Virus record (IMG/VR): IMGVR_UViG_3300021431_000003
Location: 96,001-160,000 of that record
DNA length: 64,000 nt
Reading direction: 5' to 3' (one strand)
Source of the DNA: a virus
Lineage: Duplodnaviria; Caudoviricetes
In this document: piece after piece, positions 1-64,000 of the stretch
How positions within the stretch are numbered: position 1 is the first letter of the stretch
How the letters are laid out: every line of letters starts with the position of its first letter
Program-made: the position numbers and the translations under genes
The notes under the pieces: model-generated
What the model was told of the DNA's origin: nothing
Databases searched by the model: none
What the model saw: the letters and a program-made list of their open reading frames with translations, nothing else

Positions 1-69
1 AATAGAAGGTAATACAACATTTATTACCTTACTATTTTTATTATATTGTTAGAATTATCTGTGATGAAA

Positions 70-1110
70 TTAGAATAGGTCATTATAATCGCTAGATATA
101 TTAGTAGATTCTTCTTGATAATCAGACATACTACTATCCGATACATCAAGCGATTGAACTTGGTTTGTATCATCGGGTTCTACAGGTACACCCTTTTCAT
201 CTTCTTCATTTTCTTCTTCTTTTTCAGCGTTACTTTTTCCACCATTTACGTTAGGAATATTATCAATGATATCAGCAATAGCATTTAAAGTAGCAATACA
301 TTGCTGATAGATAATATTATTCTCAATATAAGTTCTAGTAGAGTATGCAACAGTGATATTATAGTCAATCATTTCTCTAAGTTCAAGTAACTTCTCTGTT
401 ACAAACTTAAGAATATTAATATTATCATTAGATTTAGGAATGTCATTAATACGAACAAGTGTAGAACCGATAATAGAATATACTTCAATAAACTGATTCT
501 TTAACTCATGATTCTTAATAGCAATTTGTTCAGGAGTAAGAGAAGAGAATAATTCATCTTCAATTTTATTTAAATCATAATCTTCTCCATCTTCAGAGCC
601 TTCTTCACTAGTGTCATCAGTAGTTTCTTCACTACCTTCTTCACCAGTATCATCTCCACCTTCTCCTCCATCGCTGTCGTCCATGAAGTTATCAGATTCA
701 CCAGCACCTACATCATCTGTATCATCACCAGAACCATCGTCTGTGTCAGTATCATCTCCACCTTCTCCGTCATCCATGAAATTATCGGATTCACCAGCAC
801 CTACATCATCTGTATCATCAGTAGTTGTAGTGGTATCATCTCCATCACTAGAATCATCATCCATGAAATTATCGGATTCACCAGCACCTACGTCATCTAC
901 ATCATCAGTAGTATCATCTGCTGGAGGTGTAGTATCGCCAGCATTATCATCTGGAGCTGGAGTAGAAGAATCATCATTAGTACTTCCAGAATCATCCATG
1001 AAATTGTCGTTATCATCATCGTCGTTTTCGTTGTCAATTTGTTGACCACCGACATTGATTTCATTAACAACAGAACGCATCAGATTTCTATACTTATCTC
1101 TGTAATCCAT
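70..1110 (-). CDS. Highly acidic putative virion/head-assembly protein with repeated DDVGAGESDNFMDD motif
   Basis: 346-aa ORF, GGAGG RBS upstream, D/E-rich disordered N-half, helical C-terminal domain; downstream of a late-type promoter (3763-3774). Confidence 0.6.
   Translation of the reverse strand: MDYRDKYRNLMRSVVNEINVGGQQIDNENDDDDNDNFMDDSGSTNDDSSTPAPDDNAGDTTPPADDTTDDVDDVGAGESDNFMDDDSSDGDDTTTTTDDTDDVGAGESDNFMDDGEGGDDTDTDDGSGDDTDDVGAGESDNFMDDSDGGEGGDDTGEEGSEETTDDTSEEGSEDGEDYDLNKIEDELFSSLTPEQIAIKNHELKNQFIEVYSIIGSTLVRINDIPKSNDNINILKFVTEKLLELREMIDYNITVAYSTRTYIENNIIYQQCIATLNAIADIIDNIPNVNGGKSNAEKEEENEEDEKGVPVEPDDTNQVQSLDVSDSSMSDYQEESTNISSDYNDLF
680..1011 (-). repeat. Intragenic repeat: three near-identical 32-nt copies (680, 773, 860) and one partial copy (995) encoding VGAGESDNFMD
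   Basis: tccatgaa(g/a)ttatc(a/g)gattcaccagcacctac seen three times. Confidence 0.9.
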
Positions 1111-1124
1111 ATACTCACCTCCAA

Positions 1125-3731
1125 TTACTCATCTTTATCAAGTTTCTTACCAATCTTATCTGGCATATCATATTGTTTCTTTCCTTTAAATACATAATTC
1201 TTGTTATAAAGAATTCTAGCACGTTGTCTTTCAAGGTCACGTTTAGTCTTCATGATTTCTCTTACTGCAGTTAAATCTTCTTTATCTTCTGCAATCTTAA
1301 GATACTTATCACACATCTTAATCTCAATATCAATATCATCAAGAATTAAATTACGTTCTTTTTCATTAATAACTTTAGAGCATCCAATAAAACCAATAAG
1401 TCCAATTACTGCAAGTACTGGATTAATTAGATATGCTGCACCAGATGCAAGAGCAATATGAATACATTTAGATGCAGATGGTAAGAAAGACCCTCTGATA
1501 ATACTCTCTCTACTATCACTAATCATAGCTCTCTTGGCAGCCTTCATAGTACGATTAAGTTCACTATCAAGCTTCATAGATAATTGTTTATCTTTATCTT
1601 TGAGCTTAAGAGCAGTACGTCTTAGATTTTCAGAAGCAATCTTAAGCTTACTGGTAAACGACATACCAGAACCTTCTTTAGCTTCATTAATAGCAGAATT
1701 CTTATATCTAGTAACAAGTTCAAGAGTATCATTCATAATATCATGTTTACACTTAAGCTGTTCATACATAATATCTATTGGAGGAATTGTGTCATCATTA
1801 TTTACATAAGTACCCTCTAATAGATTATCATATTTCATCTTTTCTACATCACTAATACATGTTCTAATAGCATCAGCTCTTTGAACAGCACCGAGATAAG
1901 AACCTGAATAAGAATGTCTAGAACATGCTAATTCATCCTCTAGAATATTTATATATCTAGGGCAATCAAATACTTCATTACAAAGTTTAACAGCTTCAGT
2001 AATATTATAAATATCCTCATTAGACATACTACTAATATTATTATTAATAGTAGACATCAGTTCAGCCTTAGTAAAGTCAAGTTGTTCATATAGAGTTGCA
2101 AGCATACCTACATATTTAACAGATTCTTCAAAATCAAAGTCCATATCAAAATCGAAATTAAAGTCATCATCATCCATAGATGCTTCGGCTTCTTTAGCCC
2201 ATTTCTCTTCCATACGCTTATCATTTTCTGCATCTGTATATAGGTCATTCTCTTTCATCTCAAGTGTATCTGTATCTTTCTTATACTGCTTATATAATGC
2301 AGTATACTTTTCTTTTTTCTTTTCATCTTCTGTTTCATCAGCAAGCTTTTTATACTTATCTCGTTCTTTAGCATATTGCTCAACAACCTTAGCCATTTGT
2401 TCTCTAGATATCTTCATCTTTAAGAATAGGTCTGTAATAAGAGTAATAACACCTAATACAGGATTTATAGCAGTAGCTCCTAATACGGCACCTAGTCTTA
2501 CAAATTGCATAATATCTGGAAGTTCTTGAATAATAGCTTCTGGTCGTTGTACAAAGATTCTATTAATAGCATCTTTAAACTTATTGATATCCTTTTTGTG
2601 TTCTTTCTTGAAGTCATGAATAATCTTTTTGATTTTCATTTTGTCAACTTCATCTTTTTCTTTATTAGTCTTAACTCTCTTTTCTTTCCACTTTAAGAAC
2701 ATGTCATGAATCTTATTTTCTTCAAGAGATTCTAAATCATCATTTTCTAAAGCTTCAATAATAGCACCTTCATCTACCAATAGATAAGATACAGGTTCGA
2801 TATCTTCTTCTGTAAAGAATTTAGCATTCTCAAGAATGTACTTCATATCATGAAGTCTTTCATCTGTAGATTCTTCCATCAAAAAATAATCAGTTACAGA
2901 TTCAATAATAAATGAATTCTTCACAGGAATACAGTTTTTAGTCATTAGATACATAATATTCTCTAATGCAATATTGTACTTAACTCCAAAAGGAATATCA
3001 TAGCTTTCAATAAGAGTACATATATCATATATACACTTTTGAAGAGATACTTCATTTAACGGACATTTACGAACTCTAGATTCAAGATTATATCTCTTAG
3101 ATAATTTAGCATGATTATTAAGAACTCTATCACATTGTTCATTAACCCAAGCTGCTTGAATGAATCTATTATAACACTCCTCAGCAACTTCTTCTTTATT
3201 ATCTTGAGATTGTTCTTCATCGTTACCAGAATTAGTATTCTTAACCTCTCCCATTTTACGACCATAAATATCACGTTTATATTTTCTGTGTGGATGTAAT
3301 GAGTTACCTAGATAACCACCATTAGCTTTAGCTCTTTGAACTGCAGTTTCATTATCTTTAGTATCATTAAGCATAGCAGTATGTCTATGCTTAATCCAAC
3401 CACGTTTATAATTATTTAATTGTCTTGTCTGTTTAGCATTACGTAATTTAGGAATAATCTTTCCCTCAATTAGACTAGCAGCATTTTCGATATTAGAATC
3501 TGTATCATTATCTACAATCATTCCAAATACTTCTAATACTTTAGTCAATGCTTCTTCTTCATTGTTTGATAAGGCTTGCCAATTTTCTAATACCATCTTA
3601 GCTTTATTATATGAGTAATTTTCAGATAGTGTCTCATATACATGCGATATATTGCAATTGATATTAGATACGTAAGAATCTGTAATTAGATTTCTTTGGC
3701 GAGCGATAATATCCTTATGTGTAAGATTCAT
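1125..3731 (-). CDS. Large putative virion (internal head) protein
   Basis: 868-aa ORF, AAGGAGG RBS, late-type promoter; two hydrophobic 'INPVL(G/A)VI' segments each followed by coiled coil. Confidence 0.55.
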   Translation of the reverse strand: MNLTHKDIIARQRNLITDSYVSNINCNISHVYETLSENYSYNKAKMVLENWQALSNNEEEALTKVLEVFGMIVDNDTDSNIENAASLIEGKIIPKLRNAKQTRQLNNYKRGWIKHRHTAMLNDTKDNETAVQRAKANGGYLGNSLHPHRKYKRDIYGRKMGEVKNTNSGNDEEQSQDNKEEVAEECYNRFIQAAWVNEQCDRVLNNHAKLSKRYNLESRVRKCPLNEVSLQKCIYDICTLIESYDIPFGVKYNIALENIMYLMTKNCIPVKNSFIIESVTDYFLMEESTDERLHDMKYILENAKFFTEEDIEPVSYLLVDEGAIIEALENDDLESLEENKIHDMFLKWKEKRVKTNKEKDEVDKMKIKKIIHDFKKEHKKDINKFKDAINRIFVQRPEAIIQELPDIMQFVRLGAVLGATAINPVLGVITLITDLFLKMKISREQMAKVVEQYAKERDKYKKLADETEDEKKKEKYTALYKQYKKDTDTLEMKENDLYTDAENDKRMEEKWAKEAEASMDDDDFNFDFDMDFDFEESVKYVGMLATLYEQLDFTKAELMSTINNNISSMSNEDIYNITEAVKLCNEVFDCPRYINILEDELACSRHSYSGSYLGAVQRADAIRTCISDVEKMKYDNLLEGTYVNNDDTIPPIDIMYEQLKCKHDIMNDTLELVTRYKNSAINEAKEGSGMSFTSKLKIASENLRRTALKLKDKDKQLSMKLDSELNRTMKAAKRAMISDSRESIIRGSFLPSASKCIHIALASGAAYLINPVLAVIGLIGFIGCSKVINEKERNLILDDIDIEIKMCDKYLKIAEDKEDLTAVREIMKTKRDLERQRARILYNKNYVFKGKKQYDMPDKIGKKLDKDE

Positions 3732-3775
3732 ATTATATTGACCTCCTTTTCACAAGTGATTTTATATAAAAGTTC

Positions 3776-5077
3776 TTAATACACCCTGTTTGGGTCACTA
3801 GGAAGTACTTTATCAGATGTACCTCCATAGCTTTCTACTCTTAGACTATTTAAGTATTCTAGGTCAATATAAATTGCAATTGTAGATATTAATTTATCAG
3901 TAGGATTATCAGCATGTAATAGCATATCATCCCAATTAATATCAGTATCAAGTTTCATTCCACCACTATATAATTGTACATCAATGAATACAGATGGAGA
4001 AATAAACTTACTTACAAGATAATTAGAGATTTGAGATAACTCACCGTCGAAGAGTTCATTTAAATCAATGTCAATACTACCAGGTTTTTCTTCTTCCCAT
4101 TGTGCGTTAATAGTAAGCTTCCAACCTCTTGTATTGATTGGAGGTGGGTCATCATAATAATGCAGAGACATCATAAGAGTATTATCAATATTATATACTT
4201 CATCACCAAAAGTAATCTTTGTGAGTTCTTCTTTAGTAAAGTATACATATAATTGCATAGAAGGGAATCTTACTTCTACTTGCATTTCAATACCGAAGTC
4301 ATCTGATACATGACCGTATTTATTACCATCATCTTTAGTTACATCTTTAATTAAAAGACGCACTGGAATATGGTCTACTCTTACAAAGTATTCTTCACGA
4401 GCATTTACATTTGAACGTTTATACGTGATTGGAATATAAGAACGGCTATTTAAATAAGTAAGAAACTTAATAGGTTCTACAATTCTATCATCTTTAATTT
4501 CAAATCCTAAATCTCTTGCAATGAATAACATCATTGGATATGGTAATACATAATCTAAATCTACATCGTTAGATTCAGATAAGTTTGTTCTAAAAGCAAG
4601 CTTCATATATTTTTGAATATCGAGTTGCATTGCTCTAGATGGTACTTTAATTCTATAAGTGAAATTAAGAAGCATCATATCCATCTTCATTAAGATATAA
4701 CGCTGATTTATCGGGTCTTGAAAGAATGCCTTATCAATCTTAGTAGTATTAATAAACTGGTCGATACCAAATAAATTTTGGTCAAGTCTATCTCTATTAT
4801 AATCATCATCTATAGTAGGGATGATTGTTAGAGAAGCTTTATCGTCAGACGTATGAGACATAATAGTACCCTTATCTAATTTAGCTATTTCACCAAATAC
4901 ATGACTACCATCAGTATGAATCCAAGAAAAAAAGTCATCTTTAAACTTTTGTAAGAACCAATGTCTCATATATTCAATACATAACGCATAGCTTTGATGT
5001 AAAGGAGCAACAGTAATATTCTTATTAAGTTGCATTTCTCTCTTTACATCTTCCACACGTATTTCTCTATAAGCCAT
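3776..5077 (-). CDS. Putative virion structural protein (possibly tail terminator/neck-type)
   Basis: 433-aa ORF, AAGGAGG RBS; function guessed from context and a weak resemblance only. Confidence 0.4.
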   Translation of the reverse strand: MAYREIRVEDVKREMQLNKNITVAPLHQSYALCIEYMRHWFLQKFKDDFFSWIHTDGSHVFGEIAKLDKGTIMSHTSDDKASLTIIPTIDDDYNRDRLDQNLFGIDQFINTTKIDKAFFQDPINQRYILMKMDMMLLNFTYRIKVPSRAMQLDIQKYMKLAFRTNLSESNDVDLDYVLPYPMMLFIARDLGFEIKDDRIVEPIKFLTYLNSRSYIPITYKRSNVNAREEYFVRVDHIPVRLLIKDVTKDDGNKYGHVSDDFGIEMQVEVRFPSMQLYVYFTKEELTKITFGDEVYNIDNTLMMSLHYYDDPPPINTRGWKLTINAQWEEEKPGSIDIDLNELFDGELSQISNYLVSKFISPSVFIDVQLYSGGMKLDTDINWDDMLLHADNPTDKLISTIAIYIDLEYLNSLRVESYGGTSDKVLPSDPNRVY

Positions 5078-5100
5078 ACTATCCCTCCTTTACAAAAAAG

Positions 5101-5122
5101 AATGAGCCGTGATAGGCTCATT
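5101..5122 (-). terminator. Intrinsic terminator hairpin
   Basis: aatgagcc-gtgata-ggctcatt with flanking A-tract (U-tract on minus strand). Confidence 0.6.
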
Positions 5123-5132
5123 CTTTATTTTC

Positions 5133-5480
5133 TCATTCTGTAGTATCAGGTTCAGACAGAAGAATATAAGGCGAGGTGTGTTCCAAATATTTATAATAAT
5201 TAAGAACTCCACCCTGAAATGGTTCAGTCATTACATTCAACTGTTCATCAATCTTACTCCCTTCTGCCCTAAACCAGTAATATACTCGTCCTGGGATTCT
5301 ACTGCTAGTATCAACTGCAGCAACTACGACTGGGATAATTGCATAGAAATCTGATTCATTATCCACTAAACCAGTATCTAAGATAAAGCATTTATCTCCA
5401 ATCTTAAGATTTTTGGGTTCATCGCAGACATTCTTATTATTAAAGAAGTCCTGTGCAAGTGTTTCGATTCCATTTAACAT
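5133..5480 (-). CDS. Hypothetical protein (early-type promoter)
   Basis: Start moved to ATG at 5480 (MLNGIET...) after AAAGGA RBS; early motif at 5520-5534. Confidence 0.6.
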   Translation of the reverse strand: MLNGIETLAQDFFNNKNVCDEPKNLKIGDKCFILDTGLVDNESDFYAIIPVVVAAVDTSSRIPGRVYYWFRAEGSKIDEQLNVMTEPFQGGVLNYYKYLEHTSPYILLSEPDTTE

Positions 5481-5537
5481 GATAAATCGTCCTTTCTTAT
5501 ATAAGATATGACTATTAGTCATATTTATTATATACAA

Positions 5538-6485
5538 TTAGAAACGATTTATCTGGTCTCCGATAACTACAACCTTCCAAGACTGACCAATATTAGTATT
5601 AGATGCAATACCAGTACCAAAGTCAATACTTGTATCATCTAACAATCCTCTATCTGGTCTTGGATAATTAGGAACTGGCATACCAGTAGATGTATCAATA
5701 ACATCAAACATCTTATCACCAGTATTAGGGTCATATACCACAACAGTTTCGATATTAGGATTATCTCCTAAAATCATACGATTCTGCTCTGGTGTGAGAT
5801 TACTCATGAAGTTATTAAAGTTCTGCTCTTCATTTGCTGGTACTGCATTCATACCAGACATAAGAGCACCCATATTACCAGCTACATTAGCAGAAGTATA
5901 CTGAAGTGCTGGATGTTGTGCTGCTCCGATAGGTGTATTAATATATGCATTATAAAGATCTGCAATATATTTATCATCATCTTGCTGATTTGCTGCAGCA
6001 GATTTAATGTCTTTAATTCTACGAATTTCAAGTTCATGGCACTTTGTCTTTACAGCGTTAATTTCCTTAATAGCAGAAATCTTAGAAGAGACAAGAGAAC
6101 TTGCTGTAGCACAAAGATCGGAGATATACTTGTACTTACCTTTTAAAGTCTTACTTCCTCTGATATGGTCAATCTCTCCTTTAACATCACCAGCAAGAAT
6201 ATCAAGCTGAGCGATAGATACTCTGAGCATATCATTAGTCTCTTCATATGTATCTTCGTATGGTTCATTAGTCTGACACAAAGGTAAACCAGAAGAATTA
6301 CTATTAGATTGAACTACTGTAACTTCTCCTCCATTTTGTTCAGACTTTCTAGGTCTTCCTCTTTTCCTTTTAGGTGGTTCTGCAATTGGATTTTCTACAA
6401 CGGGAGCAATTGCATTCTGAGTATCATTATCTTCTGGAATCTTAGCTCCTCTAGCTAAGACCTCCATATCTAAAAAGCTCTTCAT
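5538..6485 (-). CDS. Hypothetical protein with AT-hook-like motif and coiled coil
   Basis: 315-aa ORF, AAGGAGG RBS, PPKRKRGRPRKS motif; late promoter at 6513-6524. Confidence 0.6.
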   Translation of the reverse strand: MKSFLDMEVLARGAKIPEDNDTQNAIAPVVENPIAEPPKRKRGRPRKSEQNGGEVTVVQSNSNSSGLPLCQTNEPYEDTYEETNDMLRVSIAQLDILAGDVKGEIDHIRGSKTLKGKYKYISDLCATASSLVSSKISAIKEINAVKTKCHELEIRRIKDIKSAAANQQDDDKYIADLYNAYINTPIGAAQHPALQYTSANVAGNMGALMSGMNAVPANEEQNFNNFMSNLTPEQNRMILGDNPNIETVVVYDPNTGDKMFDVIDTSTGMPVPNYPRPDRGLLDDTSIDFGTGIASNTNIGQSWKVVVIGDQINRF

Positions 6486-6563
6486 ATTGATTTCCTCCTT
6501 CTATGAGCATTTTATAGAAATGTTTTTGACATAAATGCTTAATAGGGTATGTTAACATTTAGA

Positions 6564-6698
6564 TAAGATGGTATTTAGGCCTCCATTTATACCATCTTAC
6601 GGTTGAAGGGCATGAATGATTTCCTCTTTGATGCATTGTTTATTCCTCTGAGAAGTCCTCCATGGTATCGGGGCCATGGAGGACAAACTTTATTTTTT
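6564..6698 (+). ncRNA. Candidate small structured RNA
   Basis: Own AACA-N6-TA promoter (6554-6565), 11-bp 5' stem with GCCUCC loop, 11-bp GC-rich 3' hairpin then U-rich tract; no convincing ORF. Confidence 0.45.
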
Positions 6699-6771
6699 AT
6701 ACTAGAAGAAACAAATATATAAATGACTCAGATAACGTAATACGTAAGCTGAAGAATTGGAGGTTTTATAT

Positions 6772-8820
6772 ATGAAAAAATTCGATAATGATTTGTTGAT
6801 TGGTAATTATCCTCCTGGATATGACTTAGCATTGTTTAATACAATCTATCATTATCCACAGAAGGATAATAATGGAAAATGGAGACCTGGAGTAATTGAC
6901 CTTATTATTAAAGATAATGAAACAGGAGAGAAGTTTCTTGAAACTATTGTAGACCCGTTATATGAGTATTATATGCTTAAACCAGATGTAATGGTACCGA
7001 GTTACAATCTTGAATATGCAATGATAGATGACTGTAAGTGTATATTAGCACCTTATGGTCAACTTCAGAAAGATATTGCTGAACGTCTTGGAGAGCTTGA
7101 TAAGTTTTGGGAAAATATTCGTAACGGTAATAGAGAAGCAAATAAACGTTTGTGTAATTATCATCCTGCAGTATTAATGTCTGATATGGATATTGAAGAT
7201 AATATTCGTTTTCAGTTCTCACACACTTATGCTAATACGTATAAGAAAGCTTCGAAGTCTTATCTGGATATTGAGGCAGATACAATTCATTGTAAAGGTG
7301 ACTTTGTAGAGATGGGTGAGTGTCCGATTAATGCGGTATCATTTATTGATGACCAGTCATTAGTTATTCATTCATTCTTGTTGAGAAATGATGAGAATCC
7401 ATTGATTACAGAATTTGAAAAGATGGCTAATACACCAACAATGGAAAGTGAATTAAAGTCATTTTTAATAGATGCAGTTGGTGGTCCAGCTAATGCTGAT
7501 AAGTATAAAGTAAATCAGATGAGAGTACAATTCCATTTCTATGATGAGAAAGATGAATTAACAATGCTCAAGCATCTGTTTAATTATATTAATAATCTGA
7601 AACCAGATTTTGTATTGGCTTGGAATATGGCATTCGATATTCCGTATATCATTCAGAGAATCATTAATCTTGGTGCTAATCCAAAAGATATTATGTGTAG
7701 TCCAGATTTCAGATTCAAAGAAGTTAAATACTTCATTGATGAAAGAAACGAATTCAATTATGAAGAACGTAATGACTTTGCGAAGATTAGTTCTTATTCT
7801 GTATATCTTGACCAAATGATTCATTTTGCATCTAGAAGAAAAGGACGAGCAGCATTACCGTCTTATAGATTGGATTTCATTGGACAGATGACTTGTGGAG
7901 TTAAGAAACTCGATTATAGTCATATTACTCATAACCTTGCAGAGTTACCTTATAAAGATTATAAGACATTTGTATTCTATAATATCATGGATACAATTGT
8001 ACAGTATTGTATTGAATTCAAATCTGCGGATATTGATTCAGCATATAATAATGTACTTCTGAATAATACACGTTGGAGTAAGATTTATAGACAGACTGTA
8101 TATCTTAAGAATAGACAAGCCATCTTTAATTATAAGAATGGTTTTATTACAGGTAACAATGTAAATGCAAATACACCTAAAGTATCTTTCCCTGGTGCAT
8201 TTGTAGCAGACCCGAAACTCAATAGTGATTATTCAAAGCTTAGAATTAATGGTCGTCCAGTATCTATATATGATAACTTAGACGACTTTGATTATAAAGC
8301 TCTGTATCCGAGTATCACATCCGAATTTAATATGTCTCGTACAACTCTTATTGGTCATCTTACTATACCAGAAAAAGTATATGAATTTGAGAATAGATTT
8401 AATAGAGATGAGATTAAATGGAGAAGAGAAGCTCAGTTTATGGATGATTTACAATCACATAACTGGATTGAATTTTTCCATCGTTGGTTCCATTTTGGCA
8501 GTTATGAAGACATATATGATGATGTAATTGAATACTTTACTAAAGTTAAGTATCCTATGGGTGTATTGACATATCATAATTTTGATGATGTATCTGGTAC
8601 TCCTGAAGAAGATAATCGTAATGTATTTGTTCATTGTTCTACAGCAAGAGATTTACAGATTGTAGATGCTATTGCAAGTAAGAAACTAGATTATATGCAT
8701 CAACCGAGATTTGAGTTTGAAAAGTCTGACTTTAATAACTTTACAGAAATCTTTAATAGTCTTAAGGATGGTTATCTGTATAGTAAACCTAGACAAGTGG
8801 AGGATAGTAACAATGGATAA
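6772..8820 (+). CDS. Family B DNA polymerase, N-terminal subunit of split enzyme (3'-5' exonuclease + motif A)
   Basis: ExoI YLDIEAD, ExoII AWNMAFDIPYI, SYRLDFIG, ExoIII YNIMD, SFPGAFV, motif A DFDYKALYPSI; no KxxxN or DTDS motif; GGAGG RBS before ATG 6772. Confidence 0.9.
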   Translation: MKKFDNDLLIGNYPPGYDLALFNTIYHYPQKDNNGKWRPGVIDLIIKDNETGEKFLETIVDPLYEYYMLKPDVMVPSYNLEYAMIDDCKCILAPYGQLQKDIAERLGELDKFWENIRNGNREANKRLCNYHPAVLMSDMDIEDNIRFQFSHTYANTYKKASKSYLDIEADTIHCKGDFVEMGECPINAVSFIDDQSLVIHSFLLRNDENPLITEFEKMANTPTMESELKSFLIDAVGGPANADKYKVNQMRVQFHFYDEKDELTMLKHLFNYINNLKPDFVLAWNMAFDIPYIIQRIINLGANPKDIMCSPDFRFKEVKYFIDERNEFNYEERNDFAKISSYSVYLDQMIHFASRRKGRAALPSYRLDFIGQMTCGVKKLDYSHITHNLAELPYKDYKTFVFYNIMDTIVQYCIEFKSADIDSAYNNVLLNNTRWSKIYRQTVYLKNRQAIFNYKNGFITGNNVNANTPKVSFPGAFVADPKLNSDYSKLRINGRPVSIYDNLDDFDYKALYPSITSEFNMSRTTLIGHLTIPEKVYEFENRFNRDEIKWRREAQFMDDLQSHNWIEFFHRWFHFGSYEDIYDDVIEYFTKVKYPMGVLTYHNFDDVSGTPEEDNRNVFVHCSTARDLQIVDAIASKKLDYMHQPRFEFEKSDFNNFTEIFNSLKDGYLYSKPRQVEDSNNG

Positions 8821-9418
8821 CAAGGTGGCAATGATATTTGAACAGTATGTAAAAGACCTTAAGATGTCTGCAACCGAACAGTATGTATATGTCGTCAGAG
8901 ATGATTTCTTTGGCGACATAGTCTTTACTGTAAACTCTACAAGTCTAAGTATGATGAAGTGTCCAGAATTATCTGATAAGTATTTTGGTAAGATGATATA
9001 CGCTGATTTCATAAGACAGAAGACTATTGGATTTGAAACAGAGATTGGTATTCTTGATAATAATGACTTCATAACTCTATACAATTGTAAAGAAAGATTT
9101 AACAGAAGTATCAGAATATTGAATCAGTTTAAATTCGATATACAGAGTGCAGATAAGATAAATCAGAAGTATGCATTAAATGAAGAAGAAGACTTCTTTA
9201 ATAATGTATTAACTCGTAAAGCTGATGAAGGTGCAGGAAGATATATCTTCAATGATAATATTATGTATACAGCACCTTGTATGTTTCCAGGTAGTAAAAC
9301 AACTGGTATAGATGTAACTAGTTATTATAAGACTGGTAATGATTATTATATCTCGTTGTTTAATACTCATAAAAAAACTGGTGATGTAATAACACTAATG
9401 AGATTCTTATGTTTATAA
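8813..9418 (+). CDS. Hypothetical protein, overlapping the polymerase stop
   Basis: Start MDNKVA at 8813 after GGAGG RBS. Confidence 0.65.
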   Translation: MDNKVAMIFEQYVKDLKMSATEQYVYVVRDDFFGDIVFTVNSTSLSMMKCPELSDKYFGKMIYADFIRQKTIGFETEIGILDNNDFITLYNCKERFNRSIRILNQFKFDIQSADKINQKYALNEEEDFFNNVLTRKADEGAGRYIFNDNIMYTAPCMFPGSKTTGIDVTSYYKTGNDYYISLFNTHKKTGDVITLMRFLCL

Positions 9419-9421
9419 TAA

Positions 9422-9457
9422 AAAATAATGGGGTCGTTTATTCGACCCCATTATTTT
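9422..9457. terminator. Bidirectional intrinsic terminator
   Basis: aaaataatggggtcg-tttatt-cgaccccattatttt between convergent genes. Confidence 0.8.
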
Positions 9458-9464
9458 GTTGTGT

Positions 9465-9761
9465 TTAGTCTATAGCCCAAATGCATCCATTATATATTAG
9501 AAGCATTTGAATAAACGAATTGCTCATTCTAGAGAATTCTTCGACAAGATTGAATCCTGTCTTCTCTTCGAATTCCATCATAAACTTAGCAGCATCCTCT
9601 GAGTTTATGGTTCCGTACGGATTACCAAGGAGTCTGTATAATATATTCTCCTTGAAAAAATCCGAGAACTCATATATGTTGTTATGTACTACATCATCAA
9701 CATCGAACTCCTTTCCAAAGTACTTGTTTACAGCATTGATAAACTTCTCTGCATCTTTCAT
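9465..9761 (-). CDS. Hypothetical protein (early-type promoter)
   Basis: 98-aa ORF, GGAGG RBS, early motif at 9820-9834. Confidence 0.65.
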   Translation of the reverse strand: MKDAEKFINAVNKYFGKEFDVDDVVHNNIYEFSDFFKENILYRLLGNPYGTINSEDAAKFMMEFEEKTGFNLVEEFSRMSNSFIQMLLIYNGCIWAID

Positions 9762-9861
9762 TTTGATTCCTCCAATTTACAGGTCAAATATTTTATAACT
9801 GTTTTCGGTAACCTGTATTCATATATATTATATATAATCTCTCTTAGTTTTGCACAACCTC

Positions 9862-9873
9862 AACAATTTAGTA
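9862..9873 (+). promoter_or_regulatory. AR9-type late promoter AACA-N6-TA (portal)
   Basis: aacaatttagta; identical 12-mer at 37581 and 52734. Confidence 0.75.
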
Positions 9874-9900
9874 ATACTAATTGAGAAGGAGGTATTCCAA

Positions 9901-12201
9901 TTGGCTAAGAACGATAAGAAACGCTCATCTAATGGGCTTATAAAAAGACTTACTGATACAGTCCAGAATAATCTGGATAATCTATATCAAAAGACTTATT
10001 ATTCTCAACCTAGTAACAAACAAGATATCGAGAATATAAAAAACAAACTTGATACATCTATTGATAATATCGTTACAACCAATAGAAATAATACTGGTAA
10101 CGGTACAATGTCTACTTTATATTCTAGAATTCAAGCTGCTCCTATGTTAGGTGGACAAGGTGATGAACAGGCAAAGAAACTTGAAGAATTGATTAATGAT
10201 AATCAGGTTATTGAATCTGGTTTGATGGGATTTATTAATAATACTACTACAGTATTTGATTATGATAATAAGATTGATACAATTCTTAAGTATATGCCTA
10301 AGTTACAAGAGGCAATTGATACTAGAAAGGATAACGTATTATCAGCTGACCATTTCTCTAAGGACTTTATCAATATTACATCATCTAATATCAATAATGA
10401 TACAGAAACTTATAATGAGCATATCAAATACATTAAAGATACATATAAGATTCAAGACTTAGTAGATGAGATTTATGATAAAGCATCTAAATACGGTGAA
10501 GCTTTTGTATATGTAGTACCATATAAGAAAGCTGTAGCTAGACTGCTTCGTAATAAGAATAATATTAGAGCAGATTTAAATATAAGAGAACAGACTATCG
10601 TTTCAGAATCTGGTAATATAAGTATGGAATCACTACCTAAAGATCTAACTCAAAAAGATTTTGAAGATGCTGGTATTGGTAATATTAAACTTGAATGTTA
10701 TACAGGAGCAATTAATTCAATTGTAGAAAACTGTATGCGTTTTGAAAAAGCAGCTAAATCATTGAACGAGATGTCATTGAATTATGAAGGTGCAAATTTC
10801 TCAGAAGTAACGATTCTTGAAGCGGCTGAGAATGTACGCGATGTTGTAAAGGGACAGTTTGACAGGACTATTAAAGATGATTTATCATTTGATGGGTTTG
10901 ATGATAGAGGTCAAGACGGTCTTGTTGATAAGAATAAAGTAAAGAAGAAGGGTAAAGACGATAAGTATATTAATGTACCTGGTACTATTATCAGAATACT
11001 AGAAAGAAAACATGTTATTCCAATTTATATTGATGAATACTGTTTTGGATATTACTATATTGAAGTAGAAGGTCCTTATAATCCAGTAGGTGATTATGAT
11101 AAGATGCAAGACCCTACAATGTCTCTTAAGGGTTCTAACTCTATCTTATCTACAAATAGTATGATGGACCAAACTCAAAAGCAGAACAATATTATTCGTT
11201 ATCTATCTAATCAGATTTCTAATTTTATTGATGCTAAGTTTATTAATACTAACCAAGACCTTAGACAAGAGATTTATACTATTCTTAAGTATAATCAAGA
11301 TAATAACTCTTCTAAGATGAATAAGATTAGAGTTACATTTATTCCTCCTGATGATATGGAACATGTATACTTCAGAATGAATAAGGACACACATAGAGGT
11401 ATCTCTGATTTAGATAAGTCTCTTTTCCCAGCTACATTATTCTCTAGTATGTATATCACACATACTATCTGGAATATGACACGTGCTCAAGATAAACGCG
11501 TATATTATGTAAATCAGAATGTAGATACTAATATCTCTAAGACATTATTAAACACTATTAACCAGATTAAGAAAGGTAACTTTGGTATTCGTCAAATTGA
11601 GAATATTAACCATATTCTTAATATAACTGGTATGTTTAATGATTATATTATCCCTAGAGGTCCTGGTGGTACTCCAATTGATTTTGAAGTAATGCAAGGT
11701 CAATCTGTAGAGTATCAATCTGAATTGATGAATATGTTAGAAGAGGCTGCAGTAAATGCAACCGATGTTCCTATGGAAATGATTCAGATGCGTAACTCTG
11801 TAGATTATGCATCCCAGTTAACAATGTCATCTTCTAAGTTCTTACGTAAAGTATATAATCGTCAATCTAAGTTTCAGAAAAACATTACACGTATTGTAAA
11901 TAATATTTATAACAATGAATTTGATGATAATATTACATTAAATGTAGTATTACCTCCACCAATGTTTTTAAATATTACTAATACAAACCAGATGATGACC
12001 AACGTAAATGAATACTCTCAGTCGGTAGCACAATTGATTCTTGATCCAGATGAAGAAGAGCCAATCAAGAATGAAGTTATCCGTGAGATTAACAAATTCA
12101 ATCTTGGTTCTTATCTTAATATTCCTGAGTTGGAAGAGATTGCACATAAAGCTAAGCAACGTATGGCTGCAGAAAGTAATGAAGAAAACGGAGAAGAATA
12201 A
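9901..12201 (+). CDS. Portal protein (phiKZ/AR9-like)
   Basis: TTG start after AAGGAGG; YMPKLQEAIDTRKDNVLSAD, ASKYGEAFVY, RAQDKRVYYV, TDVPMEMI and LPPP segments follow the T4 gp20/jumbo portal layout; late promoter 9862-9873. Confidence 0.75.
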   Translation: MAKNDKKRSSNGLIKRLTDTVQNNLDNLYQKTYYSQPSNKQDIENIKNKLDTSIDNIVTTNRNNTGNGTMSTLYSRIQAAPMLGGQGDEQAKKLEELINDNQVIESGLMGFINNTTTVFDYDNKIDTILKYMPKLQEAIDTRKDNVLSADHFSKDFINITSSNINNDTETYNEHIKYIKDTYKIQDLVDEIYDKASKYGEAFVYVVPYKKAVARLLRNKNNIRADLNIREQTIVSESGNISMESLPKDLTQKDFEDAGIGNIKLECYTGAINSIVENCMRFEKAAKSLNEMSLNYEGANFSEVTILEAAENVRDVVKGQFDRTIKDDLSFDGFDDRGQDGLVDKNKVKKKGKDDKYINVPGTIIRILERKHVIPIYIDEYCFGYYYIEVEGPYNPVGDYDKMQDPTMSLKGSNSILSTNSMMDQTQKQNNIIRYLSNQISNFIDAKFINTNQDLRQEIYTILKYNQDNNSSKMNKIRVTFIPPDDMEHVYFRMNKDTHRGISDLDKSLFPATLFSSMYITHTIWNMTRAQDKRVYYVNQNVDTNISKTLLNTINQIKKGNFGIRQIENINHILNITGMFNDYIIPRGPGGTPIDFEVMQGQSVEYQSELMNMLEEAAVNATDVPMEMIQMRNSVDYASQLTMSSSKFLRKVYNRQSKFQKNITRIVNNIYNNEFDDNITLNVVLPPPMFLNITNTNQMMTNVNEYSQSVAQLILDPDEEEPIKNEVIREINKFNLGSYLNIPELEEIAHKAKQRMAAESNEENGEE

Positions 12202-12206
12202 AGAAA

Positions 12207-12232
12207 TCCCCAGTGACCGAAGTCACTGGGGA
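12207..12232. terminator. Bidirectional intrinsic terminator
   Basis: tccccagtgac-cgaa-gtcactgggga between convergent genes. Confidence 0.8.
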
Positions 12233-12244
12233 ATTTTATTTTTA

Positions 12245-13390
12245 TTATCGAAGAGTGTTAGTGGTATTGTAGCGTTTTACACGTGCTGCTTGAATTTCTT
12301 GTGCTGCATTATTATGAGCTTCATTGATAAAGTGTTCTCTATCATCACCACTCATAGAAGCTACAGCATCTGCGTATCTAAAGTTTTCACCGCCACCATT
12401 AGTACCTTCTTCAGTACCAATGGTTACACCAACATACGCTCTATTATCACTGTTAACCTGAGTATCCATTTCTTCACCAACTGCATTACCGTTAGATTCA
12501 TTGAAATAACCAGGCGACTTGTATTTATTATCACCATCATGAATACCAGCCTGTGCAATAGCGTTGTACTTGAAGTTATTGCTATCAACGATAACTCTAG
12601 AATTGGTAATATTTGCAGGATTACGCATAGCAAGAAGCATATCCTGAGCCTTCTGATATACAAAGTCGTTATTGATGAAGAATCCATTGAACGGCAGAGA
12701 TACTTCTGCGAACTGGATATCACCCTTATTACCAGTATAAAGGTCAGAATAGTTTGCTGTGGTAGGCTGACAAGCTGCAATAAGGAATGCACGCTCAATC
12801 TTAGTCATAGTGTTATCTGTAAGGAAGTACATGAACGAGAAGCACTCCTGATGAGGACCTGGGTCTTTACCAGAAACAGTATCAACACCATTAAAGGTCC
12901 AAGCATCGATAAGACCATGATAATGTTTAACCTGAGTATCTGGGTCCTTAATACCCGTAAGATAAAGCTCATGAGCCTTAGTCAGGATAGAACCAGAACG
13001 CTCGTAGTAGTTAAGCGAGAAGTTAGAGTTAGTAGGCTTCATAACCTTATTGATAACACTAACAGAACGAATACCGTTAGTAATTTCACCAGTTTCACCA
13101 GTGATATTATCAACGTTATCAATACCTCTGAAGTCATTCTCAAGAATATGAACATAGTTGTTAACAATAGTTCTAATATTCTCGTCCTGCATAGCAAGAT
13201 CTCTCAGGAACTGAGGAATGGATACTACACAGAGAAATGGATAACCCTTTTCATAGAGGTCCCACTGCTCCAGGTTACTAAAGTCAGTAACACCTCTCAT
13301 AAGATTAAAGTTGAGAAGCTCACGAGGGGTCTTTAAGCCTTTGAATGCACCACTAGTAGCTACAGAAGTAGGCGTTGCGTGATTTGCCAT
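12245..13390 (-). CDS. Putative tail tube protein
   Basis: Directly downstream of tail sheath; beta-rich FSLNYYERSGS / ACQPT / EVSLPFNG pattern; highly expressed codon usage. Confidence 0.6.
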   Translation of the reverse strand: MANHATPTSVATSGAFKGLKTPRELLNFNLMRGVTDFSNLEQWDLYEKGYPFLCVVSIPQFLRDLAMQDENIRTIVNNYVHILENDFRGIDNVDNITGETGEITNGIRSVSVINKVMKPTNSNFSLNYYERSGSILTKAHELYLTGIKDPDTQVKHYHGLIDAWTFNGVDTVSGKDPGPHQECFSFMYFLTDNTMTKIERAFLIAACQPTTANYSDLYTGNKGDIQFAEVSLPFNGFFINNDFVYQKAQDMLLAMRNPANITNSRVIVDSNNFKYNAIAQAGIHDGDNKYKSPGYFNESNGNAVGEEMDTQVNSDNRAYVGVTIGTEEGTNGGGENFRYADAVASMSGDDREHFINEAHNNAAQEIQAARVKRYNTTNTLR

Positions 13391-13406
13391 AAGTTATCCC
13401 CCTTTC

Positions 13407-16400
13407 TTAAATACTGGTTACAGTACTAGAGAGAGTAGAATAATTCAGTGCAGTAAGTTCGAAGATTTCAGCCTGAGCAAATGGTCTGAATACAACTTCG
13501 ATTGCTGCATAGAAAATCTTATTTTCTAGTGCTGCATCATCTTGTACATACTTGAACGTAATCTTTGCAAACTTATTTCTCCAAGGCTTCATAGCAGTCT
13601 CGACAGCATCCTTATATACAGTGAGGTCATCAGCTGTAATGAACTGATATCTAGCTGCTGGGCAAGCCTTACGAATAGCCTGCATCATCATACAAACAAG
13701 AGCAACATTGTTCCAGTAAGAGAATTCACTCTCAGTAGGATTCATAGTATACTCAGTTTCGATAGAGAATCTATCATCATAGTAGCAACCATAGTTAACT
13801 CTAAGGTCACACATAAGCTGCTTCTCGTTGATGATAGTAGCATCATCTGATGGATATACACCACCAACGTTATTGAGAGAAGTCATCTCAGAAGTTGGAT
13901 AAATCTTAGGAATGTAGTTTACAGTACCCTCAATGATATTACCGATAGTAATACCATTAGCAATACCAGCAAATACATCTCCGATACTGTTTCTAAAATG
14001 ACTGATATAAAGGTTAGAAAGACCATAGGTACCAGTAACCTGAATTACTCTGTTATCATATGGATTTCTAATCTTATAGTAGAGACAAGTAACTGCAATA
14101 TGCATATCTCTTACATAAGCATATTCGGAAGTTTCAGATGTGAGGTCAAGACCAGTTTCAGTTCCTGGAATAATCTCTGCACAATCCTCATAACTCTTAA
14201 CCTTGCCGATACCCATGTCCATATAGCACATGAAGTCACCGCGATAAGCCGCAAGTCTCTGCATTGCAAGCTTAACATCATTATCGTAGTTAGCATCAAA
14301 TACTGCATTCGGGAAATAAATATCAAGGTTAAAGATATCCTTATCGAATTCACCAGCAAAGAATCTGTAATACTGTCTCTGATAAATCTTATCAATAGAA
14401 TATGGAATCTTTACTTCGGTAAGAGTATAAGTTGCTGTCTTGATATTCTTATCAATCCAAACAGACCACTTATTAGCTACAGCATATGCCTTTGCGAGAG
14501 TACCATCTGGATCCTCTTCAAGTGTAAATACTCTAGACATTTGCTGAGTTTTAGTAGTAGGAACAATATAACATGGCGTTCCCGTCTGGTCATCAACGGT
14601 GAATCTCTTTGCCTCAATCATAGGAATCTTAACAGATACAAAGTTCTCAGGAACGATTGCAGCATCGTTAAGGTCGAATGTTTCGGAAGAAACAATAAAT
14701 CCGTTCTTATGACCAGTAATAGCCATAATTTCAGACATAGAATTTCCGTACAGACCAGAATTGCTATCAGGTTTATTCGTATAGTCTTCATCGAATACGA
14801 ATACTGGTACAATTGCAGCATTCTTAAATGCTCTACCAGACCACTGTTCATCAGCTGGATTCTTAGCAAGATTATAACCATTAGAACCAAATTCAAGTCT
14901 TTCAAGAATACCCTTATTAGTTCTAATCCAGTTATAATAATAACCTTTTGCTACGAGATTTTCATCCTTAGACGTCATATTCTCCCAATCACAATATGCA
15001 TTAACAGTAATCGTATCGTTATCAAATACATCAAGATGTGAGTAGTCATAGAGATATGCTACTCTCTTGAGGAGATTAGATACTGCATAAGAACTGAATG
15101 CGTTGTACTTACCATTGAGAGCATGACCAAACAGGATATCATAAGTACCGATAAGGTCATTATCACTTGTACCAAGAATTAACTGGAGAGTTTCGAGAAG
15201 TGCATCATAAGCTTCATAATAAGTCTTAACAGAAATCTGGTTAGAATTATAATTTACTGTACTTTCAATATCAAATGTATAGCCAGTACTGTTATTTCTA
15301 GTATAAGGATTGAGAGAGAATGAGAATGTCTCAAGTTTCTTAGAAGTAGCGTAATTATAAACAGTAAGCTTATAAATAGATTTCTTCATAGTAACAGACG
15401 AAGTAGTATCATACTCAATACCGATAGTCTTGATAGATTCACCACGACCATTATCGAAAATAGAGAACAGTGGGAATACCCACTCAGAAATGATATAACC
15501 ACTAGCCTTAGTCATGAGGTCATTAATAAGTCTCGTGGTGCTATCATAAGGAGTAGTATCAATAACATCTTCACCCTTATTATACTTAGAAACAACAATT
15601 CTATTGTTTTCATCTACCGTAGCAATACCCTGAATAATTGCACGTTCAAATACGCCACTATCGACATATTCCTTAGTGTTCCAAGAATCTTTTACAATAT
15701 CGTAGAGGTCTGTTTCATTAGTAAAGAATCTGCTAATATCTACATTTTCAGCAACCTGTTTAAATGTAGGGTTAGAACCGCCATTTGTAGAATCTACTTC
15801 CCAATGACCAGTATATTCTCCACTATCTTCTTCGGTTTCAGCTACTACATATTTCATAATAGTATAGCCGCCACCTTCAGTAGAATAGTCCTTAAACATT
15901 CTATCTGTATTAGAAACAGTATTGATACCAGCACTTGTTTCTTTAATGATATCGGTCTCAGCGTCAAATACAGAAGAATAAGTCTTCTGTTTGCCACTAG
16001 TAAGACCAGTTGTAACATTTACTATCTTTCTTACAAGGTTTTTACCATCTTTATTGATATCGACAACTCTATTGTCATTATCATAATAAACAGACTGAGA
16101 AAAACCAGAAAGAATACCAGTAGTAGTATTCGGGTCGGAGATAAGCTTAGAAAGAAATCTACTATCAGGTGTATCTTCATTAGCTACAACGTCGATAATA
16201 TAATTCTTATAGAGGTCATATCTCTCCTTATGTTCATCAAGCTTAACATTTGCAAAAGTATAATTGTTATCGTTCTTTACACTAAACATAAGAGGAGCGA
16301 TAGAATACTTTTCAGGAGCATCTGCTGCTACTTCGATAGACCTGATTAAAGCTTCATTATTTTCTTCAGTAGTAATAGTTACTTCCTTGTACTTAGTAAG

Positions 16401-16721
16401 AACAACAGCAAGAGTTGCATTACCAAGAGTAGCGTCATCAAGAACAGCTCTCTTTGCAAGAATAGCAGCACCGTTATTAATATTCATAGAAGCCTGGAAC
16501 AGAGGCTGGCCATACTTCTTGAAATCAATGTTATCCTGTGTGCCATATCTATCGTAGAAATTGTTACCATAAGATAAAGTGATACCTTCAGGACCCTTAA
16601 CAGAAGCAAAGGTACTGAGGTAGGTAACTGCATCGGCAGGATTTGTAGTGGTAACTGGTACCATTGCAGTAGCCTGAGAGTTATCATACACTTTAAATTG
16701 TGTACCAGGATATCTACTCAT
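13407..16721 (-). CDS. Contractile tail sheath protein
   Basis: 1104 aa, N-terminal YPGT..VYDNS, KGPE..FYDRYG, VFDANY, C-terminal YAAIEVVFRPFAQAEIFEL; late promoter 16815-16826. Confidence 0.8.
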   Translation of the reverse strand: MSRYPGTQFKVYDNSQATAMVPVTTTNPADAVTYLSTFASVKGPEGITLSYGNNFYDRYGTQDNIDFKKYGQPLFQASMNINNGAAILAKRAVLDDATLGNATLAVVLTKYKEVTITTEENNEALIRSIEVAADAPEKYSIAPLMFSVKNDNNYTFANVKLDEHKERYDLYKNYIIDVVANEDTPDSRFLSKLISDPNTTTGILSGFSQSVYYDNDNRVVDINKDGKNLVRKIVNVTTGLTSGKQKTYSSVFDAETDIIKETSAGINTVSNTDRMFKDYSTEGGGYTIMKYVVAETEEDSGEYTGHWEVDSTNGGSNPTFKQVAENVDISRFFTNETDLYDIVKDSWNTKEYVDSGVFERAIIQGIATVDENNRIVVSKYNKGEDVIDTTPYDSTTRLINDLMTKASGYIISEWVFPLFSIFDNGRGESIKTIGIEYDTTSSVTMKKSIYKLTVYNYATSKKLETFSFSLNPYTRNNSTGYTFDIESTVNYNSNQISVKTYYEAYDALLETLQLILGTSDNDLIGTYDILFGHALNGKYNAFSSYAVSNLLKRVAYLYDYSHLDVFDNDTITVNAYCDWENMTSKDENLVAKGYYYNWIRTNKGILERLEFGSNGYNLAKNPADEQWSGRAFKNAAIVPVFVFDEDYTNKPDSNSGLYGNSMSEIMAITGHKNGFIVSSETFDLNDAAIVPENFVSVKIPMIEAKRFTVDDQTGTPCYIVPTTKTQQMSRVFTLEEDPDGTLAKAYAVANKWSVWIDKNIKTATYTLTEVKIPYSIDKIYQRQYYRFFAGEFDKDIFNLDIYFPNAVFDANYDNDVKLAMQRLAAYRGDFMCYMDMGIGKVKSYEDCAEIIPGTETGLDLTSETSEYAYVRDMHIAVTCLYYKIRNPYDNRVIQVTGTYGLSNLYISHFRNSIGDVFAGIANGITIGNIIEGTVNYIPKIYPTSEMTSLNNVGGVYPSDDATIINEKQLMCDLRVNYGCYYDDRFSIETEYTMNPTESEFSYWNNVALVCMMMQAIRKACPAARYQFITADDLTVYKDAVETAMKPWRNKFAKITFKYVQDDAALENKIFYAAIEVVFRPFAQAEIFELTALNYSTLSSTVTSI

Positions 16722-16814
16722 GTTTTATCCTCCTTTATTAAAAATTTTGTTATAATATTTTATTATTTGTGTGTGTGTGGTTAGTCAAGTAGTATGTGAG
16801 GCTACTAGACCATT

Positions 16815-16826
16815 TATCTTTATGTT
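16815..16826 (-). promoter_or_regulatory. AR9-type late promoter AACA-N6-TA (tail sheath/tube)
   Basis: Minus strand aacataaagata. Confidence 0.7.
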
Positions 16827-16841
16827 AAAAATCTACGACTC

Positions 16842-17564
16842 TCAATCCATCATAATCTTCTCAAGAGGAGAGTCTTTATTACTATCTGCTGTAATAGAGG
16901 AGATAACTGCTTTATCCCACTCTTCTGATTGAATAGCAGTAAATGGTGATGTTCCTCTAGGTACATCTTTAATAGAAATCCACTGATACGCAGTATTATC
17001 AGAGTTATCAGTAATTCTAAATGGTGTATCAATATCTTTATTAGAACGGCATAGCTCTCCAATTACAACTCCAATAAGTTGTAAAGATACTCCATAACCG
17101 TTACCAGTAATTTGTGCATTTCTTAAAAAGTAATTCTGAAGTTCATCATAAGGAATATTATTAGGAAGTGCACCTGTATCAAGTGCAGAATACCAACGTT
17201 GGATATTCTCTGCATCTTGAGCGATATTATAGTTTATAACAATAACTCCTTCTTTATAATATTTTAGAATACGATAATCTTCAGGTTTGTTATTCTTTGT
17301 TAATACAATTCCCTTAGCAATTTCAATCTCATCTGGCTTAGTGAGAAATGTATTAGGGAATTTAAAGTTTCTCAGCTTTCCGATTGGTTTATCATTCTTG
17401 TCAAAAAGAGCATAAGGTATTACTCCAAACAGAGCAATACATTCACCAATAAACTCTGCAAGTTTATTAGAAAAGAACTTCTCAGGAACATAGAATTTAA
17501 AACAACCATCATTAGCAAATACATAAGAGTCACCTTTAACTTTAATGAAGCTAGGTGTATCCAT
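16842..17564 (-). CDS. Putative RNA polymerase beta' C-terminal fragment (virion RNAP)
   Basis: NIPYD..IGVVIGELCR..PFR..ISIKDV..SPFTAIQSE..AVISS..SPLEKIM parallels the beta' C-terminal clamp region; late promoter 17595-17606. Confidence 0.5.
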   Translation of the reverse strand: MDTPSFIKVKGDSYVFANDGCFKFYVPEKFFSNKLAEFIGECIALFGVIPYALFDKNDKPIGKLRNFKFPNTFLTKPDEIEIAKGIVLTKNNKPEDYRILKYYKEGVIVINYNIAQDAENIQRWYSALDTGALPNNIPYDELQNYFLRNAQITGNGYGVSLQLIGVVIGELCRSNKDIDTPFRITDNSDNTAYQWISIKDVPRGTSPFTAIQSEEWDKAVISSITADSNKDSPLEKIMMD

Positions 17565-17689
17565 GTATATCGCCTCCTATCTATATCAATTTATTACTTG
17601 GATGTTAAAGGTATAAAAATTGTGGGTTATATATAATAGATATGAAGAGATTTAGTCTCAAATATAATATTTACAAGGAGGACATCATT

Positions 17690-18379
17690 ATGTCTAAGAG
17701 AATGAAAAAGAAGAAGATGAGATATGCTAAGTGGGGTAATTTTAAAACTCCTGGCAAGATTCTCTATGAGGGAACAGTAAAAGGGTACAAAGTTGCTATC
17801 GTAAATGTATATGGTAGACACCCGTCTGCTTATATTCAGGTACCTGAAGACTTAGCTGATATAGCTTTTGAACTATTGCCAGTACATGGCGGCTGTAGTT
17901 TCAATGAAAAAATCTTCTTTAATGGAAAAGAAGAAGATAAAGGTTATAGATGGGTTGGTTGGGATTATGGTCACTTATGTGATTATGCTCCGCCTAGAGA
18001 TAAAACTCATCTTGATTTTTGGAATAGTTTTGGAGGAGATAACAGACCAAGACATACTACAGAAGAGGTGTATAATGATATTATCAAAGCCGTAAAAGAA
18101 CTTAGATATATTAATCAAGCTAAAATAGATTTATATTTCGAAGTTAATATGGATAAAGCTAAAGACGATGAATACTACTGGGATGACTTAAAAGAACAGT
18201 TTAGAAGTCTTGATGCTGAAACAATAGCGCCTATAAGAGAATGGAGCAAACTCTGGCTTAAAGGACTCTTTTTTGCTGGGTTCAATACACCAGAACAACA
18301 GAGAAAAGAAATCAATTATGTAATTGATATAATCAATATGGCTAAAAAGGGTGAATTGAAAATTACTTCTGAAGATTAA
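17690..18379 (+). CDS. Conserved phage hypothetical protein (VHGG..F / W.GWDYGH..DY motif)
   Basis: AAGGAGG RBS before ATG 17690; early motif 17630-17644. Confidence 0.7.
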   Translation: MSKRMKKKKMRYAKWGNFKTPGKILYEGTVKGYKVAIVNVYGRHPSAYIQVPEDLADIAFELLPVHGGCSFNEKIFFNGKEEDKGYRWVGWDYGHLCDYAPPRDKTHLDFWNSFGGDNRPRHTTEEVYNDIIKAVKELRYINQAKIDLYFEVNMDKAKDDEYYWDDLKEQFRSLDAETIAPIREWSKLWLKGLFFAGFNTPEQQRKEINYVIDIINMAKKGELKITSED

Positions 18380-18386
18380 GACCGAT

Positions 18387-18419
18387 AAAGAATGGTGAGT
18401 GCTAAACTCACCATTCTTT
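18387..18419 (+). terminator. Intrinsic terminator
   Basis: aaagaatggtgagt-gctaa-actcaccattcttt + T-tract. Confidence 0.8.
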
Positions 18420-18493
18420 TTTATATATTATTAATGTGTAAGAGGTTACCGTAAAACGGTTATAAAGACTCCACGACCTCTTGGAGGCATATT

Positions 18494-18811
18494 ATGAGTA
18501 AAATTTCGGACCAGTATTATTTCATGAAAAAAGATGGCTCTGTATATCTTGGACGGTTTCCATCCAGACATATTCAAGAAATTTTAAAACCGTCAGGTAG
18601 CATCGCTATGTACTACTCGACGGATAACCCCAGTTTGGTTGAACATGGGGCTCCTGGAGGAATTCTTTTCTTTAGCATTAAAGAAGGTGAGAATAATCCT
18701 CTATATATAGACAAAACTGTACTTGAGACAAAGTGTCTATGTAAAGTGAATGTCTATAGGAAAAAGAATGGGTATGTAATGAAAATTTCAGCTTTGAAAG
18801 GAGGTGAATAA
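18494..18811 (+). CDS. Hypothetical protein (early-type promoter)
   Basis: 105-aa ORF, GGAGG RBS, early motif 18424-18438. Confidence 0.6.
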   Translation: MSKISDQYYFMKKDGSVYLGRFPSRHIQEILKPSGSIAMYYSTDNPSLVEHGAPGGILFFSIKEGENNPLYIDKTVLETKCLCKVNVYRKKNGYVMKISALKGGE

Positions 18812-18812
18812 T

Positions 18813-18995
18813 ATGGGTGAAATCAAAGGAATCAATGAGTATGGTCTCGCATTTAGCCTCTATTTAGAGGAGTGCGAATACTATAACGAGGAGCCGCTTA
18901 GCTACGATGAGTGGCTCGAAGAAGAAATCTACGAGCAGGAGGCTATCGACCGAATGCTCATGACAGATGCTGAAAGGTATGGAGAGGAGGATTAA
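18813..18995 (+). CDS. Small very acidic protein
   Basis: AAAGGAGGTG RBS before ATG 18813; 60 aa, E/D/Y-rich. Confidence 0.65.
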   Translation: MGEIKGINEYGLAFSLYLEECEYYNEEPLSYDEWLEEEIYEQEAIDRMLMTDAERYGEED

Positions 18996-19017
18996 CCAAC
19001 CTCTCAGCATCAAGAAG

Positions 19018-19043
19018 GAAGGCGGGACTCATATCCCGCCTTC
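19018..19043. terminator. Intrinsic terminator
   Basis: gaaggcggga-ctcata-tcccgccttc + T-tract between convergent genes. Confidence 0.8.
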
Positions 19044-19047
19044 TTTT

Positions 19048-20073
19048 TTATCGTCTTACCATTACTACCTTAATAGCACTTGTGATTTCTGTATCAGTAT
19101 GAAGAGTAATCTTCTTGCTTTCTGGATTATAGCTCCACTTAATATCACTAGGAACACCTTCTGTAGTGACATTTGTTTTTTGTGTACTATCCTTCTTAGC
19201 AATGATTTCGTCATACTTGTAATCAGATTCAGTTGCTTCAGATGTACCAAGTACGTGCAATTCGAATACACGGTTTTCATGATAATCTTCTACAAGCTTA
19301 GGAATGAGTACTTCTGCATCGATTGTTGTATCTGCTGCATTAACAGTAATCTCATCAGAAATCCACATATAAGTACCCCAAGGATTCTTACCACAGAGCA
19401 GAGTTTCAAAGATTTCAGAGATAGTCATACCCTTAAGAGAATCTCCTTCTTTAAATCCACCTATAGGATATTTAACAGTAGAATTCAATACAGTTTTGCC
19501 ATCTACAGTTTCACAAGCATAATCATCTTCTTCTACTCCATCCTTAGGATATAACATAAGGCACATAAGTTGAGCAAATGTAAGCTTGCGGAATTTAGTA
19601 CCCTTCTTAATGCCACCTACAGATACAGTAGTACCATTTTCAGATAAATCTCTAAAGATATCTGCATCAGCGATATGCATAAGAATATGATTAAGTTCAC
19701 ACTTAGTCACATATCTATTGTCTTCTTCCCAATGCATAGGATGAATACATCTATCGTGCGGTGGGGGAGGTGGAGGACAAGGTTTAGGCGGTGGGCATTT
19801 ACGTCCAGGAACAAAATAAGTATTTGGTACTGGATTAGGCTGTGCATCACCATAACCGTCTACATAATAATCTGGTCTATATGGACCAGGAGTAGGTTTA
19901 TCAGAGTAAGGTCTATTGATAACTTCTGGTCTCCTGAAATATTCTCTTGGATTTGGAGCAGGCTTTGGTGGTGGAGGACAAGGGCAACAACTATCATCCA
20001 CACCAGGAACCAATTCAGGTTTATCATTATCAATGAAGACACTCTCAAATTCATCATAGAAATCGTTAGCCAT
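19048..20073 (-). CDS. Putative virion structural protein with Pro/Cys-rich N-terminus and duplicated (V/I)GG(I/F)KxG..LT/MT..(L/I)..LL motif
   Basis: 341-aa ORF, AAGGAG RBS, last gene of late operon 25463->19048. Confidence 0.55.
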   Translation of the reverse strand: MANDFYDEFESVFIDNDKPELVPGVDDSCCPCPPPPKPAPNPREYFRRPEVINRPYSDKPTPGPYRPDYYVDGYGDAQPNPVPNTYFVPGRKCPPPKPCPPPPPPHDRCIHPMHWEEDNRYVTKCELNHILMHIADADIFRDLSENGTTVSVGGIKKGTKFRKLTFAQLMCLMLYPKDGVEEDDYACETVDGKTVLNSTVKYPIGGFKEGDSLKGMTISEIFETLLCGKNPWGTYMWISDEITVNAADTTIDAEVLIPKLVEDYHENRVFELHVLGTSEATESDYKYDEIIAKKDSTQKTNVTTEGVPSDIKWSYNPESKKITLHTDTEITSAIKVVMVRR

Positions 20074-20091
20074 ATGTCTTCACTCTCCTTT

Positions 20092-21426
20092 TTATATTAC
20101 AATTACTGCTACATATTTACCAGAAGAAATATCGCCAGTCTTCTTAAAGTTAATAGTGATTTCTTCATTAGTAAAATTAACAGATATATCTGTTAATACC
20201 ATCTCGCCAGTATTTACTTCATACAAGTTTACAGATGGATACTGATTTGCTTCGAGAGTAATATCATCAATTACCCAAGTACAATCATTATTTGAATCTG
20301 CAGTAAGAGCAGGATTAGACTTACGATAGATATTACCCTTAGAAGCAATATTAAGTGTAATAACCTTATTTTCTGCAGCAGTCATACGACCTTTTTCATC
20401 TACAGTAAACTGAGGAACAGTAAAACTATCCTTATCATCAATAGTAGAATCTACAATACCAGAATTATTACCATAAGTATTGGCAGTTACACCAGTAGAC
20501 TTAAGGGTAGCCTGGATTATTTGACCTGGTTTTACTGTAGTTGGGTCATCTGTATTAGAAGAAGATAATACTACATCAGTTGCATCTGCTGCAGCTTGTA
20601 AAGATACAAGACTGGTAAACAGCGCTTCAAGCTGTGTCTTAGTGACAGTAGATGCTTTGACTACTTTACCAGTAACACCATTGAATACTACAATAGTTTC
20701 ATCGTTAGAAGATGCGGGACCAATTACAACACCATCAAGGTTCATCTGAATAACAGAGAATTTGGTAGCATCATAAGCAGCCATATTACCGCAAGCGATT
20801 ACCATATCACCAACTTCAATAGGCTTATCATCAATATCAAGAATATCTGCATCAATAGCAGCAGCAGCTTTGAATGTCCAACCATTCTTAATATTAGTGA
20901 GTTCAGTAAGCTTCTTATTATTGATACTTGTATCTGTAGAAGTAATAGTACTGTCAGCAGCAAGAGTTCCCTTGAATTTCATTGCATCTACAGTAGATAC
21001 AACTTCTTGAAGTGCAGTAAATACAGCGCCAGAAGTAATAAGATTCACAGAGTCTTCAGTAATAGTAGTATCTACATTAATACCTACAATATTACCAGTT
21101 GTAGAATCAACAATGAGTACATCACCATTTGCTACAGCACGAATATCAGTAAGATTTTCTGTTACAAAGTCATATACTGCTTTAGCACCAGCAGCTTTAG
21201 AATTAGTAGAAGCAGAGTTGATTACTGTAGCAATATCTACAGAACCTCCACCGCCAGAACCAACAGTAACCCACTCTTCACCATTGTAATATTTCAGTTT
21301 TGCTTCATTTGTATTAAAGATAATCCAACCTGCAGCAAGTTTTGTTGTAGGGTCAACAGCAACTTTCTGAATAACACAATTCAAAAGTTGATTTCTAACA
21401 AGGTCAAGATTAGTCAAAATTTTCAT
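20092..21426 (-). CDS. Putative fibre/appendage structural protein
   Basis: 444 aa, T/V/A/D-rich; fibre-like motifs (LITSGAVFTAL, MKFKGTL, FTVDEKGRMTAA, TGKVVK); N-terminal domain shared with LRR protein 21990-24884. Confidence 0.6.
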   Translation of the reverse strand: MKILTNLDLVRNQLLNCVIQKVAVDPTTKLAAGWIIFNTNEAKLKYYNGEEWVTVGSGGGGSVDIATVINSASTNSKAAGAKAVYDFVTENLTDIRAVANGDVLIVDSTTGNIVGINVDTTITEDSVNLITSGAVFTALQEVVSTVDAMKFKGTLAADSTITSTDTSINNKKLTELTNIKNGWTFKAAAAIDADILDIDDKPIEVGDMVIACGNMAAYDATKFSVIQMNLDGVVIGPASSNDETIVVFNGVTGKVVKASTVTKTQLEALFTSLVSLQAAADATDVVLSSSNTDDPTTVKPGQIIQATLKSTGVTANTYGNNSGIVDSTIDDKDSFTVPQFTVDEKGRMTAAENKVITLNIASKGNIYRKSNPALTADSNNDCTWVIDDITLEANQYPSVNLYEVNTGEMVLTDISVNFTNEEITINFKKTGDISSGKYVAVIVI

Positions 21427-21433
21427 ACACTAA

Positions 21434-21534
21434 CCTCCTTTATCCAATCCATTGAACTGTAGCATTTGTTGCTCCCCAAGGAGCACCAGGTATACTTCCT
21501 TCTGGTTTATTTATAGTAATAGATGTAAGAGCTG
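21434..21534. repeat. 101-nt exact direct repeat, copy 1 (copy 2 at 21984-22084)
   Basis: Identical 3' ends of the two LRR genes including stop codon and next RBS. Confidence 0.95.
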
Positions 21535-21973
21535 CACCACCAAATGCACTATAACCAATACTAGTTACACTACTAGGTATAGTAATAGATGTAAGAGATG
21601 TGCAACCAGCGAATGCACTACTACCAATACTAGTTACACCATCAGATATAGTAATAGATGTAAGAGATGTACAACTAGCAAATGCACCATCACTAATACT
21701 AGTTACACTACCAGGTATAGTAATAGATATAAGAGATGAACAACCACTAAATACACCACTACTACCAATACTAGTTACACTATCAGGTATAGTAATAGAT
21801 GTAAGAGATGTACAATTAGCAAATGCACCATTACCAATACTAGTTACACTATCAGGTATAGTAATAGATGTAAGGGATGCATAATAACTAAATGCACCCT
21901 CACCAATACTAGTTATACCATTAGGTATAGTAATAGATGACACATTTCTAGAAATAATACTTTCTAATATCAT
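21440..21973 (-). CDS. Short BspA-type leucine-rich repeat (LRR_5) protein, about 6 repeats
   Basis: [21 protein letters not shown] repeats; start ATG 21973 after AAAGGAGG. Confidence 0.9.
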
Positions 21974-21983
21974 ATATCTAACG

Positions 21984-22084
21984 CCTCCTTTATCCAATCC
22001 ATTGAACTGTAGCATTTGTTGCTCCCCAAGGAGCACCAGGTATACTTCCTTCTGGTTTATTTATAGTAATAGATGTAAGAGCTG
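21984..22084. repeat. 101-nt exact direct repeat, copy 2
   Basis: Matches 21434-21534 at an offset of 550 nt. Confidence 0.95.
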
Positions 22085-24884
22085 TACAATCACTAAATGC
22101 ACGACTACCAATACTAGTTACATTATTAGGTATAGTAATAGATGTAAGAGATGTTTTTCTAAATGCATAATCGCCAATACTAGTTACACTATCAGGTATA
22201 GTAATAGATATAAGAGATGTACAAACATCAAATGCACCCTTACCAATACTAGTTATACCATCGGGCATAGTAATAGATGCAAGAGATGTACAATTATAAA
22301 ATACATAATCACTAATACTAGTTACACCATCGGGTATAGTAATAGATGTAAGAGATGCACAACCAGAAAATGCATTTCTACCAATACTAGTTACACTATC
22401 AGGTATAGTAATAGATGTAAGAGATGTACAATTAGAAATTGCATAACTACCAATACTAGTTACACCATCAGATATAGTAATAGATGTAAGAGATCTACAA
22501 CCAGCAAATGCACCATCTCCAATATTAGTTATACTACTAGGTATAGTAATAGATGTAATAGTTCTTTCTATATATTCTTTTAGATGATCCATATCAAATT
22601 TTATAGAAAAAATGTTTTCTGTAATAAAATTATATACACCATTAGCAGTAGGTACTTGTCTATCGGTACTATTATCATTTATTGTTGTAGTAACATCTTC
22701 ATTATGAATTAATATATTAGTGGCACCCCAAGGATAACCAGTTCTAGATTTATAGTTTTCGAGTAAAAGTATATCACAATGATTAAATGCACCATCACCA
22801 ATACTAGTTACACTATCAGGTATAGTAATAGATGTAAGAGATCTACAACCAGCGAATGCAGTACCACCAATACTAGTTACACCATCATGTATAGTAATAG
22901 ATGTAAGAGATGCACAACCACCAAATGCACCGTTACCAATACTAGTTACACTACCAGGTATAGTAATAGATGTAAGAGATGAACAACCACTAAATGCACC
23001 GCCACCAATACTAGTTACACCATCAGATATAGTAATAGATGTAAGAGATCTACAACCAGTAAATGCAGCATCAGCAATACTAGTTACACTACTAGGTATA
23101 GTAATATATGCAAGAGATGCACAACTAGAAAATGCAGTAGCACCAATACTAGTTACACTACTAGGTATAATAATAGATGCAAGAGATGTACAACCAGCAA
23201 ATGTATTATAACCAATACTAGTTATACCATTAGATATAGTAATAGATTTAAGAGATGTACAATTAAGAAATGCAGCATTACCAATACTAGTTACCTTATT
23301 AGGTATAGTAATAGATGTAAGGGATGTACAATAACTAAATGTATTACTACCGATACTAGTTACACTATCAGGTATAGTAATATATTTAAGAGACGTACAA
23401 TTAAAAAATACACCATCACTAATACTAGTTACACCATCAGGTATAGTAATAGATTTAAGAGATGCACAATAATTAAATGCACCAGCACTAATACTAGTTA
23501 TACTTGTATTAGATCCTATAATAACATGTTTAAGAGTATCTGTACTATCTATAAAAGTTTTAGTGTCAGCAATTGTTGTAAATGTATATAATTCAGGATC
23601 ACCTTCACACATTACATTTATTTTAGTATCATCTAAACTGCTACTAATAGAAGATAATGCATTATATACAGCTTTTGCGGTAGGCACTTGTCTATCTGTA
23701 TTGCTATCATTTATTGTTGTAGTAACATTTTCGTTATGAATCATTATACTATGAGCATCCCAAGGATAACCAGTTCTAGATTTATAGTTATCGAGTAAAA
23801 GTATATCACAATTAGTAAATGCACTATCGGCAATACTAGTTACACTACTAGGTATAGTAATAGATGTAAGAGATTTACAACCACTAAATGCATATTTACC
23901 AATACTAGTTACACTACTAGGTATAGCAATAAATGCAAGAGATGTACAACCATCAAATGTATTATCACCAATACTAGTTATACTACTATTAGGTATAGCA
24001 ATAGATGCAAGAGATGTACAACCACTAAATGTACTACTACCGATACTAGTTACACTATCAGGTATATTAATAGATGTAAGAGATGTACAACTAGCAAATG
24101 CACCATCACCAATACTAGTTACACCACTAGGTATAGTAATAGATGTAAGAGATGTGCAACCATCAAATGCATAATTACCAATACTAGTTACACTACTAGG
24201 TATAGTAATAGATGTAAGAGACGTACAATTTTGAAATGCCCAATTATAAATACTAGTTACACCACTAGGTATAGTAATAGATGTAAGAGATGTACAACCA
24301 CTAAATGTACTACTACCAATACTAGTTACACCATTAGGTATAGTAATAGATGTAAGAGATGTACAATTAGCAAATGCATTATTACCAATATTAGTAGTTA
24401 CACTACTAGGCATAGTAATATATTTAAGAGATGTGCAACTAACAAATGCTGCTATACCAATACTAGTTACACTATCAGGTATATTAATAGATGTAAGAGA
24501 TGTACAATTACTAAATGCACCAACATCAATAACAGTTACACCAGCATTAGATCCTATAATAACACTTTTTGGTTTATTATTAGAATTAATATAAGTTTTT
24601 GTATCATATAATGTATCAAACTTATGCAATGTTATTTCATCGTCTATTACATTTATTTTTGTTTCATCAATTTTAAGTGGCTCTACTTCAATATGACACC
24701 ATTGTTCGCCATTATAATAGTATACTGAACCTACACTGATTGTAGTTTCATCTACTTCTTTTTCTGAAATTAATATACACGTTCTACCTATGAATAAATT
24801 AGAGTCAGGTAATGTATTAACTTTTTCTGGGGAAGCTAATTTGATTTCATTTCCCTGAAAATCTAAATGTGTATTAATTTTCAT
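21990..24884 (-). CDS. Large BspA-type LRR (LRR_5) protein with fibre-type N-terminus, about 29 repeats in three blocks
   Basis: 23-aa repeat [23 protein letters not shown] (about 11+11+7), YPWGA/APWGA caps, AAGGAGG RBS. Confidence 0.92.
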
Positions 24885-24905
24885 AAAGTCAATCCTCCTT
24901 TTATA

Positions 24906-25463
24906 TTAATTATTAGAGAATGGGTCATTAATAACATACTCCTCGTATCCAGATAAGTTACATTCACAATGCTGATATGGAGATACTGGTTCTGGACACT
25001 GAGGCACAAAATCAGGAATCATACCATCAAAACACTTTACAGGCTTAATAGAAATAATATTTTCAATACCAATTCTAAGAAGCTTGCTTTCATATGCATC
25101 GGAGTAGTCTACAATAATTGCAGTTACGTCAATCATATGAGGTTTATCAATGAGCTTTTCAATACCCTTAGAGCATTCAAAGTCAATGATTCTTGCAGCA
25201 AAAGTGCAAACTCCACGAGTCTGACTAACTGCTTTAATCTCATAAGTTTCATTCTCATGAATGTCAAATGTCTGTACGTGACCATGACAATCCACATAAC
25301 GAACAGATAATACTGTTCTTCCTACAATACCAACTTTGCCATGATAATGTGGATGACAATGATGGTGAGGAGGGCATGGATGAGGTGGTGGACAAGGCCC
25401 AGGACCGCAATTATAATCATCAAAATGTGGTACATTCTGATAGTAATAAACAGGCTTCTTCAT
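24906..25463 (-). CDS. Putative structural protein with Pro/Cys/His-rich N-terminus; paralog of 55449-55835
   Basis: CGPGPCPPPHPCPPHHHCHPHYHG; AAGGAGG RBS; late promoter 25492-25503. Confidence 0.6.
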   Translation of the reverse strand: MKKPVYYYQNVPHFDDYNCGPGPCPPPHPCPPHHHCHPHYHGKVGIVGRTVLSVRYVDCHGHVQTFDIHENETYEIKAVSQTRGVCTFAARIIDFECSKGIEKLIDKPHMIDVTAIIVDYSDAYESKLLRIGIENIISIKPVKCFDGMIPDFVPQCPEPVSPYQHCECNLSGYEEYVINDPFSNN

Positions 25464-25491
25464 ATAGAATATCCTCCTTTATAATCAATTT

Positions 25492-25535
25492 TATATGTAT
25501 GTTTTGTTAGAATAGATAGGTGGAACTTTATAATA
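25492..25535. promoter_or_regulatory. Divergent pair of late promoters (LRR/fibre operon and RNAP beta')
   Basis: Minus aacatacatata (25492-25503); plus aactttataata (25524-25535). Confidence 0.65.
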
Positions 25536-25561
25536 AAATGCTCAAAAGGAGGTATTCTCAT

Positions 25562-27397
25562 ATGCTTATTGACCAAGCTAAATTTATATATGACTTTACT
25601 ACACCAGATGTAGAAGTAACAACAGAAAGTGCTTTATTAAATGAAGCAGCATCTACTTCGGAACGTTTTAAAACTGAAGTACTTGATGTAGATAAGTTTA
25701 TTAAGAATAATATGCTTAAAGAAGTATCTAATCCTGTATTCTTTAATGGTCCAACTCCAACAGAAGATGGATTGTTAAGTAATGAAATCTTTGGTATTAC
25801 TAAAACTGAACGTGCTGGTATTTATGCTTATATTAATCTAGGTGGTCAGTTTATTCAACCGTTAATTTATAAGACATTACTTAAACTCAATGGCAAAATT
25901 GCAGATGTAGTAAATGGTACAGATTATTTTATCATTAATGATAAAGGAGAACTTATACAGAGCGATGATGGTGATACTGGTATTGATTGGTTAAAGAAAA
26001 ACTTCTCTAAGATTAAATTTAAGAAGAATGAATCTGCATCTAGAAATAAGAGAATTGACTTTATTGAGAAAGTAAAAAATAAGATGTGGGTAGATAAGTG
26101 GATTGTTATTCCAGCTTATTATAGAGACGTAGATACTAGAGATGCTGGTATCGGTGTAGGTGAAATCAATAAACTCTATAGTAGCTTGATAATGGCTACA
26201 AAAGCACTTAAGGAAACATCTGGTTATGGACTTACATTAAGCGATGTTACTAAAGCAAGAGTACAGAATATCTTAGTACAGATTTTTGATTGGTTTGGTA
26301 ATGGTACTACTATTAATGGGCAAGAAACTCCAGCTAACTTACCTGGTAAGATGGGTCTTATTAAACGTGGTACATTATATAAGACTATTGACTATTCTGC
26401 TCGTCTAGTTATGTCTGCTCCTGATGTAAGTGGAGAAGATATAGATGACTTGATGATTGACATGGATCATTGTGCATTACCACTTGCTGCAGCACTTTGT
26501 TGTTTCAAACCATTTGTCATGTTCTGGTTAAGACGTTTCTTTGAAAATCAGTTTGCTGGTAAATTAGAGTATCCTATTATGATTAATGATAAAGAATCTA
26601 TCATGATACCTCTAGTAGATTATCAAATTGCATTTTCTGATATAGAGATTGATAAACAGATTGAACGTTTTATTCATGGTTATAGTAACCGTTTTATTCC
26701 TATTGAAATTCCAGTAGATAAAGAAGAGTTTGCTAGACGTTCTAAGAATAAGGAATATAAAGATTCTGTAACTGGTAAAGAAATGAAACTCAATCAGATT
26801 AATTTCTATATGTATTTTACTGGATATAAACTTAATAATTCTGAAGAATATAAAGAGAATAAGCAAGAATATTCTGAGACACTTAAAGTAAGAAGACGTA
26901 TTACTTGGTGTGACCTATTTTACTTAGCAGCATGTGATATTACATCTGATAAAATGTGTCTTGTAACTCGTTTCCCTATTGACTCTTATCTTAACCAGTA
27001 TCCTACTAAAGTAAGAATTAAGTCTACTGTAAAGACCGCTCCTATGGTTACTCAGATAGGATTTGAGGATAACATGAAACTCTATAAGTGGTATCCTGTT
27101 ATTGAAGATACTGATATTAACTCTAATACATCTCCAGTATTTGAAGACACACTTTCTATTAGTAATGGTCTTATCGAAGCAATGGGTATGGACTATGATG
27201 GTGATACAGCAATTGTTAAACCAGTGTACACAATTGAGGCTAATCAGGAATGTGAAAAACAGGCTAATGCAAAGATTCAGGTTCTTGGTATGAATGGCTT
27301 CACAACTAGAGGTGTATCAAAAGAAAACATTCTTTGTTTATATGAACTTACTATTCATCCAGATAAGAGTGTTAAGTTTGTTAATCCAGAGTTTTAA
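25562..27397 (+). CDS. rpoC: Multisubunit RNA polymerase beta' subunit (catalytic part; probably virion RNAP)
   Basis: PTEDGLLSNEIFG, VIPAYYRD, GKMGLIKR..L.KTIDYSARLV, TRFP, catalytic MGMDYDGD (NADFDGD equivalent); AAAGGAGG RBS; AACT-N6-TA promoter 25524-25535. Confidence 0.9.
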   Translation: MLIDQAKFIYDFTTPDVEVTTESALLNEAASTSERFKTEVLDVDKFIKNNMLKEVSNPVFFNGPTPTEDGLLSNEIFGITKTERAGIYAYINLGGQFIQPLIYKTLLKLNGKIADVVNGTDYFIINDKGELIQSDDGDTGIDWLKKNFSKIKFKKNESASRNKRIDFIEKVKNKMWVDKWIVIPAYYRDVDTRDAGIGVGEINKLYSSLIMATKALKETSGYGLTLSDVTKARVQNILVQIFDWFGNGTTINGQETPANLPGKMGLIKRGTLYKTIDYSARLVMSAPDVSGEDIDDLMIDMDHCALPLAAALCCFKPFVMFWLRRFFENQFAGKLEYPIMINDKESIMIPLVDYQIAFSDIEIDKQIERFIHGYSNRFIPIEIPVDKEEFARRSKNKEYKDSVTGKEMKLNQINFYMYFTGYKLNNSEEYKENKQEYSETLKVRRRITWCDLFYLAACDITSDKMCLVTRFPIDSYLNQYPTKVRIKSTVKTAPMVTQIGFEDNMKLYKWYPVIEDTDINSNTSPVFEDTLSISNGLIEAMGMDYDGDTAIVKPVYTIEANQECEKQANAKIQVLGMNGFTTRGVSKENILCLYELTIHPDKSVKFVNPEF

Positions 27398-27493
27398 AAT
27401 TGTATATCATAATAACGATGAGAGTAAATTTATCTATACTATCATCGTATAGCCTTCAACTCTCATCCATACTATCCGAAAGGAGGTGTTAGT

Positions 27494-27529
27494 ATGGGTG
27501 AAGGAATCGGAGGCGGCATTGGATTTTAA
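27494..27529 (+). CDS. Candidate 11-aa microprotein MGEGIGGGIGF
   Basis: Near-perfect AAAGGAGGTG RBS 5 nt before ATG, inside an intergenic unit with its own promoter and terminator. Confidence 0.35.
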   Translation: MGEGIGGGIGF

Positions 27530-27629
27530 TAAATCGAAGAGAATCCTGGCAAATGCAAATTTACCGAAATATATATGAAAGGATGAGATATATGAAACGA
27601 ATATAATAACTTTATAATTTCGAAAGTAA

Positions 27630-27657
27630 AACCCACACGCCGATGAGCGTGTGGGTT
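27630..27657. terminator. Bidirectional intrinsic terminator
   Basis: aacccacacgc-cgatga-gcgtgtgggtt + T-tract. Confidence 0.8.
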
Positions 27658-27667
27658 ATTTTTTATA

Positions 27668-28174
27668 TTATTCATCGTCACCTTCATAATAAGGTGCATC
27701 GCTGAACTTATCTTCATCTTCAGGGTCTTCTTGAATAAACTCCTCATTCTGTTCACCAGTAGGTTCTGTAACAGTTGGAACCTCTTCTACAGGCTGTTCG
27801 ACAACAGCGGTCTTCTTAGAGGACTTCTTCTTAGAAGAGGTGGTTGTGGTAGTTACAGTTTCTTCCTTAATCTTCTCTACACGAGCAGTATTGTTTCTCT
27901 CATCTTCAGCGATACCCTTATTGATTTCAATATCGTTGAGCTGAGCAGTATAAGAACGAAGTACTTCCTTGAAATTATCTGCAGTAAGTCTAACCTTAGT
28001 ACCATTATTTTTTTCCAGAGTAACGATAGCATAACAAGAAAGACACTGAGCAATTTCAGAAGCATTCATCTTCTTACGAATTCTAGCATAACGTTGAATA
28101 GTTGGTCTAATGGTAACAACAGGATAATTCTTAGTCTCTACAATTACCATGAACTTAGTTACATTAATAGCCAT
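27668..28174 (-). CDS. Hypothetical late protein with low-complexity acidic tail
   Basis: 168-aa ORF, GGAGG RBS. Confidence 0.65.
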   Translation of the reverse strand: MAINVTKFMVIVETKNYPVVTIRPTIQRYARIRKKMNASEIAQCLSCYAIVTLEKNNGTKVRLTADNFKEVLRSYTAQLNDIEINKGIAEDERNNTARVEKIKEETVTTTTTSSKKKSSKKTAVVEQPVEEVPTVTEPTGEQNEEFIQEDPEDEDKFSDAPYYEGDDE

Positions 28175-28192
28175 TGTTTATATATCCTCCAA

Positions 28193-28618
28193 TCAATAGT
28201 CAATATCAATATCGCCGTCAATGAGAGAGTCAATATCATCTCCATCATCAATAAGAGCTTCTAAGTCCTCATACGGACAAAGAACATCTTCGATATCTTC
28301 AATAAGCTCATCTTCATCATCAATACCACAATCATCTAATGTATCTTGGAAAAGATCACCTTCTCCTTCAATATCATCAGTGATTTCAGAATCAATAAAT
28401 GCATTTACTTCCTCATCATCTTCAAGAAACTGAGTCTCGTCGTCATAACCAGAATCAATTTCAAGATCAGCCATCTTATCTGCTGCAGTAGTAGCCTCTG
28501 TAAGAATATCATTCTCAGCAAGAAGCCATTCATCTACAGCATTTTCTACAACGAGGTCTCTCTGAGCATTCATAACGTCTTCAATAATCTCGTCGACAGA
28601 AGCAGTTTTAGTAAGCAT
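28193..28618 (-). CDS. Extremely acidic late protein (scaffold/internal head candidate)
   Basis: 141 aa, very D/E-rich, AAAGGAG RBS. Confidence 0.6.
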   Translation of the reverse strand: MLTKTASVDEIIEDVMNAQRDLVVENAVDEWLLAENDILTEATTAADKMADLEIDSGYDDETQFLEDDEEVNAFIDSEITDDIEGEGDLFQDTLDDCGIDDEDELIEDIEDVLCPYEDLEALIDDGDDIDSLIDGDIDIDY

Positions 28619-28635
28619 AATATAACACTCCTTTC

Positions 28636-29121
28636 TTAAGCATTAAAGATAGAATCATAATCAGAGTTTACATTAGTACCATCATCTGTAGTAAAGTGTA
28701 CATCATTTTCATCTGCATCACCATCTACATTAGGAACTGAGATATATAACTGAAAGTCTTCAGGAGTAATCTCATCGAAGTTTACATCTTCGCAATAGTC
28801 AGGGTCCATATTATTAAGATGCTCATCATCTGCTTTTAGACCAAGCTGTTTCTTAAGAACTTCACCATATGAATCACTAGCAATATCTTCTACAGTATCA
28901 ATTCTTTCAAGTACCTTATCAATAATATAATTGAAAGGTAACTCGCCTTCATCTCTATCTGCTTCAAAGATATTATTCTCATCATCCATAACTCTAAGAC
29001 ATAAATCATCAATGAAGTTATCTACACATGTAAAGATAGAATCAGATAATTCGTCATCTGCTACTACCATATCACATACAAAATCAGTCATAAGACTATC
29101 AAGTGTAACAGGCTGAGACAT
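28636..29121 (-). CDS. Acidic late protein
   Basis: 161 aa, AAAGGAGG RBS, late promoter 29144-29155. Confidence 0.6.
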   Translation of the reverse strand: MSQPVTLDSLMTDFVCDMVVADDELSDSIFTCVDNFIDDLCLRVMDDENNIFEADRDEGELPFNYIIDKVLERIDTVEDIASDSYGEVLKKQLGLKADDEHLNNMDPDYCEDVNFDEITPEDFQLYISVPNVDGDADENDVHFTTDDGTNVNSDYDSIFNA

Positions 29122-29153
29122 ATAAAGTCCTCCTTTCCTAGATTATTGGTATG

Positions 29154-30347
29154 TTAAGACATGAGCTTTTTAATGCTATACTCAAGTACAAATATTAACA
29201 TAGGTATTGTGTAGAATAAATCAGCTGTAGGTTTAAAATCAATAGCTTCTAATAATGGTATAATAGAAGAATCAAGTTTAACATCGTTGAAATAGTCTAC
29301 GATAATATTATAGTATGCTTTCGGATCATTTGGTAATAGCTTTTCTTTAAATTTAACATTACTAATCAATTGTGCATCTACTGGATTAAACAATGATAGA
29401 CCAAAATCTTTATGTTTAATTATATAGTAATCATCTGCTACAGTAGAGAATAATGAATACTGGTCTTGTATAAGCTCAGCATTACAATTTTGATTAGTAA
29501 ATTTATCTACAGTTTTAGTCTCTAAAGCTCTAAATAGACTTTGATTATAATCAATAGAGAAAGTTCTTGGAACTGGTACTTCATGATTAATATAGATATA
29601 TTCAGTAGACCCAGATAAGATATCATTTCTATATAAGAATTCAATCATGTATGGATCATAGAGATTACCATAAGGACCAGTATAAGTAAATGTCTGTACA
29701 GAGTCATTATAGAATAGAGAGATATAATAATCCTTCATTTGTATAAGCAGACCATCTAATGCATCAATACAATCATAGATAGTTTCTTTTACTATAACAT
29801 TATAGCTTGTACCGACATTATTGATAATCATTCTATAAGTTTCAGTGACCTGATTATCAATATAAGATTCACCTGTTTGGTCAATTTGTGCATCAAATTT
29901 ATAAACGTTATTGTTATTATCTATAGTGTCATATGATACTGAATTAACTCTATAGATAAAATTTTTACCAGCCTGTTTAAGAGTGAAATGGTCACCTTGA
30001 TAAGGAATCCATGTATTAGGAAGTACAATACCACTAATAGATGGAGGTGCAGTAGATAGACCATCTTCATCGTACTCTAAGTCAATTTCAATCTGAATTC
30101 CTTGACTATAAAAGATTGCATCTTTAATGAGTTTATAACGAATTGGACTATTCTTACCAATTGCTACATATTCTGCTCCAGTACCTTCATCTAGCGTAGT
30201 AGCATCTTTATCAATATTATACCAATCACAAATAACAGGAGGCTTATTATTGAATACATAGTTAGCAGTTTTTACTTTCTGTATCATACCAGAAGTAAGA
30301 GAGTCAATAGCTTTAGTATATGACTTATTAATAAACTTACCACCCAT
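29154..30347 (-). CDS. Putative virion structural protein (neck/head-closure candidate)
   Basis: 397 aa, AAGGAGG RBS, late promoter 30374-30385; beta-rich N-domain with PYQGDHF..YRVNSV. Confidence 0.45.
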   Translation of the reverse strand: MGGKFINKSYTKAIDSLTSGMIQKVKTANYVFNNKPPVICDWYNIDKDATTLDEGTGAEYVAIGKNSPIRYKLIKDAIFYSQGIQIEIDLEYDEDGLSTAPPSISGIVLPNTWIPYQGDHFTLKQAGKNFIYRVNSVSYDTIDNNNNVYKFDAQIDQTGESYIDNQVTETYRMIINNVGTSYNVIVKETIYDCIDALDGLLIQMKDYYISLFYNDSVQTFTYTGPYGNLYDPYMIEFLYRNDILSGSTEYIYINHEVPVPRTFSIDYNQSLFRALETKTVDKFTNQNCNAELIQDQYSLFSTVADDYYIIKHKDFGLSLFNPVDAQLISNVKFKEKLLPNDPKAYYNIIVDYFNDVKLDSSIIPLLEAIDFKPTADLFYTIPMLIFVLEYSIKKLMS

Positions 30348-30398
30348 CTATATACCTCCTTGTATGGTTATATTATTGAAATGTTCAACAAACAAAAA

Positions 30399-30426
30399 AT
30401 AAGGGGTGAAGTAAATCACCCCTTAT
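30399..30426 (-). terminator. Intrinsic terminator
   Basis: ataaggggtga-agtaaa-tcaccccttat with upstream A-tract, after primase. Confidence 0.75.
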
Positions 30427-31454
30427 ATTTTATAACAGAAGTCGTCCATTCTCCATTCTGGTACACCGAAGTCTTTCTCATTTCTGTACTTGTTTCTATG
30501 CAAGAAGAACTGATACCCAAATACAGAGTAGTTCATAACTATATTAGTTATCATCTTATCATCTACATCTGCATCTGGGAAAAAGTGTACTTCTAGACTA
30601 AATGGCATTGCAGTATGAATAAACCAATATAAAGCTTTCTCATATGCTTTACCACGTCCAGCAATATATACACAATTATCTTCAGACTTTATTAGATTGT
30701 ATTTTATACCCAATACATCAAACGGTCCTTCTGCAATATATAACTTTACAGATCTACTTAAATCTACACTACATGGAAGTATATAGAAGTCATTATCTGG
30801 TGTATTCTTAAACACCTTATAATTGATATACTTCTGCTGCAATGATTCTTCTAGTTTACTTTCTGCATAACTACCAGATATGATATTTCTCATATTCAAA
30901 CTAGCATTACTTCTAGAAAGGAATCCTATAAAGTAGTAATTAAGTTGTTGTACAGTATTAGGATGTCTTGTAAGATAGTTAATACCATTGCGAGATAATA
31001 GGTCTGATATATTGAGTATAATCTTATTTTTTATACAATCTTCATATGTGAATCTAAAACCAAGTCTATCATTAACATACTTAAGTTTGTAATCAGATAA
31101 CTCATTCATGGTTATATTATCCCACAATAGATTATAGAATGAATTGTTTCCAGAAAATCCCATCTTAAAGTCTAAACCTTTATTAGAATTCAATATCTCT
31201 GGGTCAAGTTGTTTTGATATTCCGATATCATCTAAAAAGTTTTGGTTTAGATAACCATGAGATTTACATATGAAACAATTATAAGTGATCGGTTTATTAG
31301 GGTCATTAAATGGTCCTATATATAGCTTTGGTCTTTGTTCACCGCAAAATGGACAAGGACAAGCTATTTCGTTACCACCTGATACAAGTTGTGGTCTATC
31401 AAGTACTTGTAGAAGATATTGTTTTATCGCTTCCTTCTGTATCATTATCATCAA
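30423..31454 (-). CDS. DNA primase (Zn finger + TOPRIM, divergent DnaG-type)
   Basis: CPFCG...YNCFIC zinc ribbon, IAEGPFD and FPDAD TOPRIM motifs, C-terminal KDFG. Confidence 0.85.
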   Translation of the reverse strand: MMIMIQKEAIKQYLLQVLDRPQLVSGGNEIACPCPFCGEQRPKLYIGPFNDPNKPITYNCFICKSHGYLNQNFLDDIGISKQLDPEILNSNKGLDFKMGFSGNNSFYNLLWDNITMNELSDYKLKYVNDRLGFRFTYEDCIKNKIILNISDLLSRNGINYLTRHPNTVQQLNYYFIGFLSRSNASLNMRNIISGSYAESKLEESLQQKYINYKVFKNTPDNDFYILPCSVDLSRSVKLYIAEGPFDVLGIKYNLIKSEDNCVYIAGRGKAYEKALYWFIHTAMPFSLEVHFFPDADVDDKMITNIVMNYSVFGYQFFLHRNKYRNEKDFGVPEWRMDDFCYKI

Positions 31455-31677
31455 CTACTTTCTTATCTATATTAATCTCATACCCTAATGCTTCAGCATA
31501 ACGTATAAGACTTCTAAGAGTATAAGAGTTTTCTCCACTCTCTATATTACTTATTGTAGCTGTTGATAGTCCACTCATTTCTGACAATTGTTTCTGAGTA
31601 AGACCACGAGACTTACGAATATTCGTAAGTCTCATTCTAATGAATTGGTCTTGAATATATACATCTACATTATTCAT
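31399..31677 (-). CDS. XRE-family helix-turn-helix regulator
   Basis: IRKSRGLTQKQLSEMSGLSTATISNIESG..TLRSLIRYAEALG. Confidence 0.9.
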   Translation of the reverse strand: MNNVDVYIQDQFIRMRLTNIRKSRGLTQKQLSEMSGLSTATISNIESGENSYTLRSLIRYAEALGYEINIDKKVVDDNDTEGSDKTISSTST

Positions 31678-32326
31678 TTATACCAATCCTCACCTTCAAT
31701 TCAAGTTCTATAAGCTTATCTACATCTACACCAGCGCATTTGTTAGCATCAGCTTCTGGAGAAAGACTATAATATTTAGTAATAGATTCTTTTCGATATT
31801 GATATTCAGATATATCACTGATATCATCTCTTTCATCTATCATTATCAAAAAGGCATTATAATCTTTGATAAACATAAGGTCTTCAGAATTAAGGACATC
31901 TTCTGCTCCTTCTCTGAATACGCTAATGATATCTTTAGTATGAAGAACATGACCAATTTCATGTTTAATGCTTTCTTCTATATAAGCATTGATGTCTTGT
32001 TCGTTATTAGACCCTGCTAAAATTTCAGATATATGATATTTTGGAAGAATGATACGGTAATAAACATTACCGTCTCTGAAAGTATCATACTTAGTAAACA
32101 TGAATGACTGTTCAAACAGATAGTCATTTGTAATTTCTATCATTACAGACTGTACACAATCACAGTTATGCTTGTATCTAGCATCATATTCGTCTACCAT
32201 ATATTCCGTTATCGTTGGTACAGTAAATGATACATCATCTCCAAGACCAAACTGTGCCTTTAATCTGATAAATGCTTGTTTAGCAAATTCGGCATACTTA
32301 TTAACTATCTCAAACTTAGTCATCAT
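31670..32326 (-). CDS. Putative zincin-like metallopeptidase (HEXXH)
   Basis: IKHEIGHVL ... YYSLSPEADAN; paralog of the adjacent gene. Confidence 0.6.
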   Translation of the reverse strand: MMTKFEIVNKYAEFAKQAFIRLKAQFGLGDDVSFTVPTITEYMVDEYDARYKHNCDCVQSVMIEITNDYLFEQSFMFTKYDTFRDGNVYYRIILPKYHISEILAGSNNEQDINAYIEESIKHEIGHVLHTKDIISVFREGAEDVLNSEDLMFIKDYNAFLIMIDERDDISDISEYQYRKESITKYYSLSPEADANKCAGVDVDKLIELELKVRIGINE

Positions 32327-32993
32327 TACAATCACTTTCCTTTTCAATTCTGATTTCCCACTCTACTGTATCAGCAATATTTATGCCTACAGCTTCATTA
32401 GCCTTTTTTTCCATAGGAAGATTATGATAATAGGTATAATATTCTCTCATACCATCTTCATCAAGAATATCGAAATCATGTTCTTTGATATATTCTTCCC
32501 ATAATCTCTCTTCTTCTGCTACATCATTTTTAAAGATTTCTCCAGCTTCACTTACCTCGTATTCTTTAAAAATTTTGATATTAGTCAGTACATGTCCAAC
32601 CTCATGTTTAAGACAATGCTTAAGATAATCAATCAATATATCTTTTGGACAATCTACATGATAATACAGAAATTTACAAAGTGTTTCTTCTGGAATTATA
32701 ATAGCTTGTACAGGAGTTCCATCTTTTAGTACACATAATAATTTATTATACATAAGTGTACCGTCAAAACGTTCATCATCTATATAAGCTTTATATAATT
32801 CTTCTTTTGTTGATGTACTAAACTTCCATAGTTTTTCATAATTAACCATGAATTCAAGTTTAGAATTTGCTACGATAAATAACAGACTATATTTATCAAT
32901 CGCCTCATTCAATCCGAATTCCTTACTGAGTTCATCGAATTCATTATAAAGCATAGCTTTAATTTTTGTCAAGAAGCCATATCTCTTATTCAT
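32316..32993 (-). CDS. Putative zincin-like metallopeptidase (HEXXH)
   Basis: LKHEVGHVL ... YHNLPMEKKAN; start after GAGGAGG RBS. Confidence 0.6.
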   Translation of the reverse strand: MNKRYGFLTKIKAMLYNEFDELSKEFGLNEAIDKYSLLFIVANSKLEFMVNYEKLWKFSTSTKEELYKAYIDDERFDGTLMYNKLLCVLKDGTPVQAIIIPEETLCKFLYYHVDCPKDILIDYLKHCLKHEVGHVLTNIKIFKEYEVSEAGEIFKNDVAEEERLWEEYIKEHDFDILDEDGMREYYTYYHNLPMEKKANEAVGINIADTVEWEIRIEKESDCNDD

Positions 32994-34017
32994 CACAATC
33001 ATCCTCCTCATTATTTCCAAAGTCAAATGGTCTATTTGGAACACTTAGCAGAACGATTCTGTGGTCTGTATAGTAATTAATATTTCTATCTTTCCACTTA
33101 TCATAGCAAGTCGATACAAACTTATCTATCTCATCAAAGTCAGAGATATCAAATACACATACAGCAATCTGTTCTCCTCCAGATGTCATACCTACAAGGA
33201 ATACCATATTGTTAGAATGCAATGCTTTAGCTGCAGCTTTTTTAAGAGCCTCTATATCTCCCTTTGTAATGCATCTATACTGCTTTTCTGGCGGAATCAT
33301 TGCTTCTGGTGGAAATTCTTCTTCAAGTAAATCAAGAGCATTATCAATGAATGTATCTCTATCTTCTCCAGAAAACATATAATGTTTTACTACACTATCA
33401 AATTTCTCGTAAAAACCTGATTCATTTATCATATCTTTAAACTTTTCTTCGGCATTCTCTTCTTTTTCAATAATAGATTCTCCTGCTGCTTTAACAAGTG
33501 CTTCCATAAGAGCTTCTTCTCTTTCTTGAGAAGTTTTTGATTTTTCTTTTTCATTGAATTTATCGATATTGTGTTTAATATTACTGATAGTAGTAAGCAT
33601 ATACTTATAATGAGAAATTTCTGCATATTTCTTAATCTTATCTCTAAGCTGAGCAGCATATGCTTTAACTTCTTCATTTAATTCTTTGAATCTCTTGTCT
33701 TCAATATTTTCAGACATCATATCAAGTCCTTCTGTAATAATATCGAAGAATGCTACATCTGCAACATCAAATTCTGTTGTTCCATATTGACAACGGATAA
33801 TATCATTTACATCATCATATCTAACAAACTCTGTTAAAAGATTCTCATGGCACTCAAAGATATCTCCATTATTAACAGAGAGTACTATCCAATGGTGTTT
33901 CTTTTTAGCCTTCTTAATTGTAGTTACTACACTTGTACTTGCTGCCATGTTACTCTCATTAAGAGCATCAAAGATGTAAGTAACTCCAGCATAAATCGGT
34001 TTTCTCTTTTCAAACAT
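32986..34017 (-). CDS. Hypothetical protein
   Basis: Long ORF, GGAGG RBS before MFEKRK, central coiled coil. Confidence 0.65.
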   Translation of the reverse strand: MFEKRKPIYAGVTYIFDALNESNMAASTSVVTTIKKAKKKHHWIVLSVNNGDIFECHENLLTEFVRYDDVNDIIRCQYGTTEFDVADVAFFDIITEGLDMMSENIEDKRFKELNEEVKAYAAQLRDKIKKYAEISHYKYMLTTISNIKHNIDKFNEKEKSKTSQEREEALMEALVKAAGESIIEKEENAEEKFKDMINESGFYEKFDSVVKHYMFSGEDRDTFIDNALDLLEEEFPPEAMIPPEKQYRCITKGDIEALKKAAAKALHSNNMVFLVGMTSGGEQIAVCVFDISDFDEIDKFVSTCYDKWKDRNINYYTDHRIVLLSVPNRPFDFGNNEEDDCDE

Positions 34018-34044
34018 AACTAAGACCTCCAAAAATTTTATTAT

Positions 34045-34076
34045 AGACAGAGAGGAGATTTAACTCCTCTCTGTCT
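34045..34076. terminator. Strong hairpin between co-oriented genes (terminator or processing site)
   Basis: agacagagaggag-atttaa-ctcctctctgtct, 13-bp stem. Confidence 0.55.
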
Positions 34077-34081
34077 TTAAA

Positions 34082-35662
34082 TCATACTTGAATAATAAAT
34101 CTTAAGACTTCATCAATAAGAATATCTGATTCCATCTTAATATCCATACCGTCAATATCCTTATTATAATAATCTATAACTTGGAATTTGCTACTAAGCA
34201 TTGTTGCTACCAATGCGAGTATTTGTTTGATTTTCTTTTCGTCACCATTATACTTCCTCATGATTTCGTTATAATACTCAGACTGTTCAAGTTTGATAAG
34301 CTCTTTCTTACAGAGAGTTGTTCTTTGAGAAATCTGAATAATATTACTTGCAAAGATATAAGGCAACAGACGCATACCACTATTAAGCATATGACGCTTA
34401 CCTGCGATTATAAGTGTAATATACTGGTCTGCATTAATAGAGTTGATACTTACTGTATCACCAAAATATTTATAAAACATGTTATTCACAAGATTCTGTT
34501 GGAATCTATTGATAACAGGCCTACCATGTTTAGTAAGTTCTCTCTTATAATAATCAATCTCTGCTTGTTCAAATGGTCCAAACTTTGCAACGATTGATTC
34601 CATAATCTTCTCACATCTGAAGTCATTCTGAATAAGAAGAGATTCATCTGTCTTAATAAGATGAGCCTCGAACTTATCAATCTGAGAAGTATTGTCTTCT
34701 CCATCTCTTTTACTACTACTGAGAGATGAATAGTCGTATTCATAACTGATATCAGAAATATTGTACTTGATATTATTACGAACAGACGATATGTTATAGC
34801 TCACTATATTACCATTATAGGTATACTTAGGCATTACCTGCATTATAGTAGTATTGATAGCATCATTGCTATTAATGGTAGGTGAGTATCCTCTAATCTC
34901 ACTAATAGTCCAGAGAATCTTGTTTGTCTTATAGTGAGACTGCATTGTCGTACTTGCAGTTTCATAAAGCTTTGCATACATATCTGCAGGCTTTAATCCT
35001 CTGATAGCCATTTTATCGAAGTCTACATATACTTCAAACAGCCAATTGTATACAGTAAAGATAATCTCATGAATCTTCTCTGTAGAAGTGATTCTATTTC
35101 TGTATACAAAATGCATAATCAGTGGGATAAGCATATTCATAAAGAGACTCATCTCCATGAAATACTTACCATGATTATTGTTATACTGAAGACCCTCATT
35201 ACTTTTATTCTTGTAATTCAGGTCGAGTTGATAATTTGAACTTACCATACTCCATGCCTTATTATACATAGAGTCTGACAAGATATAAGTCTTGATATCA
35301 CTATAGAAATCTTGAAGAGTATAAGCTTTAATAAGATTCCCATTATTATCAATAAATCCTGTATCCATAAGCTGTTTCATTCTAAACATATAGAACAATA
35401 GCTCATGTTCTGAATCGAAATACTTTTCGAAATAATTTAGATACTGACAAATGTGAGCTCTGACTTCATCAGAGTTATAACATCTTTTCGGGGTCAGCAT
35501 AAAACTGTCTAATACCTTGCTTTCTTCAATACCGAAGAAGCGAGATACTGGTAAGATAATTGCATTCTTACACTCTCTAAAAATTCTTTCCTCCTCTCTC
35601 GGATACCATTCATCTACTCTAGGCAGAAAGAATGGTGATGTTAATATTTCGTAAAGTTCCAT
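34082..35662 (-). CDS. Conserved-looking early helical protein; candidate promoter-specificity (sigma-like) subunit of non-virion RNAP
   Basis: 526 aa, mostly helical, early promoter 35698-35712, AGGAGG RBS; function is inference from size and expression class only. Confidence 0.35.
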   Translation of the reverse strand: MELYEILTSPFFLPRVDEWYPREEERIFRECKNAIILPVSRFFGIEESKVLDSFMLTPKRCYNSDEVRAHICQYLNYFEKYFDSEHELLFYMFRMKQLMDTGFIDNNGNLIKAYTLQDFYSDIKTYILSDSMYNKAWSMVSSNYQLDLNYKNKSNEGLQYNNNHGKYFMEMSLFMNMLIPLIMHFVYRNRITSTEKIHEIIFTVYNWLFEVYVDFDKMAIRGLKPADMYAKLYETASTTMQSHYKTNKILWTISEIRGYSPTINSNDAINTTIMQVMPKYTYNGNIVSYNISSVRNNIKYNISDISYEYDYSSLSSSKRDGEDNTSQIDKFEAHLIKTDESLLIQNDFRCEKIMESIVAKFGPFEQAEIDYYKRELTKHGRPVINRFQQNLVNNMFYKYFGDTVSINSINADQYITLIIAGKRHMLNSGMRLLPYIFASNIIQISQRTTLCKKELIKLEQSEYYNEIMRKYNGDEKKIKQILALVATMLSSKFQVIDYYNKDIDGMDIKMESDILIDEVLRFIIQV

Positions 35663-35717
35663 ATAAATACCTCCTATTCATATAGAGATTAGATTTACGC
35701 AATAATAATATACAACC

Positions 35718-36494
35718 TTATCTCTTTTTAACTTTTTTAATGGTTGAAGTTGTCTTGGTTTTACCTACAATCTTAGTAATCTTAGGTTTAAGTGTATCTA
35801 ATGGATTATCGCCAATAAGATTCTTAGATTTAATTACTTTACTTTTGGGTTGCTCTTTGATTCTTTTTTCTTTTTCCTCTTTTGTAATTTTATTACGTTC
35901 CTGAAGCTTTTTATCAAAACTTGGAATAGTACCAGCAAGTTTGATAATACCACCACTAGAAGCAATTCTATTGAGTGTATCTTTCTCAAACAAATTCTCT
36001 CTATTCATAACGATATAAGCAAAGTAAAGTGATTTATTATAACCCATAGCATTATCGGGATTTCGCATTGTAGGTTTCTGTACAAGACATCTGAATGGGA
36101 GATGTTTTTCAAGGTCAGAAATTAAGACTCCATGAGTCTTAAATGTGTATGCATATGTATACACGAAATTAGTATCATTAGAAAAGAATCTAACATTATA
36201 TTTTTTAATGCTTCTATTAGAAGACGAATCATCTTCATTCTGAGTAAATTCTACTACTACATCATTGAAAAAACCTTTTGTAGAAGATGGGATGAGAAAG
36301 TGAATATAATATAACTGTTTACCGCCAGTCTTAGTTTGTCTATAAACAGTATACTTCACTTTATCGTTTCTACTTTCAAGAGACATAAGTTCTTTTTCAT
36401 AAGGTTCACTATTAAAAGCCATAGAGTTAACTGCACTACCTCTACCAGATGGATTAGCAATGTAATCATCGAATGTATATTTTAATTTAGCCAT
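35718..36494 (-). CDS. Hypothetical late protein with basic C-terminal tail
   Basis: Start MAKLKY at 36494 after GAAAGGA; AACT-N6-TA promoter 36522-36533. Confidence 0.65.
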   Translation of the reverse strand: MAKLKYTFDDYIANPSGRGSAVNSMAFNSEPYEKELMSLESRNDKVKYTVYRQTKTGGKQLYYIHFLIPSSTKGFFNDVVVEFTQNEDDSSSNRSIKKYNVRFFSNDTNFVYTYAYTFKTHGVLISDLEKHLPFRCLVQKPTMRNPDNAMGYNKSLYFAYIVMNRENLFEKDTLNRIASSGGIIKLAGTIPSFDKKLQERNKITKEEKEKRIKEQPKSKVIKSKNLIGDNPLDTLKPKITKIVGKTKTTSTIKKVKKR

Positions 36495-36621
36495 ATATAA
36501 TGTTCCTTTCTGAGAAATATTTATAGTTAAGTTTCTACACCTGTAAAAACAAATCATTAGATATATACTATATCTATGATAGACAAATCTATCAACAAAT
36601 TTTTTAAGGAGGGTCATATTT

Positions 36622-37527
36622 ATGGCTAAGGTAAGTGAAATTAAGAATTCGGGAGAAATTGTAACTCTTGTTACACATGCAGGCAATTTTCATAGCGATG
36701 ATGTAGTTGCAACAGCAATACTCAGATTATACTTTCAATATAAGGGTATTGAAACTAACGTAGTTCGTACATTTAAACCAGCTGAAATGGGCTATACTGA
36801 TGATACTCCTAACTGTGTTATTTATGATATCGGTTTAGGACAGTATGACCATCATCAGATTGGCGATGCAGCTAAGCATTGTATCAGAATCGATACCAAT
36901 GAAGATGGTACTACTGTAGAGCGTAAGTATGCTGCAGTTGGTCTTCTTTGGAAAGAAATTGGAGAGGAAATTGTGGGTAAATACGCTGATGTTATTTATG
37001 ATAACATTATTAGACCCATCGATAATCATGATAATGGATTTGGACATAATCCTTTATCTACTCTTATAGGAGCAATGAATTCTCTTAAACCAGAGGCTAC
37101 AAAAGAAGACCATGACAACTGTTTTTATAAGGCCGTAGATGTAATTACGGCTATGCTTGTTAGCATGTTTCTTAAATATAAGCTGCAGATTAAAAATGAA
37201 GAGGTACTTCAGAAGTATGTAAAACCTGGAAGTTCGTGTCTTGTTTATGACTATTATCTTTCTGGAGCTGATGAAGTATGTAGAGAAATGTGTATTCCAT
37301 TCTATGTATATCCTAATATTAGAGGTGGTTGGTGCTTCAAAACTATTTGTCCTGATCCTAAGAATATAAGCGTTCATCTTGTTGACATTCCAGACGAAGT
37401 GAGAAATTGGACTGGTGTAACTTTCTTACATCCAAATTGCTTCCTTGGAAGTGCTGACACTAAAGAGCGTGCAATTGAAATTTGTGAAAAGCTTTGTCAC
37501 GCTCCATATAGTAACTATCTCGATTAA
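36622..37527 (+). CDS. MYG1-family (DHH superfamily) exonuclease
   Basis: THAGNFHSDDV, YDIG.GQYDHHQ, YAAVGLLWK, IDNHDNG, TFLHPNCF; early promoter 36564-36578. Confidence 0.9.
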   Translation: MAKVSEIKNSGEIVTLVTHAGNFHSDDVVATAILRLYFQYKGIETNVVRTFKPAEMGYTDDTPNCVIYDIGLGQYDHHQIGDAAKHCIRIDTNEDGTTVERKYAAVGLLWKEIGEEIVGKYADVIYDNIIRPIDNHDNGFGHNPLSTLIGAMNSLKPEATKEDHDNCFYKAVDVITAMLVSMFLKYKLQIKNEEVLQKYVKPGSSCLVYDYYLSGADEVCREMCIPFYVYPNIRGGWCFKTICPDPKNISVHLVDIPDEVRNWTGVTFLHPNCFLGSADTKERAIEICEKLCHAPYSNYLD

Positions 37528-37534
37528 TCTCAAT

Positions 37535-37569
37535 AAAATAACGGGTGTTACTACAACACCCGTTATTTT
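37535..37569 (+). terminator. Intrinsic terminator
   Basis: aaaataacgggtgtt-actac-aacacccgttatttt. Confidence 0.8.
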
Positions 37570-37580
37570 TTTAATACAGA

Positions 37581-37592
37581 AACAATTTAGTA
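37581..37592 (+). promoter_or_regulatory. AR9-type late promoter (baseplate operon)
   Basis: aacaatttagta between terminator and RBS. Confidence 0.75.
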
Positions 37593-37616
37593 ATATATGA
37601 AAGGAGGTTATCTCCT

Positions 37617-38048
37617 ATGGCTACTGATGGTAAATATACAGATTACTTTGTGGATAAAACCGAACCATTGTTATCTGTAGATAAATACTATAAACCTCTT
37701 GTTGCTAAGGATGAAAACTATGCGACATTATTACTAGTAAGATTGATTCTGTTAGAGCCAGGAACTTTCCAAACACACCCAGATTGTGGTGTAGGTCTAG
37801 TTTCTAAATTCAGATATGCTACTGACGTAGATATGATTGAATTACAGAAAAGAATTAAAGACCAAATCATGTTATATTTACCTCAATACTCACTTGTCAA
37901 TGTAAAGTGTGAATTGGGTGATAATAAAACTGGTGATGAAAAAGTCATCAAAATTTATATTACATCTGAGCAGCTCAATGTCTTTTTACCAATCAATGTA
38001 GAGACAGGTGAGGTCTTAGAAACTACAAAATTAAGTGATTTTAGATAA
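37617..38048 (+). CDS. Baseplate wedge/sheath-initiator protein (T4 gp25-like)
   Basis: LILLEPGT...HPDCGVGL...IKDQI..YLP pattern of the gp25/GpW family; late promoter 37581-37592. Confidence 0.7.
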   Translation: MATDGKYTDYFVDKTEPLLSVDKYYKPLVAKDENYATLLLVRLILLEPGTFQTHPDCGVGLVSKFRYATDVDMIELQKRIKDQIMLYLPQYSLVNVKCELGDNKTGDEKVIKIYITSEQLNVFLPINVETGEVLETTKLSDFR

Positions 38049-38072
38049 GTATTGCATAAGGAGGAAATTATT

Positions 38073-39824
38073 ATGTCTGAAAATGTAACTCTGTCTGAGC
38101 TTGCTAACGGCGCTGTTCCTACTGCTACTCCCGTTGGTATGCCAGTAAAGCCAAAGCTCAACACTAAGAATGTAAAGGAAGCCAATCTTGCTGAAGCTGT
38201 ACTTCCTGGTGATGATGGTTCTGTAGAAGGTAAGGGTACTGGTAACCCAATGCTTGATGCAGCATTTGAAGGTCTTGATTCTACTATTGACAGACTTGCT
38301 GCTGAGTCTACTGAGCTTATCGAAAAAGGTAATGAAGAGAGAATTGAGCAGGCTATTGAAAACGGTGATGCCGATATTGATGATGACGATGATGTCAATG
38401 TAATCGCTGCTCAAACAATTAAGGTTAACACATTCGATGATGTACAACTTAAGCACAATAATTCTAATCTTGTAGAAGTAGTAGCACCTTCTGAAACTGT
38501 ATCTATTACTAAGCCAGTTATGGTAGAACAGGAAGTAGATGTATCTGCTCCAGTTGCTGGTACTAAGAAGGAAACTATTTCTATGGTACAGGATGCATCT
38601 GTATATGATGCTGTAGAAGATCCTAATGTCGTTAATAATACAGATGACGAAGACGACCATCTTTTTGATGGCATTGATGATGAGGATATGAAGTTCCTTG
38701 ATGATGAGGATGAATCTTCTGAAGATACAACTGAGTCTGATGAAGAGGATGATGTTAAGGCAAAGCAGGAAGCTATTAAGCAGAATATCAGACAGGAGAT
38801 TAATCATAACTTTAATCCTGTTGCTCATAAGCTTGACCTTAAGAATTTCACAATCTCTAAGAAGCCTATCAATGCTTCTAAGATTATCAATGAGATTAAG
38901 ACTAAGGCTATTGAATGCGCAGATGGTGTTCTGTGGTCTGAAAAGCGTGCAGTAAGAATGTCTGCATTTAAGCCTATGGAAATTCAGTCTCTTGACCCAC
39001 AGAGACTTCGTGGTGGTAACGCAAACTACAATAAGTTCATTGAGAATAAGCTCAAGCTTATCTATGAGCATATTGTTGATGCTAATAAGCCTAAGAACTT
39101 TGAAGCATGGGCTATGATTACACCTAATACTGTAATGGATGATTATATGTTTACTGCATATAAGGCTACATTCGGTACAGCAAACATTGTTACATTCAAT
39201 TGTAATGATGATAAATGTAATAATGTATTCATGGAAAATGTACCAGTACATTCTATGATTAAGTTTACCGATGATAAGAAGAAGGAAGAATATATGAATA
39301 TCCTTACTCAGGGTAATACAGATTCTACCTCTTCTGAATATAAAGTTGACTTGTATCAGGCTTCTGATGATTATGTATTTGGTCTCAAGATTCCGTCTCT
39401 TTATAATACTTATATTGAGCCTACTCTTGTTGACCAGAACTTCTCTTCTAAGTATGAAGATTTAATTCTTCTGTTGACTTATATTGATTCTGTATATAGA
39501 ATTGATTATAATACTCGTCAGCTTATTCCTATTGATACTAAGCCCGTAGCATCTGATAAGGCACTTACTTACAAGCGTCGTGTAAAGACATATGCTACTA
39601 TCCTTAAGTCTCTTACTTCTGACCAGCTTCAGGCACTTTCTGTAGAAACTGATAAGTATGATGCTGGTACACTCGATGACGATGGTAATCTCGTTAGAGA
39701 TATCACTTATGTATATCCTGAACGTCGTTGCCCTAAGTGTGGTAAGAAAATCGACGAGGTTGAGGTAAATCCTGATAACTTACTTTTTACCAGACATCAG
39801 CTGGGTCTTATGAAAAAGATATAA
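38073..39824 (+). CDS. Putative baseplate hub/tail assembly protein (T4 gp26-like C-terminal part, acidic N-terminus)
   Basis: Follows gp25-like gene; C.DDKC and CPKCG Zn ligands, ATFG and C-terminal LLF; AAGGAGG RBS. Confidence 0.5.
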   Translation: MSENVTLSELANGAVPTATPVGMPVKPKLNTKNVKEANLAEAVLPGDDGSVEGKGTGNPMLDAAFEGLDSTIDRLAAESTELIEKGNEERIEQAIENGDADIDDDDDVNVIAAQTIKVNTFDDVQLKHNNSNLVEVVAPSETVSITKPVMVEQEVDVSAPVAGTKKETISMVQDASVYDAVEDPNVVNNTDDEDDHLFDGIDDEDMKFLDDEDESSEDTTESDEEDDVKAKQEAIKQNIRQEINHNFNPVAHKLDLKNFTISKKPINASKIINEIKTKAIECADGVLWSEKRAVRMSAFKPMEIQSLDPQRLRGGNANYNKFIENKLKLIYEHIVDANKPKNFEAWAMITPNTVMDDYMFTAYKATFGTANIVTFNCNDDKCNNVFMENVPVHSMIKFTDDKKKEEYMNILTQGNTDSTSSEYKVDLYQASDDYVFGLKIPSLYNTYIEPTLVDQNFSSKYEDLILLLTYIDSVYRIDYNTRQLIPIDTKPVASDKALTYKRRVKTYATILKSLTSDQLQALSVETDKYDAGTLDDDGNLVRDITYVYPERRCPKCGKKIDEVEVNPDNLLFTRHQLGLMKKI

Positions 39825-40015
39825 GAAAACTTGAACAGTTAAGCACTTATTATAAAGGACGGGTATCTCTTATGGAACTATATGAGATGCCCGTTGCTAT
39901 GTGTCAAGTCTTATATATGATTGCCTTCGAAAAAATGCAAAGTGAAGAAGGCAAGAAAGAAGCTCAAGCTGATGCCGTAGAAGAAGTAATGGAAGAGGGA
40001 GGGTTAATACCATAA
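39779..40015 (+). CDS. Unannotated -1-frame ORF (frameshift extension of 38073-39824, or 47-aa gene from ATG 39872)
   Basis: Frame opens after TGA-TAA at 39773-39778 and reads ...RKLEQLSTYYKGRVSLMELYEMP...EEGGLIP*; stop overlaps next ATG (TAATG). Confidence 0.65.
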   Translation, partial: LTFYQTSAGSYEKDIRKLEQLSTYYKGRVSLMELYEMPVAMCQVLYMIAFEKMQSEEGKKEAQADAVEEVMEEGGLIP

Positions 40016-40326
40016 TGACCAATGATATCTTGAGTTTTACAAAACAAATATCTGGTATTGACCTTGTCGATTACGTTATAAACTACGTTGACCAAAATAT
40101 GATTGCATACTCATTACTCAAAGACATGAGTTTTGATATTAAAACTTGTGTTGACGGTACCTGTGTAGTATATGATATTAGCAATCTATCTGACATTGAT
40201 ATGACTACTATCAAGTCATTACCAGATAATCAAATTGTATATCTATATGGAAAAGCATATAGAGTAGAGTTTGCAATACAAGATGGTTACAACAAGCTAC
40301 TGATTACTATTATGCTTTTGAATTAA
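40015..40326 (+). CDS. Hypothetical protein
   Basis: 103-aa ORF, GGAGG RBS, followed by terminator 40330-40355. Confidence 0.65.
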   Translation: MTNDILSFTKQISGIDLVDYVINYVDQNMIAYSLLKDMSFDIKTCVDGTCVVYDISNLSDIDMTTIKSLPDNQIVYLYGKAYRVEFAIQDGYNKLLITIMLLN

Positions 40327-40329
40327 TAT

Positions 40330-40355
40330 AGATGCTAGACTTCGGTCTAGCATCT
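40330..40355 (+). terminator. Intrinsic terminator with UUCG loop
   Basis: agatgctagac-ttcg-gtctagcatct + T-rich tail. Confidence 0.85.
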
Positions 40356-40430
40356 TACTTTTTCGTTATATATTATATTAGTGATAGTATAACACTATCG
40401 TAAAATATATTTTTGAAAGGAGCATGTATA

Positions 40431-41063
40431 ATGCAAAACAAAGAACAATACAATCTGAACAACCCTATGGAAAGGGCTAGAATCATTCTTGATTCTGTAA
40501 AGAATTTCAAATGTGAGAAGGTAATTCTTATAGCACCATCATCTCTCACTTATACATTCAATAATGTCATTGAAGCATTAGAATTTGTATTTTACCATAC
40601 ACAAGAAGTAGACTACAGAGGTACATTCCTTGAAGCTTATAGCACTGAAAAACCTTGTAATATTTATATAAGGTCTGATTATGGGTCTTATATGATTAAG
40701 AAACTTTCAGACTTCGAGTATAAGTATGATCCAAACGAAGATGAAAGATTCATCAAGGATGAAAAATTTAAGATTGAACTTATGGAAAGAGAGTTTAATC
40801 AAAACTTTACAACTAAAGAGCTTGAAGACAGAATGACAAATCAAGCTCTTGCTATTCTCGATAATTCTAATATGCATACTAAGATTGAGAATAAGTTAGA
40901 GCAGTTTCTTAACCGATACTTTAATGGCCAGTGGTTATCATATACCGTAGAATCTAGAAAAATAGATGCAATTTCTACACAATATACTTTACGTGTAAAG
41001 TATAATAGTGGTAAAACAATTGAGTTAAATAAACCTCAGACATCTCTTACTAAGAAGAAGTAA
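40431..41063 (+). CDS. Hypothetical protein (early-type promoter)
   Basis: AAAGGAG RBS before ATG 40431, early motif 40369-40383, terminator 41067-41094. Confidence 0.65.
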   Translation: MQNKEQYNLNNPMERARIILDSVKNFKCEKVILIAPSSLTYTFNNVIEALEFVFYHTQEVDYRGTFLEAYSTEKPCNIYIRSDYGSYMIKKLSDFEYKYDPNEDERFIKDEKFKIELMEREFNQNFTTKELEDRMTNQALAILDNSNMHTKIENKLEQFLNRYFNGQWLSYTVESRKIDAISTQYTLRVKYNSGKTIELNKPQTSLTKKK

Positions 41064-41139
41064 AATATAAAGGGTGGTTAACTCCACCCTTTATTTCTTG
41101 TATCTTTAACATTTAAGTAATATGAAGGGAGGAGATTAT

Positions 41140-41916
41140 ATGCCAATTAATAAAATGAATCTCTTGCTTAACAAGATAGAAAGGCGTCTAGGAACAAAGC
41201 CATTAATGCTTCCTGAAGATATTTCTAAAGATAAGTGGGTAGACGAGGTAATTATTCCAGATACACTACTTACATTCAGTCGTTACTTTCCTCATATGGT
41301 AAGAATTATGGTTGATACTAACGATAAAGCTAATAAGAGGAATGGTTATTTTTTAATTAATACAGATTTACTTGGTGGCGCTGAATTGCTTGGCGTAAGA
41401 GATATTGCGTGGGATGTATATGGAAAAGAGGATGCGTTAGCACAACAATCATCTTTAGGATATTATGATTATATGTCAGCATATAATAATTACAGCATGG
41501 ATGATTGTATGCTCTTAAGCGGTAGAGCCGACATGACATCTATATTTAATAATACTATTTTTGTAGATTTTAAAGAACCTAACATGATTAGATTACAGAG
41601 TGTTACGACAGGAGATATAACAGGAGGCTTAGGTTGCATACCTTTAGATTGTTTTGTTACACATCCTGTTAATTTAATGACTATTTCACCTACTAAAATG
41701 GGTGTATTTGAAAATCTTGCTACAGCAGATGTAGCATCATTCTTAGTAGCATATTTACAACACTATGATGGACTAGAAACAGTATTTGCTGGAGTAGACC
41801 TTAAATTAAACTTCCTTGAAAGTTGGGCAGGAAGAAGAGAAGATTTTATCAATGAACTTAAGGAAGCATATGTTAGTCCAAGTAACGATAATCAGCCATT
41901 AATGTATACTGTGTAA
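41140..41916 (+). CDS. Putative virion structural protein (neck/head-tail adaptor candidate)
   Basis: LLNKIERRLG..., TLLTFSRYFP; GGAGG RBS; late promoter 41108-41119. Confidence 0.45.
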   Translation: MPINKMNLLLNKIERRLGTKPLMLPEDISKDKWVDEVIIPDTLLTFSRYFPHMVRIMVDTNDKANKRNGYFLINTDLLGGAELLGVRDIAWDVYGKEDALAQQSSLGYYDYMSAYNNYSMDDCMLLSGRADMTSIFNNTIFVDFKEPNMIRLQSVTTGDITGGLGCIPLDCFVTHPVNLMTISPTKMGVFENLATADVASFLVAYLQHYDGLETVFAGVDLKLNFLESWAGRREDFINELKEAYVSPSNDNQPLMYTV

Positions 41917-41970
41917 TTTTAATACTATTATAACTTCATGTTAATAATACTAATGAAAGGTTGTGTTATT

Positions 41971-42660
41971 ATGTATGAAGTTGGTACTACAATAGGCGAT
42001 ATGATGATTAATGGTTCTTATAGAGAACGAGGAAATCTAATGCTTCAATGCTCTTGTATGATATGTGGTAAAAATAAAAATATAAGAGCCAGAATGATTG
42101 ATAAAAGTCCTGGTATGATAAGTCACAATAGTTGCATAAGAGAAAGAAACGGATTAGCTACAAATCATAAAAGACTTCATAATATATGGGCTAGTATGAA
42201 AGGAAGGATTTATAATTCTAATAATCCAGATTATTATAATTATGGAGGAAGAGGACTCAAAACAGAATACGATAGTTTTACACATTTTTATGAAGATTTA
42301 CATGAATCATATTATAAAGCTTGTGAAGAATACGGTGAATCAAATGTGTCTATTGATAGAATAGATAACAATTTAGGATATTTTAAAAATAATGTAAGAT
42401 GGGCTACTCCATTAACACAAGCCAGAAACAGAAGAATTTTGAATAACAATTTATTTTACGCATTTTCTCCAGATGGAGAAATATATGTTAGTAATAATAA
42501 AAAATGGTTTGGTATAAATCATGGATTTAGTAATTCATCTATATGTGAAGTATTAGAAGGGAAATATTCCAATTTAAAAGGTTGGGTATTTCGCTCAGTT
42601 AATGACCCGCAACTTCTTCTCTTTACTCCTCAGAATGTGATAGAAGAGTTCTATTACTAA
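41971..42660 (+). CDS. Free-standing HNH homing endonuclease
   Basis: RLHNIWASMKGR..N.NNPDYYNYGGRG, SIDRIDNNLGY..NNVRWAT..Q.RN, C-terminal NUMOD-like domain. Confidence 0.88.
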   Translation: MYEVGTTIGDMMINGSYRERGNLMLQCSCMICGKNKNIRARMIDKSPGMISHNSCIRERNGLATNHKRLHNIWASMKGRIYNSNNPDYYNYGGRGLKTEYDSFTHFYEDLHESYYKACEEYGESNVSIDRIDNNLGYFKNNVRWATPLTQARNRRILNNNLFYAFSPDGEIYVSNNKKWFGINHGFSNSSICEVLEGKYSNLKGWVFRSVNDPQLLLFTPQNVIEEFYY

Positions 42661-42675
42661 AATTTCGTTTCATTG

Positions 42676-42716
42676 TATATTATATTTGTGATAGGACCCA
42701 ACCCTATCACAAATAT
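42676..42716 (+). promoter_or_regulatory. Early-type promoter TATATTAT-N4-GTG with overlapping 14-bp inverted repeat
   Basis: tatattatatttgtg; atatttgtgatagg-acccaac-cctatcacaaatat. Confidence 0.65.
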
Positions 42717-42737
42717 TTTATCTAGGAGGTCTTCATA

Positions 42738-43082
42738 ATGGAGAACAAAATTGCAATGTCAAACAATAACACAGGCAAGACTTACAAGGAGCTCAAGGAG
42801 TTTGGTCTCTTTGAGCTTATGCCTAATGGCTTTAACGTATATCTTGATGATGAAGATATGGTTAAAAGCGATGACTCGTACTATGCTCATTTTGAGTATA
42901 GTTTGGATGAGAGTGTATATAAGACACCCAATGGTATTACGATGACTTCAGAAGAACTCATGGAATCTACAGTCACCTTTATTGGTTCTGATCCTATGGG
43001 AGATTTTGAAGTACCTGCACTTTGGATTATCCCGAATGATGCATGGTATGAAAGACAGAAGCATATCGATAAAATGATGTAA
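42738..43082 (+). CDS. Small acidic early protein (weak Ugi-like resemblance)
   Basis: Monocistronic: early promoter 42676-42690, AGGAGG RBS, terminator 43127-43153. Confidence 0.6.
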   Translation: MENKIAMSNNNTGKTYKELKEFGLFELMPNGFNVYLDDEDMVKSDDSYYAHFEYSLDESVYKTPNGITMTSEELMESTVTFIGSDPMGDFEVPALWIIPNDAWYERQKHIDKMM

Positions 43083-43126
43083 AATACACTGTTTAAAACA
43101 GGCATTATAAGTCATCAAGAAAATAC

Positions 43127-43153
43127 GTCAGCGTACTCTATGGGTACGCTGAC
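43127..43153 (+). terminator. Intrinsic terminator
   Basis: gtcagcgtac-tctatgg-gtacgctgac followed by T-rich tract. Confidence 0.7.
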
Positions 43154-43231
43154 ATTCATTTTTCTTTATTTTTTGTTTTAACGAATAGGTAACATTGAAG
43201 TAAACCAAATAAGAAAGGAGTCGTGTTTATC

Positions 43232-43699
43232 ATGACTGTAAAAGAATTCAAAGAGATATTCAAAGGAGATATAAAATTCTTTGATTATGCAACTGGAAAA
43301 GCTATCGGTGAAGAATTTAAAACAGAGGAAAATGAACAACTACAAGAACTGGAAATCGCTAATCTAGAAATAGGAACTAGAGCTAACTCTACTGCCATTA
43401 ATCCAAAATATTCAACCTATGCGATAGTTTTTTTAGACATTGATACAAAAACACTTAAAATGAGAGAAGCTATCAGAACAATTGAAATGTCTCGATATAA
43501 TGATTGGTATGTTAGAGACATTGAAGATAATCTCTTATATACAAATAATGAATATTTTAAAGATAATAAAGTCTCTGTATATAGAGAAGATATAAAAGAT
43601 TTACCAATTAAGATTCTTAATTCTATAGTAACCAAAATCAGAACTGCTTGCGATGGTCACATTACATTTAATATTATTACTGAAGAAGAAGAGGAGTGA
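43232..43699 (+). CDS. Hypothetical protein, two tandem small domains (MTVKEF... / LKMREA...)
   Basis: AAAGGAG RBS, promoter 43191-43202. Confidence 0.6.
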   Translation: MTVKEFKEIFKGDIKFFDYATGKAIGEEFKTEENEQLQELEIANLEIGTRANSTAINPKYSTYAIVFLDIDTKTLKMREAIRTIEMSRYNDWYVRDIEDNLLYTNNEYFKDNKVSVYREDIKDLPIKILNSIVTKIRTACDGHITFNIITEEEEE

Positions 43700-43709
43700 G
43701 TTATATCTC

Positions 43710-43949
43710 ATGACTGTAAGAGAAGTATTAAGTCATTTATCTGGTTATTATTTTATCCGTAATAAGAGTAAGTATGATAAATGTATTTGTACAAATCATA
43801 AAGACTATTATCTTGATGATTGGCATTATCCTAAAGCTACAGAAGAAATCTTAAACTATTATGGAGATTATGAAGTTTGTAAGATATCGTCATCATATGA
43901 TGGATGGTCAACACCATGGATTGATTTATATATAAAGGAGGAAAACTAA
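43710..43949 (+). CDS. Small hypothetical protein (MTVREVL...)
   Basis: GAGGAG RBS. Confidence 0.6.
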   Translation: MTVREVLSHLSGYYFIRNKSKYDKCICTNHKDYYLDDWHYPKATEEILNYYGDYEVCKISSSYDGWSTPWIDLYIKEEN

Positions 43950-43950
43950 T

Positions 43951-44355
43951 ATGGAAGTGTTTACACTCAACCCTAATAGAACAGTACCACTTGTAACTAT
44001 AACAAATGAATTAGAAAAGAGAGGCGTTAATTATATTATAACTGAAGATACGTGTACTGATTTAGGTAATGATGTTGTATACGCTTCAAATCCTGAATTA
44101 CTAGATGATGAAAATGGTTTTGTTTGTAATTTTCTTTGTCCTATAGAATATATAAGAGCTTTGCAAAAAAGATGTCGAGAATATGATGTTAAAGATTGCT
44201 TTAAATCTGAGTGTATTGTTGAAAGTATTGGTAAAGTAAACAATACTAGTGTATATGCTATAAAAGCAGTTCTTCCAGAGAAACTTATTGATATTAAATA
44301 TGCAATACATGAAGAACAGTTTAAATCTTTTCTTAAATCGCTTGATAAGGAGTGA
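43951..44355 (+). CDS. Hypothetical protein
   Basis: 134-aa ORF, AAAGGAGG RBS. Confidence 0.65.
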   Translation: MEVFTLNPNRTVPLVTITNELEKRGVNYIITEDTCTDLGNDVVYASNPELLDDENGFVCNFLCPIEYIRALQKRCREYDVKDCFKSECIVESIGKVNNTSVYAIKAVLPEKLIDIKYAIHEEQFKSFLKSLDKE

Positions 44356-44363
44356 GTTATCTT

Positions 44364-44606
44364 ATGACACTGAAAGATTTTATTAAAGTATTTAACAATG
44401 AGACAAGATTTCTCATCATGGGTGGTCGTCCAGAAGACGATAATTACTCAGTACTGTTTAACAATGTAACGAATACTGACCCTGTTGATATTGATGTCTT
44501 TGATAATGAATTATTTAAAGACTATACTAATATCGTTACAGTTGAGCTTGAGTTTGACATTCAATACGATACATCGTATATATGTATTTATGTGACAAGA
44601 GATTAA
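44364..44606 (+). CDS. Small hypothetical protein (MTLKDFI...)
   Basis: AAGGAG RBS. Confidence 0.6.
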   Translation: MTLKDFIKVFNNETRFLIMGGRPEDDNYSVLFNNVTNTDPVDIDVFDNELFKDYTNIVTVELEFDIQYDTSYICIYVTRD

Positions 44607-44624
44607 TAAAGGAGGAAACTAATT

Positions 44625-45341
44625 ATGGAATTAACAGATCTCAAGGTTAAGAAGCGTGATGACTCTTATGTAGAGTTTGACAAGAGTAAGATCAGCAATG
44701 CTATCTATAAGGCTGTACTTGCATCTCATGATAATAAAGAACAGCTTGATAGATCAATTGCAGATACACTTGCTAATATGGTATGTACTTGTATCTATGA
44801 TAAAATTAATGATCCCGAACTTGATGTTTCGTCATGTGATATCATTATCTCTGTAGAATCTATTCAAGATATCGTTGAGCGTATTCTTATTAAGAACGGA
44901 TATGCTGATACTGCCAAGGCATATATCTTGTATCGCAATAAGCGTAATGAGATTCGCAACACTAGAGATAGCATTTCTAAAACAATCTCTGATATCTTAA
45001 TTAAAGATTCTAAAGATTGTGATGCTAAGCGTGAGAACGGCAATGTAAATGGTGATACACCAATGGGTACTATGCTGCAAATTGCTAGTGGAGTATCTAA
45101 AAACTTCTATATCAATAATATGATGAGTAAGGATATTGCTAAAGCTGAAACAGAAGGATACATTCATATTCACGATTTAGACTTCTATAAACTTACTGTA
45201 ACTTGTGTTCAAATGGATTGTGAGAAGTTATTTAAAGGTGGTTTTAACACAGGTAAGGGACAAATTCGTGAACCTAACAGTATTACATCGTATGCATCGT
45301 TAGCTGCTGTAGCAATTCAAGCGGAACAAAATTTTCAGCAT
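44625..45341 (+). CDS. nrdD: Anaerobic ribonucleoside-triphosphate reductase, exon 1 (ATP cone)
   Basis: VKKRD..FDKSKI..AIYKA ATP cone, RENGNV, GYIHIHDLDFY, ends ...QAEQNFQH. Confidence 0.95.
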
Positions 45342-45667
45342 AGTTTTCTGTGCCTTTAATCAGAAATGGTTAAAGCAAACGACGTGAACCTGTTTATCAG
45401 CAGGGTGTAAAAGAATCGTTAAGATTTGAGTAGTAAATGACTCATTAATTCTTTTGCTAACGGGGGATACACCAGAATCCCGTGCCAAGCTTCTTTATTT
45501 ATTATAAAGATGAAGGTTTAGAGACTATCGAAAGGATATATATCTCGCATAAGGAGATTGAAAACCGAGTAGAGTAGGGCTGAGATTGATACAGACCCAA
45601 AGTGCGTCGGGGCTGACCACTTGAAGGTGAAGCCTGTGATATAGTCCTGGTTATGTAGTGTAACCAG
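45342..45667 (+). ncRNA. Group I self-splicing intron, 326 nt, no ORF
   Basis: P1 gcatag-tttt-ctgtgc with U.G at the splice site; AACGGGG/AATCCCGTG (P4), GAGACTAT/ATATAGTC (P7), terminal G; removal restores QH|GGISIPNFD in frame. Confidence 0.93.
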
Positions 45668-47320
45668 GGTGGGATTTCTATTCCTAATTTTGATTTTGCT
45701 ATGGCTCCAGGTATTTATAAGTCATATAGAAAAGCTTGGGATAAAAATAGAAATAAACTACAGCAGTTTGTCGCAACTTATGGATTAGACTCATTTCCTG
45801 GCATTGATTATAATAAAAAAGATAATATAATTTTTAAGACATCAAGGACTCTAACAGATGATGATATAGAAACTTATTTGTTAGAAGATAATAAAATATA
45901 TGATAAGAATCATGATAAGACAGAACAAATGCTTGTTGTAATGACAAACGAAGATGTAAATCGTGAGTGTTATCAAGCTATGGAAGCATTCATTCATAAC
46001 CTTAACACTATGCACAGTAGAGGAGGCGGACAAGTGGCGTTTTCGTCCGTGAACCTGGGCTGTGCGTTATCTGAGGCAGGTAGAATGGTTACAAAGAATC
46101 TTCTTTTAAATCTTGAGGCTGGTTTAGGTAACGGTGAGACATCTATCTTTCCTATCACTATTTTCTTAGTAAAGGAAGGATTTAACTATAATCCAGAAGA
46201 TAAGAACTATGATTTATTTAAGTTAGCTTGTAGAGTAACAGGCAAACGTCTCTATCCAAATTTTTGCTTCGAAGATTCGCCATTTAACGCACAATATTAT
46301 AAAGAAGGAAGACCTGAGACTCTTGTTCAAACAATGGGTTGCCGCACGAGAGTTATGGGTAATGTATATGACCCGACAAGAGAGATTTCTCATTCTAGAG
46401 GTAACCTTTCTTTCACTACAATCAATCTTCCTATGCTTGCTATTGAAGCTAATCATGATGAAGAGAAATTCTATGAGCTTCTAGACAAGTACTTAGAGCT
46501 TGTAAAGAAGCAACTCTTAGAGAGATTTGAAATTCAGTCTCATATTAAAGTAAGAAATCTTCCTTTCCTTATGGGACAAGGTATTTGGCTTGATTCTGAA
46601 AAACTTGGGCCTGATGATGAAATTGGTGAAGTTCTTAAACATGGTTCACTCTCTATTGGTTTCATTGGTCTTGCTGAAACACTTGTTGCACTTTACGGTC
46701 ATCATCATGGTGAAGGTAAAGAGTATTGGGATAAGGGATATGCTATTGTAAAGCATATGAGAGATTATACTGATAAAGTTGCTTCTGAAACTCATCTCAA
46801 TTTCTCTGTACTTGCTACACCTGCAGAATCTTATTGTGGTACAGCATTAAGAAAGTGCAGAGCTAAGTATGGCGTAATTGAAGGTGTTACTGATAAAGAC
46901 TACTTCGTTAATTCGTGCCATATCCCGCCAGCTTTCAATATTACAGCATATGATAAGATTAGACTCGAAGCACCTTTCCATGAACTTTGCAATGCTGGTC
47001 ATATTGCATACGTAGAAGTTGATGGTGATGCTAGCAATAATCCTAAAGCTATTGAGACTATTGTAAAATGTATGCATGATAATAATATTGGATATGGTGC
47101 TATTAATCATCCTGTTGATACAGACCCAGTTTGTGGATATACAGGAATAATTAATGATACTTGTCCTAATTGTGGAAGAAAAGAAACTGAAGATAATCGT
47201 TTTGTAAGACTTAGACGTATTACTGGTTATCTTACAACAAGTCTTGAATTTTGGAATGATGCAAAGAAAGCTGAAGAACATGATCGTGTAAAGCATGGTG
47301 CTAGATTTCCCGAAGAGTAA
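45668..47320 (+). CDS. nrdD: Anaerobic ribonucleoside-triphosphate reductase, exon 2
   Basis: HNLNTMHSRGGGQV.FSS, MGCRT, RGNLSFTTINLP, ATPAES, glycyl-radical loop LRRITGYL; spliced protein 789 aa. Confidence 0.95.
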   Translation, partial: GGISIPNFDFAMAPGIYKSYRKAWDKNRNKLQQFVATYGLDSFPGIDYNKKDNIIFKTSRTLTDDDIETYLLEDNKIYDKNHDKTEQMLVVMTNEDVNRECYQAMEAFIHNLNTMHSRGGGQVAFSSVNLGCALSEAGRMVTKNLLLNLEAGLGNGETSIFPITIFLVKEGFNYNPEDKNYDLFKLACRVTGKRLYPNFCFEDSPFNAQYYKEGRPETLVQTMGCRTRVMGNVYDPTREISHSRGNLSFTTINLPMLAIEANHDEEKFYELLDKYLELVKKQLLERFEIQSHIKVRNLPFLMGQGIWLDSEKLGPDDEIGEVLKHGSLSIGFIGLAETLVALYGHHHGEGKEYWDKGYAIVKHMRDYTDKVASETHLNFSVLATPAESYCGTALRKCRAKYGVIEGVTDKDYFVNSCHIPPAFNITAYDKIRLEAPFHELCNAGHIAYVEVDGDASNNPKAIETIVKCMHDNNIGYGAINHPVDTDPVCGYTGIINDTCPNCGRKETEDNRFVRLRRITGYLTTSLEFWNDAKKAEEHDRVKHGARFPEE

Positions 47321-47450
47321 TTGAATACTAATATTGTAATCGAGTGGTGTATAAAATTACACCACTCATTACATATAGATAATGATGCGGATCGGATTTT
47401 CATATCATTGAAGAGAATCTATCAACCAAATTTCTAAGGAGAAAATTATT

Positions 47451-47786
47451 ATGAACAACAAGAACATCAAAGCCAGAGCGTACGAATTCATGAGAAAGGA
47501 TCATGAGAATACAACGAATGATCTAAGACTCGGTTATGCATTTGTAAAGTCATCTCCGAACTTTGCAATTCAACCCATTACATTTGAAGAGATGTCTACT
47601 GTATCTCCTGAGTATCTCTTCAATTTCTATGGTAAGCCTAGAAATTCAACTCTTAGCCGTTATCGTAGAAAGTTCTTGGAAGAGAATCCTACTGAGAAGC
47701 CAAATAATGAGGATAATACTAGAGCTACAAGTTATAGAAAACAGCTGAGAGCAAGTTCTGATTCTCTGTTTACAAGATACAAGTAA
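47451..47786 (+). CDS. Small basic hypothetical protein
   Basis: 111-aa ORF, AAGGAG RBS, structured leader. Confidence 0.6.
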   Translation: MNNKNIKARAYEFMRKDHENTTNDLRLGYAFVKSSPNFAIQPITFEEMSTVSPEYLFNFYGKPRNSTLSRYRRKFLEENPTEKPNNEDNTRATSYRKQLRASSDSLFTRYK

Positions 47787-47887
47787 AATAAACCCAAGTA
47801 AATAATCTAATGTTTGTATAATATTAAGGTGAGTAGTAATACTACTCACCTTATTTTTATATTTTATAAGAAAGGAACAAAAAACTT

Positions 47888-48559
47888 ATGAAAAACAAAA
47901 ATTTTTTATCAGATGATGTTATTAAAAGGAACTGTGTACACGTTGTTGTACCAGAAGAGATTTATGACATCTTTGCTAAACAAAGCAAAACAACTGATGC
48001 TTCAATAGCATCAATCTTTAGTGGTTTCCTTATGAATGCTAAGTATGAAGATTTCAAAACGGCAGTAGAGGAACAGGAAGACTTCACTGGTACATTTGAT
48101 ATCGCTAGTGGATTTGACAACCAGAAGTTTAGAAAGCTTCTTGGGTATGCTAAAAAGTTAGGTGTATCTGTAAATCAAATGGTTAAGCAGTACACACTTT
48201 ATCACTTCAGAGATGAGTATGAAGTTTCTGTAAGATACAGCGACCCTATAATGTATGTAAAATATATTCGGGTTGAGCCTTCATTTAAGAAAGCTATAAT
48301 AAGGCTGCAGAAGAGATATAACAAGAATAACAATACTAATTACAGACTTAGTAGATTCATTGCGAATATCTTGACTGATAAAATTGATATTTCTGATATC
48401 AATTATAAGTCAAAAAGATATGATACCAATTGCGGAGACGCATCTATCTATCTTAGCTTCACAGAAGAAGAACATAGATATGTATTTGCTAGAGCTGAAA
48501 CCTGCAAAGAGTTCAGAAGATTAATAGCTAGATATATATCTAAGGACTTATCCCAATAA
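47888..48559 (+). CDS. Putative DNA-binding protein with tandem ribbon-helix-helix-like units
   Basis: VHVVVPEEIYDIF..., KLLGYAKKLGVSVNQMV, YIRVEPSFKKAI..LSRFI, IYLSFTEEEH; early motif 47817-47831. Confidence 0.5.
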   Translation: MKNKNFLSDDVIKRNCVHVVVPEEIYDIFAKQSKTTDASIASIFSGFLMNAKYEDFKTAVEEQEDFTGTFDIASGFDNQKFRKLLGYAKKLGVSVNQMVKQYTLYHFRDEYEVSVRYSDPIMYVKYIRVEPSFKKAIIRLQKRYNKNNNTNYRLSRFIANILTDKIDISDINYKSKRYDTNCGDASIYLSFTEEEHRYVFARAETCKEFRRLIARYISKDLSQ

Positions 48560-48568
48560 TATGGTAAT

Positions 48569-48600
48569 TAGGTTGGAGACTAACATGTCTCCAACCTTTT
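48569..48600 (+). repeat. 32-nt hairpin direct repeat, copy 1 (copy 2 at 49879-49910)
   Basis: taggttggagac-taacat-gtctccaacctttt identical at both sites, each followed by (t)ataaaaaatttataa..gaaaggaa. Confidence 0.95.
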
Positions 48601-48634
48601 ATAAAAAATTTATAATTAGAAAGGAATTGATAAT

Positions 48635-49867
48635 ATGATTATCGAATTTAAGAACGCAAAGAAAACAGAAAACGGAGAGTGTGCTATTTCTAAAGTTGTT
48701 TCAACACTTGGAATTAGAACAACAAGAGGCTATTTTGATATAGCTACAATGCCTGAAAACGTCCCTATTGACGTTAACCCTAGAAAAGACCATATTGATA
48801 GCGAAGTAACAGATGCTATCGAGAAGTCTTTATCTGAAAGTAATCCTTTGTTTATGGAAATGAATAGAGGTTTGCTTATTATCTGTGAGGATGTTAAAAT
48901 TGATGAAGATAAGAATTCCGTAACAGTAAAAGTCAATAACGACCCTTATGAAGGAATAGCAGATGGAGGACACACATATAGATGTATTGTCAAATATCTG
49001 CAATCACTTAGAACCGCATCACTTCCCATTAATAAGGATAAGATGTATGTTCCTATCGAGTTTGTATGGGGAGATGCAGAAAGCAGACAGAAGTATGCTT
49101 TGCTTATCTCTATCGCAAGAAATACTGCTAAGCAGGTTAGTGATATCGCAATTGCTAATAAGCTTGGTAAATTTGATATGCTGAATAAGATTTGGTATGG
49201 GCAGCCTTGGTTATTTAGAGTTGTATATGAAGAATCTAGAACAGCAGAATTGGGAATCGGTAAGATTTTACAGATTCTTAATATCTTTAACATGGATAAC
49301 TGTAAAGCGAAAGATGGCAGCTTTAATCCGAAGTCTGCTATTAATTCAAAAGATGGCTGTAACAAGTCATACGAAACTCTTTATGATGTATATAGAGAGA
49401 CAGTAAGAAATCCATACTACGCAATGCGTAACATCATGATTGACATTTTCAATCTGTACGACTTTATCGAAAGTCGAATTCCTGAACTGGCTATCAATAA
49501 TGGAATAGACTGGAATTCTTTTGAATCTGGTAACGGTAGAGGAAGAAAGAAATTCGGTGAAATCACAAAAGACAGAAGAACATTATTTTATGACAATAAA
49601 AAGTTATATTATTGTCCTAGAGTATTTGTTAAACCAATGTTGTCTGTATTAAGACCGCTAATTGGTTTAGATAATGACGGATTCTATAAATGGAATACTG
49701 ACCCGTTTAACTTCTTTGAAAAATATGGTGCAGAGTTTGTAAAGATTCTGTGTGAGTATTATTCAAATGACGGAAATCATTCCCCTTCTGAAACTGCAAA
49801 GAATTGCAGCATGTGGAGTGACCTTCATAACAAATCTATCGAATTTGTCAAAAACGATAGAAAGTAA
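48635..49867 (+). CDS. AIPR-family (ParB/Srx-like) protein
   Basis: NPR, FMEMNRGLLIIC, GIADGGHT, ISIARNT.KQV. Confidence 0.8.
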   Translation: MIIEFKNAKKTENGECAISKVVSTLGIRTTRGYFDIATMPENVPIDVNPRKDHIDSEVTDAIEKSLSESNPLFMEMNRGLLIICEDVKIDEDKNSVTVKVNNDPYEGIADGGHTYRCIVKYLQSLRTASLPINKDKMYVPIEFVWGDAESRQKYALLISIARNTAKQVSDIAIANKLGKFDMLNKIWYGQPWLFRVVYEESRTAELGIGKILQILNIFNMDNCKAKDGSFNPKSAINSKDGCNKSYETLYDVYRETVRNPYYAMRNIMIDIFNLYDFIESRIPELAINNGIDWNSFESGNGRGRKKFGEITKDRRTLFYDNKKLYYCPRVFVKPMLSVLRPLIGLDNDGFYKWNTDPFNFFEKYGAEFVKILCEYYSNDGNHSPSETAKNCSMWSDLHNKSIEFVKNDRK

Positions 49868-49878
49868 ATAATATTAAC

Positions 49879-49910
49879 TAGGTTGGAGACTAACATGTCT
49901 CCAACCTTTT
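49879..49910 (+). repeat. 32-nt hairpin direct repeat, copy 2
   Basis: Identical to 48569-48600. Confidence 0.95.
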
Positions 49911-49945
49911 TATAAAAAATTTATAAATCGAAAGGAACGATTACT

Positions 49946-51205
49946 ATGAGTAACAACAACATGAACAACGAGAGAAATCCCTTTGTAGAGGCTATTATGG
50001 AACCTATGAAGGAAGAAATCAAAAAAGCACATGACGAAATCGACAACTGTGAGAGAAACGGTGTTCGTTATGTAAACACCACTCACGAAGAATTCGTTAA
50101 GACGATGCGTGAAAAACGAGATAATACATATGATTTCAATCTTTCTACAATAAAAGTCGACGAGTACAAGTGCGAACTTGCCCCTGCGCTCGATGATGCT
50201 TCTAAGGATTGTGGTGTCGTATATTTATTCCCTCATTATCTTATCAAATCTCCTAAGTACAGAATCGAACCTGATATCGAGGATACTGACTTGGTAGATA
50301 TCACTTATATCTGCAATTACGATGAATTGCTTACAGTACTAATTAACAAGAAAGATATGTCTTGCCTTGGATTCAGAAGATTTATTCTGGATACTATGGA
50401 CAATATGCTCTATACTCTCAATATGTGTAGAATTCCCAAGATAAGAGACCCTGAGAGTTATCTGTCTTATCGTCAGTTAATGACGTTGATTTGCTTTGTA
50501 AACAAGTATAACAAATATCTTCTCATTCTTCCATACAGATTCAAGAATGTGCTTGTTCACATTTTTGGTGATAATGAATACAGATATCGTCGTTATGCTA
50601 TCGCTACTATCGCTGAAAATGGCAAAGTCAGAGGCGATGTTATGAATAATCATCTTGTTGAAAAATCCGCAGCAAAGAAGACCGCTAATTACGATTACAG
50701 AAATGATAATCCTAATTATAAGTATGAGGCGGCTATGAATTTCACAAAGATGAGTGACAAAATTGACTACGAGATTGCTAATTATGATACTTTTATGGTT
50801 GACCTTATTACCTATTACGATGGCAATCTCAGAAAGCTTGTAAAAGAGTTCAATGAGAAAGCTGATGAGGTAGGTATTGAAGAAGCCTGGAAGACAAAGG
50901 TAGGTTTTATTATCCTTAAGTATATCGACTATATCGCAGAGTTCAAGACTGAGGATATGAAGCCTATCAAACTCTATGTAAATGCTTACAAACGTCTGTG
51001 CTTTACTGATAGAGTAAAGAAATACGAAATTGAAGATAACTTCGGTAAGCTCTTCGGAACTCTTCCTACACCTAAACCTAATCCAGACTACAAATATAAT
51101 CCTGATGATTTCAAAGTTGAAGATGATTCAGATTATATTACTGAACCTGGTAGTATGATTGTCATCTTCAATAATAAGAATCTTGAGGATGATGACGCTG
51201 AATAA
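49946..51205 (+). CDS. Hypothetical protein
   Basis: 419-aa ORF, GAAAGGA RBS, terminator 51215-51245. Confidence 0.7.
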   Translation: MSNNNMNNERNPFVEAIMEPMKEEIKKAHDEIDNCERNGVRYVNTTHEEFVKTMREKRDNTYDFNLSTIKVDEYKCELAPALDDASKDCGVVYLFPHYLIKSPKYRIEPDIEDTDLVDITYICNYDELLTVLINKKDMSCLGFRRFILDTMDNMLYTLNMCRIPKIRDPESYLSYRQLMTLICFVNKYNKYLLILPYRFKNVLVHIFGDNEYRYRRYAIATIAENGKVRGDVMNNHLVEKSAAKKTANYDYRNDNPNYKYEAAMNFTKMSDKIDYEIANYDTFMVDLITYYDGNLRKLVKEFNEKADEVGIEEAWKTKVGFIILKYIDYIAEFKTEDMKPIKLYVNAYKRLCFTDRVKKYEIEDNFGKLFGTLPTPKPNPDYKYNPDDFKVEDDSDYITEPGSMIVIFNNKNLEDDDAE

Positions 51206-51255
51206 TTTGGTTATAAAGAAGGCTGGCTATTTGTCAGCCTTCTTTTTTTACATTG

Positions 51256-51270
51256 TATATTATTATTGTG
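51256..51270 (+). promoter_or_regulatory. Early-type promoter TATATTAT-N4-GTG
   Basis: tatattattattgtg just after a terminator. Confidence 0.65.
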
Positions 51271-51372
51271 ATAGTGGAGTCATAACCCTATCCTGTGGAG
51301 GACCGCTAGCTCATAGAAGAGCTATATTAAAATTTATTATGGTCCAAGAGCAGTATACCTGGAGGTATAGAT

Positions 51373-52653
51373 ATGGCAAACGTAATCATTAACAACAACA
51401 AAATCGAGACAATGGCATTTCCTAATCCTGTGCTTCTCAGAAATGTAGAGGTAATTCCTACTTTTGAAACAGAGATTGATACTGGTACGGTGCATACTGC
51501 ACTCGTGAGGGTGGAGGCTAAAGATTTAGTTTTCTTCCCTATGAAAGCCAATCCGCGCAGCTATAATGAAGGAGGCTCGACTACCAAGAAAATTAAAAGA
51601 ACTTTGGTAGAAGAACCTCAATTGTTTGAGGTCTTGAACAGAGGTATCACTGTTGTATGTGATTCTCTCAAGTTTAATGACGGGGAAGCTCTTTTTACAT
51701 TCAGTTCGTGGTCTCAAGGTGTGGTCGATGGCGGTCATACTATGACAACTGCTATTAAAACAGTAATAGCAGATGAAGATAACCTGACAAATCATGCTAA
51801 GGTTACAATCAAGGTTATGTATGGACCTGGAGTGGTGGCATTAGCAAGCCGAATCAGCGAGACATATAACACAGTTGAAAAAGTCTCGCAGATGTCAATG
51901 AATAACTTGCGAGGGTATTTTGACCCTGTTAAGGAAAATTTAAAACCCACAAGTTATTTTAATGACATAAAGTGGGAACAAAATGAAAAAGGCTGTCGCA
52001 TTTCCTGTAATAGGATAATCGGCTTACTCAATTCATTTGACCCTTCTCGTTGGGGGCAGCACAATGGAATTATATCTCAACCTACTGATAGCTATAATTC
52101 CGCATCTCATACACAGCTTGACGTACAAAAGATGTATGAGACTAAAGGATTCACGCCAGAGAATCCGTATTATGCTTTATCCAAAGTAACATCTCAAATT
52201 ATAGAGTTGTTCGAGTGGACAGAGCATAATTTGCCAATGCTCTATGAAAAGAGCACTGGAAAAAAATATGTGAAGCTCGAAGTTACTTTACCGACTGGTA
52301 GAAAGGCAAATTTGTCCTCTTTTGTTGAGGGAGCGAAAACTGTAAAGGATGATGATGAACACATCGTGTATAAAACATATTTTCACGGTGATAATATTCC
52401 ATCATATATACCTACATCTCTTGTTTATGCAATCATTGCGCCAATGCGGAGATTGCTCGAAAGAGATAAAAATGGGTTTTACTATTTTATAGTAGACCCT
52501 ATAAAAATATTCGAAATCGTTGGTCCTGCTGTAGTAACACGGGCAATTAATTTCTATCCAAAAACATGGGACCCGTATAATATGCTGAAGGACCCTAACT
52601 TTTGGGCAGCACTTGAGAGTGTTACTGTTGAAGAAATGAACAAGCTTAAATAA
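51373..52653 (+). CDS. AIPR-family (ParB/Srx-like) protein, second paralog
   Basis: NPRSY, FEVLNRGITVVC, GVVDGGHT, ISETYNT.EKV; early promoter 51256-51270. Confidence 0.8.
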   Translation: MANVIINNNKIETMAFPNPVLLRNVEVIPTFETEIDTGTVHTALVRVEAKDLVFFPMKANPRSYNEGGSTTKKIKRTLVEEPQLFEVLNRGITVVCDSLKFNDGEALFTFSSWSQGVVDGGHTMTTAIKTVIADEDNLTNHAKVTIKVMYGPGVVALASRISETYNTVEKVSQMSMNNLRGYFDPVKENLKPTSYFNDIKWEQNEKGCRISCNRIIGLLNSFDPSRWGQHNGIISQPTDSYNSASHTQLDVQKMYETKGFTPENPYYALSKVTSQIIELFEWTEHNLPMLYEKSTGKKYVKLEVTLPTGRKANLSSFVEGAKTVKDDDEHIVYKTYFHGDNIPSYIPTSLVYAIIAPMRRLLERDKNGFYYFIVDPIKIFEIVGPAVVTRAINFYPKTWDPYNMLKDPNFWAALESVTVEEMNKLK

Positions 52654-52773
52654 GTCGTATCACGTTAAAATTACTTTGCTTTTGAAGGGTTGCTCCACTC
52701 CAGCCCTTCTTTTTTGTCCTCAACACATAATTTAACAATTTAGTAATATTTATATATAAAGGAGTGTGTCACT

Positions 52774-53574
52774 ATGTTTGACTTATATAGAAACGACCAA
52801 ATTTATAATATGGTCGCAGAAGGTGAGGTAGCTACGCTATTATCTCAATTCTCTAATTCGTACGTTATGGATGTTATTAACAACTCTATTAGAAATAGAT
52901 TTGCTTATAACCCAGCTGTATCTAATCCAAATATTGTTAACTCTTATGAGATCAACTTCAAGGATATGCTAGGTAGATTTCCGTCTGATGCTGATAATAT
53001 TATGTCTATTAGATATGAAACCTATCTAACTATCATCAATAAGATTTGTTCTTCTTTCAATGTACAATACGTTGGAAATGAACCAGACTGTTATATTCTA
53101 GCATATAATCTATACGACCTATTTGTTTCTGGCTATGCTAGAAACATCATTAATTTTTTCGCTCGTTATATCTATGCTAACAGAGAACAACTATATACTG
53201 CCATGAATCTAGATCGATATAAAAAGATTAAAGACAGTACTTCTAATTATATCCGAAAAGCATATAATGACCAAACTGTATCTATTATAATTGCTAGAAT
53301 CAAAGAAGTAATTTACTATATTTCTGGTTTCGATATTGATTTCTATACTTTCTTGACATTCAATTACAATAGAGATACGTGTGATTTCTTATATCAAAAC
53401 ATTCAACCTTTTGGAAATATCTTTAAGGATGAATTCTGTCAAGTTATTAATAATCCAGAAATTCTAACAGAGATTAGAATTGCAATTCAAAAAATGATGG
53501 AAGCTGACATGTTAGCTTCTCAACAACAGCAAGACAATAATCTAGGAGAGGAAGAAGAAGGAGCTGAGTATTAA
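52774..53574 (+). CDS. Hypothetical late protein
   Basis: 266-aa ORF, AAAGGAG RBS, late promoter 52734-52745. Confidence 0.7.
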   Translation: MFDLYRNDQIYNMVAEGEVATLLSQFSNSYVMDVINNSIRNRFAYNPAVSNPNIVNSYEINFKDMLGRFPSDADNIMSIRYETYLTIINKICSSFNVQYVGNEPDCYILAYNLYDLFVSGYARNIINFFARYIYANREQLYTAMNLDRYKKIKDSTSNYIRKAYNDQTVSIIIARIKEVIYYISGFDIDFYTFLTFNYNRDTCDFLYQNIQPFGNIFKDEFCQVINNPEILTEIRIAIQKMMEADMLASQQQQDNNLGEEEEGAEY

Positions 53575-55385
53575 TGCCAGTTATTAACAATGCATACCCT
53601 GTAGATGAAAGTAATTATGTTTATTCACCATCTGATATGGATATTACTCATAAAGATATGAGTAGACAAGACATCAATAATTTGATTGATTCTCTATGTA
53701 AAACCCGTATGGAGAATCCAGATGTGGTATTGATGGACAATATTAAAAATGAAGCTAAATTCTATGACCCTATTGCTCAAGAAAAGAGAGAACTTGAACA
53801 GGATAATATCGCTGTTGAAGAAGAGATTCTCAAAGGTATTTTTGAATCTGATACCCCAATGAGTGTTGAAGAACAAAATGAACTTATTGCTAAGGGTATG
53901 TATCAAAAGTATCAAGAAATGAAAGCAAGAAAATTGGGTAAGTCTGTACAACAAATGGCCAAGGAGGACAATGAAGCTATGAATGATATCGAAGCAGAGC
54001 TCAGAGCAAGTATGAATACACCTATGGCAGGTGATATTGAACAGGTGACAGAAGTTATTTCTGAAACACCTATGGAGGAAATTACAGAGAGTTCATTTCC
54101 AATTGAATTTACAGAGGAAAAAGAGTCTACTGGAACAGGTGAAATTGCTAATCCAGTTGAAGGTACTACTCTGGTTAAAGAGAGTGCTGGAATGGATGCA
54201 GAGTCTGTAATTGATGCTTTTGAAACAGAGAGAAATAAAACTGAAGAGAAGCATCTTTCTAAAGAGAGTATTGCTAAGATTGTAGGCGGTCTTCCTACTG
54301 CAGCAGCTGTAATGGCTAATTCACAAGAAGAAACTCTTGAAGATGTAATGACAGAGTTTAATGATACTGTAGATAGTATTAAGAATCTGCCAGAAGCTAT
54401 TGCTACTAATAACAATGATGTAGAAGAAGACAAGCCTATGTCAATTGAAGAATTTAATGATGTTCCTGCAACTGAAATTAATCTCCCTGATGATGTAGTT
54501 ACTTCCGCACTTATGGAGCAGTATGATAATGTAAATTATGAAGAAGCATTACAGCTTGTAGATGTAATGAATCGTTATAAGGCACATGAGAAGTTTAATG
54601 TATTTGAAGCTTTACCAATGTCTATTAAAACAGTAATTCTTCAAGAAGCTGCATCTGTTGGAGCAGACCGTTCTACAGTTAACTTCTTTGCAAAGACATT
54701 CATTAATGACCTTGTAAATAATACTTATCTCGATAGAGAGATTAAGGATTTCAATGCTGAACTTCAGGAAGCTATGGCTCCTATGGGTAACATTGTAGGT
54801 ACTATGATGGATGAATATAATGATGAAGTATATAATAAGTTTACTACTAAGCTTTTTGAAAAGGCTGATGAAATTAGAAACTCTGACCCAGAAAAGGCAC
54901 TTCAACTTAATACTATCGCTACTAACTTTGAAGCTGCTGTAACACTTAGTAGAATCCGTTCTAATCTTTCTGTTAATAACTCCATCTCTAATAAGCATTA
55001 TAAATATGCTAGAGATAACTGGAAAAAGCTTGTAGAAGAGTATAATAATATTATCGCTAATGTATCTCCTAAGCCTAGAGATTTGGATATCTGTCTTAAG
55101 GGTCTTATCGTAGCTGGTTATCCAGAAGATTATGCTAAGACTATTATTTCTCTTGTAGTATCTGAGGTAAAAGATGCTGTAAAGAACGGTAGCCTTGAAG
55201 AGCATATCTACGCATATTATCTTACTAATTCTCTACTCAATCTTAACTATACTGCTAATAATAGTAAGGTAATTGAGAAGATTAAGTATGGTGTTGATGA
55301 TGCTATTAATATTATTGATAAGTATATGACACCTCTTAAGATGAGAAATACTAAGAAGAACAGAAAGAGAAATAAGAGAAAGTAA
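53574..55385 (+). CDS. Hypothetical protein, acidic N-half, helical C-half, basic tail
   Basis: 603-aa ORF coupled by TAATG overlap. Confidence 0.7.
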   Translation: MPVINNAYPVDESNYVYSPSDMDITHKDMSRQDINNLIDSLCKTRMENPDVVLMDNIKNEAKFYDPIAQEKRELEQDNIAVEEEILKGIFESDTPMSVEEQNELIAKGMYQKYQEMKARKLGKSVQQMAKEDNEAMNDIEAELRASMNTPMAGDIEQVTEVISETPMEEITESSFPIEFTEEKESTGTGEIANPVEGTTLVKESAGMDAESVIDAFETERNKTEEKHLSKESIAKIVGGLPTAAAVMANSQEETLEDVMTEFNDTVDSIKNLPEAIATNNNDVEEDKPMSIEEFNDVPATEINLPDDVVTSALMEQYDNVNYEEALQLVDVMNRYKAHEKFNVFEALPMSIKTVILQEAASVGADRSTVNFFAKTFINDLVNNTYLDREIKDFNAELQEAMAPMGNIVGTMMDEYNDEVYNKFTTKLFEKADEIRNSDPEKALQLNTIATNFEAAVTLSRIRSNLSVNNSISNKHYKYARDNWKKLVEEYNNIIANVSPKPRDLDICLKGLIVAGYPEDYAKTIISLVVSEVKDAVKNGSLEEHIYAYYLTNSLLNLNYTANNSKVIEKIKYGVDDAINIIDKYMTPLKMRNTKKNRKRNKRK

Positions 55386-55448
55386 TATATGAGGGGTGAG
55401 TAAAATCACCCCTCAACATTTTATTAAAATACCAAAGGAGGTAATATT

Positions 55449-55835
55449 ATGGTTTCTTTTTTAACTTGTAATGCAAAAGCTGTATTAAGACTTATCCTTG
55501 AAGTATCATATCAAAAAAAGGATAAGATTGCTAAATGTGTATACGAGATTTCTTCTGATAAGGTATATAAGATTACCGTAGCTGATAATATGACTGGTCT
55601 ATATACTTATAATGCTCGTGTTACTGGGTATACTATGTGTAATACAAAAGAGGTGTTATCTTTTGTAAACCAGAATACTAAACCTACTGTAGTAGATACA
55701 CTTAAGATTGACTACTCAGAGGATAATATCTCTAAGACTGCTTCTATTAATGTGGCAGATATTCGTTACATTGAGGAGTTGTCTACATCTGGTTTTGATG
55801 AGATTCTGAATCGTGAAATCCCGACTTTTAGATAA
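55449..55835 (+). CDS. Hypothetical late protein, paralog of 24906-25463 core domain
   Basis: G..T..AR and DYS....SK...I....I..I shared; promoter 55415-55426. Confidence 0.65.
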   Translation: MVSFLTCNAKAVLRLILEVSYQKKDKIAKCVYEISSDKVYKITVADNMTGLYTYNARVTGYTMCNTKEVLSFVNQNTKPTVVDTLKIDYSEDNISKTASINVADIRYIEELSTSGFDEILNREIPTFR

Positions 55836-55884
55836 TACACATTCAGAAACAAAATAATAATATTTTTATAAGGAGGAATCTATC

Positions 55885-56139
55885 ATGTTTGATAAGATGA
55901 GAAAAGCAGTATACGACTATGTCGTATCACACCTTGATAAGACCGATGAGGTTTCTATCACACTTGACGATGTTTATATCGTATGGACTTGCAAGGCACT
56001 TCAGAACTGGAAGGCTTGTATTAGTACTACTCTTCCCGATGGTATGTACTACGAGTGTACATATAACGGAGATACTAATGAGCTCTATCTGGATGCTTAT
56101 AAGAAGTTCGAAAACAGAGTCATTAAAGATTTTAATTAA
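55885..56139 (+). CDS. DUF6275-like phage protein
   Basis: VYIVW.CK.LQNWKA.ISTT.PDGMYYE.TYNGD..ELYLDAYKK.EN signature. Confidence 0.75.
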   Translation: MFDKMRKAVYDYVVSHLDKTDEVSITLDDVYIVWTCKALQNWKACISTTLPDGMYYECTYNGDTNELYLDAYKKFENRVIKDFN

Positions 56140-56831
56140 TGGAGGTAACTAAAATGGTTGATATGTATGAAGAGCCTACTACTCCTGATAATTGCAATTA
56201 CGAAGTGATTGAAAACTATCTTTCTTTTACTCAAGCTCTTGATAAGCTGATTAAAAAAGAGGATGACACTACTGACAATAACGAATATGGCATTAGAATC
56301 TGTACATGGAATAAAGCTATTGTAATCAGAATTCAGAAACCTGATGAAAACTCTAAAATGACAGGAAGATATCTTTATAAGAACGTACATTATAAGAACT
56401 ATAAAGAAAATAATATTCCTTGGGTTCCTAATAACGAATACATCTTCAATAATTTCTGGGAATTAGTTAAGTTCGTTAAGAATGAAGATGTAATTCCTGA
56501 TAATGAAACTATCAATAAGATGACTGCTTCTATGTATGATAATAAGAAATGTGAAGCTTGGTTTAAGAATCCAGATATTCAGAAAGAATTCGACAACTGC
56601 AGACGCAAGTGTGAAGAACTCAAGAAAGACTATACTAAATATCGTAATCTTGTAACCAAGGATAAGACTGAAGATAACGATAAATGCGCTCCTCATTGTG
56701 CTAAGAAGTGTCTCAATGAGTGTCATAAGGCTGAAACAAAACCTAATAACAATCAGACAATCATTGTAAAAGGCGATGTAAGAAAACTCGTTGATACATT
56801 TGATGAGATTATTGATGCTCTGTTAAGTTAA
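56139..56831 (+). CDS. DUF2829/Tad2-like domain protein with C-terminal extension
   Basis: SFTQAL..L, R..W, IRIQKPDENSKMT..YLY, IPWVP, F...WELV. Confidence 0.55.
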   Translation: MEVTKMVDMYEEPTTPDNCNYEVIENYLSFTQALDKLIKKEDDTTDNNEYGIRICTWNKAIVIRIQKPDENSKMTGRYLYKNVHYKNYKENNIPWVPNNEYIFNNFWELVKFVKNEDVIPDNETINKMTASMYDNKKCEAWFKNPDIQKEFDNCRRKCEELKKDYTKYRNLVTKDKTEDNDKCAPHCAKKCLNECHKAETKPNNNQTIIVKGDVRKLVDTFDEIIDALLS

Positions 56832-56835
56832 TATA

Positions 56836-56865
56836 AATCCCCACACCTTGATTGGTGTGGGGATT
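56836..56865. terminator. Bidirectional intrinsic terminator
   Basis: aatccccacacc-ttgatt-ggtgtggggatt between convergent genes. Confidence 0.8.
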
Positions 56866-56868
56866 ATT

Positions 56869-64000: not shown

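What the first reader, a model, noticed from the sequence alone, without database searches (positions are those of the whole stretch)
21440..24530. About 35 near-identical 69-nt LRR units with invariant framework and hypervariable surface codons: candidate recombinational receptor-diversification system
Seen: framework DNA (coding strand TCT CTT ACA TCT ATT ACT ATA CCT .. GTA ACT AGT ATT GGT) is almost invariant, even at synonymous positions. The codons at IGxxAFxxC differ in nearly every unit (NG/SS/DG/KY/YN/AT/GG/RN and AN/SG/QN/DG/FN/LN/YN/DV...). The whole module (cap + 11 repeats + [16 protein letters not shown] + stalk) is duplicated. Inference: ongoing homogenisation and shuffling by unequal recombination or gene conversion builds a combinatorial binding surface, conceptually like lamprey VLR assembly, with no reverse transcriptase visible in this window. 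This is my best candidate for an undescribed system here.
Basis: partly seen in the sequence, partly recalled or inferred. Interest (0 to 1): 0.8.

Follow-up and report, generated by a model that had tools for sequence, protein, structure and literature searches.

The report
Jumbo-phage leucine-rich-repeat tail fibre genes
Two neighbouring genes of a 224-kb animal-gut phage encode probable host-binding tail-fibre proteins built from about 35 copies of a 23-residue leucine-rich repeat; ordinary recombination keeps the scaffold DNA uniform while exposed residues change fast, so this is a striking but ordinary way to vary a binding protein, not a new diversification machine.

Summary
Window 21440-24884 (minus strand) holds a 964-aa gene and a 177-aa gene made of BspA-type LRR_5 repeats, about 35 units of 69 nt. 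The genome is a complete 223.5-kb jumbo phage.

- **Framework:** framework codons are the same codon in 96.7% of cells, against 58.5% expected from genome codon usage.
- **Variable codons:** six codons per unit are near saturation for amino-acid change.
- **Recombination:** relatives show repeat turnover and gene conversion. Every relative has different unit numbers per module. Two otherwise identical proteins differ by exactly four units. The 3' caps of the large and small genes are identical within two genomes but differ between genomes. The non-repeat caps that duplicated along with the modules are 3-4 times more diverged at synonymous sites than the repeats.
- **No programmed system:** the genome has no reverse transcriptase, and invariant synonymous adenines exclude DGR mutagenesis. 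The near-identical strain pair has no substitutions. No dedicated enzyme was found.

A 94%-related phage carries a canonical DGR on the orthologous fibre gene, so this locus is a ligand-binding hot spot.

Verdict: a new member of a known kind, namely mosaic phage receptor-binding genes evolving by repeat recombination plus fast change of exposed residues. This scan has reached similar verdicts on LRR genes in other phages.

The parts
21990..24884 (-). P0001, a 964-aa tail-fibre-type protein: N-terminal anchor, then three LRR_5 modules separated by two cap+stalk segments, then a C-terminal cap
   Evidence: ORF and translation. LRR_5 E 4.6e-269. PDB relatives 4fs7, 4gt6, 4h09, 6mlx TpLRR. AlphaFold model has pLDDT 70-90 in the three LRR modules and below 50 in the anchor and stalks.
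24675..24884 (-). N-terminal anchor (about residues 1-70), shared in type with the next fibre-like gene P0003
   Evidence: 32% identity to P0003 residues 1-53, E 3e-5. 76-83% identical in the orthologues of L011, L012 and L025.
23814..24659 (-). N-cap and LRR module 1 (11 units)
23529..23813 (-). Cap ([17 protein letters not shown]) and stalk 1, with a VPTAKAVY motif
   Evidence: Weak similarity of the stalk motif to P0003 (E 0.01).
22782..23528 (-). N-cap and LRR module 2 (11 units), a duplicate of the module 1 architecture
22557..22781 (-). Cap ([17 protein letters not shown]) and stalk 2 with a predicted helix
21990..22556 (-). LRR module 3 (7 units plus a cap unit) and C-terminal cap [24 protein letters not shown]
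21440..21973 (-). P0002, a 177-aa stand-alone LRR_5 protein (N-cap [11 protein letters not shown], 6 units, same C-cap). It has its own AGGAGG site and ATG. It is conserved as an intact gene with varying unit number in five relatives.
21984..22085 (-). 102-nt tract (last unit, C-cap, stop codon, AGGAGG) that is 100% identical to 21434-21535
21434..21535 (-). Second copy of the 102-nt identical tract at the end of P0002
20092..21426 (-). P0003, the neighbouring 444-aa fibre-like protein with the same type of N-terminal anchor (context, not repeat-bearing)

Best explanation
P0001 and P0002 are virion tail-fibre or adhesin proteins of a jumbo phage from the animal gut. Their ligand-binding parts are BspA-type (TpLRR-class, Pfam LRR_5) leucine-rich-repeat solenoids: three 'beads' on one chain in P0001 and a separate single bead in P0002. 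The codon pattern comes from ordinary evolutionary processes acting on a tandem repeat, in two parts. First, homologous recombination between the roughly 30-nt and 15-nt identical framework stretches (unequal crossing-over, slippage, short-patch gene conversion) keeps duplicating, deleting and copying units within and between modules and between the two genes. All units therefore stay close to one consensus, even at synonymous sites. Second, the solvent-exposed x positions of the variable segment (PxxV, IGxxAFxxC) are unconstrained or under diversifying selection for ligand or host-receptor binding, so they run to saturation. Shown here: family membership, the codon statistics, gene conversion of the 3' caps, unit-number differences among relatives, and the absence of a retroelement. 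Inferred: virion location, receptor binding, and selection (rather than mere lack of constraint) at the variable residues.
For: - **Family and context:** LRR_5 match and solved relatives. The genes lie in a structural block with a tail-tube protein and virion-protein PHROGs. The anchor is shared with P0003. The orthologue in L012 has the same anchor and one LRR module, followed by a phrog_5302 'tail protein' domain that is the target of a canonical DGR.
- **Synonymous invariance:** 96.7% against 58.5% expected.
- **Homogenisation:** units of modules 1 and 2 have pS 0.06-0.08, against 0.24-0.27 for the co-duplicated caps and stalk. The 93-nt C-caps are identical between the paralogues in W and in L026, while orthologues differ by 5-12 nt. 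The six framework-codon rare synonymous variants are each carried by exactly two units, five of the six pairs in different modules or genes. Those pairs are closer at variable codons than random pairs (41 of 20,000 random sets).
- **Turnover:** units per module are 11/11/7+6, 8/10/2+7, 9/9+8, 13/6+7 and 7/16+4 in five genomes. P0088 equals the L013 protein minus exactly four units, with no other change. A perfect tandem unit occurs in L013. A two-unit tandem repeat is visible in the L026 protein sequence.
- **Fast exposed positions:** in positional orthologues, pN is 0.49 at hypervariable codons against 0.055 in the cap. In a collinear three-unit paralogous block there are 19 nonsynonymous and 2 synonymous differences.
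- **Clade-specific framework:** the exact framework DNA occurs only in this phage clade.
Against: - **No genome-specific homogenisation of units:** mean differences are 12.35 nt within genomes and 12.80 nt between genomes. W shows no decay of similarity with distance along the array. Simple unequal crossing-over would predict both. The star-like pattern could instead mean selection on the nucleotide sequence, or frequent exchange between co-infecting genomes.
- **Weak evidence for positive selection:** pN/pS at hypervariable codons is clearly above 1 only in W paralogue comparisons (about 5). It is 1.1-1.6 in relatives and in positional orthologues, and the sites are saturated. The block test gives p = 0.066.
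- **Possible assembly error:** the four-unit difference between L013 and P0088 could be an assembly collapse.
- **No direct data:** nothing here shows virion location or a ligand.
Confidence: 0.72

Rival explanations
1. A selected, high-frequency recombinational diversification strategy. The invariant framework DNA is maintained because it serves as homology for frequent gene conversion and unit shuffling within the genome, with P0002 as a donor cassette, and between co-infecting genomes. Each burst would then contain a library of fibre variants. This resembles the conserved glycine-rich motifs that flank the hypervariable segments of T-even gp38 (my recollection of that literature, not checked here), or in outcome lamprey VLR assembly.
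For: Framework synonymous sites are less diverged than the non-repeat parts of the same gene, both within a genome and in positional orthologues (pS 0.115 against 0.208). Units are equidistant whatever their module, gene or genome. Short shared patches link units of different modules and of P0001 and P0002. The tails are 102 nt identical. The P0002 slot is conserved in five genomes.
Against: The closest strain pair has no point difference in 865 residues. Array pieces are identical in two samples. P0002 has its own ribosome-binding site, start codon and conserved N-terminus, so it looks like an expressed protein rather than a silent cassette. No dedicated recombinase, deaminase or retroelement was found. 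There is only a sub-threshold RecA-like match elsewhere in the genome, and no RecT or ERF. Contigs cannot show rare variants, so the frequency of variation is simply unmeasured.
Confidence: 0.12
2. The hypervariable codons are the product, present or past, of a diversity-generating retroelement acting on the LRR units. The NNT/RRT look of the variable codons would be what an AAT template gives.
For: 93% of hypervariable codons end in T, against 68% expected. A 94%-related phage has a working-looking DGR in the slot that P0002 occupies here.
Against: There is no reverse transcriptase anywhere in the complete genome. The third-position adenines of ACA (codon 5), GTA and GCA are invariant in all 28 units, and those of ACA (codon 2) and ATA in 26 and 27 of 28, although changes there (other than ATA to ATG) would be silent. 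Cytosines and guanines also vary at the variable codons. In L012 the template and variable repeats lie in the non-LRR C-terminal domain, not in the LRR module.
Confidence: 0.03
3. The proteins are virion or secreted adhesins for something other than the host receptor, for example plant fibre, cellulosome components or mucus. On this reading the variable residues are simply unconstrained surface loops.
For: The closest non-phage relatives are cell-surface proteins with dockerin, SLH, Big_2 and FN3 domains. pN/pS near 1-1.6 in orthologues is compatible with lack of constraint. The canonical concave face (T5, S6, T8) is conserved, not variable.
Against: The orthologous gene in L012 is a DGR target with a PHROG 'tail protein' domain. 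As I recall the DGR literature, such targets are typically receptor-binding proteins. More distant relatives replace the slot with other fibre-type genes. The anchor is shared with the neighbouring fibre-like gene.
Confidence: 0.12
4. The array, or its unit order and number, is an assembly artefact of short reads.
For: k=31 contigs of the holding runs break at 21463 and 24478. The L013/P0088 difference is what a repeat collapse would give.
Against: Long intact ORFs with the same architecture occur in six independent assemblies. Nearly every unit is unique at its variable codons. Internal pieces of 140-440 nt are reproduced without mismatch in two runs, though one may be the source sample.
Confidence: 0.03

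Closest known systems
BspA-type / TpLRR-class leucine-rich-repeat surface proteins (Pfam PF13306 LRR_5; Tannerella BspA, Treponema TpLRR 6mlx, pneumococcal PcpA 4cp6, gut Bacillota and Bacteroides surface proteins 4fs7, 4gt6, 4h09)
   Same: 23-residue consensus LxxLxLPxxLxxIxxxAFxxCxx. HMM score far above the family cut-off. Sequence matches to solved structures down to E 2e-66.
   Different: Here the repeats sit in a phage structural operon behind a fibre anchor, as three modules on one chain. They lack the signal peptide or cell-wall anchor architecture of the bacterial proteins. The repeats are far more uniform at the DNA level than the other LRR_5 genes of the same genome.
Mosaic tail-fibre / receptor-binding loci of tailed phages (conserved N-terminal anchor, exchangeable distal part). 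For jumbo phages, the LRR-bearing DUF7941 proteins predicted for Goslar (bioRxiv 10.64898/2026.04.21.720040).
   Same: Conserved anchor with variable distal modules. The slot holds different cassettes in relatives: LRR arrays, a DGR-targeted domain, or non-LRR fibres. LRR domains are proposed as host-recognition parts of jumbo phages.
   Different: No Pfam family other than LRR families matched P0001, so no DUF7941 match is on record. Variation here is mainly by repeat-unit turnover inside the gene rather than by swapping whole distal domains.
Diversity-generating retroelements (BPP-1 Mtd type)
   Same: Same kind of target (fibre tip) and same outcome (a few exposed codons randomised on a fixed scaffold). 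A close relative uses a DGR at this very gene.
   Different: No reverse transcriptase, no template repeat and no adenine-specific pattern in this genome.
Lamprey variable lymphocyte receptors
   Same: An LRR scaffold with variable residues. Gene-conversion-like copying between LRR units.
   Different: VLRs are assembled somatically from an incomplete gene and flanking cassettes, and they vary on the concave sheet (established knowledge, not tested here). Here the ORFs are complete, the concave-strand residues are conserved, and no within-population variation was seen.
Concerted evolution of tandem repeats in bacterial surface proteins (for example the alpha C / Rib family, from my own knowledge) and LRR concatenation in Protochlamydia lgr genes (PMC2216083; seen only as a title and abstract in a search list)
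   Same: Repeats are kept alike at the DNA level by recombination, and repeat number varies between strains.
   Different: Here uniformity is confined to framework codons while interspersed codons are saturated. That requires short conversion tracts or selection for diversity.

Membership tests
Pfam LRR_5 (BspA-type / TpLRR-class LRR) | Match to the family HMM above its gathering score | tested here: met
   877 bits (P0001) and 169 bits (P0002) against a cut-off of 27.7
Pfam LRR_5 (BspA-type / TpLRR-class LRR) | 23-residue repeat with consensus LxxLxLPxxLxxIxxxAFxxCxx | tested here: met
   Unit consensus [10 protein letters not shown]-x-x-V-T-S-I-G-x-x-A-F-x-x in 28 registered units
Pfam LRR_5 (BspA-type / TpLRR-class LRR) | Solenoid fold with one short strand per repeat on the concave side | tested here: met
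   The model has a regular EEE (unit residues 6-8) plus EE (15-16) pattern per 23 residues, pLDDT 70-90. Sequence relatives have solved LRR structures.
Phage tail fibre / receptor-binding protein | Encoded in the virion structural gene block | tested here: met
   Neighbours include a tail-tube protein (PF23806) and PHROG virion structural proteins
Phage tail fibre / receptor-binding protein | Conserved N-terminal attachment part with exchangeable distal part among relatives | tested here: met
   Anchor 76-83% identical in relatives. Distal parts differ: LRR arrays of other sizes, a phrog_5302 tail-protein domain, or non-LRR genes.
Phage tail fibre / receptor-binding protein | Present in the virion and binds the host surface | not testable with these tools
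   Needs proteomics, cryo-EM or adsorption assays
Diversity-generating retroelement | Reverse transcriptase gene near the target | tested here: not met
   No RVT_1 match in the complete 223,528-bp genome. The relative L012 has one.
Diversity-generating retroelement | Template/variable repeat pair differing only at template adenines | tested here: not met
   Silent third-position adenines are invariant or nearly so, and C and G vary too. In L012 all 13 mismatches are at template adenines.
VLR-type programmed LRR assembly | Incomplete expressed gene completed from silent donor cassettes | tested here: not met
   Both genes are complete ORFs with their own start sites
VLR-type programmed LRR assembly | Many variants within one population | tested here: inconclusive
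   Only k=31 contigs were available. They break at the array and drop rare variants. Internal pieces are identical in two runs.
Concerted evolution by gene conversion / unequal crossing-over | Paralogous copies in one genome more alike than orthologous copies between genomes | tested here: met
   Met for the 93-nt C-caps in W and L026 (0 differences against 5-12 between genomes). Not met for the repeat units themselves (12.35 against 12.80 nt).
Concerted evolution by gene conversion / unequal crossing-over | Repeats less diverged than unique sequence that duplicated with them | tested here: met
   pS 0.06-0.08 against 0.24-0.27 (22-31 synonymous sites in the unique parts)
Concerted evolution by gene conversion / unequal crossing-over | Repeat-number differences between close strains, with hybrid units at the junction | tested here: met
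   P0088 against L013: exactly 92 residues (4 units) missing, a hybrid unit at the junction, and 0 other changes. Assembly collapse is not excluded.

The most novel reading that the evidence does not exclude
The invariant framework DNA is itself a selected feature: a set of 15-30-nt homology blocks that let the phage's or host's recombination machinery shuffle and convert LRR units at high frequency, within the genome (with the small gene as a donor) and between co-infecting relatives. The population would then carry a standing combinatorial library of fibre variants. That would be a retroelement-free counterpart of the DGR that a sister phage uses at the same gene.
Probability: 0.1. Interest if true: 0.7.

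Novelty: new member of a known kind. Interest (0 to 1): 0.38.

Why it matters
BspA-type LRR proteins are common in gut and rumen phages, but I know of none whose function has been tested. PHROGs lists the matching families as 'unknown function'.

This locus gives a clean, quantified example of how such a fibre evolves. The scaffold is kept uniform by recombination, about six exposed codons per 23-residue unit are free to change, and whole units and modules come and go.

It also shows two alternative routes to binding-site diversity on one orthologous fibre scaffold in sister phages: LRR-array turnover here and a DGR in L012. That pair would make a good system for comparing the two strategies, and for predicting which residues set host range in uncultured jumbo phages. 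It does not reveal a new molecular mechanism.

Tried and rejected
- **Reads:** the four best runs were available only as k=31 contigs, which stop at 21463 and 24478. All 'joints' had 20-33-nt sides and are repeat or other-organism noise. No statement about population variation is possible.
- **Close relatives in GenBank phages:** no DNA match. Protein hits were all below 60% identity.
- **Wider search for orthologues:** three viral-contig scans and one metagenome scan found only five related contigs. DNA of the P0088 contig could not be fetched.
- **Dedicated recombination genes:** no RecT or ERF. The only RecA-like match is below cut-off (22 bits) at G000:C1:12886-13308.
- **Distance decay along the array:** absent in W, weak in L011.
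- **Host-derived or widely mobile framework:** the 45-nt framework pattern has no exact match in 185,579 species genomes and occurs only in three related viral contigs.
- **Mapping variable residues on a 3D model:** Face assignment therefore rests on LRR geometry and the strand pattern only.
- **Literature:** a preprint that flags LRR_5 as hypervariable in metagenomes attributes it to a nearby MITE, so it is not relevant here.
Full report
**What is there.** The window is bases 96001-160000 of a 223,528-bp viral record with direct terminal repeats, rated 100% complete. GC is about 33%.

The finding covers two adjacent minus-strand genes. P0001 is 21990-24884 (964 aa). P0002 lies in the ORF 21440-22036. 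Its likely start is the ATG at 21973, 9 nt behind an AGGAGG site, which gives 177 aa.

Tandem Repeats Finder reports one 69-nt array of 43 copies at 21512-24507. Both proteins match Pfam LRR_5, the BspA-type leucine-rich repeat, at E 4.6e-269 and 5.2e-50. They also match solved LRR_5 structures, among them TpLRR 6mlx, 4fs7, 4gt6 and PcpA 4cp6. The unit is the TpLRR-class consensus [10 protein letters not shown]-x-x-V-T-S-I-G-x-x-A-F-x-x.

P0001 reads as follows:
- an N-terminal anchor;
- N-cap and 11 units;
- the cap [17 protein letters not shown] and a stalk;
- N-cap and 11 units;
- the same kind of cap and a second stalk;
- 7 units and the C-cap [24 protein letters not shown].

P0002 has a short N-cap, 6 units and the same C-cap. 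An AlphaFold model gives regular solenoid modules at pLDDT 70-90 and unconfident anchor and stalks.

**Context.** Neighbouring genes include a tail-tube protein, several PHROG 'virion structural proteins' and a phage multisubunit RNA-polymerase beta subunit. This is therefore the structural region of a jumbo phage. The first 63 residues of P0001 resemble the N-terminus of the next gene, the fibre-like P0003 (32% identity, E 3e-5).

Runs that hold the sequence are animal-gut metagenomes (sheep, bovine). The nearest non-phage LRR_5 proteins are cell-surface proteins, many with dockerin, SLH, Big_2 or FN3 domains; the one with a source name is from Bacillota.

In 28 cleanly registered units, the majority codon fills 96.7% of the cells that carry the majority residue. 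Drawing codons from this genome's own usage gives 58.5%, with a maximum of 64% in 500 simulations. The choice is position-specific and includes minority codons:
- Ile9 is ATA in 27 of 27 units (genome use 0.18).
- Ser15 is AGT in 28 of 28 (0.23), while Ser3 and Ser6 are TCT.
- Thr5 is ACA, while Thr8 and Thr14 are ACT.

Six codons (11, 12, 18, 19, 22, 23) are hypervariable, with pN 0.49 and pS 0.095. Seven more (2, 5, 6, 8, 10, 17, 20) are moderately variable, with pN 0.20. Ten framework codons have pN 0.02 and pS 0.08. The other LRR_5-bearing ORFs of the same genome have irregular, diverged repeats, so this uniformity is special to the fibre genes.

**Not a DGR.** The whole genome has no reverse transcriptase. 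The third-position adenines of ACA (codon 5), GTA and GCA are invariant in all 28 units. Those of ACA (codon 2) and ATA are invariant in 26 and 27 of 28. Most changes at these positions would be silent. At the variable codons, C and G vary as well as A. Adenine-directed mutagenesis of the units is therefore excluded.

**What relatives show.** I used the neighbouring RNA-polymerase gene and the fibre anchor as probes. This gave five related loci with the orthologous gene (L011, L012, L013, L025, L026) and one further protein (P0088). Six more distant loci carry non-LRR fibre genes in the slot. Flanking genes differ from the window by pS 0.13-0.43.

1. *Unit numbers.* The count per module is different in every genome (large gene + small gene):

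| Genome | Units per module |
|---|---|
| W | 11/11/7 + 6 |
| L025 | 8/10/2 + 7 |
| L011 | 9/9 + 8 |
| L026 | 13/6 + 7 |
| L013 | 7/16 + 4 |

2. *A four-unit difference.* P0088, from a 224,370-bp contig, equals the L013 protein minus exactly 92 residues (four units). There is a hybrid unit at the junction and no other difference in 865 residues. This is what unequal homologous recombination gives, although an assembly collapse would look the same. L013 also has a perfect tandem duplicate unit, and a two-unit tandem repeat is visible in the L026 protein sequence.

3. *Gene conversion of the 3' caps.* The last 93 nt of the large and small genes are identical to each other in W and, independently, in L026. 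Orthologous caps of different genomes differ by 5-12 nt. In W the identity runs for 102 nt, through the stop codon and the following AGGAGG. This is gene conversion between the paralogues.

4. *Repeats younger than their caps.* The non-repeat N-cap and cap+stalk that duplicated together with modules 1 and 2 have pS 0.27 and 0.24. Units of modules 1 and 2 differ by only pS 0.06-0.08. The repeats have therefore been homogenised or turned over since the module duplication.

5. *Shared rare variants.* Each of the six framework-codon rare synonymous variants in W is carried by exactly two units. Five of the six pairs lie in different modules or genes. Those pairs are closer at the variable codons than random pairs (41 of 20,000 random sets as low). 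The last three units of P0002 are collinear with units 634-680 of P0001, with 19 nonsynonymous and 2 synonymous differences, all in variable codons.

6. *Positional orthologues.* In units anchored by unique caps, amino-acid replacement at the hypervariable codons is nine times that of the cap (pN 0.49 against 0.055). pN/pS there is 1.6.

**What does not fit a simple model.**
- Units are equidistant. pS and total differences are the same within a module, between modules, between the two genes and between genomes (12.35 against 12.80 nt). W shows no decay of similarity with distance along the array.
- Framework synonymous divergence in positional orthologues is about half that of the adjacent cap (0.115 against 0.208).
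- This star-like pattern is explained better by many short conversion events drawing on a pool shared among related phages, or by some selection on the DNA itself, than by occasional unequal crossing-over alone.
- The evidence for positive selection is only moderate. Outside W the ratio at hypervariable codons is 1.1-1.6, and the sites are saturated.

**Against a programmed system.**
- Both genes are complete ORFs with their own translation starts.
- P0002 keeps a conserved N-terminus in five genomes, so it is probably an expressed protein rather than a silent donor.
- The nearest strain pair shows no point change at all.
- Internal array pieces of 140-440 nt are identical in two samples of one study.
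- No RecT or ERF was found, and the only RecA-like match is below cut-off.
- The reads available were k=31 contigs that break at the array, so rare variants could not be assessed.

**Which face varies.** From the strand pattern of the model (unit residues 6-8 and 15-16) and standard LRR geometry, the concave-strand residues T5, S6 and T8 are nearly invariant. The hypervariable residues lie in the variable segment: positions 11 and 12 just after the concave strand, and positions 18, 19, 22, 23 and 2 around the buried A20, F21 and C1. These form stripes along the flanks and back of the solenoid, not on the concave sheet that VLRs and many LRR receptors use. This is inference, because I could not read the coordinates.

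**The DGR in a sister phage.** L012 has an RNA polymerase 94% identical to the window's. Its orthologous fibre gene keeps the anchor and one LRR module, then continues into a phrog_5302 'tail protein' domain. The slot that P0002 occupies here holds a reverse transcriptase (RVT_1, E 9e-18) and a 120-nt template repeat. The variable repeat lies at the 3' end of the fibre gene, and all 13 mismatches fall at template adenines. This marks the gene as a ligand-binding protein under pressure to vary. It also shows two different routes to diversity on one scaffold.

**Comparison and verdict.** The proteins are members of LRR_5. The locus behaves like the mosaic receptor-binding loci of other tailed phages. 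LRR domains have been predicted as host-recognition parts of jumbo phages. Earlier follow-ups in this scan reached similar verdicts on LRR genes of other phages.

The exact framework DNA is confined to this phage clade. I file it as a new member of a known kind. Recombination and homogenisation are supported on an evolutionary scale. The 'undescribed VLR-like system' is not.

Noticed in passing
L012:5597-7330 (IMGVR_UViG_3300037249_000569): A canonical DGR sits in a 94%-related phage at the orthologous fibre locus. The reverse transcriptase is at 5597-6589 (-), the template repeat at about 6948-7067, and the variable repeat at about 7211-7330, at the 3' end of the fibre gene. All 13 mismatches lie at template adenines. 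The retroelement occupies the slot that holds the small LRR gene in the window.
   Followed up: yes
L014-L019, about 6000-8600 in each locus: In relatives whose RNA polymerase is 76-79% identical (L014-L019), the LRR fibre slot is filled by unrelated 400-860-aa genes starting MPTI(A/S/E)(D/E)QL. The L014 gene matches phrog_38337 (unknown function). The whole distal fibre gene has been replaced.
   Followed up: partly
G000:C1:197531-199420 and 195849-196502 (outside the window): Two further ORFs with LRR_5 matches (630 and 218 aa). Their repeats are few, irregular and diverged, unlike the fibre array.
   Followed up: partly
window 24906-25463 (-): A 185-aa protein just upstream of the fibre gene has a Cys/Pro/His-rich N-terminal stretch (CGPRPCPxPHPCPPPHH). 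It is conserved in all relatives, matches no Pfam or PHROG family, and its function is unknown.
   Followed up: no
L026:5995-8534 (Ga0247609_10003186): Another orthologous pair of LRR genes (636-aa ORF as listed, and 204 aa). The protein sequence shows a two-unit tandem repeat in module 1.
   Followed up: partly
G000:C1:12886-13308 (outside the window): A weak RecA-fold match (22 bits, below the Pfam cut-off) in a 439-aa ORF. It could be a UvsX-like recombinase or a helicase.
   Followed up: no
window 21512-24507, variable codons: Variation at the first two bases of codons 11, 12, 18 and 23 is almost purely A/G, giving mostly AAT, AGT, GAT and GGT (Asn, Ser, Asp, Gly). Codons 19 and 22 also use T and C. 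I read this as a preference for small polar residues reachable by single transitions, but did not test a mutational cause.
   Followed up: partly
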